64,000 nt of DNA from Callorhinchus milii. Its lineage: Eukaryota. Of the stretch, positions 1 to 64,000 are shown in pieces. A program made the position numbers and the translations under genes. Each line of letters begins with the position of its first letter. Within the stretch, counting starts at the first letter, position 1. The DNA lies in assembly GCF_018977255.1 (NCBI RefSeq), contig NW_024704743.1, positions 8,000,001 to 8,064,000 of the forward strand, in the 5' to 3' direction. The notes under the pieces were generated by a model. It saw only the letters and a list, made by a program, of their open reading frames with translations. It ran no database searches and was not told where the DNA came from.

Positions 1-365
1 TTCAAGGCCTACCTCTGTGATCCGCTAACCCCATATCAACCTGTCCGCTCCCTCCGCTTAGCGGCCACCAGCATGCTCCACATCCCCCGCACAGCCCACC
101 CCATCATCGGCAGTCGGGCCTTCAGCCTCTCTGCCCCACGCTTTGGAACGCCATCCCACATTCCCTTCACCTTGCTCCCTCCCTTGCCTCCTCCAAGGCA
201 CGTCTCAAGACCCTCCTCTTCGAACACGCTTTCGGCCACCCTGCCTGATCCCAACCCCCCCCACCCTCCAACTCGGGTCCAAATTCCTGTTTGTCCAGCG
301 CCTTGGGACATCCTCCCGATGTGAAAGGTGCTATGGAAATGTAATTTTGCATTGTATTTTGTATT
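1..365 (+). mobile_element. L2 3'-end fragment
   Basis: [15 protein letters not shown] plus tail cagcgccttgggacatcctcccgatgtgaaaggtgcta. Confidence 0.85.
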
Positions 366-1299
366 GGAATAGGTAAGAGAGTTCCACGATCCTGACCAAG
401 CAATGATGAAGGAACATGTCGAGGATGGCAAGTGACTTGCAGGTAGTCTTGCTCACATGACAGCACTGCTCTGTATGGTCGCTATCAAAACGAGGTTGGT
501 GAGCTGCTGCAGCACACTCCATGAACAGCACACACTGTAGTTACAGTGCACATGTAGGGGAGGGAGTGGATGTTGATCTGAGTGGCTAGGGTGCAGATCA
601 ATAGGTCTGCTCTCTTTCTGGCTGATGGAATAATGATAATACTATAATAATCCTTGCATTTGATACAGCGCCTTATCACGTCTTCTAAACGTCTCAAAAC
701 GTTTCACAGAATATACTGTAAAGTGAATTGACTGTATATGTTGTGGGCGAAACACGGCAGCCAATTGCGCACAGCAGTGTCCCACAAACAGTCGTTTTTA
801 TATTTATGTTTATTTTGAGATACGAGCATTATTGCAGCAGCACTCATCCAGGCAAGCGGCAAGTATTCCATCACACACCTGACATGACTCGCAGATGATG
901 GAGAGACTTTGATGGGTTAAGAGGTGAGCCTTTGTCGTAGACTATGAAGCTTACAATTATATTTCCCTCCGAAATACAGTCGCTACACTTTACAGTAAAT
1001 CCTACGAAGCGCTTGAGACGTCTTCTATAGTGAAAGGCACTATATTAAATGCCAAGACTATTTTTATTCTAACAGTCTCCACCCTGCTCTTGTAGTTTTA
1101 TTTAGCTTGACCCAGTTACACTGCTTGTCAAAGGTTACACCCCAGGATGTTAATGGCGGAGGAGTTAACCTAACTTATGTAGTGAGAAAATGCTTGAGCG
1201 CATTATATGGCAAAAACCTGCAATTGATGCCAATCAAAAAGAGCACAGGGGCTGCAAAGTGTAAATAGGTACAGATGTAGGAGCAATAATCACACTACC

Positions 1300-1960
1300 T
1301 GAATCTACTGGAATTCTTTGAAGTAACTTCAGTTTGAAACCCTGGCAAATCAGGGATATTCAGTAGATAATTCATTTATTTGGATTTTCAGAAGGCATCT
1401 AGTACAGTTCTACAGGGGAACCTCAAAGAAGGTTAAATCTCGTGGAATTAATAACAAATTAGCTAGCTGGATCGAAAATTGGTTCAGTAATAGGAAGCAG
1501 AAGGCGATGATAAATAAAAAAAAGCTGAAATGGGATTGTGTGGGCAGCAGCTCACAGAGTCTCACAAACTCTCTTACTGGGTTTCCTGCTGCTCACGGTA
1601 TCATTAATAATTCAGGATGAGACCAAGCCTCGGATAATAAATTTTCCATCATTCTAATAATTCCATGTCAATAATGGGAGGTCAAATAACATTCAAAGTA
1701 ATCTGGACCAAGTACTTAGGCCAAATAATGAATGATGAATATTAATAAGGATAATGAAGTGATGTCTCATTGGAATGGGAAACTGTAAACATGTATACAT
1801 GTTGCAAGGAGTGGCGAAGCAGGAAAGGGATCTGGATGCAATTACATATTCACTGAAGGTTTCCACTCAAAGGTGATTGACAGATCACTATTAACAAACA
1901 AAAGCTATTAACAAAGCTAAATTAAATACTGGGGTGCATCTCAAGTGTATGTGACTAAAA
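1300..1960 (+). mobile_element. Degraded CR1 LINE RT fragment
   Basis: DFQKA (gattttcagaaggca), WIENW..NRKQ and EKDLG-like remnants. Confidence 0.7.
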
Positions 1961-4269
1961 ACAGAAGTTTGGGAACATTGTGGATTTTTAAAATCAGGGA
2001 GGAGAATTAACAAAATGCTAAGCTCCAGGGCTTTGACCTTAAGCAGATGTTCTGTACAGACTTGAGATGTTGAAAGCCAATAAATCTCTGAAAAAAGATA
2101 ATAACTCTTGCATTTGATATGACGATGTCTCAAAGCTCTTCACAGAACATACTGTAAGTGGCTGTATTTTATAGGCCAACACGGCAGCCAAGTTGTTCAC
2201 AGCAATGTCCCACAAACAGCCATGAAGTGAATGACCAATTTTATTTGGGGGATTGTTGGCCAGGCCCTGGGTAGAAACTCCCTTCCTTTTTCGAATAGCG
2301 TCAATGGAATCTTTAATGTCAACCTGAACAGGCAGGTAGCGACCTCCGTTTTACATCTGAACCAAAGGATGCACCCCAGCAAACAAGACCTTTAATGTCT
2401 TGTAAGCATATCTATATTTAAGAATCGCCAAGAGAAGATGGATTTGTCACTTTAAAGGTTAACAGTTGTGGCTCAGCCCCTTGGCAGTCAGGTTCTGAAC
2501 CTATTACAAGAGCAGCTTGTACAAATCACCAAGCAATCCCTACCCAAAGGGGGGGTGTGGGGGGGGAGAGCAGGGCTGAATATCCGGGGCCTGGAGAGAG
2601 ATTAAGTGCATCCATCAGAAAATGAAAAGCTGAAACAAGAACAGTCTTCCAAAAGGGAATATGGACCCATCAAGGGCTTTTCATTAGTCTATATTGTGTA
2701 AATATTGTGTTTGTAATATCCACTAATTGTTATGTTTCTTGCTGTAATTTTGAGTGCAATTCACATCCCCAGTTAATTCAGTCTAGACCTGCCGGCCGTG
2801 TGTTGAAAAATCTGCCTGTCTGAGACACGCTTGGTAGGACGGAGTGAATCTACACCAATCCAGAAAGAAGTTACTGCCAAGAGGGATAATGGTCAGCCCT
2901 CAGGCATACAGCTCTGCAGGAACAGAGTGGAGAAACGGCACGGCATCCATAACAAAGGCACAAGGACCTACTTACAACTAATTGCCAGGACATTTCTCAC
3001 ACCGGCCTGCATCTCACAGGTGGGAGAAAATGAACCACAAAATGAGAGAGAGAAAAAGAATTTGACGCTGAAATGTTACTGAATTTATAAATAAATTGTG
3101 GGTGTAAAGCAGCTTTAAAAAGGAAATGTATGTGCAAAAAAANCAGAAATAAATTGTGCACAGAAGGGACTTACCAAAAAAGTGGTTAAAAGGAAAGTCT
3201 GTGCATTGTAGGTAGCAGCATATCTTTCTAGGCAGGTGCAGCAACTGACAAAGATTCTTGGGTAGGCTAAATAAGGTTGGCTTTCACACTAACTTTCATA
3301 TATTTAAAACTTAAAACAGTGGAAACACACAACTTACTGTATGTTGTGATGCCTGGTACAAAAACTAAAATTGCAATTGCTGTAAACTTTATTTTGCAGT
3401 TTTTCAACATGCTCTGAAGATTGAGTCACATCATTACAACGAAATGATAATAATAATCCTTGTATTTGATACAGTGCCTTATCACATCTTTGAGTAAAGT
3501 GAATTGGCAGTATATTTTGTGGACAAATTAGCTGCTGTGCTCATCTCAAAATACCTGGTCACCATACTTTACAATAAGTGTTTTGAAGCTCTCTGAAACA
3601 TCCTCCTGATGTGAAAGGTCCTATATGCAATACAAGGATTATTGTTACTACTCTGGAACTAGCTGCAAGAAGATGCACAAAGGCATTGTGCATCCTCTTA
3701 CAGCTTGTTCCAGTGCAGCACAGGGAGTGTCTTGGCATCATTATCTGATGTTGATCCTTAATATTTGCATTTGATATACCACCTAATCACATAATTGAGA
3801 TGCCTCAAAGCACTTCACAGAATATACTGTAAAGTGACTGCACATTTTGTGAGCGAAATGCGGCAATCAATTGCGCACAGCAGTGTCCTACAAAGTCGTG
3901 GATTTAGTGACCAAATTATTATTATTATTATTTTAACTCTCATTGTGATAACTCTCATCAGAGAATGCTGCAATGTAGGGTGCGCAATACTGCAGGGAGG
4001 AAAGAAATGAGGCAAATAGGAGGGGAAATGTGAAAACAACAGATAAGCAAATTGGAACAGCAAAATGCCCCAAGAAAATAATATTCAAAACTTTTCTGCC
4101 ATGAATTCAGTTATGTGAGCAGAGCAAATTAATATAATGGGGTCTAATTTGCTGTATTTTGTAACAATGATGATTATTAGAGATTGATATATAGATAGAT
4201 TGATGGCTTCCTGTAACTGGAAGTACATTATGCTGACCAGAGCAACTCTGTTCTGACTTCACTGACATC

Positions 4270-4560
4270 TGGAGTGTTGTATCGCCTTCAAGGCCCTCCA
4301 CGGCCTTACCCTTTTTTACCTCTATGACCTGCTGACCCCATTCAACCTGTCCGCTCCCTCCGCTCAGCAGGCTCTGGCACACCCCACCATCAGCAGTCGG
4401 GCCTTCAGCCTCTCTGCCCCCACCCTACAGAACTCCATCCCACATTCCCTTCCCCTCGCACGCTCCCTTGCTTTCTTCAAGGCGCGTCTTAAAACCCTCT
4501 TCTTTGACCATGCTTCGGCCACCCTCCTACTCTCCCTGCCCTCCACCCTCCACGAACCCA
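4270..4560 (+). mobile_element. L2 3' fragment
   Basis: Homologous to 1-365 and to the 3' end of the 40-kb L2 (FKALHGL..., [10 protein letters not shown]). Confidence 0.8.
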
Positions 4561-4669
4561 TGTAGTGACTGTATATTTTGTAAGGTTCAGGCCTTAGTGC
4601 TGCCCTGAATGTTCAAGGAAAGGTTTGGTTCAAATAGGCAGGATTCAATAAGAACAACATTAATTAGTG

Positions 4670-5050
4670 TATTTAATATAGCACCTTTCATGTCAGGAGG
4701 ATGTCTCAAAGCATTTCATAGGGCTGTAAGGTGTAGCGGCTGTGTACTTTTGTAGGTGAGCAAGCAGGCCTTTTGTTCACAGCAAAGCCCTACAAACAGT
4801 CATGAAGCAAAAGAGATTTTTATGTGGGAGATTGTTGGCTAGGACATCAGGAGATATCCCATCACTGTTCAAATAGTCCCACAGGATTTTTAACGTCCAG
4901 CTAAACAGGTGGACGGGTCTTCAGAAAAGCATCTCACCCAGATTGAAAGAACCTCCAACATTCCCCCAGCATTGCACTGGAGAGTCAGCCTAGTCTATGT
5001 GAGCACAAAGTCCCATGTGGGTAATGAACCCAAACTACATCTCATGATCT
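4670..5050 (-). mobile_element. Deu-domain-like SINE
   Basis: Reverse complement of the 53166 family. Further copies at about 2100-2390, 38998-39605, 48070-48480 and 54970-55440. Confidence 0.7.
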
Positions 5051-7204
5051 GAGCCTCTTTGCATACAAAAAGGAACAAGCAACAGTGGTGTGACTAAAAT
5101 AAAATTGTCACCTGACAGAATGGGGCTCCACACCTTGACTCTAAAGTGTGTGTGTGTCAATCTAAAGCAAAGCATTATTAATTTTTTGGGGGGTCAGCTG
5201 AGTGTCTGATACATGCGGAAACCCATCACCAATCTTAAGAGTAGACAAACTAAACTGAGAGTTCCATGCATCCCACCTACACATGGAAATCCCAGAGATA
5301 AGATTTTGGAATGGAATGTGTACTTTCTCCCTAGAGGGACGCATCCTGCTTACCTAATTCCGGAAAATATTAGGCGTAGGTTGGCAAGAGCCAAGGCTTG
5401 GGCACCTCAGCACTAGCAATCTGAGGCACAGTGCATTACCAATAATGCTTAGACTCCTTTAAAAAAAGGCTGTCCTAGTGAAACTAAAAATCCTTGGTGA
5501 TCATTGCCATTCTATCACCTAACTTCTCCAATTCATCAATTCGGTGTAGCAGCGAAGCATTAACTTAACAATGATTTGAGTCTGCAACTTTCATCAAGAA
5601 TATAGCTCACTAATATATTTCTCAAACAATCTGCTGTTTGACTGTGGTGGATCCGGATTCTCACAAGAGCTTTGATTCTAGCGTTAAAATCCATGGAGAG
5701 AGGCACATATTCAAGTAAATTTATTAAAAATTGCAAAGTACTAAATGGTAGAAAGACCCAGTGAGGTTACAGTCTGTCAAAAAATGTTGAGAATCTGGTT
5801 GCGTGTGGTGTGAGCAGTATGAAATCATTACTGACTCAGGTATTTATGCTGTTTTTCCCATTTCCTCTCCAAAGGTCTCCGCAGTCAGTCACACAGTATT
5901 CCTGCCAACTCCCACCTAAACACACACTTCCTGTTTATACCAAAATTGGCCTTTATCTAGCATGACCCCGAGGAGCAGGTGATTAAGAACATAATTCTCA
6001 GTGGTGACCAAATAGCTGGCCAATTGTTGTTTGTCCTGAAAAGAGCATGTTTTTTTTAATAGGATTCTGTCTCTAAATGTGCATTTCAGGGTTTGAACAA
6101 GCATGTGGTTTGCACAAATTGAGCAACGCGTATTTATCAAACAAAAGGTTGCTGAACATCCTGTCTCGGAGCGATTGCTCCTGCAACTCTTCAAAGGGTT
6201 TGGATTGCATTACCCACTGCGAGGGAATGCAATCACTCGTATTCAGCGAGGATTATTAAAGGTGTGCATGAGCCCTTTTGCATAGAAAAAGGCACAAGCA
6301 ACACAGAGTTGATTAAAATAAAATAGGTACCAGATAGAATGGGGCTCCACATCGTGACTCCAAAATGTGTACGTTTGTGTGGATAAACATAATTCTCTCC
6401 TCATCTCCCAGAAATAAACTATATAGTTCCTACATCACTATATCTCTATGTCTTATCTAGTCCATTAAAAGAGGAATATGACTAAATTTTAACCAACGAG
6501 GTTTGAGTCACAATTCTGACACCGTCCCACCCACTATCAATTAAAAATTATTCTTAAAAATTTATTTTAAGCTGGGTACTTTCCCAGTAACCTAACAAGG
6601 CCAACATTTTAAATCAGTCCCACTTCCCAACCCCTTTCACAATGCCCCCATTTCACAGCCAGTTTGGGCTACAGGACACGTAGACTGACTAATCACTTCT
6701 GGTCGCAGGTCAGAACGAGTGCATTCACCTATAGAGTTTAAAACCATATCTTCCAGGAGAAGGATGAGTCACACATTCAGTTATTTAAAAATAAAAGGTT
6801 TTCAGATTGCTAACATTTAAAGATTGCAGGGTTTTCTCCAGCTCATTTCCTACGACTGAAAGAAAATATTACGTCATGTGAAGATTATATTTTCAAGAAG
6901 CACATTAGAGCACTAACTCAACTGGGAGATTCAAATGCCGACCTTGATTTTCCACCGGGATTTTACCATGAAAGACCAATCTATGAATGAGTGAGAACAA
7001 TATCACAGGCCAAGCCACCCGAAATACCTATCAAAACCACAAAGGTACATCATACCTCCTCCCAACACCAAATTCAGACTCGTATTCCCTCTTGCTTACT
7101 ACCTCCGCTCCCTCCCAAAAGACAAGCCAACAGTCCACTCCAACCCCTTGATGCACTAAGACACCTAAGCATGTACGACTTTACTGCAACTCAATGCACG
7201 GACA

Positions 7205-7560
7205 ACTACAAAAATAACTTGTATTTATAGAGAACTCTTCATATAAGATAGCGTCTGAGCACTGCACAATGGTGGGGTTGGATGCTGAGCAAGGGAGAAG
7301 CGAGAAATGACCACAAGCACGGTTGAAATGGTAGGTCTTGAGGTGGGGTTTAAAGATAAAGATGGAGAGAGGAGGGTCTGAGCAGGGAGTTCTGGAGATT
7401 AAGAGCGTAGTGGCTGAAGGCATGGACAACGATTGGCATGGAGGGGGCGGGGGCTGCATACAGGCCTCTGACAGGTGAAGCAACCGGCGGGTAGAGGAGT
7501 GAGGCACAAATAGGTCAGAGAGATAAGGAGGTGCTGGGGCGTGAAGAGATTTGCATGAAG
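7205..7560 (-). mobile_element. Old L2 3' fragment
   Basis: FKPHLKTYHFNRA on the minus strand plus caacttgtatttatagag tail. Confidence 0.65.
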
Positions 7561-10500
7561 CACAGTGTGAACAAAATGTAAAACTGAATGAAGCAGATGT
7601 TAAAATAACAGACTACCCCCACATGCTGAAACAAATGAATTTAGATAAAACGAATACCCTGAAAGCTATCTTTGTGGAAAGCATTTCAGGGTCACACACC
7701 ATTTCCACTTACGTTTTTATTGATCCGCCGGGGGTCTACCATATGCAGAAACCCATCAGTATCCAAAGCAAACTGAGAATTCCATACATCCCACCTACAC
7801 ATGGAAATTCCAGAGATGTTTACTGCAATGGAATGCGCACTCTCTCTCCCGGGGGGGGGGGGGGGCGGGGGGGGGGGGGGGGGGGGGGGGGGTCGCATCC
7901 TGCTTACCTAATTTCGGAAAGTATTAGTCGCAGGTTAGCAAGAGCCAAGGCTTGGGGACCCCAGAGTGTGGGTTGAGGTAACCAACTAAAACTGTATAGC
8001 TTGCCATTGGGAGCGCTGTCTGACAAGCTTTCCCACTGCTTGTCGAGCCAGGACCCACCCTACCTGTTAGGCTTTGGCTTGCAGGGTTTCCAGAGCCGTG
8101 TTGGAGAAGTCCCTGCCCCCAGTGACTGGTCTGTCCTTCCAAGTCCTGCTGATGAGCTGTGCTGTTATCAGCAGTGCTCTGGAATATTGAACATCCATGT
8201 GGCTCAGGAACTGGGATATTGAAACCACCACAGAGGGCTAGCTTGATTCCAACATTCCTTGCCAAAGAGGTCACCTTGGAGCCAGTTCAGCTCCTCGGGA
8301 GGATAGTCTTACCTGCCCCCTGGGAGGATAGTCATTAGTGGTCATTTGACATCCAATAAGCGGTTTGAGCCCTCACTAATTGAATGGTAGGTATCAGGAA
8401 CTCCCTTCCCTGTGAGCTTCCTGGTGGGCAACACAGCTCAGCTCTTAAGTGAGCTCTGAGATTCAAACGCCAAACTTGATCTTCACCAGGGTCTCTGAGG
8501 CCTAAATATAAAGTTTGATTCAATGTCAAAAGTGATCAGCCACCTCCCTTTATTTTCTTCTTTTAAATGTATCTGGGTCAAGCTTGGGTGGGAACTTCCT
8601 GCTTATTAAAGTAACAGCTGATTCTCCCCCACCTCTAATCTCCAGATGGGAATTGGACTCGGAACAAGAATTCCAGCTTTATCCAAATGGATCTGAAATA
8701 AATCTGTGACTATGCTGCTAACTGGAAGATTGTAAATCCAATCATGTAGACATCCTCCCTATTGTTAAGGTCAGGTGTAAGAGCTGCTGAGCTGAAATAA
8801 AAAGTTAGATGCATTCAGGGGGGAAACCAAAAAAAGTGTGAGGTTTTCCCTTGTGAGGAAAAAAAATCTTTCCCTTGTGAAAGAAAGAAATTCCTTTGGA
8901 GAAATCGTAGTTAATGTGGTAACATTCTGTTCTTGAGATCAGTTTCTCTTCATACAAAGCTTAGTGGACTTCTTCCCTCCCAAAACATACCGAAGGAACA
9001 GCGACAGAAACACATGCTTATTTTATTCATTTTTTTTGTTCTCCTCAGAAGAAAACAGAACCATCCTGGAACGCTCAGCACATTGTGCCAAAAAGTAACT
9101 ATTTATGGACAGCTGTAGATGCTTTTAGAACCTCCCTGTGCAGTATATCCAGCCAAGTTAAGGTTTGGAGAAAGTGTCCAAGCCGGCCACACTGCTGTCC
9201 AATTTCTCTTGCCAAATGGAACTGTTGCACGGACGCTGTGGACCAAACCAACTCATTCTGTTTGAATCGCTTCAATTTCTGGTGGACACAATTTTCCAAC
9301 TAGGATACACATGGGAAACACACTCCATGATTTTTTGGGGGTCAGCCAGACGTCTGACACATGCGGAAACCCAGCACTACGCTTAAGAGTATCCAAACCA
9401 AGCTGAGAATTCAATTCCATGCATCCCAACGACACATGGAAATCCCAGGGATAGATTGTTGGAATGGAATGCGCACTCTCTCGCTGGAGGGATGCATCCT
9501 GCTTACATAATTAATTCTAATGATCTAAGTAATTAATTCTAATGATCTCTGACAGCCACTATTTAATGGCTGAATAGTGTTCCATCACTTCAGTAAAACA
9601 GTTGAGTAATGAATCTAAGGCCATGTCAATCTAATATGGTCTAAGGATGGACAAACAGCATCATACAGGACCAGAAAGTATATTCAGTATATACCTGTGT
9701 GAAGATAGTTTCTGCACAATTGCAGATTAAGAAAAACCTTTAAGGAGAATATTCTGCTGATTCAGATCACCCAATCCTTAAGTGCCCATTGATAAACAGT
9801 GACAGGGGCCACCACTCACAAAAGCATCTAATTCATGTGATGGATAAAAGCAACACTCAATAATTATAATAATGTCATTATATATGTACCCCATAACGTC
9901 ATAATGTCTCAAAATGGTTTACAAATTAATTGCTGTAAACACAGCACACTCTGGGCACAGCAATGTCCCACAAACAACCATGAATTGAATGACCAATTTA
10001 TATGAGGGATCGTTGGTTGGGAGAAACTCCCTTCTCTCTTTCAGTAGTGTCATAAGATCTTTTAATATCTAAATGAACAGGTGGATAGAAACTTGGCGTG
10101 AGCGGATTTTGTAGGCGAATGCAGCAGCTAATTTGCACTCAGTGAGGTTCCACAAACCAATTATTTTTAGGTTATTATTGGTTATTTAACTGTATTGGGT
10201 TACTAAAGTGAAGCATAGATGTGTGTGGCTGGGAAACACTACAGCTTTTTTCTACCAAGTTGATTTTTCCAGTGCTGAAGACAACGGAGAACCAGTTCAC
10301 AAATTGCTTGTAGTAATTTGGTCAGGCAGTCTTTCGGGTGGGAAGGTAACATCTCTAAAAAGAGCAGCAAAGAGATTTGCATCATTTTTAATAGTGTCCA
10401 TTCATTTTAATTTTCTTACAATTGTAGGGTTATTTTCCTCACCTCTCCTCTCCTGAAGATAAGGACACTGCTAGGGTAACCTTCAGTAGCTCTCACAAAT

Positions 10501-10597
10501 GTTCATTCTTCCTGCCTGAACATGGACATTAAGTGCTGGTAACTTATTTGACACGGACGAGGAGGTGGGGAATAAATCACGCCCAAGCCTGATCCTT

Positions 10598-10935
10598 GTG
10601 GAGTCCTGTAACGTAGTGGTTAGAGCATTTGCCTCGCAAGCAAGAGGACCTGTGTTCGATTCCCTGGCAGGGCGAAACATTAGCCAAGTTTCTTTATTCC
10701 ACCTCTGTTTGCCTGGCAGTAAGTAGAAACCCGGTTGTTGGTCGATTGGCAGATCGATTTCAGGGGGGAATAATCTCTTTAAAAAATGACAATTTGGTCA
10801 CTCACTTGGCTTACTCATTTCTCCGACAATTTATACAGTCAATTCTGTGAAGCGCTTTACAGTATATTCTGCAAAGTGCTTTGAGATGTCTCAACGTACG
10901 TGATAAGGCTCTATATCAAATGCAAGGATGATTAT
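10598..10935 (+). mobile_element. tRNA-derived SINE, long subfamily
   Basis: gtggagtcctgtaacgtagtggttagagc head, gttcgattcc B box, shared tail. Confidence 0.9.
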
Positions 10936-10969
10936 CCTACCGTTATCCAATATCAATACACTTTTCAAA

Positions 10970-11165
10970 GTAGTCATTAGGCAGCAATCAGGAATGGGAA
11001 AACTGGCTGACATTCCTTCCCCCCCAACCCTTCCTAACCAAGGTCACTGAGGCCAATTGTAACTAACCCCAATTTTAACTAGCCCTGGTTGAGATCAGCT
11101 AACTCAGCTCAGACCAGAAACTGAACCTGCGACCTTCTGGGTCTGTTTTGCTTCAGTGCCACACA
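10970..11165 (-). mobile_element. Third, older SINE-like family
   Basis: Shares gaccagaaggtc..ggttca..tctggtctg.gct and caattggcctcagtg with 23790-23950 (+); weaker copy at about 44200-44310. Confidence 0.6.
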
Positions 11166-14100
11166 GAGAGAAAAAAACAGTGGCAGATGTGCAGAACACG
11201 TTACGGATCTGTGCCCTTCACTTAACTTCCTTCATAAAAAATAAAAATAAAAGCCTGTGTCAAATATTTACTCCACAGAGTTCACCAGTGTTTTGTAAGC
11301 AACTGGTGGAGTGGAACCTCCAAGAGAAAAATGGCCCACCTGGCCCAAGAAAGAAGAGACCGATAAATCTGTCCTTGGTCATCCTGAGAAGTGGCTAGGA
11401 ACATTTTTTTTTGGTCAACAAGTGTGACCCATCACCATGCTTAGGAGTAACCAAACCAAACTGAGAATTCCATGCGTTCCACCTACACAGGGAAATTCCA
11501 GAGATAGACTGTTGAATGGAATGTGCACTCTCTCCCTAATTCTGGAAAGTATTATCCGCAGATTGGCAAAAGCCAAGGCTTGAGGACCCCAGAGTGTGCT
11601 TTGGGGAACTGCTGGAGTCTAACCAGCTAAAACTGCAAAGCGTGCCATTGATATCACTGTCTTGCCCCCAGTGACTGATGACAGTTATGAAAAGGTGGCT
11701 GGATTCAGCAAACAGGATTCTTTCCGATTCAGTTATAGAAATGGCTGATAAACAAATTGTTATTTTGAAGTATCCAAACTTGGTGGTTAATAGCAAGCGT
11801 TGGATCAATAGCATCTGTGTCATCACAAGGATTTATTATATGCAAATAATGTGTAAAGACTGTTGTATTGTGCGCATAGGGTAAAGGTATTTGTATAGAG
11901 GCAATAACAGGTGTCCTTAATGACGTAATAAACCAATGAAAAGATTGGTTGCTATCCATATTATTAATAAATCCTTTTCATTGATTGTTAAATATATACT
12001 TAAGGATACTCATCCAACCCATGTTTACACATAGTGCATTATACAGCTGTGTTTTCACATGGTATACAATATACCCCATTGCCTGAAGGGTTGTTTTGGG
12101 CAAGTTTCATGTCACACACAGAAACCCATCACCATGCTTAAGAATATTCAAACCAGACAGAGTTCCACACATGTATGCCTTATACACAAGGACATTTCCT
12201 ATTTGTCTTGAATAGAGCGCACACTTTCTCTGGAGGGATGCATCTTGCTTAACTAACTCCGTGTTTACAGTATTAGGGTCAGGTTGGTAAGAGCCAAAGC
12301 TTAGGGATCCCAGAGTGTGCTTTAAGGTACTACTGAAGTTTAACCAGCTAAAACTGCCATTGTGAGTTCTGTCCAGCAAGCTTTCCCCTGCTTGTCCAGC
12401 TAGGACCACACTACCCATTAGGATTTTGTCTTGCTGGGTTAGACAGGAAATGCACCCCAGTGACTGGTCTGCACCTCCAAATCCTGCTGATGAGCCAGCC
12501 TGGCTGGGCTGTGATTATCAGTGCCCTGGAATACTATGGACTTGCCTGGCTCAGGAACTGGAATACCGAGACTACCACAGACGTTCAGCTGGATTCAATA
12601 TTCCATTGCCAGGCACGACACCTAAGAATCAGCTCAGCCCCAAGAAGTCCCCACTTACCCTCCTCCCTTAAAGAGGATAGTCGCTTGTTGGTCATTAAAT
12701 ATTGACAAGTGCAGGCATAAGCCCTCACTAGATGGACAGCAGGTACAAAGAACTCCTTGTAAACAGCACCTCTTAGTAAGTAGCACTCAGCAAGAAATCT
12801 GTGAGAACGTTGTCACCATTCTCCTGCCCATAACTCAGGCATAAACTTCTACTCAGTGGGTAACGGCCTTGCCTTAACCACCCTCCAGCCACTTTTCCAG
12901 TGGAATAGGCCAAGTGAGTCTCCCATCAACCCTTTCTTGGAAGGTAAAATACATGTCCCAGATAAAATCTAAGAATTGGCCACGTGCCTCTTTCAAGTAT
13001 CCTTTAATTCCATTTACCTGCCCTTGCCCTTTCCCCTATAGTTTACACCTTCAAAAGGCACCAGGTCAAATGCCTTACAAAAATCAATAAATACATTGTA
13101 GGTGGGTTTTCCCTGAGCCTTACAATACAATGTTCCACAATCCCATGAAAAGACATACTCTGCCCACATAATCCATACAAAGATAATATTGACAATTCGC
13201 CCACAAAATATACAGTCAATTCACTTTACAGTATATTCTGTGAAGGGCTTTGAGATGTCTGGAAGACGTGATAAGGCATTATATGAAATACAAGGATCAT
13301 TACGATTATAGTTCTTCCTGAGTACACAACAGGCCTCCAACTCATTTAATATATGTGCCTTGACAACAAGAAGTACCACCTTAAGTGTCACTGAAATTTG
13401 TGAGCTACCTCAGTGAGCTCCCTTGACTTCACTATAGTCACCATTCTTGTGGATGGGTACAATTGCACTCTGACCGGGTGTGTGCCTCAGACAGAATTGT
13501 TGACCAGCCTCAGAATGGCACTCCTCAGCAAGGAGTATTGATCTGAAAGTCCTTAGCGTTCTTCGCACTTTCCCCAGAGCAGCTTTTAACAACTTGGTGT
13601 TAATACCATCTGTAAGCGCTCTGGGACTCTACCCTGCAAGAGGGGCGCTATATAAATGCAAGTTGTTGTTCCGTATCTGCTGCCTTACCATTAGCAAGGC
13701 CTCACAGTGTGGAGTCCACTTCCTCCCAGTAAACTGGATCATTGAGGCCTTCGAGCTGTTCAACCCCTCCCACCAGCTCTTCACGTAGATGGATCTCTAC
13801 TACAGCCTATTGGGTCAGATGCCAATTCAGCATAATGCTCCCTCCAGGCCCCAAGTATGTTCTCACGGGTCTTTTTTAAAGCAATGAACTTAGCACCAGC
13901 CCAGAGGGACCCCTCTAGCCATGACCAATGACATATCAGTGGAAAAAAGATTTGGGATCATTGTTGTGTAGTTATCGTCCCTTACAGCAACCCCAATGAT
14001 CCCAATCACACTTCATTTCTCTAATTGTCTCCTTAGCCTCACAGCTTGCTTGATTATAAGCTGCCTTTGCAGCAGTCCTAGTTTGCTCCAAAGAGGCTTC

Positions 14101-14199
14101 TAATACTACTTTCAAAGAGAACAATTTTTGTTGACCAGAGCAGCAAACTTTGTGATCATCTGATCTCTTAATGATCTTTTAAGGCTCAGGGGACACCCA

Positions 14200-14265
14200 C
14201 CCACATGGTGTTGCCTTGCTAATGGTAAGGCAGCAGGTACGGATGGTATCAATACTGAGTTGACT
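14200..14265 (+). mobile_element. Small non-LTR retrotransposon remnant (RTE/L1-like)
   Basis: NGKAAGTDGINTEL at 14221-14262. Confidence 0.4.
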
Positions 14266-15292
14266 TTAGTCCAGGATTCATTGACAGAAGGATAGGGAAT
14301 CTCAAGCAAGAGGTCCTGCCAGCAATACCAATTTCATCAGATCGTGCCTCTCAATGCACGTTATGCATGAATAAACTCCTTGGTTCCTGTAGCCTTTTCT
14401 TTGATGGTGCAGTTATGGAATATGATTAATCAAACCTGCCAAAGCAAAGTCAACACAGATGCAATGCATCAGTCAAAGACATATCACTGAGAATCGGTTC
14501 TCTCCGGGTGGAGGCTGAGAAGAGCGAGATTTGTAAACTTTACCCACCTGATGTTGATAAGTAACAGGATGTTCTCAGTTTTTTTTGATTGTACAGGAGA
14601 TGGAGCCCACTCATCAGCTGCGGAGGACCACAGCAGAGAGAGGAAATTATGACTATTTGAGGATGTTGGAGAGTTTCAGCTCCACAAGACTACGACCTTA
14701 CATTATAAGTGGAACAAGAAGGTGGGAGGAGATCACCATCAGTGTAACAGGTGTCCCTCCTCGAGCATGTTTTCAGTTTCTGGAGCAGGGTTGGTCACAG
14801 CAGGTGGTTTGTGCCTGCCACGATTCATTTTTATCACTTCATCTACAGTAAAAAACCAAGCTTGAAAATTGATAGCATGCAACCTGTCTGAGAGCACAGC
14901 CAGTGAGTGACTGCTTTAGAAATAAATAGTTTGCAGCCTTACATTAAGGCATCAGGTGATCACAAGGCTTGCTGCAAATCTGGCAAATTTAGCACTCTCT
15001 ATGTCAAAGTTTACTTTCAGTCAGCAAAATTCAAGACGGTTATAAACACGGCTTAAACGTCTAAGCACCAGAAATCAACACTTTTATTAAATTGTATCAA
15101 CCGTCCTTACAATCAAGTTCTAATTTCCTGTGTACTTTAGGCAGTCACGCAATAACATCTGGTGTGAAAGAAAACTGCAAAACTAACTTTACAAACAGAT
15201 AATGGCTGCTCACCATCAGTAAGTGGAAAAACAACCAACTTCAAAAAAAAATTCAAAACATAATAAAAGCAATGGGGATCAAATGAGAAATA

Positions 15293-15659
15293 TGGAATCC
15301 TGTAGCTTAGTGGTTAGAGCACTCCCCTAACAAGCAAGAGGACCTGGGTTTGATTCCCAGGCAGGCGAAACTTTAGGAAAATTTCCTTACTCCGCGCACC
15401 TGTTTACCTAGCAGTAAGTAGAAATCCAGCAATCACTCGATTGGCAGATTGCTTTTCAAGGGGTAATGATTCCTTCAAAAAAAATAATCATTTGGTCGCT
15501 CAATCCATGATTATTTGTGGGACACTTCTGTGCGCAGTTGGCTGCCGCGTTTCACTCACAAAACATACAGTCAATTCACTTTACAGTGAATCGTTGTGAA
15601 GTGATTTGAGAAGTCTTGAAGATGTGGTAAGGCGCTATATCAAATTGAAGGATTATTAT
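15293..15659 (+). mobile_element. tRNA-derived SINE, long subfamily
   Basis: Full-length similarity to the other copies. Confidence 0.9.
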
Positions 15660-17789
15660 GTGAATTAGGGCTACAAGTCTGAAATATCTACAAATATCGG
15701 TGGAACATTTGATGTATTGAATATGTGGGGTTCCTGGACTTTTCCTTCAAATGAAATACAAGCAGCTTCAGTGTCTTCATATCTGTCCAGCATTCATTTC
15801 CTTTCATCCATCAGGTCAGCCACCCACACACTACACAATCTGGATGAAACTGGTTCACTCGCTCACAGGCAGCAGCAGAAAGCTCAGTTGCAATGAAAGC
15901 GACTCTGAAAGTCCAGCAGCGAACTGATTCAAATGGTGATTTTCAGAAACAGTGGCTTAGTTACAACATTAGTTGCAGTCCAGAGTCTATTCTCCCCTGG
16001 GTTATCAGAAAATCTAGGTGCAGCCCCGTGTTTATCGTAAATACGAAATTACACCAAATAAAACCAAAAACGTTCAAAATAAAATGAAAAGTAATGAAGC
16101 GCCATCAGCGCCAGCTCAAGCAGCCTGCCGAGCCTTCCAGAAGCTTCTCGGCGGCTACCGCCCATTCCCACCAACCTTTGTATCGTTACCTGCAATTGGT
16201 TCGCTTCCCTCCAAACCAAAGCAAAAGCCCAGGTCCATCATAATGCAGCCTCTGGTTGGTCCCAACAATAGGCAACAACAACATCTTTATAATAATAATA
16301 CTTCAATTTGATAATGAGGCCTTATCACGTTGTTGAGACGTCTCAAAGCGCTTCACAGAATATATTGTAAAGTGAAATAACTATATTTTGTGGGTGAAAA
16401 GCGGCAGCCAATTATGCAAAGCAGTGTCCCGCAAACAGTAAGTGACCAAACTATTATATATTTGTTGAAGGGATTATTAGCCCCAGAAAGCAATCTGCCA
16501 ATCGACAAACAACTGGGTTCCTACTTACTGCTAGGTAAACAGAGGCATGCGGAGGAGGATGTCCTCCTGACGTGAAAAGCGTTATACAAATGTAATTTGT
16601 TGTTGTTGCTCCTCATTAACATCCACTCTACAGGGAGGTACAGAGCAAAATGCGAGACATAAACTAGTAAACACACTGGGAGCGGTGGGGGGAAGCATGA
16701 ATCTGTCTGGCTGCTAACCACTCTCTTTACTACTTAATAATAATCCTTGCATTTGATATAGTGCTTTATCACATCGTTGAGACACCACAAAAGCTCTTCA
16801 CAGGATACACTGTTTAAAGTGTAGTGATAGTTTTGTAGGCAAACACGACAGCCAATTTGCTTCCAGCAATGTACTTCAATATAAATGGATCAATCAAACA
16901 AGTCAGAAATGCCTGAACAAGATTACTTGGATATAGAACTGATTTTTTGGATCAAACGCAAGGTGAGTCAGAAACATGTATTTTCCAGAGACCAGACAGG
17001 TGAAATTAAACCCTGCAATTTATCAATTGATAATGCTCATTGCACAATTTTTAAAGATAACTGCAGAGCTCAGTATTGCAGAAATGTACAGGTTCTGCCA
17101 GCATTTGTGAAGCTAATTGAGAAATGTACAGTACTTGCTGTTACCTTATGCAAAACACAGGTGTCTGTGGGCGGTTTATAAAAAGCTGAACGAGTGCATG
17201 TGGGAGTACAGTGCAGCAGATGTGTGTTGGAATAGGGGCAGTCAATTGAGCCCCAGTGCTCCTGGTTCAATGCTAAACTGTACCATTCTCAAGTCAGACG
17301 CCAAATGGTGATTCCGCATCCCGGAACTGGAGATACACTTCCATAACTAAAGACGTGTTCACAGGAAGCACAGCCAGAAAGACAGAAGTGCCTGTGTTGC
17401 AAGGTGAAAAGACTGTTACAACAAATTACATTAGTAGAGCGCCTTTCATGTCAGTAGAAGATCTCAAAGCAATGGACAGTCAAGGATTTGCACCACACAG
17501 CAATGGACTGTGCCACTGTTAAAACAAAACATGATGTACAAGCTAGCAAAGTTTTCCATTTGTACTGTATTGATTCAAAAGTCAAATCTCGACTATTAAT
17601 GTACAATGCAACGGTACAAAATGCTGTTAAGTGTATATCTGTCTTTCAGGTGGAATCTTAAACCAGTTCAAGTGAATGTTAATGATCCTGATGCTATTTG
17701 AAAAGAGAAGGGCGTTCTCTCCTCATCCCAGCCAACAATCCCCCAAATAGTCCACAAATTGATTGCTCCATTTGCCTACAAAGTCATTA

Positions 17790-19177
17790 CCTGGGCCAAC
17801 AGAAAAGTGCGGGCCCACTTTTTCCGCAACAACAGCCCTTGTCCGCTACAAACATGCTACAAACAGCCCCTCGGGTACTAAAACTTTGCACGCAGTGAGC
17901 TAGGCTGTTTGCTCGACGCCGCTACAATGGCTGGAGAGGCTCAGATTGTGGGTGGGAAGCTGCGCGAGCGGGAAATCAACTTCTCTAGTGAGTAACCCTC
18001 GACAGAAAAATCAGCTGCGTCACACACTACTGTACTGTGACACATTCTGGGTAAGTGCTATACTATTCAAATTAAAATATTTAGCATTTTAAACATAACT
18101 ACATTTTCAGGAAATATATAACTATAGGGGTTGTTTGACTTTTTAGGTGGTACAATACAAAAATCTCCAAACATTTTTATCAATCCCGTGAGGAAGCCAA
18201 GGGGCAGCACATCAATTCTATTCTATCCAGGTGAGCCTTATGAAGGGGGGCAGTTATTTTGCCACATTTGCTGTCACACAATTGACCATATTCGCAAATT
18301 CACTGTTGATGAGCACGTGAAATCTCGGAAATATTGTGAAGGCAGCAGCAATGAAGAAAAAAAATGAAGGTAAAATACTTTTGCTATATATATTAAATGA
18401 AAATGTATCATTATTTGCTTTCATTTTCATAGAAAATCTTGAATTGTATTACAAAAGTTAATCTCCCTCTCCTTTTTGATTGAATTTTAAAAGCACATAA
18501 AACAAGCACAGCAAACAAAAACAAACAGACTGAACATTTCTAATGACATGAGGATCAATTTTTATTTTTGCCTTTCTAGGTGGATCTGGACCTCAAAGAC
18601 AACTCGCTCTGACAACCTGCTTCTCTAGAGCCACTGCATCATCTGCGGAAAGGAAATAATTCATATTGGACTTTGTCCTGTGTTTGACTCAGAGCAGACA
18701 TACCGCTTGAAAAAGCTCCTGCCTTCCAAGAGTTTCTATGCAAGTACACAAAACTTGGAGGGATTATTCCAACACCATCACAGTTTCATAATACATACTT
18801 GTAGGGGCTTATTCCTGGGCAGGAAGCATTTTTGAAGAAACATGTTGAGGATATGGATGTGTTCCTGGATGAGACTACTGATTGAAACTACACTTTTGCA
18901 TCTTTTGAAAGGTGTTATGTTTTGTTTTTGTTAAAGAAAACATTAAAAAATATTTTTTTCCCAATAATCTATGATGTGTTATTTCTTCAGGTTTAGGTTT
19001 TAAAAATGAGAAAAGAAAAACTGTAGGTTAGCAGCAACATGCATCTCTCAATAGCACAAATAAACCCTTAAACAAATAAACAAATAAACCAATTTTCCCG
19101 CAAAGTGCAGCGATTTTCTCCGCAAAATGTGTAAAGTGCTCTGCAATATTTTGCAAACACTTTTCTATTGGCCCAGG
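17790..19177 (+). mobile_element. Internally deleted CGGBP1-like hAT DNA transposon with an intron-containing transposase remnant
   Basis: Terminal inverted repeats cctgggccaacagaaaagtg / cacttttctattggcccagg. Decayed exons at about 18147-18369 and 18580-18885 resemble CGGBP1 and end in DETTD. Inserted into a SINE whose two halves flank it. Confidence 0.85.
18147..18885 (+). pseudogene. CGGBP1-like zinc-finger / hAT transposase N-terminal pseudogene (two exons, intron 18370-18579)
   Basis: GEPYEGGQLFCHICCHTIDHIRKFTVDEHVKSRK resembles CGGBP1 GELHEDGGKLFCTSCNVVLNHVRKSAISDHLKSK. ADIPLEKAPAFQEFLCKYTKLGGIIPTPSQFHNTYL resembles ANIPLEKADHPAVRAFLSRHVKNGGSIPKSDQLRRAYL (both from memory). Then FLDETTD*. 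Contains stops and a frameshift; GT..AG intron boundaries present. Confidence 0.8.
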
Positions 19178-20774
19178 CCATCACACTTTACAGAAACATT
19201 ATGAAGCACTTTGACATACTCAGCATTATAGGCCCCACATCAGGTGAAAAGATCAATGTATTTATTATTAACATATAAATATGAATACAAAAGCATGAAA
19301 GGCAAAAATCAACCTACAATGTTGTACCATGTGTCTTTATTTAATCAGGATTTCCTTTGACTCTGGAATGCTGTTTGTGTGACGGTGTTTTCTATAAAAT
19401 GACTGCACCAGTCAGCGTGATCAAATGGGGAAATCCCGAGTTAGATCACACCAAGCTATTAGCAGCAGGAATCTATGAGAATGCCAACACTGAAGGAATT
19501 AAACTCACAATATCCTATACATGTGGTTTATATTTTAGGTCAGAAAACACATTTAAGCAAGGTGATAATTTCAGCTAACGTTTGATCCAAACACAAGACC
19601 TTCTCCACCACCAAACCAGCTGAAAGGTTCTTTGTTTCCATTCCTTAAACTTGTTCCATACTGCATTCTAACAAACCTTGAAGCAAGCGGGTAAATGATA
19701 TCTTAATATTATAATTAAAATTATATATATGTGTAAAAAAAAGCTCTCAATCCATGACCGTTTGTGCGACATTGTTGTGCACAATTGGCTGCTATGTTTT
19801 GCCTACAAAATATATTGTCAACCCACTTTACAATATATTCTGTGAAGCGCTATGAGACGTCTCAATGACGTGGTAAGGCGCTATATCAAATGCAAGGATT
19901 ATTATTATAAGTAGGCGCTAGCCTGGCTCAGTTAGTAGCACTCTTGCCTCGGAAAAAAAATGTCTACATATTACAGTCACTATACTTTATGGTACATCCT
20001 GTGAAGCGCTTTGAGGTGTCGTTCCGACGTGAAAAGCGCTGTATCAAATGTAAGGATTATTATCATTGATAATATTTATATCCCAATACAAGGAGCACCT
20101 CAGAAATATGCGGTTAATGGCAATGTTTCCCTGCATCTCTATCAAACTATGAACAAGATCAAAATGATTATTTCAACAACGACAACTCGCATTTGTATTG
20201 TGTGCTTCAGGTGGGGGAAGTGCCTCAGACCGCTTCACAGTGGTGGAGCTAGACGCCAAACTTGGGTGAGAGGGGAGGTGACTGTAAGCATGGTCTTCAA
20301 GAATATATTTAAGGCTTCTATTTTTTGGTATTTATTCATTTCATTTTTCGGGGTTTATTTTTTTTAGCAATTTTTGAGTGACTGTTGTTTTCCAATGTCA
20401 ATTGGATAAACACCGATTTCCTTATCAGGGGTATTTTATAAGGGGTAAAACCCAAAATCAGAAGCCCTAAATATATTGCTTTCTCTCCATGCAGTCACCA
20501 GTAGAACGCACAACTTTTTTTCAAGATTTCTTGCAGTAAGCTTCCACCTTTGAGTGGGTATGAGAGGCCGGTAACAACAACAACTTGCATTTATAGCGCC
20601 CCTCGCACAGGATATCAACCCAGAGCGCACGGTAACGTAAGGTACAACTGATAAACACTAATAACAAGAATAAATAATAAGACGGTTGAAATGTGACCTT
20701 ATAATTGTCATCAACTAATGGTGAACATTTTGCTGGAAATAATTTCTACTAAACAAGTCGGCATTAGTTACCAA

Positions 20775-21040
20775 GCAACAAAAACAACTTGCATTTTTAT
20801 AGCACCACACCCCCCTCCTCACGTAGCGTAGTGTCCCAGAGCTCTTGACAGTGGTGGAGCACGACGCCAAGCCAGAGGGAGGGAGAGGTGACCATAGGCA
20901 TGGTCGAAGAGGAAGGTCTTCAGGCGTGACCTGAAGATGGGGAAGAGCGAAACAGAGGAATAGAGGAAGAGTGTTCCAGAGAGGCAGAGGACTCCCTGGT
21001 CACAGAGAGAGAGGATGTCGTTTGTGACTTTGACAAGCAA
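20775..21040 (-). mobile_element. Internally deleted L2 fragment
   Basis: [15 protein letters not shown] joined to FRSRLKTFLFDHAY and a caacttgcattt tail. Confidence 0.75.
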
Positions 21041-22071
21041 GAATTAGGTCAAAGAAACAACTAAGATAGTACTCATCTGAAGAGAGGGCTTTCTTCAAAC
21101 TGCCCTGGAATTGACAGTGATAAATACATGGGGGAGTTGTATTTAGTGGTTAAATGTGTGGAGTTCCCCGAGTTCCCCCTCCATGGTTCAGGCTACCCTG
21201 CAACATAATGCACTGCTGTTCACACACGTTCCACCACAAAGTAGGAGAGTGGGTTGATGCCTGCGAGCCCCCGATCTCAGCAACGTCATCTGGTGAGATG
21301 CTCAGCAGGGAGAGTGAGTCATTTGCCACAAGTTCAGTAAAAGCCAAATAAGTAAAACCCAGAGAACTAAATCGGTTTCAAGAGCGGCAGGTATCTGAGA
21401 GCAGGTTGACTGCAGGGTGCCTTTTCAACTAGCCAACAATGTGTGGTTTGGGAAGTCCTACGAAAAAGGAAAGGATGAAAATGCATCATTGTAAAAAATT
21501 ACTCACCATAAAAAAAGGAGTGGGCTGGATGACACCATTGCCAATACAAGTTAGGAGGACAAATGTGTCAGAAGTTAAAGTTCACAGCTGCTTTGAGTTC
21601 TGTTCTGTTGTGCATCAACACCCTACTTGCTATAAGATGATGTTCATTCCACCAGCCTGGCTTCAACTGAACCCAGCTACGAGAGGTGAGCAGACACTGT
21701 GCCAATCCAGTGCGCTGCCCAGGCAACAACCTGAGTACTTACAGCTCAACCAGGATGGCCTTGTAGACTGATAGAAATGCAGACTTTGCATACAGTACAT
21801 TACACATGTACTAACTACCACATTGTTTCACTCTGCTAGAATGTTTGACACAAGTTCACCATCCAATGGGCTCTCACCTTCTTGTGGAAGTGCACAGGAT
21901 GGGACCGATGCCTCTCCTCCCGATGTATTGTGATGCTCCCAGAATCAAACAACCTCTCCAGACTGGCAGGCAAGGCTCGCACATGAATGATAACCAATTG
22001 AACTGACTGGTATCTTTGAAACCAACCATAGCTCAGTGGAAGCACCAGATAACATCCACAGTGTGTGCAAC

Positions 22072-22637
22072 AGGACTGGGCAGCCTGGCACTATCAGCAC
22101 TGGACAAGCTGGCATCATCAGCACTGGACAGAGTGGCATCATCAGCACTGGGCAGCCTGGCATCATCAGCACTGGGCAGCCTGGCATCATCAGCACTGGG
22201 CAGCCTGGCATCATCAGCACTGGGCAGCCTGGCATCATCAGCACTGGACAGAGTGGCATCATCAGCACTGGGCAGCCTGGCATCATCAGCACTGGGTAGC
22301 CTGGCATCATCAGCACTGGGCAGCCTGGCATCATCAGCACTGGGCAGCCTGGCATCATCAGCACTGGCAGCCTGGCATCATCAGCACTGGGCAGAGTGGC
22401 ATCATCAGCACTGGGCAGCCTGGCATCATCAGCACTGGGCAGCCTGGCATCATCAGCACTGGGCAGCCTGGCATCATCAGCACTGGGCAGCCTGGCATCA
22501 TCAGCACTGGGCAGCCTGGCATCATCAGCACTGGGCAGCCTGGCATCATCAGCACTGGGCAGCCTGGCATCATCAGCACTGGGCAGCCTGGCATCATCAG
22601 CACTGGGCAGCCTGGCATCATCAGCACTGCGCAGCCT
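22072..22637. repeat. Minisatellite, 24-bp unit GCACTGGGCAGCCTGGCATCATCA, about 23 copies
   Basis: Directly visible tandem array with recurring GGACAGAGT/GGGCAGAGT variant units. Confidence 0.97.
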
Positions 22638-22758
22638 GTTATGTGGATCAGAAATCCTGGATTCCTTCTTCACTCTCTCACTGCTTAAACATCTCAATTG
22701 CGAGGGAGGAAGTTAATATACCAAGCAGAAATTTGAGAGTACAATTCCAGAGAAGAAA

Positions 22759-23123
22759 ATAATAATAATCCTTGCATTTGAAATAGCGCATCAGCAGGTC
22801 ATCAAGACATCTCAAAGTGCTTCACAGAATACTGTAAAATGAATTGACTGTATATTTCATGGGTGAAACTGGGCAGCTAATTGCACACAACAGTGTCCCA
22901 CAAACAGTCGCGGATTGAGTGACCATATTTTGTTTAAGGGATTATTACCCCCAGAAAGCGATCCACCAATCGACAAACAACCATGTTCCTACTCACTGCT
23001 AGATAAACAGAGTCATTGGGATTAAGGAAACTTGCCCAAGGTTTTGCGCGGCCAGGAATCGAACCTTGATCCCCTCGCTTGTGAAGCAAGTGCACTCACT
23101 AACCAATACGTTACAGAACTCCA
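22759..23123 (-). mobile_element. tRNA-derived SINE, long subfamily
   Basis: Reverse-complement full copy. Confidence 0.9.
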
Positions 23124-24089
23124 CAAAATATTTGGATGCCAAGTGCAAGTACAAGTCATAAACCTGTCAGGTGACAGAAAGTGTTGCAAAAAGGCAGGAT
23201 TCCTTGTACAGTTTATTTAGGGGGGAGCGGTGGATTGTGAAAGTCTAAGATGGAAGAGGGAGGGAACTGCAGAATAAGCAAGTTAAAACAACCAGCTGCA
23301 GGTTAATAAAATGAAGTGTAGAAAGCTGTGACATGGCTCACATATGCTCTGAAGTAAACCTGGTGTGCTTTTTATTGTTGGTATATGGAGTATTTACTTT
23401 TACGATTGATAAGTGTTTCGTGTGAGTTTTGTTTTGTTTCAGATGCAGCTGAATCTGATCGGTGGTGCAAAGCAAGCTATGGTTTAGGATGTGGGAATCT
23501 CTCCCTCAAGTTTAGACAGTTGGCTGCTGGATGGAACATATGGCTATTACTTGCATTAATAGAATCAGGCTGTGCTGCTGGAATGCAAAGGGCCTGTATA
23601 GCCCAGTGAAGCATGTCAAATTACTTCAACACATTCAACTCCTTAAATGTTAAATTGCTTTTATTCAGGACACACACCTGGATGGAATCAAATACAAAAC
23701 ATTGGGGAGATAGTGGGTGGGCCAGATGTTCTCATCGTACAACAGGAAAAGCTGGGGAGAGTGGCTGTAATTGCACATAAAAGCCACCCACCCACTCGGT
23801 GCAGCACTGCGGAGCCGCACAGACCAGGAAGGTCCTGTGTTCAGGCTCTGGTCTGTGCTCGGTCGGGTTCGCGGTCGAAGGGCAGCAATTAGCTTCAGCT
23901 TCCTTAGGCTGGGAGGTGATGGAAAGCAGATCCCTGTCCAGCTACCCTGCTGAATTGTGTGCGTGTATAGTGCAGCCTAGATCAAGCTTTGCTCCAATCC
24001 CAGCTCCCACCCCCACTTCAAAGGATAACTGCCTTCCGATTGCCACTGTTTAAGCTTATGCAGGAAGACTTAGCAACATCTTCGATTTC

Positions 24090-24492
24090 TAGGCGGGTCA
24101 AAACCTTAGACAAGTTTCCTTACTTCATACACCTGTTTACTTTTCTGCCCACAAAATAGTTACTCCACTTTACAGCGAAGCACTTTGAGACATCTCTCAA
24201 CAACCCAATAAGACAGTATATCAAATGCAAGGATGATTATTATTATTACCTAGCAGTAAGTAGGCATCCGGTTGTTAGTCGATTGGTGGATAACTTTCAG
24301 GGGTAATAATCCCTTCAAAAAAATAGTAATAATTTGGTCACTCAACCACGATTGTTTGAGGGACACTGCTGTGCACAATTGGCTGCTGCGTTTCACTCAC
24401 AAAATATACAGCCAATTCACTTTACAGTATGTTCTGCGAAGCGCTTTGAGACATCTCAATAAGGCGCTATATTAAATGCAAGGATTATTAGT
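24090..24492 (+). mobile_element. Composite SINE: long-subfamily copy interrupted by a second SINE tail
   Basis: ctgtttac ... (tail, about 24140-24247) ... ttacctagcagtaagtagg resumes. Confidence 0.75.
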
Positions 24493-24494
24493 AG

Positions 24495-24935
24495 TATATG
24501 TTACCAGGAATAAGAGGATATAGCTACAGTATCAGGAAAGTCTAGCCAGGTTATAGCTCTCTTTCCCTGGAGATGAGATGTTTGACAGAGGACCTGATAG
24601 AGGAGTTTAACATTATGAACGAGTACGATAAGGTGAACTTGGTGAGTCCATAATAAAGGGGCATAAGTATATGATAGCCACCAGCAGATCTAAACGAGAT
24701 CTGGGGGGAAATCCATTGACAGACAGTGAGACTGTGCAATTCACCGTAAGAAGCCATATTTGAAGCATAAAGCAAACTTGACGCATACATATTGGAGAAG
24801 GGAATAGAGGGGTAAGTGGGGAGACTATGGAGGGCAGATTATGAGGGGTGGAGGCTTATGAGGAGAATAAACACTGGCACAGACAAATTGAACAGAATGG
24901 ACAATTTTGTCGCTGTAGAATTTTTGTAATTCCAC
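24495..24935 (+). mobile_element. CR1 3' fragment
   Basis: LFSLE...RGDLIE-like remnant (ctctttccctggag...gaggacctgatagagg) and CR1-type 3' UTR. Confidence 0.7.
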
Positions 24936-25415
24936 GTTGGAACGATAAGGACAAGGTAACAGGAGCTGTTCGTGCCCATAGAACAATACCCCAGGAGGCC
25001 ACGAGTCCCCACCTTCAGCAAAAAGGAGAGAGAATTGTGAGGGGAATGGGAAATAAATAATCCTTTACTTTAAAGATGGTAGCAAGAAATAGTTATGTTG
25101 CCATTGGCTCCTCAACAGTACACATAATCTCTGTCCTCAACCCAGTTGTCAGCACTATGGAATGCTTGGGAGGGAGATATCAAGAAAAGCTCTATGCAGA
25201 ACTCAGCATTTTGTTGCATAATCCTAAATGCCTGCACGAGCCACAAAACACATAGTCACCCCACTCTACAGTACATCCTGTGAAGCTCTGGACGTGAACA
25301 GCGCCAGGCCAGCTTAAAGAATCTTTTAAAACAAATTACACTTGGGGGCTGTTTGAACTATGCACCTTTATTTTTACCAATTCCTTTTAAAATACTTTCT
25401 TTCGTAACTTCATAG

Positions 25416-25600
25416 TTACAAACATTCAACTACATAATCAAAACTTAGTGAATTTGTTAAATCGTGCTCAATAGACACGATTGTGAGTGCATTCAATCTT
25501 TCCTGGATCAATATAGATCTGAGTGAGTCTTTGATGTGACTCACCTTTGAGAACCAGCGTTCACCTTCACAACTGGTTGTGTTAAGAACATACGCAGAGC
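25416..25600 (-). mobile_element. hAT transposase C-terminal dimerisation domain remnant
   Basis: TTSCEGERWFSKVSHIKDSLRSILIQERLNALTIVSIE matches the hATC pattern (S..ERSFS.L..IK..LRS.M.QERL..L). Confidence 0.85.
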
Positions 25601-26199
25601 AACTGCCACATTTGGAAAGAGCTTTCTCACACTTAATATGTGATACAAAATCCAGAAAGTGCACAAATGAATCAAAACTGTCTGCATCAGAATCTTTTTT
25701 CAGCGCAACTGAGCTGCATGACATGGCTCCTGCTCTCCACACTGCCTCTTATCTCAACGTAAAGCAATGTAAAAACAAAATATTCAATACTTTACTCATA
25801 AATCAACCAGAACCTCTTCTAATTTGCCACCGGTTTTCTCCTCCTCCCTCTCCCCAGGAGTTTGACACTTTATTTTAAAAGCCCTTCTTACTTAAGAGTA
25901 CCACTCCTGAGAGTTTGCAAGGAATCAGTAAAGAGTTGTAACAACGTAGGCACAATGTCCTCCTTCTGTGACCAATTCTCTATGATTCTAAGACTCTTAT
26001 CGCTACCTCTGGAAAAGAGCTCAGGCAGTATTTAGCAGAGAACAGGAAAGTAATTTCACATCAATATTAATCAAAAACTCCAATCTGTTTAGATCTCCGA
26101 ATCCCAGGAAGACATAACACATTTTGATTGGTCCTTTGAGGAATTAAAAACAAATCCAACTATGCAATGAGTGAAAGAGAGCAATTATAGATTCCAATC

Positions 26200-26345
26200 A
26201 AACAGCCTAGAAAAGGTGAAGATAAGCAGAATGCTTAGAGGGAAAGCTCTAGGTATAGATTGCTACACTGTCAAGTTCTATAACAAATTTCTCCCCAGGG
26301 CGAGTCCTAAGACTGCAGCAGCATTTAATGACATATGGTCTGAAG
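26200..26345 (+). mobile_element. L1/Tx1-like LINE ORF2 remnant
   Basis: GKALGIDCYTVKFYNKF resembles the GKAPGPDGFTVEFYKKF motif preceding L1-clade RTs. Confidence 0.6.
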
Positions 26346-26850
26346 AAAAGATGCACAATGTCTATAGCAAAACTCGATTTTAATTTCAGCAAAAATAAAA
26401 GCAGGGATGTAACATGGGGCAACAATTGGTGTCACTGTTGAACGTGGACTGAAGGATTGTAGCCAGACATGATAAACCAGGGACGACTGTCTATAACCAG
26501 GGACAACTGCCTCCAACGATCATTACTTACCCTTTTCATTTTTTGGTGCAGGTCTGGGTGGCCTTGGAGCATCACTGCTTGTGTCTGTCACCAGATACCA
26601 ACAGAACTAGCGGACACAGTCTGATATTTATTCTTTTACTCGGTTCAGTTTAACTCATAAATGTAATTGTTATCGCTTTCTCCATCTTAGACAGATCACC
26701 CTATCTGTTGTGTCTCCATTTTCAGGGGAGTTTCAAGTCAGCAGCCTGATACAGAGTGAGACCTTACACCGAATGCAAGGATTATTATTATACTGTTCAT
26801 GAAGACCATATGGAGAGACTATAGTGGTGTATCTGGGTGCTTTATGTTTT

Positions 26851-27897
26851 ACTGTCTCGTGCGGTGTCCCTCAGGGCTCTGTCCTCGGTCCCCTCCTCTT
26901 CACCCTCTATATGCTCCCCCTGTGGTGACATCATCCGCAGACATGGGGTTAACTTCCACATGTATGCGGATGACACCCAACTCTCCCTTTGCTCCTCTAC
27001 TCTCAACTCCACGACCACCGATGTCCTGACAGCTGCCTGTCCGACATCGAGTCCTGGACGAGAGACAACTTTCTTCAGCTCAACGTGCGTAAAACTGAGG
27101 CCCTCCTGATTGGCTCACGTCAGCGCCTCCGCACCTCAGGCGCTGACAGCATCAGCATCCAAGGCTGCACTCTCCACCTCTCAAAGCCAGTCAGGAACCT
27201 CGGCGTTCTGTTCGACCCTGAGCTGTCCTTTCTCCCTCATATCCGCACCACAACTGGCACCGCCTTCCACCACCTCCGGAACATCGCCAGACTACGGCAC
27301 TACCTCACCCCTCACGCTGCTGAAACTCTGGTCCACGCCTTTATCACCTCAAGGCTGGACTACGGGAACTCTCTCCTCATCGGCCTTCACCGGCACCTCC
27401 CTCCACAAGCTCCCACCCTCGCTCGCCTCCACTGGCTTCTCATCCCCAAGAGGATCAAATTCAAGATCCTCATCCTCACCTACAAGGCCATTCACGGCCT
27501 CGCTCCCTCCTACCTCTCCGACCTACTATCCCCCTACCTACCTGCCCGTACTCTCCGTTCCTCTGGCTCCGGTCTACTCCACATCCCCCGCCCCAACCGC
27601 CCGACCATCGGTGGCCGGGCCTTCAGCCTCTCAGCCCCGAGGCTCTGGAACTCCATCCCCCAGTGCCTTCACCGCCTCCTCCCTTTCCTCCTTCAAGGCT
27701 GGTCTCAAGACATTTCTCCACAGCTGTGCCTTCAGCTCCCCTCTCGACTCTCTACCCTCTCCTCGCTCCCTCCCTTCCCTCACCTCACCCTGACCATTTC
27801 CCCCCTGCTCGGGTCCCGACCCAACTGTACAGCGCCTTGGGTCGTCCTCCCAACGTGAAAGGCGCTCTATAAATGCAATCTTGTTGTTGTTGTTGTT
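26851..27897 (+). mobile_element. L2-clade LINE, 5'-truncated and frameshifted, same family as the 40-kb copy
   Basis: [15 protein letters not shown] region followed by [23 protein letters not shown]; internal deletion relative to the 40-kb copy; tail ...ggcgctctataaatgcaatc(ttg)n. Confidence 0.95.
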
Positions 27898-28137
27898 TTA
27901 GATTAGAAAAGGGAAACGTTATAATTCACAAACCCGTTTGGTGCTGATATGAATCGGAGGAGTACTAGCAGACAAGTGAAAAAATGCTCCGTTCTCTAAG
28001 CAGAATAGGCAGAGCCGTGTCACTCCTGTTTTGTCCTTAGGCAAAGATTGGGCTGATCTCATATATGTTGCTGTCATTTTATTCTTTACTCTCTGTGGGA
28101 TTATAAAAACACTGAATGTTCTATCTGCAACCAAGGT

Positions 28138-28473
28138 TATAATAATAATAATAATAATAATAATCCTTGCATTTGATATAGCGCTTTTCACGTCGGGAGG
28201 ACGTCCCAAAGCGCTTCACAGAACACACTGTAAAGTGAATTGACTGTATATTTGAGGGCGAACGCGGCAGCCAATTGCGCACAGCAATGTCCCACAAACA
28301 GTCATGGATTGAAAATTACCAATTTATTATTATTGTTTTTGGTTTTTGGAGGGATTATTATTAGGTGTGTGGAGTAAGGAAACTTGCCCAAGGTTTCGCC
28401 CTCTGCCTGGAATTGAACTCAGGTCTCTCGCTTGCAAAGCGAGGGCTCTAACCACTGAGCTACAGGACTCCAC
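28138..28473 (-). mobile_element. tRNA-derived SINE, young short subfamily
   Basis: Reverse complement of the 56148-56470 element. Confidence 0.95.
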
Positions 28474-28779
28474 AGGTTGAGGTAGAATCTAGATAAACTC
28501 TTAAAGTGAAATTAGATAAATATTTGAAAAGAAGAAATATATAAGGGTCTGAGGAAAAGGCATGAAAATAGAACTAAATGAATACTTCTTTCAGAGAGCC
28601 AGAACAGGCACGATAGGCCAAACGGCCTCCAAAGGCTGTAATATTTCTGTAGTTCTAAGGTTTCTCACAAGGTTGTGGGTTCAAGTCCATCAGGACTTTG
28701 ATTTAGTCCAGGCTGACATCCATTACAGTGCTGGGGTGTACTGCATGGTTGGAAGTGCAGTCTTTTGGATGAGACATAA

Positions 28780-29133
28780 ATAATCCTTAATACTTGCATT
28801 TGATTATAGCACCTTAACATGTATTCAAAATGTCTTAAAGTGCTTCACAGAATACACTGTAAAGGAAGCAGACTGCATATTTGGGGGAGAAATGTCGCAG
28901 CCAATTGAGTGACTATATTATTATTATTATTTATTTGCTTATTTTTGGAGGGATTATTACCCCCAGGAAAGCGATCCGCCAATCGATTAACAACCGGGTC
29001 CTACTTATTACTAGCTGAACAGAGGCGTGCGGAGTAAGGAAACCTGCCTGACGTTTCACCCTGCTGGGGAATCGAACCCAGGTCCTCTCGCTTGCGAGGC
29101 AAGTGGTCTAACCACTGAGCTATAGGACTCCAC
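28780..29133 (-). mobile_element. tRNA-derived SINE, long subfamily
   Basis: Reverse-complement full copy ending ...gagctataggactccac. Confidence 0.9.
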
Positions 29134-29139
29134 AGTATA

Positions 29140-29450
29140 AGAAATATATACAGTATTTCTTCTTTCCACATACTTATCTAATTTCATTTAAAAGCCAATC
29201 TAGATTCTACGTTGGTTCCACGTGAGGCAGTCCATGTCCTAATAATCACCCCTGTGTAAAAATATTTCTCCTAACTTCTCCCTTTGCTCTTTTGGTAACT
29301 ACCTTAAATTTATGCCCTCCGGTTACTATTCAGCGACCAATGGAAATAATCCCTTTGTTTACTTTATCAAAACAAATCCGGTTTTAAAAACCTCTTTCAA
29401 GTTTCCTGGGCCAGTTTCTCCAATCTTTCCTCATAGATAAAACTTCTCAC
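29140..29450 (-). mobile_element. CR1 3' fragment
   Basis: Minus strand reads RGHKFKV...VRRNIFTQG-like CR1 terminus. Confidence 0.6.
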
Positions 29451-31539
29451 TGAGGAACTTACATGTATATATAGCACCCGCCAAGCAGGAAAGCGTCTCA
29501 GAGCACTGAAATCTCCAAGCAAACTTTGTGAAGATTTTCCTCTTCGCCTATGCCTGCAATCACCTCCCTTTCTCCCCGGCTTGGCATCAAACTACACTAT
29601 TGTTAAGTGTTCCAAGACGATACCCTGCGTGAAGGGCGCTATATAAATGCAAGCACTTGTTGTTGGGCGCAACTCTGCACCTTTTCTATGGCCTTAATAT
29701 GGTCATTATTTCTTAAAGTGTACGGCGTCCAAAACTGGACACAATACCCCAACTGCAGAAAATGTATAATTTATACAATTTTTCCAGTGTCAACAATCCG
29801 CTAGACAAAATTGCTCATTTTACTTCATTGCTGTTTATGGGAAATTGTTGTGTGCAAATTTGCTGCAGTGTTTGTCTGCAAATACACAGTCACTGCCTTT
29901 CACAGCAAATCCTGTGAAGCGCTTTATGTCTCAACGATGTACTAAAGTGCCGTATCAAATGCAAAGATTTATTAATTATTATTAAGTTCTTGGGGTGAAA
30001 AAAAGAATTCATAATATAATAACTTGCATTTGATATTTTGATCTCCCTGCTTCTCCCCTGCCCTCCCCCCTCCCCCACCCCGACCCTCAGCTCAGGTCCG
30101 TAATTCTGTCTGTCCAGCCCCTTGGGACTTCCTCCCTACGTGAAAGGTGCTAAACAAATGTAATTTTGTTGTCTTGTTGTTGTGTCTTTCCTAGAACAAC
30201 TGGGAACTTCAACTAAGAGTCAACTTAGCTGAATCAGAGCAGTATCTCACAGGCTTATCGTCCACATTAACTATGAATCAAGGATGGGAAAAAGTTCTTC
30301 AGATCTTTTCAAAGATCTATGAAAACAAATATTATGCCCAATGTTATGAAACCTACAGTGAAATAAAGTTGAGGACAAATTCTCAACTATCTCATTGTTA
30401 AGGCAGTTGCACAAAGTTTAGATACGGATTTAATGCATTGAACCTGAGGGATTTATCAAATCCAATTATTTGCTTATTTGAATAACTATTTTAAGTGATA
30501 AAAGCAATTCACTTTCAACTTTATGGATTTGCAAATGTTTTTGCCGATTGACTGGATACAAAACCTAACCTGACTCACAATTCTTTTATATTAAAAATAA
30601 ATGCGAATAAATCCCTTCCAATCCCTCACGGTCACTGTCCAATGTACAGCTTTATGCACTCTTGTTCATGTTCTTTTATAGAGAATCCATAGACGGTATA
30701 TTGGTAAAGTTATAATCCAGCCCATTTTGGCACTGGTACCAAGCAGTCAAGCATTATAATGATCTGTTCTCTAAGCATCTATTTTAATTATATTTAGTTA
30801 TTAGTGTAAATGGTATTTGAATATATTAGTCAGTGTAATATTACTGTAACCATAATCACACTTGACCAGACCATTCGCTCATGTTTTCTGGCCTATCTGC
30901 CCCATCACTGGGGGGCAGGCTTTTAAACTTTCTGCCCCATTCTCTGGAACTCGATCCCTCCCTCATCTCGTTCAAGGTCCATTTCAAGACCTACCTCTTT
31001 GACTTTGTGCTTTCCCCCCAGGCTACCATCCCTAGCTCGGCTGCCCAAGCAGTATCATTAAATGCCTTATAAATGTAAATTTGTATTGTGTGGTAATAAT
31101 ATTTTTGGTTTCAGCAATGGTGTGTGACAAATTATTTATAAAATTTGTCATCCCATGAACAGTTATATCTCAAGAATCAAAGGTTAAAAAATTGCAGTAA
31201 TGGACTTTGAGGAGATTGCACCTTTTGGTTTCAATGTTTACAATTATCATATCATCTTTGCATATTTGTCTTTATAAAAGCCAGTATACATGCTATTCTA
31301 AGTGTTCCTTATGCTCCCCCACAGAGTCTGCGCCAAAACAAGTTACACTCAGTTTGAAGTTATGCTGCTGTGGTTTCATATGAACATACACTTTCAAGAA
31401 AAGATACTTGATTTTAAGATTACTTCCCTTAAGATTAAACACTGTGGTATTTTACATTTGTCTTTATAAAAGCCAGGTTAAAACTTGCCTTATTGCCACT
31501 TTGCCAACCCAGCCTCATCCTTCTTTTACTATAGGCCCC

Positions 31540-31835
31540 TAACACAAGATTATCTTGGATGAAGAAAACCCATTTGGTTTCATACCACCCTACTGTCCTC
31601 CCATCACAACATCGGGCTGTTTTTGTTAACTCCTCTATATATCTTGGCCTCAACAATCCTTCCCGATAATCTGTTCCAGTTGTTAGTTACCCTTTGGTTG
31701 AAGAAAAACTTCCCGGTACCTATCCTGAAATTGTCCGTTGCAACCCTAAACCTTGTTGCATCCAAAAGCATTGTTGCAAGTTCAATTTCCCAAACCCACG
31801 TAAAATTTGATATACCTCTATAAGGTCCCCTCCGA
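31540..31835 (-). mobile_element. CR1 3' fragment
   Basis: GDLIEVYQIL and KFFFNQRVTNNWNRLSGRIVEA on the minus strand. Confidence 0.8.
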
Positions 31836-32521
31836 GAGATCTGCGTGACACTCCAGTGCAGTTTTGGAGCAGTTCTGTATTGTCGGAGGTGCCGTCCTTC
31901 AGATGAGACATTAATCCGCTGCCTGTTCAGGTGGACATTAAAGATCCAATGGCACAATTACAAAAAGAAAAAAAAACCTTCAAATATCCTTACTAACAAT
32001 CCCCCAAATAATAAAAAAAGTTACTCACTTAGTAATAATAATAACCCTTGCATTTGATACAATGCTTATCAAAGTATTGAGACATCTCAAAGTGTTTCCA
32101 CAGGATATACTGCAAAGTGAATTGACTGTGTATTTTGCAGGCCAGTTGTGCACAGCAATGTCTCAAAAACAACCGTGGAGTTTGTGACTAATTTTAATTG
32201 GGAGATGGTTCAGGGCTAATTGAGGGTCGTTGCTGTGTGCAAATTGGCTGCCACATTCGACTACAAATAGTCACTACACTTTACAGTAAAATCCTGTGAA
32301 GTGCTTTGAGATTTGACAATGGCATAATAAAGTGCTACATCAAATGCAAGAATTATTATTATCATTCATCCTGCTCTCCTTTGCACTGTCTCCGGGTCTA
32401 TGTAGTCCCCTTATGTTGCAGAAAGCAAAACTGTATGCAATACGTTAGATGCAGACTGGCCAGGGCACTTACACTTGCATCTGAACTCAACTGGTCTGAT
32501 AATACTGTAACTTGTTTGCCC

Positions 32522-32546
32522 NNNNNNNNNNNNNNNNNNNNNNNNN
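32522..32546. other. Assembly gap (N run)
   Basis: 25 Ns. Confidence 0.99.
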
Positions 32547-33105
32547 TTCAGTGTTTAGAGAGTTTATCCAAAATGTAAGGTCATTTACTGCATCATTTAT
32601 AGTGGGAATTCTAATGTAAAATGGCTCCCACACTTGCATATTATTCTTATCTATTTTGGGTTAAATAATTGAAACCAACTTACGTTAAGAGCTGTTTGAA
32701 TAAATATATTTGTGTCAGAGTAACCCAAACATAGACTCCACATCAGTGATACCAGTATTATATCAATTGAAAAATTATCCAGCAATGCCCAGTATAAATA
32801 GATCCCTGTCTAACATTAATATGAATTGATTCCTCCAGGTAGGTGTCCAGCGAAAACATACCACCAGAGTTAACTACCTTTATCCTTCTGCAATTGTATA
32901 TTTGGATTTCAATGGCCCTAAGTTTGTCGCAGTGCTAAACCACAGTAAAATGTTACTATACTCCCAGGCATGGCATAACATGTAACAGATCTTGCTGTAA
33001 TCACGCTATAATCTACAGATTATGCTGAGGACGTCCTCCCGACGTGAAAAGCCCTATATCAAATGCAAGGATTATTATATATATTATTATATTGTTTGAA
33101 TCTGA

Positions 33106-36100
33106 CAGTCTGGGCCATAGAAAAGTGCGGAAATGTTTGCCAAAAATTGCGGGGCGTTTGCAAATCCTGCAGAAAATTGCGGAGGGTTCATTGGTGCTAT
33201 TGAAAGGCGCATTAAAACTATAGGCATATATTTCCTGAACACGTAGTTGTGTTTAAAATACTAAAAATGTTAACCAAGAATTGGTTGCAAGAGCTCAGTT
33301 TAGTTCAGTCGCCAGGCGAAGCCGATTTCCCGCTCACGCCACTTCCGTAATCCCAACACTCCCCGCATTCGCACCGCGCATTTGTAATCGGAGCCGCTCT
33401 CCCCACATTAGCAACGTCGAGCAAACAGCAGGAGAGGTCCAGGGCCTATCACACTGTGTGTACAGGTGTGTAGCGGGGCCTGGCACACTGTGTGTACAGG
33501 TGTGTAGCGGGGCCTGGCACACTGTGTACAGGTGTGTAGCGGGGCCTGGCACACTGTGTACAGGTGTGTAGCGGGGCCTGGCACACTATGTACAGGTGTG
33601 TAGCGGGGCCTGGCACACTGTGTACAGGTGTGTAGCGGGGCCTGGCACACTGTGTACAGGTGTGTAGCGGGGCCTGGCACACTGTGTACAGGTGTGTAGC
33701 GGGGCTTGGCACACTGTGTACAGGTGTGTAGCGGGGCCTGGCACACTGTGTACAGGTGTGTAGCGGGGCTTGGCACACTGTGTGTACAGGTGTGTAGCGG
33801 GGCCTGGCACACTGTGTACAGGTGTGTAGCGGGGCCTGGCACACTGTGTGTACAGGTGTGTAGCGGGGCCTGGCACACTGTGTACAGGTGTGTAGCGGGG
33901 CCTGGCACACTGTGTACAGGTGTGTAGCGGGGCTTGGCACACTGTGTGTACAGGTGTGTAGCGGGGCCTGGCACACTGTGTACAGGTGTGTAGCGGGGCC
34001 TGGCACACTGTGTACAGGTGTGTAGCGGGGCCTGGCACACTGTGTACAGGTGTGTAGCGGGGCCTGGCACACTGTGTACAGGTGTGTAGCGGGGCCTGGC
34101 ACACTGTGTGTACAGGTGTGTAGCGGGGCCTGGCACACTGTGTACAGGTGTGTAGCGGGGCCTGGCACACTGTGTGTACAGGTGTGTAGCGGGGCCTGGC
34201 ACACTGTGTACAGGTGTGTAGCGGGGCCTGGCACACTGTGTACAGGTGTGTAGCGGGGCCTGGCACACTGTGTGTACAGGTGTGTAGCGGGGCCTGGCAC
34301 ACTGTGTACAGGTGTGTAGCGGGGCCTGGCACACTGTGTGTACAGGTGTGTAGCGGGGCCTGGCACACTGTGTGTACAGGTGTGTAGCGGGGCCTGGCAC
34401 ACTGTGTACAGGTGTGTAGCGGGGCCTGGCACACTGTGTACAGGTGTGTAGCGGGGCTGGCACACTGTGTGTACAGGTGTGTAGCGGGGCTGGCACACTG
34501 TGTACAGGTGTGTAGCGGGGCCTGGCACACTGTGTACAGGTGTGTAGCGGGGCCTGGCACACTGTGTGTACAGGTGTGTAGCGGGGCCTGGCACACTGTG
34601 TACAGGTGTGTAGCGGGGCCTGGCACACTGGTGTACAGGTGTGTGTAGCGGGGCCTGGCACACTGTGTACAGGTGTGTAGCGGGGCCTGGCACACTGTGT
34701 GTACAGGTGTGTAGCGGGGCCTGGCACACTGTGTACAGGTGTGTAGCGGGGCCTGGCACACTGTGTACAGGTGTGTAGCGGGGCCTGGCACACTGTGTGT
34801 ACAGGTGTGTAGCGGGGCCTGGCACACTGTGTACAGGTGTGTAGCGGGGCTTGGCACACTGTGTACAGGTGTGTAGCGGGGCTTGGCACACTGTGTGTAC
34901 AGGTGTGTAGCGGGGCCTGGCACACTGTGTGTACAGGTGTGTAGCGGGGCCTGGCACACTGTGTACAGGTGTGTAGCGGGGCCTGGCACACTGTGTACAG
35001 GTGTGTAGCGGGGCCTGGCACACTGTGTACAGGTGTGTAGCGGGGCTTGGCACACTGTGTACAGGTGTGTAGCGGGGCCTGGCACACTGTACAGGTGTGT
35101 AGCGGGGCCTGGCACACTGTGTACAGGTGTGTAGCGGGGCCTGGCACACTGTACAGGTGTGTAGCGGGGCTTGGCACACTGTACAGGTGTGTAGCGGGGC
35201 CTGGCACACTGTGTGTACAGGTGTGTAGCGGGGCCTGGCACACTGTGTACAGGTGTGTAGCGGGGCCTGGCACACTGTGTACAGGTGTGTAGCGGGGCCT
35301 GGCACACTGGTGTACAGGTGTGTAGCGGGGCCTGGCACACTGTGTTACAGGTGTGTAGCGGGGCCTGGCACACTGTGTACAGGTGTGTAGCGGGGCTTGG
35401 CACACTGTGTACAGGTGTGTAGCGGGGCCTGGCACACTGTGTACAGGTGTGTAGCGGGGCCTGGCACACTGTGTACAGGTGTGTAGCGGGGCTGGCACAC
35501 TGTGTACAGGTGTGTAGCGGGGCCTGGCACACTGTGTACAGGTGTGTAGCGGGGCGTGGCACACTGTGTGTACAGGTGTGTAGCGGGGCTTGGCACACTG
35601 TACAGGTGTGTAGCGGGGCTTGGCACACTGTGTACAGGTGTGTAGCGGGGCTTGGCACACTGTACAGGTGTGTAGCGGGCCTGGCACACTGTGTACAGGT
35701 GTGTAGCGGGGTTTGGCACACTGTACAGGTGTGTAGCGGGGCTTGGCACACTGTGTACAGGTGTGTAGCGGGGCTTGGCACACTGTACAGGTGTGTAGCG
35801 GGGCCTGGCACACTGTACAGGTGTGTAGCGGGGCCTGGCACACTGTACTGGTGTGTAGCGGGGCTTGGCACACTGTACAGGTGTGTAGCGGGGCCTGGCA
35901 CACTGTGTGTACAGGTGTGTAGCGGGGCGTGGCACACTGTGTACAGGTGTGTAGCGGGGCTTGGCACACTGTGTACAGGTGTGTAGCGGGGCCTGGCACA
36001 CTGTACAGGTGTGTAGCGGGGCCTGGTACACTGTACAGGTTTATAGCGGAGAAAGGCGTTTGTGGAAGATTCCTCAGAAAAAGTGCATCCGCATGTTTCT

Positions 36101-36113
36101 GTTGACCCAGCTG
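33106..36113 (-). mobile_element. Non-autonomous copy of the same CGGBP1-like hAT family, carrying an expanded minisatellite
   Basis: Ends cagtctgggccatagaaaagtgcgg and ccgcatgtttctgttgacccagctg match the TIRs of the 17.8-kb element. Internal motifs (ctgtttgctcgacg, gagcgggaaatc, gtgctattga) are shared in inverted orientation. No coding remnant. Confidence 0.75.
33450..36049. repeat. Minisatellite, 32-bp unit TGTGTACAGGTGTGTAGCGGGGCCTGGCACAC (30/34-bp variants by TG slippage), about 80 copies
   Basis: Directly visible tandem array; explains the repetitive long ORFs in the track. Confidence 0.98.
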
Positions 36114-38359
36114 ATGACTGTTAACACAAAGTATTAAGCCAAAGTGATACTAACTCAGCTGGAGTTTGGATCATCAGAGTTTGCTTGTTTGGTAGTGCTC
36201 CAATTTACTTTAGCTGTATTATGCCTTTACTTCTTTCAATCAGCAAAGAGTTGTACAAATTGAAACAAAGGATAATGGAAGCTGGGAAGATTAGTATTAT
36301 TTTTCTGTCCTCATTTATTACATGTTCTTAAAGTTAAGCTGCAGTATTGTAATTGTCATGACTCTAAAATCTGATCTATTTGATCAAAATATGATGTAAA
36401 AGTTAAACTCACAACTTTCAAGATTGCGTGGCTGGTTGGCCAGCAAAAGATTTTGTGCAGTGAATTGCCATGTAAGTTGCACACCCAAGTTGGCTGGGAT
36501 GTCCTTCCGACCTGAAAGGTGCTCTATAAATGTAATTTTGTTGTTTTGTTGTTGGCAGGTCACAATACCACAAAATAATCATGCCTAAAAAACAATATAC
36601 AATCTAACTTATCTATAGCAACTTTCATTGCGATAACAATATGTTCAGCAGGGAATTTGTTACCTATACCTTACAGCAAAAAATGCAGTCCTCGTTACCC
36701 AGTCATATGATTGGTAAAGTGCATAAGTATATGTGAAAAAATCACATTCAAACAGGGTTACGATGGTCAAATTAATAAATAAGAAACATCTGCAGGTACA
36801 TTTTTGTCCTTCCCCCTGCTCCCATTAGAATAGAATATTAGAAGATTCACCTTTCAGTTACTTTTAGGAGAGATCTCCTGGAGCACGTCTGAGTGGCAGT
36901 GGCAGAGGCCTGAGAGCAACAACTTGCATTTATACTGCGCCCTTCATGCCGGAGACAGTATCTTGGAGCTCAGAGAGCAGAGTGTCTGGCTCTCTTGGCT
37001 CAGAAAGATCAGGATACTGGGAAGAAAATTAGAGGAATTTGATATCCTCAGAAAAGTTTCATAAAAACAAAATTGGAGCATAATATAATTTTGAAAAAGT
37101 ACATGCTTTGCAATTCATTGCATGGTCCCAACTGTTTATATAATATACACCTGCACAGACTATTTTTATTTCCTTCCTGCTTTGGCGCCAAGCCCATATA
37201 TTAGATGGGTATCATTACACCACCCTACATAAGTATAACTAACAAAATTGTAACCAGGTTTGTTGGACCATAGGCCTTTAAACTTGCTATGTATGTATTT
37301 CACTTTGCCAAAAGTCAACTTTCATATTTGTGGTATGGCTGTTTATAAGTACACAGCCATCCCAAGGATCTGGTGAGGTATAATCCATAGTTCAAAATTC
37401 AGTACAAAAAAGATTGCATTGAATCGGGAGTAAAATAAGGTGAAATAAGGCAAGGTGTCCCATTACATGTTACTCAATACTAAGCATCGCTAACATCACT
37501 GACATATTACAGAGATCCACCATCTCCATTTATCAATTACAGCAAAATCATTCATTCCTCTAGCCCTGGTGTATCATTGGTGAATTCAATTACAACCTCT
37601 AGACTTTTTCGGAAGCAAATGCACAGTCCTACATTCTTCTCCACTGAGACTAATGATCCCATACAAAATGCACACTAACAGCAATGAATATCCTTAAAAC
37701 GCTCAAAAAATGGTTCCCTACCTGACCATCACTTGGTCTGCATTCTGTCAACCTTTCATATCTACGCTGAACAAATACCAAAGATTTGGTTGTATCATTG
37801 CGTAATTCAAATAGTCTAAAATAGAAAGTTGTGATTTCAGATTGCAATTCCTTCTCTCAGTCAAAAAATCAAATACAACAACTATGTAGCCTTGCCTTAA
37901 GAAGATTATATTTAATGCTGCAGATACCATAATCCATCCAAGCAACTGAACTTGACATTTGCTCACAACCTCAGAATGAATGCCAAGCCTCAAACATTAG
38001 GCTCAAAACACTTTTTAAAAACAGTTTGATAAACAGAGATGATCAGCAAATCAAAAGGTGAGAGAAACGTTACCTCCACATAGTTCCTAATCTAAAAAGT
38101 CATAATTCTCCCAGTGCTAAAAGTCTGATCTTAGGTGCAATTATAATGACCCTTCTGAAAAGTTGCACATCATATGAGCAGGTGAGATTGCCTGCCAAGC
38201 ATATTTTCTGAAAGTTGGGTGAAAATGATGTATTTTTTTTAAAAAGCATTGAAATTATAGCAGTCAAATTAGCCGCAGGCACCAAGATACACGTTTCTTT
38301 GAATAACTTAAGGGTCAGATCTAGATCAGTTTTTGCATTAAACCAGACAAACAGGATGT

Positions 38360-38700
38360 TCTTTGTCTTGAGAGAAGTTGTCTCAAAGGGACCTTATAAA
38401 TTAGATACTTTTTACTTTGATAATGTAAACCCAGAAAAATATGTTAGGAAGCACCAAGACAGTCAGAACAAGAGGACATTGGTTTACAGGACAGACACAA
38501 GGAAGGTTTTCTTTTCCCAGAGAGTAATTAACAGTTGAAACAGGTTGTCAGAAAGGGTGGTTGAGGCCAGGACACTAAAACTTATTTTAAAAAAACAGCT
38601 TGATGCTGTGATGTGAAGTCGGTGATAGTAAGGTGAGTATACTGGGTTGAGTTCAGATTGGCCAAAGGACCTTTTCATTCCAAACTAATCTTGTGAAAAG
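38360..38700 (+). mobile_element. CR1 3' fragment
   Basis: RTDTRKVFFSQRVINS*NRL..VVEA. Confidence 0.75.
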
Positions 38701-40253
38701 AATTAATATCTGCTGAAAATATCATTTAACAAAGTGTATAGTCCTTTTACATGAATTTTAACCCAACCATGACCAGATCCACAAAAATATTCAAGGTTTC
38801 TGTTTGTATTTTCAATTCCAAAGGGACTGTAGGTATTGTAATCAGTTTTCCCACTGTGGACGATGTGGTGGGATGAGATCAAGTGGATCGATGAGCCTTC
38901 TTCATCCGAACTGATCTTGTGATTTGTATAAAAATTCCTGAATACAATAGAGAATGAGAAATTGGGAATATCTCATCCCAAAAAATAATTTATCATAAAA
39001 ATAATCCTTGCATTTGATAAAGTGGCTTTCACGTCTGGAGGATGTCTCAAAGCTCTTCACAGGATATACTGAAAGGATAATACTGTATATTTTAGTAGGC
39101 GAACATGGCAGCCAATTTGCGCACAACAATGTCCCACAAACAGCTATGAATTGAATAACAAATTTTATTTGGGCGATTATTGTTCGGACACTGCAAGAAA
39201 CTCCCTTCTCTTTTTGAACAGTACATGGGATCTTTAATGTCCACCCAAACGGGTAGATAATAATAATCCTTACATTTGATAAAGGGCCTTATCATGTCTT
39301 CCGAGACGTCTCAAAGTGCTTCACAGAATATACTGTAAAGTGAATTGACTATTTTGTGGGCAAATCGCACAGCCAATTGCGCACAGCAGTGTCCCACAAA
39401 CAATTGTGTGAGTGACCAATTTTTTTTAAATTAAGGAATTATTTGGGAGCTTAATTTAACATTTCATTCGAAGGATGGTGCCTCCAACCATTCAGCACAC
39501 CTTCAGCACTACATTGGAACGTCAGCCAAGATTATATGAGTTCAAAGTCCTGATGTGGGATGTGAACCCACAACTTTCTGACTCAGAGGCGAGAGTGTTA
39601 CCATTACTCATATGGGCTTTTGCATCCTATTCACACTGAGAAACTAACGCTTTGCGATATATGCCTTCATTACAACCAGACTCAATTATGCCAATGCCCT
39701 CCTTGTCAGCCTTCCATCAGAGAATCAAAAAAATTATTATATGAATTTACATCTTTTTATTGGAACATCTACATAGGAATGCCTTAGAAAAGGTTGTAGT
39801 TCAGTTATCTTCATCAGCCATTTTGTGCATGTCAACAAAAGTGGCTGTATTCTGTTTGATGATGCGATCAACATCTACAGAGTATTTAATACCTGTCTGA
39901 AAGTCAACAAGTGGCCAAATATCAATTTGCAGATTTGACAAAGTTAGACAATGAGCAGAAAATGACTTTGCTGAGAAGTCCATCTTAATAACCCAGTCAA
40001 GGCTGTGATGCTCCCACTTTTTACATAGAATTAAATAAAGATAAATAGGTATGATGGGTCAAATGACATCCTTGTTTGCTGTACAATTCTAATGATTCCA
40101 TACTCATAAATACTGAATATTCTCTTAGAAAAAAACTAGGAACAGGATATTCTATCCATCAAGCTACTCGACCAATTGCATTAGACATGGTGAATCTTTC
40201 AATCCTATTTCCCTGCCTTTTCCCCATGCCTTTTCCCCATATCTCTTAACACC

Positions 40254-41765
40254 AACAACAACAAGATTCCATTTATAAAGCGCCTTTCACGTCAGGAGGA
40301 CGTCCCAAGGCGCTGCACAGTTGGGTCATGACCCGAGCAGGGGGGAAATGGTCAGGGTGAGGGGAGGGAAGAGGGAGGGGAAATGGTCAGGGTGTGGGGA
40401 GGGAAGGGGGGGAGGGGGAAGAGAGTCGAGAGGGGAGCTGAAGGCACGGTCAAAGAGAAAGGTTTTGAGACCGGCCTTGAAGGAGGAAAGGGAGGAAGCA
40501 AGGCGAAGGCACTGGGGGATGGAGTTCCAGAGCCTGGGGGCTGAGAGGCTGAAGGCCCGACCACCGATGGTAGGGCGGTTGGGGCGGGGGACGTGGAGCA
40601 GACCGGAGCCAGAGGAACGGAGGGTACGGGCAGGTAGGTAGGGGGATAGTAGGTTGGAGAGGTAGGAGGGAGCAAGGCCGTGAATGGCCTTGTAGGTGAG
40701 GATGAGGATCTTGAAATCAATCCTCTGGCGGATGGGGAGCCAGTGGAGGCGAGCGAGGGTGGGAGTGATGTGGTCCCGAAGCCTGGTGCGGGACAGTACA
40801 CGAGCTGCAGAGTTCTGAATGACCTGCAGCTTGTGGAGGGAGGTGGCGGGAAGGCCGGCGAGGAGAGAGTTCCCATAGTCCAGCCTTGAGGTGACAAAGG
40901 CGTGGACCAGGGTTTCAGCAGCGTGAGGGGTGAGGTAATGGCGTAGTCTGGCGATGTTCCGGAGGTGATGGAAGGCGGTGCCAGTTGTGGTGCGGATGTG
41001 AGGGAGAAAGGACAGCTCAGGGTCGAACAAAACGCCGAGGTTCCTGACTGGCTTTGAGAGGTGGAGAGTGCAGCCTTGGATGCTGATGGTGTCAGCGCCT
41101 GAGGTGCGGAGGCGCTGACGTGAGCCAATCAGGAGGGCCTCGGTTTTTCGCACGTTGAGCTGAAGAAAGTTGTCTCTCGTCCAGGACTCGATGTCGGACA
41201 GGCAGACTGTCAGGACATCGGTGGTCGTGGAGTTGAGAGTAGAGGAGGAAAGGTAGAGTTGGGTGTCATCCGCATACATGTGGAAGTTAACTCCATGTCT
41301 GCGGATGATGTCACCGAGGGGGAGCATATAGAGGGTGAAGAGGAGGGGACCAAGGACAGAGCCCTGAGGGACACCACATGAGACAGTACGGGGGGTGGAG
41401 GAGAAGCCATTCATCGAGACAAAGTGAAGACGGTGAGAAAGGTACGACCTAAACCATTCAAGGACAGTGCCTTGAAGGTTGAGGTGGGAGGACAAGCGGT
41501 GGAGGAGGATAGCGTGGTCGACCGTATCGAATGCTGCCGATAGGTCGAGGAGGACGAGGAGACAGAGGGAGCCCTGGTCACAGATGGTCAGGATATCATT
41601 GGTGACCTTGACCAGGGCAGTTTCTGTGCTATGGGCAGCACGGAAACCTGACTGAAGGGGTTCGAAAAGAGAATGGGTGGAAAGGAAAGAGCGCAGTTGG
41701 GAGGCGACAACTCTTTCCAAGACCTCGGAGAGAAAGGGGAGGTTGGAGATGGGCCGGTAGCTTGA
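40254..41765 (-). mobile_element. L2-clade LINE, 5'-truncated young copy; uninterrupted RT C-terminal frame 40326-41771
   Basis: Motifs [55 protein letters not shown]. 3' stem-loop tail with (TTG)n. TAACACC flanks both sides (40247-40253, 41766-41772). Confidence 0.97.
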
Positions 41766-42010
41766 TAACACCCTTAGTTCCCAAGTTTATATCTGGTTCT
41801 CTTAAACAATCCAATTGTTACTGCCTCTGCAGAATTCTAGAGAAATGCATTCCTTATTCCCATAACCTTGTAGGTGAAGAAATGTTTTCTGATCTCACTT
41901 TTAACAGGCTTATATTATGCCTATGTCCGCTCATTTTGGATATCTGTATCAGAGGAAAGAGTTATCTATCATCTAGATTGTTGATTCCTTTCATTATGTT
42001 ACCTACAATT
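41766..42010 (-). mobile_element. CR1 3' fragment, host of the 40-kb L2; continues at about 40130-40250
   Basis: IRKHFFTYKVMGIRN-like CR1 terminus; sequence is continuous across the L2 insertion. Confidence 0.65.
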
Positions 42011-42645
42011 ACCCTACATAGACTGTTACAGCACAGAAACAAGGTATTTGACCCAACTAGTCCATATTGGTGTTTATACCACATGCAAGGTTTACACCTT
42101 ACATAAGTCTCCATCCCTCCTAATCGCCTCTCCCATACACCTCATGTATGCATTAAATGGAGGTGCCAGGAAGTGAAAGACTTTGTAGACGAGAGTGGAT
42201 GAGTGTGTGTATATTGTATTGTACAAATAGCTAAAAACGCCAGTTGTTTTTTGACACTGCTTTTTTTTTATTTGAACTTTTGCTGATGTGGTAATTCAGA
42301 ACAGATCAGGTACTTTTTAGCTTTTATTTTTTATAGATTTTCGTTAGATAAAGTATGAAATGTATGTGTTTTTGCACATTTTGTTTTTTATAAAGTATTT
42401 TTTGCCAGCCTTTCTGCCCGATGAGCAGACCAGTTTTATCCACATGTGCAGTAGATCCAACTGACATTTTGTTTTGATTTGTTCTGTTTTGTATGGTCAA
42501 CAGGGTGGAAATTCCACCGGAATCTGTTGTCTTAGCATTTTAGAATATCCAGAACATGGCCAAAAAAATCTCAAATGATTTTGAAGGTTTTTCTCTACAT
42601 CTTTTTTGAGGAACTTACAGAAAACATGCCTTCAAAGTTGAAGAA

Positions 42646-43006
42646 TGGAGTCCATAGCCTAGGGGTTAGTTTGCTCACCTTGCAAGTGAAAGGACCTGGG
42701 TTTAATTCCCTGGCAGGGCAAAACCTTAGGAAAGTTTCCTTACTCCACATTTCTCTATTTACCTAGCAGTAAGTAGGAACCCAGTTGTTTGTCAATTGGC
42801 AGATCGCTTTCCTGGGGTAATAATCCTTCAAAAGAAATTTGGTCACTCAATCCATAACTGTTTGTAGGATACTCCTGTGCGCAATTGGCTGCTGCATTTC
42901 GCCCAAAAGATACCCAGTCAATCCACTTTACAACATATTCTGTGAAGCACTTTGAGATGTTTTGATGTAATAGGGCACTATATCAAAGCAAGGGTTATTA
43001 TTATTA
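42646..43006 (+). mobile_element. tRNA-derived SINE, long subfamily
   Basis: Full-length similarity to the other copies. Confidence 0.9.
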
Positions 43007-43631
43007 AGTTTCCTTGTAAATAGGTTGATGCATTTGAGACAACTCCTCAACTCTAAGAAATATATCCAAGTTTACTTAGCTTCTTATCATATGTAAACTC
43101 CCTCACACCAAGTATTAATCTAATGAGTCATTGCTGGATATCCTCTAAGGCTAATATGTATGCTTCCTAAAGTTGGATGCTCAAATGTATAAAAGTACCC
43201 TAAATGAGATCTGACCAACACACTGTATAACCACAGTTTTATATGCCAGACCTCTTGCAATAATTTCACCCACAAAATATAGTCAATTCACTTTACAGTA
43301 TTTTCTGTGAAGCGCTTTGAGATGTCTCGAAGACATGATAAGGTGCTATATCAAATGCAAGGATTATTATTATAATGCCCAGTGTATTTTTAGCCTTACT
43401 GATTGTTTCTACAATTACAAGCATTCCATTCCTTGACCTGAAATCACACCTTATCTGTTTTGAGGATCAGTTACTTTCAGATGTACGGAGACACCAGAGC
43501 AAGGGGACAGGTTTAGGGCAATTTCAGGACAGACACCAGGAAATATTTCTTGACACAAAGGTTAATTAATGACTGCAACAGTAAGGATGGTTGAGGTCAG
43601 GGCACTGGACTCATTTAAGAAAAAAAACCTC

Positions 43632-43960
43632 AATAATAATAATAATAATAATAATAATCCTTGCATTTGATATAGCGCTTTTCACGTCGGGAGGACGTCC
43701 CAAAGCGCTTCACAGAACACACTGTAAAGTGAATTGACTGTATATTTGTGGGCGAACGCGGCAGCCAATTGCGCACAGCAATGTCCCACAAACAGTCGTA
43801 GATTGAAAATGACCAATTTAATTATTGTTTTTAGTTTTGGAGGGATTATTATTAGGCGTGTGGAGTAAGGAAACTTGCCCAAGGTTTCACCCTCTGCCTG
43901 GAATTGAACTCAGGTCTCTCACTTGCAAAGCGAGTGCTCTAACCACTGAGCTACAGGTCT
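43632..43960 (-). mobile_element. tRNA-derived SINE, young short subfamily, inserted in a CR1 tail
   Basis: Near-identical to 28138-28473; CR1 3' sequence on both sides (about 43480-43625 and 43961-44040). Confidence 0.95.
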
Positions 43961-45889
43961 CAATGCTGTGATTAGAGAATGGTAGGGTGGGTATTCTGAA
44001 AGGATGAGATCAGAGGGCCTTTTTCATCTGAACCAACCTTGAGTATTCAGTGATGAAGAAAGCTGGATAAACTCAGATGACCAAAAATCTTGTACTGTAT
44101 CAGTATAAATTTTGTGCTGTAGGATTCTACGATACTATTCTCTGACATAACCCTAACCTGACATTTACACATGCATTTTCTAAGCAAAGGGGCATTGGAC
44201 TAGAATTAAAATGGAGAACCCTAGATTCTTATCTTCTCTTGCCCAGGGGTATTAAGTCCAATTAGAGAACCCCTACTCCCTTAATGACTGAGGTCAGCCA
44301 ATATCCTAGCGCCATACGGATTGTACTTTCCTCACTGGGTAAGGCTATGGATGAGATCGGCTAGCAGGTTGCTCAGTTCAGATGTCCTCACTGACCAATC
44401 GATTAGCTTTGTGATAGAATCACTACAAATTTACCCGATTTTAATCTGCAGTATTTTTAACTAAACGTAGAGTTGCAGTATTAGAGATTCTACCACCAGC
44501 ATCTCTAAACCCACAATGAGAATATAAGGCTTTTCTCCATCAACAGGCCGCTGTCAAGGTATTATTCATGAGTTCCTATCAAGTATAAAAATGCAGCCAT
44601 GGCTGTTTATTAATTATCTGATAAATGTATTCAGCATGTTACTTTATATTCTTCACAGTGAACTGCAGGGCAAGTGGAGAAGGTTCGTGCCACTTGGACA
44701 TCAGTGACCAACCGGTCAGTCAAAGCACACTTCATAGGATTCAATACTTCTTTCTGCCTCTGAAACTTTCTTTTTACATAGCTGCACAAAACGTTACTAA
44801 TAGCTTGGAGGCAAGTGGGGGAAAAAAACTATGAGCATCATCATTCTCATGTATGTAATATTGACTATTTGTCATTCTAAAAAAAATCCACCCACTGGAA
44901 CATGCATGGAGATGCCATTATTTAATAATCCTGCTTCATGTTTAATTAATGAGGACGGCAGAATTCCAGAAAGCATCCAGCAACCCAGGGCTTTGCAAGA
45001 CTTTTTTTCTTAATTACAACCCCTCCCCCCACCCCTCTTCTTCACTGAGCTCTGTGGTTGCCAGTGCCATAGAAACAGGTTACCTGGGAGATTTTGTTTT
45101 GTGGCTGTGCTTTGAATAAATGTGAAAAAAAATTCCACAGGTGCAAAACTGAATAAACCTGAACGCATCATGTTGACTTGAAAAGAGTATTTATTTACTG
45201 TAATAACCAAATGACAAGTTTAACAGTCTCTAAAGGTGAGAATATTGAGCAAAATTAAAATGCCAGCGATCCGATGTCACATAGTAAATAGACTCAACAT
45301 TCAGAAGAAAACCTGTTGGTATTTGAAGAACTGCAACCAGATAAATTTACATAAAAATTTTGTTTTGGTCAGCCAGTTGTCACAAAATACTTTATTTGTG
45401 AAGGATATGTTCACGTGCAGAGACCAAGAAGAGGCAAAGTGCTACTTCAGTATATTCTGTTCTCTCTGTGAAGTGCTTACACTTGACCAGTTTTAACCCT
45501 CCCTTAAAAATAACTACTCAGTGAAAGGAAAATGCATTTGCTGTATGTCCAGGTTCATCTTCACTTAGACTACTCCAAATATGTCTTTCTACAACTCCCA
45601 TCTTTTCTGTAACCAAGACAGAATCCTAATGTGCTTAATTGTCTTTTAAATTTAATTTGTTTTAGGATGATGGAGCACTTCGAATGGCTGGATTTCATTC
45701 AACTAAAGCATTTTGCCATTGTTACATATCATTTACAGGCACTGATCTGAGATTTAAGAATGGAATTTATGCTGAGATGTTATAGAGTACAGGCATTCTA
45801 ACTTGAGATAAAGTGGAAGACTTTGAGTAATTTTTCTCCATTTTAGGGGTTCCCAATGTGAAGTTTATAATTCAGAATTGCAAAACTGT

Positions 45890-46470
45890 ACATTTATAAA
45901 GGGAGGACATCACGACTTGAAAGTCCTGGCTTGGCACCTGAGCTGGGAGTGGGAGTTGAGGGGAATGGAGAGGGAAAGAGAAAGGTCAAAGAGGTAGATC
46001 TTGAGACAGACCTTGAATGAGGCGAGGAAGGGGGTGAGTTGGAGGAAATTAGAGAATGGAATTCCAGTGTGTAGGGGCTGATCGGCTGAAAACCTGACTG
46101 TTGATGGTGAGGCAGGTATGGGGGTGGGGGGGGGGAAATGAAGCAGGCCAGCATGAGGAGGTTGTAGAGGTAGGGCTGGGCAAAACTGGAGTAATTTAAA
46201 GGTGAGGATGAGCATCTTGAATTCTATCCACTGGGGGATGGGAGCCAATGGAGCCGGGCAAGGACGGTGATGAATGGCTCGCAGAGCCTAGTGTGGGAGA
46301 AGACATGGGCTGTTGAGTTCTGGATAGTCTGCAGCTCGTGTAGGGAAGAGCCGGGTAGTCCAGCCAGCAGTTGGTAGACCCTGAATGAAATGAAGGATGG
46401 GGTGAGTTGGATCACGTTTCAGAGATTAGGGGGCAGATCAGCTGAAAGCCCAACTGCTGATGGTGGGCTG
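45890..46470 (-). mobile_element. Degraded L2 RT C-terminal fragment
   Basis: [42 protein letters not shown]. Confidence 0.85.
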
Positions 46471-46868
46471 TGCAGTTAAGCCTAGATATAATAAATGCAT
46501 GGATTGTAACTCATCAAATTGTTATGTTAATAAAATGAATATAACATTTATGCATATAAAACATTGTATTTGTATCATTGACTGAGCTCTGTTGATACTG
46601 CTAATAGTGGGAATTTATGCTGTGTACTGAAAACAAAGGTGCATTCCATGCACTGTGTATTGGTACATTATATAGATAATTATTGCCAGTTATTAGTTGA
46701 ATTTGTATAACTTGCCATAAAAGTGAAGTTCTTCTTACAAGCAACAGTATCATTGCAGTTTTTAAGTCAGTAATCATTGGCAAACTGTCTAGCATCCTGG
46801 ACATTTAAAACTAACTTGCCATACTTTCTATGCAGTGCTAGGGTGTATTGCATTGTCCTTTGAATGAA

Positions 46869-47180
46869 ATGGAGTCCTGCAGTGGTTAGAGCACTCGCCT
46901 TGCAAGCGAGACACCTGGGTTCAATTCCAGGCAGGGCAAAACCTTGGGCAAGTTTCCTTACTCCACACGCCTAATAATAATCCCTCCAAAACAAAACAAT
47001 AATAAATTGGTAATTTTCAATCCACAAGTGTTTGTGGGACACTGCTGTGCGCAATTGGCTGCCGCGTATCGCCCACAAATATACAGTCAATTCACTTTAC
47101 AGCATATTCTGTGAAGCGCTTTGAGACGTCGAGAAGACGTGAAAAGCGCTAAATCAAAATGGAAGGATCCTTATTATTAT
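46869..47180 (+). mobile_element. tRNA-derived SINE, short subfamily
   Basis: Same head, body and tail as the 56-kb copy; followed by a Deu-like SINE body (47181-47455). Confidence 0.9.
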
Positions 47181-48669
47181 AAATGTTAAACCGAGGTCCA
47201 ATATGTCTGTTCAGGTGGATGCTAAAGATCCCATGGCACTATTCAAAAAGAGAAGGGAGTTTTGCCTGGTGTCCTGGTCAACAAATCCCACAAATAAAAT
47301 TATTCACTCTATGGCTGTTTATGGGACATTGCTGCGCAGAAACTGGCTACAGCGTTTCCCCCACAAAAAATATAGTCAAAGCTCTTTACAGTATATGCTG
47401 TGAAGGATTTTGAGACATCTTGACGATGTGATGAGGCACTATATCAAATGCAAGCTTTTTTTGTTATTATTGAATAACCAACCTACAAATTCTGATCAAT
47501 GAACAATTGGAAATCATAGGGCTATTTATAACACACGAAAGTGCAAACATTGATAGTTTTATTCCTATATTTTGAGCCACTAGTAGATTCACAAAGCTTC
47601 TCACGTGTCCTGTCATCAATATCCTGCTGGGAGAATATGCTAATATGATAACGGGGCTGTGATTCATGAAGTAGGTTGCAGGAGGTTATTATGTCCAAAG
47701 GCTGATGTAAATAAGCCAGACCTCAGTCTGTTTTCCAGATGGATACAACCTGACAACAGCTGAAACTGAAGATGTTGTGCTTTGTGTTTTGTTGAGTTTT
47801 CTGTTGTACCAAATACTATATTTTCAAATAAATATATTTTTTAAAAAAGCAGAACTGTTCTGACAACATGCTGATCTCTACAAAAATGCCAACAGATGTA
47901 GATAGTTATGAATCAAGCACTTCAAAACATTAGCAAGATAATGTAGGAGAGTGTGTCAGAGTAACAAATAAGAGACCATGAGCAGGATGTTCCTGCCATT
48001 CCTCCCAACCTAGGTAAATAATAAAGTAATAATTTATTATTAAAGGTCAATTAATATGACAAATTTCAAAACAGGAGGTCAAAGCACTTCACAGGATTTA
48101 CTGCAAAATGTAGCTACTGTGTATCTTGTAAACAAATGCAGCAACTGATTTGCACACAGGAATGTCCCACAGACAGACATGAAGTGAATGACCAATTTCA
48201 TCTGGTGGATTGTCGGCCAGGACATTGGGAGAAACTCACTTCTCTTCTCGAGTTATTCTTTAACATCCATGGAATCTGAAAATGGGATCTTTAACTTCCA
48301 CCTGAACAGGCAGACAGGATCTTGGTTTAACATTTTATTCAAGGAATGGAACCAACAACACAACATCACTCCACCAGCACTGTATCGGAGTGACAGCTTA
48401 GACTATGTGAGTTCTAAGTTCCAAAGTATGGCTTGAACTGACAACTATCTGACTCAGAGGTGAGAGAGCCATCAATTGAGCCCTGACACTCATATAGTCA
48501 CATGCTTTGAGTAGATCTTTGAATCCTCTTGGGAACTGCTGTTGGATGCACCGAGCTAATGATAGCCCACACTCCAAAATATATATATATGAAAACAAAG
48601 AGTTCAAATTTCTTTTTGTAGATGAATATTATCCACAATAATATAACTTTTATAATATAACTACTTTAG

Positions 48670-48938
48670 TTATCAGCCTGGTTCAGTTGGTAGCACTCCA
48701 GCCTCTGAGTCAGAAGGTTGTGGGTTCAAGCTCCAAGTCTGGACTTTGAACTCACAGTCTTGGCTGACAATGCAGCACTGGTGGAGCAGTGCATTCTCAG
48801 AGGTGCCGACCTTGGGATGAGAGATTAAACCAAGGTCCTATCTTCTTTCCAGGTGGATGTTAAAGATGCCATGGCACTAATACAAAAGAGAAGGGAGTTT
48901 CTCCTGGTACCTGGCTAACGATCCTCCAGATAAAATTA
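48670..48938 (+). mobile_element. Deu-domain-like SINE, 5' part; tail at about 49647-49742
   Basis: Same head and body as the 53166 copy; host of two nested SINEs. Confidence 0.8.
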
Positions 48939-49646
48939 GTGGAGTTCCTTAGCTCAGTGGTTATAATAATAATAATAATAATAATAATCCTTGCATTTGA
49001 TATAGCGCTTTTCACGTCGGGAGGACGTCCCAAAGCGCTTCACAGAACACACTGTAAAGTGAATTGACTGTATATTTGTGGGCGAACGCGGCAGCCAATT
49101 GCGCACAGCAATGTCCCACAAACAGTCGTAGATTGAAAGTGACCAATTTATTATTGTTTTTGGTTTTGGAGGGATTATTATTAGGCTCTGTGTGGAGTAA
49201 GGAAACTTGCCCAAGGTTTCGCCCTCTGCCTGGAATTGAACTCACGTCTCTCATTTGCAAAGCGAGTGCTCTAACCACTGAGCTACAGGACTCCATGGTT
49301 AGAGCACTCGCCTTGCAAGTGAGAGACCTGGGTGTGATTCCTTGCAGAGCGAAATGTTGGGCAAGTTTCCTTACTCCACGCACCTCTGTTTACCTAGCAG
49401 TAAGTAGGAACCCGGTTGTTAGTCAATTGGCAGATTGTTTTTCCGGAGATAATAATTCCTTCAAAAAAAATAATAAATTGGTCACTCAATCCATGACTGT
49501 TTGTGGGACACTGCTGTGAGCAATTGGCTGCCGCGTTTCACCCACAAAATATGCAGTCAATTCACTTTACAGTATATTTTGTGACGCGCTTTGAGACGCC
49601 TCGAAGATGTGATAAGGTACTACATCAAATGCAAGGATTATTATTA
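48939..49646 (+). mobile_element. tRNA-derived SINE, long subfamily, split by the nested young SINE
   Basis: Head gtggagttccttagctcagtggtt at 48939 resumes as tggttagagcactcgcc at 49296. Confidence 0.9.
48964..49295 (-). mobile_element. tRNA-derived SINE, young short subfamily, nested in an older SINE
   Basis: Full copy flanked by duplicated TGGTTA (48958-48963, 49296-49301). Confidence 0.95.
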
Positions 49647-51799
49647 CAAATACAGTCACTAAACTTACAGTAAATCCTATGAAACAATTTTGAGATGTCT
49701 CGATGACGTGATAAGATGCTATATCAAATGCAAAGATTATTATAAATTGGACTATGTATAGTGAAATAAAAACTACTGTATTTGTTATTCATGTACATTA
49801 AATAATTATACAATAGTTAACCTCAATTTTGTTGCAATACCTCGGTTACTGTGCACACGTTATCATCAGCTGTAACCTTCGACCTCCAGGAACTATGTCC
49901 TTCTGAGTTTTATCTTTCTACAGAGCAGACAGAGGAGCAACTAAAATCCTGATATAGCAACACAATGTACTATCTTACAAAATTTACATTTATGCCGCAC
50001 TGGTGAAATCTGAACCATTTTGCAATGTTTCTTTTTAAATTAATAGTGTGATACTGGTTCTATTAAAAGTGTTTCCATTTTATATCTTGACAAAGTTAAG
50101 GGCCACTGTCTACTGGTTGAAAAGTATATCTATTGAAGTCTCACTTCTCTTGCTCATTCTTGGACTTTAAAGTTCATTTTTCAGTATCACTCTTCACTTT
50201 GTAGGCCATCCCATAAAACCTCTCATTGAGGGGGGTAGCATCAGCATACTCTAAAGTTTCTCTGTAAAGGACACCTGTATAAACTATGTGAGTTACCTTT
50301 CCCTTCTGGTTTTCTCTCTTGCTCCCTTAGGAGAAAGTGCTTCAATTTCAGCAAGAGCCTCCCCAGATACCTCCAGCTGAGATCAAGAGGTCATTTTGTG
50401 CAGCATCTCAGACCTACCTTTCTGTGGCACAGCATGGCAGCTAACTAACCTGCTGTGACACTCTGCTGGCTTTTCTTTTGGGATTTTAATCAGAAAAGTA
50501 AATTGGTGGCACAGTGCATGCCCACGCCACGAGAAAGATGCCGTAGCTTAATGGCTTCATAACAGATTACTAATGGCAGTGAACAAAATTCAAACTAGCT
50601 TTGTTTTGCTCGACTAGTACTGAATATAGTAGCAATAAATTTAAATAGGAATGTTCCTCCTCTTTGATTATTAACTTTTATTACTGTTATACTTGGGGGG
50701 GAGGGAGAAGAGCACCATTACTAAACTTGGTTTGCTTCATTGAATATGAATCAATCCTAAACTCCAATCCCGTGTTTATTTACTAGCTGTGTTCGATATC
50801 TCTACTAATTTGTATTTAACTGCAATGAGGTAGGTGAGATCTTGTGGGTAAAGCTTAATAATAATCCTTGCAATTGATGTAGCACCTTTCATCTCAGGAG
50901 GACACATTACAGTATATCACGCTTCACGTGATATACTGTAATGTGTGTATTTTGTGGGTGAGCACAGTCACTCTGCAAGGAGTGTTACTATTTTACACAG
51001 AACTGCTTCTTTTCAATTCTCTGACTTTCTGACTGTGTGGAAAGTTTTCGGACAGCCATTACACATACCTTATGTGAATGAAATTTGACAGAGTTAATTT
51101 AATAAATGAATCAATAAATGTAAAAAGGCAAAGTCTGTTTCTTTAAAATCAAACTTTAGAGGCTGACAAAAAACATTCTTGTTGACTTTAGTCTGTGCTA
51201 TCTATTGTTATAACACTGCAGTTATACCAACAAAAGCAAATCAGAAGGGTCTTTGTGACTTAATGAGTTTATCAGAAAAACAGAATGGCTTGTCAATTAT
51301 AATCCTATTTTTTTTACTACCTAATAATTTCCCTGGAAAAAAACAGAGCATTTAAATCAAAATTTGTTGTTGTTGAAGTAAGCTTTAAATAGTGCCCTTC
51401 ACATCAGGAGGACGTCTCAAACTCTACACGCAGCTGACTGGCAGCACAATCTGAGGGGTGAGGGAGTGAAACTAAAAGGCAATTTGTGGGTCTCAAGTGT
51501 TATTCTGTCAGTGCCTGAACCTGGTCGGTGAGGGTTGGCAGTCTGTTAAATCATAGAGAATTACAGCAGAGTCGGATCTTGTCCTTGGCTGATTGTTAAA
51601 TAAAAGCAACAGGTCAGGATGTGAAGCCAAACTACCAAATCATTGACCAAGTCAGTTGGGCTCCACCACTGTTAAGCGCTTTGAACGCCGTCCGGGTGAA
51701 GTGCGCTATATAAATTCAAGTTGTTGTTGTTGAATTTGGGTTCTATACAAAACATGCTCACTACTCTGGTAAGCCCTGCAGTTGGACTATTGTGTACAA

Positions 51800-52050
51800 T
51801 TCTGATCACCATGACATAACAGGCTGCCAATACCAAAGAAGTAGGACAGAGGAAAGGAGAGACTGATCCACAGTGTTTGGAGAAATGAGATATGGTGAAC
51901 AATTGGATAGGCTGTGGCTCTTCAGTCTCAATACGAAATGTCTCAGTGGACACCTTATACAATTTTTTACAATCTTTGAAGGGATAGAGAAACATTCAAC
52001 AATATCTTCATATATGCCAAGGCAGCAGGACAAATGAACACAGATTCAGG
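51800..52050 (+). mobile_element. Degraded CR1 fragment
   Basis: VGQRK.T...MRYGEQLDRLWLFSL..CLSGHLIQFFTI, matching the CR1 ORF2 C-terminus. Confidence 0.6.
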
Positions 52051-53165
52051 GCTACAGTCAGACCCAGTTGTAATGTCATGGTTTGGGTTCATAAAATCTG
52101 ATTCCATGTTAGGTTCATAAAAGCAATCATTGTGTTAGATCCATAAAATCAGGAATTCTTTGGGAGAAATGCTCTGGGAAAAATTGGCAAATTAGATGTA
52201 AAAAAATAATAATCCTTGCATTTGATATAGTACCTTATCACATTGTTTTCTACTCTGGTCATCAAAATTTGGTTGTTCTCCATGTAATTGTATTGTCTAT
52301 CAGCATTATTAATAATAATCCTTGCTTTTGATATAGTGCCTTATCACGTTGTTGAGATGTTTCAAAGCACTTTACAGAATATACTGTAAAGTGAATTTAA
52401 CTGTACATTTTGTGGGCGAAACGCAGCAGCAGTCGTGGATTGAATGACCAAATTATTATTTTTATTTATTTAACTTTTGAAGGGATTATTATAAAAATAA
52501 ATGGGAAGAGATTTGAAATATCTGAATTTCTACTTGGATCTGGTGTGTTATTTGACTTCATGGGTGTTAACTGTTAATTTTTCAAAATAGTGATATTTGG
52601 TGATTGTTGTCTGCAGCTTATTTTACAATAAATCATGGAGTATCTTTCTGCTTTCTGGAGAGGTTTTTTATTTAAAAGTGTGGTTTTATTTCTTAGTATC
52701 TCAGTTTACTCACTGTCTTTATCAACTCTAACAATACAATACAATTTGCATTTATATAGCACCTTTCACATTCGAAGGGCATCTCAAAGTGCTTCACACA
52801 GCTGGCTGGACAGCTGAGTTTTTTTGGGGGGGCGCTGAAGAAGGAGATGTGTATGTGTGGAGGGATGGGGGGAGGGGGCAGATGACTGAAAGCACGGTCA
52901 AAGAGGTAGGGCTTTTGAAAATGAGAAGGAGTCCAGTATGGAGTTCCAAGAACAATTAAAGCAGGAAGGAAGATAAATTCATCATCTGTCTCTCTATGAG
53001 ACTACTTTCACACACAACTGCTCTGTCCTTCAAGTGAGGATAGATATGGACATCACGAAAGTGGAATGAAGGTTAAATCAGGAGAATAATTGGGGAACTC
53101 TCCCCCCGGCCCCGGCAAATAGACTCAAACTGTGTATTATAGGCTTTGGATCTACTAACTGACGG

Positions 53166-53555
53166 TATCAGTCTGGCTCAGTTGGTAGCATCCTTGCTTC
53201 TGAGTCAGAAGGTTGTGGGTTCAAGCCCCATATTGCAACTTTGAGTTCATAGTGTAGAGCTGATGCTCCCATGCAATGCTGAGCAATGCAGATGAGACGT
53301 TAAACTGAGATTCCATCTGCCTTTTCAGATGGAAGTTAAAGATCCCATGGCACTATTCAAAAAGAGAAGGGAGTTTCCTTTCAGTATTCTGGCCAACAAT
53401 CCCCCAGTTAAAAAAAAATGATCATTCACTTAATGGCTGTTGGTGGGACATTACTCCGAGCAAACTAACTACTGTGTTTACTATAAATGCAAAGTCATGA
53501 GTACACAAAATTCAAATGTTTATGACATGAAAAGGCTCTTATCAATACAAAGATC
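53166..53555 (+). mobile_element. Deu-domain-like tRNA SINE (SacSINE1-like)
   Basis: ggctcagttggtagca...tgagtcagaaggttgtgggttcaagc head; gatgagacgttaaac...aaagatcccatggcact body recognised from memory as the Deu domain. Confidence 0.8.
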
Positions 53556-56147
53556 ATCATCAGCATCAATAATCTTTCGAAGTATCCATTGTATTTTAAT
53601 AAGCTTCAGATCCGCCCACCTCCTTCAATCAGAACTTAGTGTAACAGGTTGTGCTTGAAGACCTTCCTCTTCGGCGGTGCCTACAGTCATCTTCCCCCTC
53701 CCCTTGGCTCGCATCAGGCTCTGCCACTGTTATGCGCTCTGAGACTCCGTCCAGCATAAAGGGCGCTAGGGCAAGTTGTACCCATAAGGACATAGGCATT
53801 ATTTTAGCCTAATCAAATTTGTTAAGAGACATCTGATATTCCTTCGTCAAAGGTAGGGCACTCTGATCAAAAGATTATACAGCTTTAGGGAGAGAGCACT
53901 GCAAGATGACCCTAAATTTTGGCAGATTATAACAATGTGTTTGGATAAAGCTCGCATTTTCACATTCCTTATTTGAAAGAAATTGCAGATACCTCCATTA
54001 TCAAATAGGACTGCAAGTCTTTCTTGAACAAATCTAGTATTCCTTCATGAATTTGCAGCCAGAGCTACATTTCTGCACCAAAAAGAAGCAAGGTTATTAT
54101 CTACAACATCTGTACATGACCATGTTAACAGGAAGAGCGCTAGAGGCCAGGATCCTGGACTAATTTAAGAAACAGCTTGATGCTGTAATGGAAAGATGGT
54201 AGTGTTGATATTCAGGAAGGATGAGATCAAACAGACTAAAAACTATTTTTCCAAACCTCTCCTGATATTGTGATAAAGTCCTTAAAGAAACACCAAAACC
54301 TTGAACTAAATATTTCCTTCAATTATTTGTAACTATTGTATTTTAGGTTTATTTAATATTAGCTTAGTCCTTGTTGTATGATTTTATTAAATCAATCAAG
54401 TTTTAGCCTGCAAATCTGTGTTCTTATAAGATTTTCTTCCAAGAATAGCGATGAAGCAAAACTCTGTGTTTGATCCAATTGGAGCTATTCAGTCCTAGAG
54501 TTGATTTTTAGACTTTGGGCCACACTTACTGTAATGGCCAACAAGAAAAAGGTGCAGATTCCATCTCATAGAGGACAAAAATCGTTTATGGCAACTACAG
54601 TCAATCTAGTTAGGAATCAGTACAAAAGTTCTAAATTGTAACATGTTATGACAATATGGTATCACTTGCACAGTACTGCAAGATCAGCTGGAATCCTTTT
54701 TCTGGCTGAGCTAAAAACAAATGTAGGTCCCAGATGTGAAATTAAAGCATCCTAATCCACTGTACTTTACGCTGCTACCAGTTATTTTAATTAGATTGCA
54801 ATGACAATGCCTCAGTTGCTGCATAAATTCTGAATCAGACTCCATGGCAGCATCTCACAAATGATATGCACTACTACACATGTATAAAGAAGTGAGGTCT
54901 GACCTTTGGACAATTATATTCATGTCACTGAACAAGACAAATGCAGCATCAAATCCACCCCATAAAATTGTATTCCTTGTATTTAATATAGCACCTTATC
55001 CCATCAAATTACTTAACAGAGGTTTCTGTTAAGGTAGTGGCTAGATTTTGTAGGTGAACCCAGCAACCAAATTACACGAAGAACTACAACAACAACTTGC
55101 ATTTATATAGTGCCCTCCACGCATCTCGTAGCACTTAGACTATCCCACAAAAGGCCGTGAAGTGAATGACCAATTTTATTTTGTCTGAGGGTTTGTAACC
55201 CTGGACATCAGTAAAACTTCCTTTCAATTTTCAAATGGTGCTATGGGACAACAACAACAACAAATCCACCTGAACAGACAGGGCCTTGGCTTAATTTCTC
55301 ATCAAAGGACAACACCTCTGACAATGTCGGATTTCCCCAGTCAGCCCTGTATCGGAGTGTCAACCTCGACTACATGCTTAAAGTCCCAAAAGGCATCTTG
55401 AACCCACAACCATTTGACTCAGAAGCGAGAGTGCGACTGAGTCTGGATTATACCCAAACTTTAATGTGTTATTGCCAGCAATGTGTGCTTATCGTAAATG
55501 TTCGGGAGAAATAATACAACAGATGTATTGCACAAGCTCATTATACGAAGAATCAAACATGTACAGTACAAAGGGTCCAAAAACTGTAATAAAAAATGCA
55601 ATTCCAATCCTGGAATAAAACTTATTTAAAGCAGTCGATGCATCCAACCAATATAAATGAACATGCACACCGTGCATGATGAAAGAATGTTGTGTAAAAG
55701 TTATATTCACTCCGTTTTTTTGAATCAATTAATTCTACATCTAGTCACAGCTCAAATTTGCAGCAGACTTAAAATATTTCTGCATCAGTATTACAAATCA
55801 GAATTTAAAATATCATAAACCGCAGCAAACTCTGAATAACATGTTAATCTGGTGACGTGATTGTTGTGCTTTATATTCCTTCAGAGTACACAAACAGTTA
55901 AGAAAGGCATTTGTAAATCATGTCAGTTTACCTTCAATAATTACTAGTTCCTCTTTATTATTTTATCTTTGCATTAATTATCAAAGCAAAACGTGGGCTA
56001 TGATTGTTATTTAATTTAAATAAAATTAAAACTAAAGCTAAATTTAAAATCATTTAAAGCTGACAATCCAAACTGCGTTCAGTGCCGCCAAAAAAGTAAA
56101 GCACAGTGCAAAAAAGTAATGATCGTAGTGCAATATTAAAGTTATTT

Positions 56148-56470
56148 GTGGAGTCCTGTAGCTCAGTGGTTAGAGCACTCACTTTGCAAGTGAGAGACCT
56201 GAGTTCAATTCCAGGCAGAGGGCGAAACCTTGGGCAAGTTTCCTTACCCCACACACCTAATAATAATCCCTCCAAAAAAACAAAAACAATAATAAATTGG
56301 TCATTTTCAATCTACGACTGTTTGTGGGACATTGCTGTGCGCAATTGGCTGCCGCGTTCGCCCACAAATATACAGTCAATTCACTTTACAGTGTGTTCTG
56401 TGAAGCGCTTTGGGACGTCCTCCCGACGTGAAAAGCGCTATATCAAATGCAAGGATTATTATTATTATTA
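56148..56470 (+). mobile_element. tRNA-derived SINE, young short subfamily
   Basis: Head with A box (tagctcagtggttaga) and B box (gttcaattcc), CORE-like accttgggcaagtt, L2-like tail and (TTA)n; near-identical to copies at 28.1, 43.6 and 49.0 kb. Confidence 0.95.
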
Positions 56471-56792
56471 AATGTTAATTTAATATTAAATTGCTATTTG
56501 TTAACAACGATTCGCGTTCAAATGCAATTGGATTGAGATCGGAATCTATTTTCTAACGTTGGTTCAAATTCGTAGTCAGTGTTTACGTTTCTATAAAAGT
56601 GTAACTTTCTGTCACGTTTCCGGGGATACGGATCAATTGTCATTAACCAAAATGTATAATAAATACAGACAGTTAAGGGGTGAGTTTATTCCCCCAATTT
56701 ACTTCACGTCACCTGAGTTCCTAATTCTTGTAAATATTGGATGAAATTTGGAAATAAAGTAAAGTAAAAGGTGAGGATTTCCGCTGCCCCAC

Positions 56793-57451
56793 AGGGGGTC
56801 CCCGGGAGGGGGGGGTCCCCGGGAGGGGGGGGGTCCCCGGGAGGGGGGGGGGTCCCCGGGAGGGGGGGGGGTCCCCGGGAGGGGGGGTCCCCGGGAGGGG
56901 GGGGGTCCCCGGGAGGGGGGGGTCCCCGGGAGGGGGGGTCCCCGGGAGGGGGGGGTCCCCGGGAGGGGAGGGGTAGGGGGGAGGGGGGTCCCCGGGGAGG
57001 GGTAGGGGGGAGGGGGGTCCCCGGGAGGGGGGGTCCCGGGAGGGGGGGTCCCCGGAGGGAGGGGAGGGGGGGGGGTCCCCGGGGAGGGGTAGGGGGAGGG
57101 GAGGGTCCCCGGGAGGGGGGGTCCCCGGGAGGGGAGGGGGGGTCCCGGGGGGGGGGAGGGGAGGGGGGGTCCCCGGGAGGGGGGGGAGGGGAGGGGGGGT
57201 CCCCGGGAGGGGGGGTCCCCGGGAGGGGAGGGGTAGGGGGGAGGGGGGGTCCCGGGGAGGGGTAGGGGGAGGGGAGGGTCCCGGGAGGGGGGGTCCCGGG
57301 AGGGGAGGGGGGTCCCCGGGAGGGGGGGAGGGGAGGGGGGTCCCCGGGAGGGGAGGGGGGGTCCCCGGGAGGGGGGGTCCCCGGGAGGGGAGGGGTAGGG
57401 GGAGGGGAGGGGGGGGTCCCCGGGAGGGGGGGGGAGGGGGAGGGGAGGGGC
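56793..57451. repeat. G-rich tandem repeat (CCCCGGGAGGGGGG(G)nT, about 16-18 bp, with GGGGAGGGGTAGGGGG spacers)
   Basis: Directly visible; source of the Pro/Gly-rich pseudo-ORFs. Confidence 0.95.
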
Positions 57452-58139
57452 ACAGTGCAGATGAGCAGCTGAAAGCCGAGTCCCAGTTGCTGATCGGGTT
57501 TGACAGTTGATCGCCGCTCCGGTTACGCACTTTTGGAGCAGAGAGAGAGATCTCACACTGTAAACCAAATTGTTTAAGACAAAACAATCCAAACCCCTCT
57601 CTCTGTGGCAAATACCTCCACACAGTGCGGCATCAAAACCGCCAGAGGTACAGCAGCGCGCGCGGCACTGAGCACTCAATACATCGCGCGATGGATGAGG
57701 AGAGACCGAGAGAAACAATTCCACTCCAAACAAAACCCCTCCATCGGCGCCTTCAACAGGAACGTCACTTCTAAAAGAAAAATAAACGCCACTTCAAATA
57801 TTACGCGAACCTTTATTTGTTGAGCAAAAACCCCCCACAAAAAACCCGCATAACGCGATAAATACTCCTGTCCTGTGCCGTCTGATGGCGACGGCGACTG
57901 TCTGAGCCCCTCTGTGAGTGTGCACTGTGTTGTCGTCCCCCCACTCCATCATTATTATTATTATTACTACAATGATAACGATTATTATTTTTAAAAAAAA
58001 TGATTCCGTGGCTCTCAACTAAAGTCTGCGCGGTGCAGACCCCCAAACTGAACTGCTCATCTGTGCGAGGAAACGACAGTCTGACTCCACCATTATTATT
58101 TTTGTGATTATTGTTGTTGTTGTTATTGATCACCGCGGT

Positions 58140-58378
58140 CCGGGGGGGGGGCCGTGAGGGGGGGGGGCGTGAGGGGGGGGGCGGGCAGTGAGGTGGGGGC
58201 GGGGGGGCCGGGCCGGGGGGTGGGTCGGGGGGGCGGGCAGTGAGGTGGGGGCGGGGGCCGGGCCGGGGGGGGGGGGGGGCGGGCCAGGGGGGGGGGGCGG
58301 GCCGGGGGGGGGTGGGTCGGGGGGGGCCGGGCAGTGAGGTGGGGGCGGGGGCCGGGGCCGGGGTCGGGGGGGGGGGTG
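58140..58378. repeat. G-rich repeat with three GGGCAGTGAGGTGGGGGCGGGGG units
   Basis: Directly visible. Confidence 0.9.
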
Positions 58379-58792
58379 ACCGGTGGTGTATTGGGGGCGG
58401 GTTTCCCGCGCTCCATTCAAATTTCTCGCCACAGAACGTATCCCCCAAAAAAGAATCGAACGCGCAGAGCGAGAGCGAGAGAGTGCGCGCGCGCAGCGAG
58501 GGGTGGGGGGCGGGGGGGGGGTCACCATCTCCTGGGTAACCCGTTACCAGGGCAGCGGCTGTACTGGGCTCGAGCGAGCGAGCGAGTGAGTGAGTGAGTG
58601 CGTGCTGTCGTAAAATTTATGGGGGGGGGGAGGGAGGCGGGCGGTGGTGGAGGTGGAGGAGAGAGAGAGAGCGCGAGAGAGGGGAAAGTGTCGCAAAGAG
58701 GTGGGTCGGGCGGGCGGGCGGTCGGTTGCACGCGCTGCGCGTCCGTCCTGGAATTTGACAGCGCTTATCAATGAAAGGAGAGCGAGCGGATC

Positions 58793-58850
58793 ATGGCGGA
58801 TGGCCCCAGGTGTAAGCGCAGAAAGCAGGCGAACCCGAGGAGGAAAACCG
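58793..58850 (+). CDS. ZEB1: ZEB1 (zinc finger E-box-binding homeobox 1) first coding exon; intron 1 runs beyond the window end
   Basis: ATG in strong context (ggatcATGG) encodes MADGPRCKRRKQANPRRKT, the ZEB N-terminus. The 58 coding nt end at a phase-1 donor G|GTGAGT (58851). There is no in-frame MKQPI extension as in ZEB2, and the exon sits in a CpG-rich first-exon setting, which favours ZEB1. Confidence 0.9.
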
Positions 58851-58932
58851 GTGAGTGGAGTTTGGAGAGAGGTGGGAGAGAGAGTGAGTGTGTGAGAGAG
58901 AGAGAGTGTGTGAGAGTGAGAGAGATCACTGT

Positions 58933-58964
<32 letters not shown>

Positions 58965-59159
58965 GGGCAAAAGGGGGGTAACTCCAGAGAGGGTCAGGGA
59001 GAAGGTGCTCTCCGGGAAGGGAGGAGAGGGGGAGAGAGAGAGTCCCGGTCGAAGTGTTCGGGCGGCGTTTCTGTTCTGTCTTCAGTGCCGGGGCTCGGGC
59101 TGCGGGGATTGTAAAGTGTTGTTAAAAGTTATAATTGGACAGTTCTGCTGCCGTTTCTC

Positions 59160-59162
<3 letters not shown>

Positions 59163-59202
<40 letters not shown>

Positions 59203-59466
59203 TGAGTGTGTGAGTGAGTGTGTGAGTGAGTGTGAGAGAGTGAGTGTGAGAGAGAGTGAGTGTGTGAGAGAGAGAGTGAGTGTGTGAGAGAGTGAGTGAG
59301 AGAGAGAGAGTGAGTGTGAGAGAGAGAGTGAGTGTGAGAGAGAGAGAGAGTGAGAGAGTGAGTGTGTGAGAGAGAGAGAGTGAGTGTGAGAGAGAGAGAG
59401 AGAGAGTGAGTGTGAGAGAGAGAGAGAGAGTGAGTGTGTGAGAGAGTGAGAGAGAGAGAGAGAGTG
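59163..59466. repeat. Compound (TG)n/(GA)n/(GAGT)n microsatellite in ZEB1 intron 1
   Basis: Directly visible. Confidence 0.95.
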
Positions 59467-59567
59467 GGGTGTCAGAGCGGTTACCTGGCCTCCCGCCGCC
59501 CTAGCGGTTCACTGGCCCCTGGACCGTTATTCTTCGCCGCCGCACCCACTTACTCTCCCCCCTGACC

Positions 59568-59604
<37 letters not shown>

Positions 59605-59809
59605 TTTTTATATATATATAAATAAAATCCGCGACAACCAACCAACTACCCCCGACACGCGCGCACACAGAGAGCGAATTAATTCAATTACTCAGACATT
59701 AACAACAAACTTGCCCGGGAATCAATCCACCTCACCAACTCCTCGCAAACTCTCTGTGTGTGTGGGGTGGGGGAGGAGAAACTATTACTTAATTATTTCT
59801 CCCCTCTCT

Positions 59810-60755
59810 ACACCCCCTCACCCTCCTCCTTCCCACCACACACTAACCCCCCTCACCACCACCACACACTACCCCACACTACACCCCCCCTCACCACCAC
59901 CACACCATTACCCCTCACCACCACCACACCATTACCCCTCACCACCACCACACCACCCCCCCTCACCACCCCACACTACCCCCCCTCACCACCCCACACT
60001 ACCCCCCCCTTACCACCCCACACTACCCCCCCTCACCACCACCACACACTAACCCCCTCACCACCACCACACACTAACCCCCCCTCACCACCACCACACA
60101 CTACCCCTCACTACCCCACACTACACCCCCCACACTACACACCCCCTCACCACCACAACACCATTACCCCTCACCACCACCACACCATTACCCCTCACCA
60201 CCACAACACCATTACCCCTCACCACCACCACACCATTACCCCTCACCACCCCACACTACCCCCCCTCACCACCCCACACTACCCCCCCCTCACCACCACC
60301 ACACCATACCCCTCACCACCACCACACCATACCCCTCACCACCACCACACCATACCCCTCACCACCACCACACCATACCCCTCACCACCACCACACACTA
60401 CCCCCCTCACCACCACCACACACTACCCCCTCACCACCACCACACACTACCCCCTCACCACCACCACACACTACCCCCTCACCACCACCACACACTACCC
60501 CCTCACCACCACCACACACTACCCCCTCACCACCACCACACACTACCCCCTCACCATCACCACACACTACCCCCCATCACCACCACATACTACACCCCCT
60601 CATTCCTCTCATCACCAACACACTCCCCCCTCATCCCCACCACACACTATCCCCCCCTCATCCCCCTCATCACCACCACACACATTACCCCCCCATCACC
60701 ACCACGCACTACCCCCCATCACCACCACACCCCCCCCCAATCACCACCACACACT
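59810..60755. repeat. C/A-rich degenerate minisatellite (CACCACCACACACTACCCCCT-like)
   Basis: Directly visible. Confidence 0.95.
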
Positions 60756-60825
60756 CCCATTGGATTTGAAGTGAAGGAAAGAGATTTTTTTTATTAGAAA
60801 ACTTAATACCTGGCGCTGTTGGGAG

Positions 60826-61044
60826 ATGTTTGTGTGTGTTGTATGTGTGGTATGTGTTGTTTGTGTGTGTGTTGTTTGTGTGTGTGTGTGGTGTGTTTGT
60901 GTGTGTGTGTGTGTTGTGTTTGTGTGTGTTGTTTGTGTGTGTGGTGTGTGTTGTTTGTGTGTGTGTTGTTTGTGTGTGTGTTGTGTGTTGTTTGTGTGTG
61001 TGTTGTGTGTTTGTGTGTGTGGTGTGTGTGCGCGCGCGTGTGTG
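60826..61044. repeat. Imperfect (GT)n/(GTT) microsatellite
   Basis: Directly visible. Confidence 0.95.
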
Positions 61045-62674
61045 AAAACAAAAAAAAGTCTTTAAAAAATATTTGATGTGTTTCTTTAAAAAGTCGATAT
61101 ACACATGTGTGTGTGTATGTGTATATATGTATATATATCGAGAGAGAGAGAGCGAGAGCGCCGCCGGGTCTGGACGCTGGGTTTCCTTCTCCCGGTGGTA
61201 CCTGTTTGGTGCCGGAATGGAATGGGTGGTAACGGTTTTGCGGGAGCGGATTGCGGGCCCTCTGCTGTGGTGTATCTCCCCCCTCCCTCCCTCCCTCCCT
61301 CCCCCCTCCCTGGCCGCCCGGCCCGGCTCGGCCCGGCCGACTGACTGACTGACTGACTCTCAGCAGAACAAGCTATATAAGGAATACATTTACATTACAG
61401 CGGGGAGAGAGACTTGCATTTTTTTCCTTGTTTATTTAAACTTTTTTGTGTGTGTGTGTGTTTTCTCTTCTCTTAAATGTGACTAATTTGAGAACATTAT
61501 TAGTGTGTGTGTGTGTATATATATATATATACACACACACATTAGTGCCTTCGTCAAGGTGTTGATTATCTTCCAGTCTGGAAACTGCGTCTAATTATTT
61601 TTAAAAAAATATGATCAATGTTTATTTTCAGACGATTGGGGGGGGGGGATTTTTCCTTTGGGAAACCTTATAAACTTCAGACTCGTTTCCCCGCATTTGA
61701 GAGGGGGGGGGATTTTGCGTGCGTTTTTCCCGTGTAATCGCCCTCCTCCATTTCCCCCCCCCCCCTCCCAGACCACCCCCCACCTTAATAATAATAAAAA
61801 AGTTAAAATTGCTCTTGCAGTAGATGCGCACTTTCACGTTTGTCAAAAAAAAATCTTAGTCTGGCATTTTTATAAATTATTTTCGTACAATCATTATTGC
61901 GGTTGATGCTAAGTTGAGGGGCTTTTCCTGCTGACGAAATTGTGACATGTGCGCCTGGCCACAGAGAGAGAGAGGGAGAGAGAGAGAGCCACAGAGAGAG
62001 AGGGAGGGAGGGAGGGAGAGAGAGAGAGCCAGAGAGAGAGGAGCCATGTAAACATGTTTACCTGAAAAATGGGGCTGCGACGTTAAGCTGGGATTGAGGG
62101 GGGTGGCGGGGGGGGAAGCAAACACCTGGATCTTTTATTATTTTCTAAAAAGGAAAACGATGCGTTAGTGAAAAGGGGACTTTTTTTAAAAAAAAAGAAA
62201 ACCAAACACTCTTTCCATTCAGCAGGGAAACCGATTCCTGATTGTCGAGCCGAGCTGACAAGCTGCAGCAAATGGCAACTTGTGCAGGTAGAAATGGTGT
62301 TAGTTTCAGCCCCTCCGTCTGCTTCATTCTCATGGGAGAGATTTATTTACCATGGTTGCAGTCAGGTTATTTTCCTTTGTGTTTTAGACGAGTGTTTTTT
62401 GTTTGAACCCACCTTGAGATTTTTTTTCGAGGGGGGGGAGGAATTATGAATAGAGCATCGGAAATGGTCGAAATCTATCGAGGTAGTTGATACTTGCAGC
62501 CTTTTTTTTTGTATTTTTATTGGGATGTGCAGTGTTTTTTCCCGTCTTGCCGATGGCTATCTAACGCGTGTGGTTTCCTCTGTGTGTGTCTGTGTGTGTG
62601 GGGAGGGGGTGAGTCCTTTAATATCTGATGAGATTGCCGCCTGGGAGGGAGGGAGGGAGGGAGGGCGCTCCTGC

Positions 62675-62705
<31 letters not shown>

Positions 62706-64000
62706 AGGCAGAGAATGACTGTGTTTTGGGTGGTGGTGGTGTTTTTTTAGCAGGACGTGCGCACAGGTAATATACGTGGTGGGCGCAATAAGCAATTTTA
62801 TCGAAAGTGCTGAGTTGTGTCCGTTTCTGTCAGTCTGAGGAGGAAAAACAAACCTGGTCATAACCGATTGTGGCACATAGTGTACAGCGAAGAGCTCTGG
62901 ATCGCTAATCCTATTGGGGCAGTCATAAATCTTTAATATTTTTTTCAGAGAGTGCGTTATGCTCTGTCTGCCCACTAGGGCCGCCCTCGGTATCTCCAGA
63001 TTAAAACGTTTACTTCATTTATTTTTCCTTTAGGTACAAATGTTAGAAATGGGTTACTGTTCACAGGTAAACGCAGATAAACAAAGTATGATTTATTTTT
63101 GACGTGCGCGCCATGTCCAACTTTTGCCGATGTATGTATTTACCCGAGTGTTAAATTCTCTATCTTTAGTTTTCAAACGTGTTTCGGTTATACCGAGCAA
63201 TAAATTACACAGATTATTTTTTCATCAGTAGGGCTTCGTTCCATTGAAATTGAGGGTACGTGGTTAGGGACTTACCCTGACTGTTTCCTATTTTGAAGCG
63301 TGCTTTGCTTTACTGAAACCAACAGGATGAGTGTTTTTTCATATCTTACTGATGTGCTGAGATATTGTGTGTGAATACACCTATTTTGCTCATTTTGATT
63401 GGGAGTTAAATAATGAGTTTGAGCCTGAAAATAAGCAAGTTTCACTAACTATTTGAATCAATTTACTGTACTTGTTTTAGTCAATCAAATAGATATCTAT
63501 CTAATCGTATGAAGTAAAATGGAGAGGGTTACCTGTTGTATAAAATTGGCTTGCGTATTCAGATTTTAATTATCATACTTTGATGAACGACACAAGATGT
63601 TTTAGGGGGATTTAGGAACAATTAAGAACATAAATTATCTCTTTTGGAATACAGCTTTAAAAAGTGTTTGAGCATTTTGTGCTCCAAGTGAAGGTTGTGA
63701 ATTCTGGGAACATGGTTTAGTTTTACATTTGGCACCAAGCTCTGTCTGCCCTGCCCAAACATTGTCAGCCTTCGAATATAATAATAATCCTTGTATTTGA
63801 ATACCACTTTCCACTTAGTGTTAACGTCTTCTTCCCACACCAGTCTGAGTGACATTGTCTATTTATGCTGAATTATTGACAATTTGGAGTTGTGAACTTT
63901 TGTTCACCACTGGACTGAGATTGCCTGTGAGTTCAGGCAGAAAAGATACTTAACATATCAGTTTTTACTGTTTTGAAGCTTCTGTCCAAGCAGTAGAAGA

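Follow-up and report, generated by a model that had tools for sequence, protein, structure and literature searches.

An E2-box minisatellite upstream of a ZEB1-type gene in Callorhinchus milii and its probable origin in a transposon end

The E2-box CAGGTG recurs in a long tandem array upstream of a ZEB1-type gene in Callorhinchus milii, which raises the question of whether the array serves the regulation of that gene by its own product or has come to carry the motif in some other way. In the window, the whole stretch of 64,000 nucleotides that was analysed, CAGGTG occurs 118 times, compared with 45 expected from shuffling. Of these occurrences, 39 lie outside the array, and the excess is due to the array alone.

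The array and its unit

TRF calls the array at 33457–36049, with a period of 32, 80.6 copies and 94% matches. Parsing unit by unit places 80 full units on the plus strand at 33451–36027 (29–35 bp, modal 32 bp), followed on the same strand by a degenerate last unit at 36028–36060 that reads CAGGTT instead of CAGGTG, and the whole array including this unit extends over 33451–36060. TAGCGG is present in all 80 full units and CAGGTG in 79, on the plus strand throughout, the exception being the unit at 35840, which reads CTGGTG. Unit length is 30–34 bp in 78 of the 80, with a single 29-bp and a single 35-bp unit, and the spacing from box to box is likewise 30–34 bp, with a single exception of 60. 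A first-pass annotation had described about 80 co-oriented CAGGTG boxes in units of 30–34 bp over 2.6 kb, and this description is borne out. The boxes are all co-oriented because the array was amplified head-to-tail, and the 79 boxes therefore represent one event, not 79 independent ones. This is a caution for the reading of motif arrays near a matching gene, which amount to one event and not to dozens.

Variation between units lies chiefly in the number of TG repeats, together with one C>T variant that has spread, and diversity is higher toward the 3' end of the array. All 11 units of 30 bp belong to the second half of the array (p=0.0004), where the C>T variant is found in 13 units, compared with 3 in the first half (p=0.01). 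In the first 50 units, no higher-order periodicity appeared in the order of the variants at any lag from 1 to 12 (all p at least 0.088), and the longest repeated run of unit variants is six units. Polar variants without a higher-order period are the ordinary pattern of minisatellite turnover.

An assembly gap of 25 N lies at 32522–32546, upstream of the array, and no N was seen between the array and the exon; the gap does not separate the array from the gene, as had been stated. The right flank is covered by contigs of all three large DNA runs examined, from one study, with 3–5 differing letters each, and these contigs reach only 39–45 letters past 36050 in the direction of the array, as expected at the edge of a repeat. 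Positions 33440–38000 were found in five of the 24 sequencing-run rows listed, from two studies, every row being of one organism, and none of the 24 was an RNA run containing this interval. The word share of 33440–38000 in the runs was 0.74–0.78, array and flank taken together, and in a run with a small share there was a single 205-base contig of the flank, the rest being SINE fragments. Within the right flank at 36153–37772, eight single-letter differences and one 1-base deletion were seen among the three runs, with A>T at 36153 in all three.

These data also bear on whether the array could be an assembly artefact, its length or variant pattern having been generated largely from a shorter repeat. 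Single-base indels resembling read errors in six unit types (F, H, I, J, K and N; seven copies in total) would be in keeping with such an origin, as would the fact that the runs are represented by contigs only, with no array-spanning read seen. The variant order without higher-order periodicity, the limit of six units on repeated runs and the contigs of three runs that end at the repeat edge all argue against it, and an artefact is considered extremely unlikely.

As regards other properties of the unit, a role as a special hairpin was not supported (z = -1.11; equal folding in 27 of 200 shuffles). On the minus strand of the array (33451–36027) most units carry a perfect RSS heptamer, and 60 of them then have a 12-bp spacer and a nonamer that agrees at best at 5 of 9 positions with the consensus. 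A reading of the array as a series of 12-bp RSS (recombination signals) was rejected, the nonamer being too poor, and the heptamers amount to no more than a cryptic signal. In a metagenome scan, 19 bases of the unit gave a single match, in an unrelated context and without a repeat, and this was taken as chance. A second minisatellite is present at 22071–22638 (24 bp, 23.7 copies), nearly CpG-free and without an E-box; it has an 8-base word in common with the 32-bp unit, probably by chance.

The host element and the origin of the unit

Both flanks of the array recur elsewhere in the window. In a self-comparison of the window, the left flank at 33218–33429 matches 18127–17904 (E 1e-11) and the right flank at 36032–36130 matches 17861–17771 (E 6e-9), in colinear order, and 33090–33212 can be aligned to 19201–19039. 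Inverted termini are found at 33112–33131 and 36088–36107 on either side of the array (20 nt, 75% complementary) and at 17783–17809 and 19158–19184 in the second place (27 nt, 85% complementary), and an alignment of the four ends has 19 invariant columns. Because both flanks match colinearly and both places end in inverted repeats, the array is placed within a decayed, internally deleted hAT transposon at about 33100–36120, here called element A. The second place is a sister copy of the same family, copy B (17783–19184, minus strand, 1.4 kb), which has the opposite orientation to A and is without an array. These two family copies within the window agree in 169 of 240 columns, an identity of about 70%.

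On the plus strand, the parts of A outside the array are a decayed left terminal inverted repeat at 33100–33131, with an uncertain exact terminus; a left body at 33132–33450, with GCGG at 33127, 33149 and 33179 and a CpG-rich patch adjoining the array; and a right subterminal region with the right terminal inverted repeat at 36061–36120. The body and the right end are homologous to the stretches of B given above. The best target-site duplication agreed at 5 of 8 positions among 255 placements for A and 225 for B, which is chance level, the ends being decayed.

The composition of the ends and a coding remnant in B provide indications of the family. GCGG occurs at 20–31 per kb at the four element ends, compared with 2.2 per kb in the middle of B and 1.9 per kb in the background. 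Copy B contains a broken, CGGBP-like transposase front end on the plus strand (18206–18861), composed of a BED-type zinc finger (18206–18364), a short piece (18578–18625) and a second piece with a stop (18691–18861). The 79-aa piece of this remnant retrieved 16 proteins at E<=0.001 (phmmer), several of them spurious, and the true relatives map in order over the three segments. Among eight relatives looked up were five distinct Callorhinchus milii entries, one relative being named 'CGG triplet ...' and one flagged low quality, and the closest named clusters in the Atlas were zf-C2H2_12 and zf-BED. A Pfam search with five frames of the peptide of B gave no match, with two weak ones below the cut-off, and CGGBP1 is likewise without a Pfam match (PMC8097297). 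Word-indexed and PDB searches with the same peptide found nothing, and tblastn of the transposase relatives gave no match in the flanks of A.

The family of A and B is provisionally assigned to the CGGBP-type hATs (hAT-19-like), the BED-finger/Hermes-type DNA-binding descent being read from B only. Most CGGBP-like hAT proteins have a preference for CGG motifs, and these motifs match their own subterminal regions (PMC8097297). The elements described here resemble the CGGBP-like hAT transposons, mainly hAT-19, of that study in the BED-type finger and second DNA-binding segment of B and in their CGG-containing subterminal motifs. They differ in that A is without a coding part, B is broken, and neither a catalytic domain nor a target-site duplication was found; the likeness is drawn from motifs and relatives.

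The seed of the array unit can be located in copy B at about 17840–17900. The B segment 17903–17835 aligns to the unit as two blocks, with the roughly 28 intervening bases missing from A, and the match between a two-unit stretch and B 17897–17843 scores above 1985 of 2000 shuffled sequences and above 2698 of 2704 segments of background. TAGCGG, kept in every full unit, matches a subterminal motif of B. The unit is very probably an amplified subterminal segment of element A, with its origin in the hAT end, and the degenerate last unit is the least changed remnant of that segment. At the position homologous to the CAGGTG of the array, B has CATGTT and the last unit has CAGGTT, and the E2-box is therefore probably a derived change carried by the amplification, its polarity being taken from these two diverged outgroups and not from a family consensus.

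In the history given by these comparisons, a CGGBP-type (hAT-19-like) cut-and-paste transposon landed about 23–26 kb upstream of ZEB1 and decayed, with loss of the coding middle. Much later, a subterminal stretch of about 32 bp containing TAGCGG, made by a small deletion, was amplified head-to-tail to about 80 copies, presumably by slippage or unequal exchange. CAGGTT probably became CAGGTG by a T>G substitution in a founder unit rich in TG, either before or during amplification, and nearly every copy would then have its E2-box by hitchhiking. Units that are 94% homogeneous, compared with copies A and B that are about 70% identical, imply that the array is young or still turning over, and it is most likely evolving as an unselected minisatellite.

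The birth of tandem repeats in non-autonomous DNA transposons is a published process, with miDNA4 and Xstir as examples in the available part of one account (PMC9659126). As described there, miDNA4 of Xenopus tropicalis and Xstir in Xmix are alike to the present case in that an element with inverted repeats supplied the monomer, from its interior or a subterminal part, and that amplification took place on the spot between intact ends. The present case differs in its host, a relic of a CGGBP-type hAT, and in that, of the two copies compared, only A was seen to carry the array. Even if inert, the array would show the birth of a homotypic site array, by one motif-creating change in a transposon end and subsequent amplification, with the state before amplification still readable in the sister copy.

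The E2-box and its CpG setting

Conservation does not single out the E2-box from its surroundings. One of six distinct types of substitution falls within the box, compared with 1.1 expected, and the hexamers next to it are equally kept. The box thus does not exceed the remainder of the unit in conservation, although six events give little power and the test is a weak one. The box also arises easily from the CA, TG and GG composition of the unit, being contained in 24% of dinucleotide-preserving shuffles of the unit, compared with 2.0% of background 32-mers. Moreover, the unit holds 31 different hexamers, each at up to about 80 copies. The E2-box is found in one of the eight longer arrays of the window; if each array has a probability of 2%, one or more such arrays are expected in about 15% of cases, which is modest and not high. 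Given the frequency in shuffles, this array chance and the number of hexamers per unit, the coincidence with ZEB1 is only mildly unusual and not compelling. Counting against the chance reading is that the sole polarisable derived change happens to create a site for the product of the neighbouring gene.

The inherited transposase site may be operative instead of the E-box. On this reading the array would be bound by a CGGBP-like protein, derived from a domesticated hAT DNA-binding domain or a remnant of one, which recognises TAGCGG and perhaps shields its CpG. The intact TAGCGG of all 80 units and its homology to the subterminal motif of B are consistent with such a platform, as are the binding of CGGBP-like hAT proteins to motifs of their own subterminal regions (PMC8097297) and the existence of several C. 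milii CGGBP-like entries. However, these entries seem to be predictions made from decayed copies, with one of them flagged low quality, and the hexamers adjacent to the motif are as conserved (79–80 of 80), so that a CGGBP-like platform is judged very unlikely.

The CpG of the unit has been retained in 80 of 80 units (P about 0.02–0.3 under 10- to 3-fold CpG hypermutability). In the body of element A next to the array (33105–33450) CpG o/e is 1.01, compared with 0.71 in B, 0.65–0.68 in young L2 copies and 0.36 in intergenic sequence. This genome is globally methylated, according to the available part of a published study (PMC5437953), and the o/e of 1.01 and the intact unit CpG in such a genome hint at open or germline-unmethylated chromatin over the unit and the adjoining patch. 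A reading of the patch at 33.2–33.45 kb as the promoter of a minus-strand gene was dropped as the main reading because the patch is transposon body. The high CpG retention of 33105–33450 is possibly a reflection of an unmethylated state.

The ZEB1 neighbourhood and possible functions of the array

The only gene recognised within the window is a ZEB1-type gene, which we take to be ZEB1 rather than ZEB2. Its first coding exon, at 58793–58850 on the plus strand, is MADGPRCKRRKQANPRRKT, then GTGAGT, and has a CAGGTG of its own at 58807–58812; around it lies a CpG island at 57450–59150 (o/e 0.85). The exon starts about 22.7 kb from the end of the array, in agreement with the distance of some 23 kb first reported. 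No strong CTCF-like sites were found between the array and the promoter, compared with 1.7 expected, and there were none in the window. From the array to the window end there are 13 single E2-boxes, 12 of these up to and including exon 1, and those near the ZEB1 start include 55267, 56710 and 58807.

The isolated CAGGTG at 31928, 47212, 48299, 48850 and 55267 appeared by eye to lie in one SINE-like dispersed repeat, and a retroposon family therefore spreads the motif and raises its background. Rfam gave only six matches, all tRNA-like SINE heads, at 10602, 15303, 28403, 29056, 43894 and 56156. Two young, 5'-truncated LINE copies are also present, at 26850–27897 (plus strand) and 40248–41790 (minus strand), the second with a 486-codon open frame. 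We take both copies to be of L2/CR1 type and the frame to be of reverse-transcriptase type.

ZEB1-bound tandem-repeat silencers are said to have been described by Balestrieri et al. 2018 (Cell 173:1150). In the accessible text of papers through which that work is known here (PMC12064536, PMC11934927, PMC10250210), the silencers are like the present array in having dense identical ZEB1 motifs in a tandem repeat. They differ in being bound and repressive, in belonging to epithelial genes and in lying mostly near telomeres, whereas the present array, a candidate for such binding, is upstream of ZEB1 itself and in a cartilaginous fish. Tandem repeats bound by ZEB1 have thus been recognised as a class, and binding of the array by ZEB1/2, Snail or E-proteins is plausible when chromatin is open, its chance being put at about even.

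Binding may have consequences without selection. An array occupied by ZEB, Snail or E-proteins could repress locally or behave like an enhancer, and its effect on ZEB1, or on some gene beyond the window, would be small and unselected. A parallel is offered by the human-specific CDH2 intronic VNTR, in which the available text (PMC12064536) counts 23 ZEB1 motifs and reports binding of ZEB1 in EMSA, and the high motif density and retained CpGs of the present array would suit a similar role. That intron-1 VNTR enhancer is likewise a tandem repeat of lineage-specific occurrence that neighbours an EMT gene and has more than 20 ZEB1 motifs, but, on the same source, it is intronic, mostly of CAGGTA, backed by ChIP and EMSA and 528 bp long, compared with 2.6 kb here. 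Repeats of the present genome are, however, mostly methylated, as far as LINEs and SINEs are covered in the accessible part of the source (PMC5437953), and among the 31 hexamers of the unit one other than E2 may be operative; a bound, weakly active by-product is considered unlikely. If the array were bound and active, the class of ZEB1-bound tandem-repeat silencers would extend to cartilaginous fish and to the locus of ZEB1 itself, and allele length would constitute a natural dose series.

The most far-reaching alternative is a co-opted negative-feedback silencer, in which ZEB1 would bind the array through its two zinc-finger clusters, recruit co-repressors and damp its own promoter 23 kb away, with allele length tuning the dose. 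ZEB1 does bind DNA with two finger clusters, as stated in the available text of PMC7459422, and 79 boxes at a spacing of 30–34 bp would suit two-cluster binding. Tandem repeats dense in ZEB1 motifs silence in human cells, according to the accessible parts of three papers (PMC12064536, PMC11934927, PMC10250210), and autoregulation of ZEB1 has been reported, to judge by the title of a 2007 paper on ZFHX1A. The apparently derived box, the kept CpGs and the lack of a strong intervening CTCF-like site are also compatible with feedback. In contrast, the box is without excess conservation, the array is young and lies within an old transposon relic, and single E2-boxes are already available near and in exon 1. 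Furthermore, the published cases, in the available text of PMC12064536, concern epithelial genes that are ZEB1 targets. Negative feedback through the array is accordingly regarded as improbable.

The proposal of a candidate autoregulatory platform made in the first-pass annotation stands in its motif content and position. Autoregulation itself is without positive support, in view of the amplification inside a hAT element, the absence of the box from B and the last unit, and the lack of extra conservation, and the array is probably not a selected ZEB1 feedback element. The full sequence of events, in which a hAT subterminal transposase-binding segment would have acquired an E2-box by one substitution, been amplified 80-fold in unmethylated chromatin and been co-opted as a length-variable ZEB1 silencer, is correspondingly a long shot. 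If true, it would represent a young autoregulatory loop on a master EMT gene, formed out of the end of a transposon, of which the birth can be traced. The best overall reading is a young, transposon-born minisatellite that is unselected and carries a chance E2-box by hitchhiking, and we consider this reading fairly probable. Among the matches listed in the literature search, none dealt with an array of E-boxes upstream of ZEB1.

Other tandem repeats lie nearer to the gene. G-rich, GA, CAC-rich and TG repeats at 56794–57450, 58141–58376, 59170–59466, 59833–60755 and 60827–61030 hem in the CpG island of the ZEB1 promoter and the first part of intron 1. The G-rich repeats near the ZEB1 start could form G-quadruplexes, and are far closer to the start than is the E-box array.
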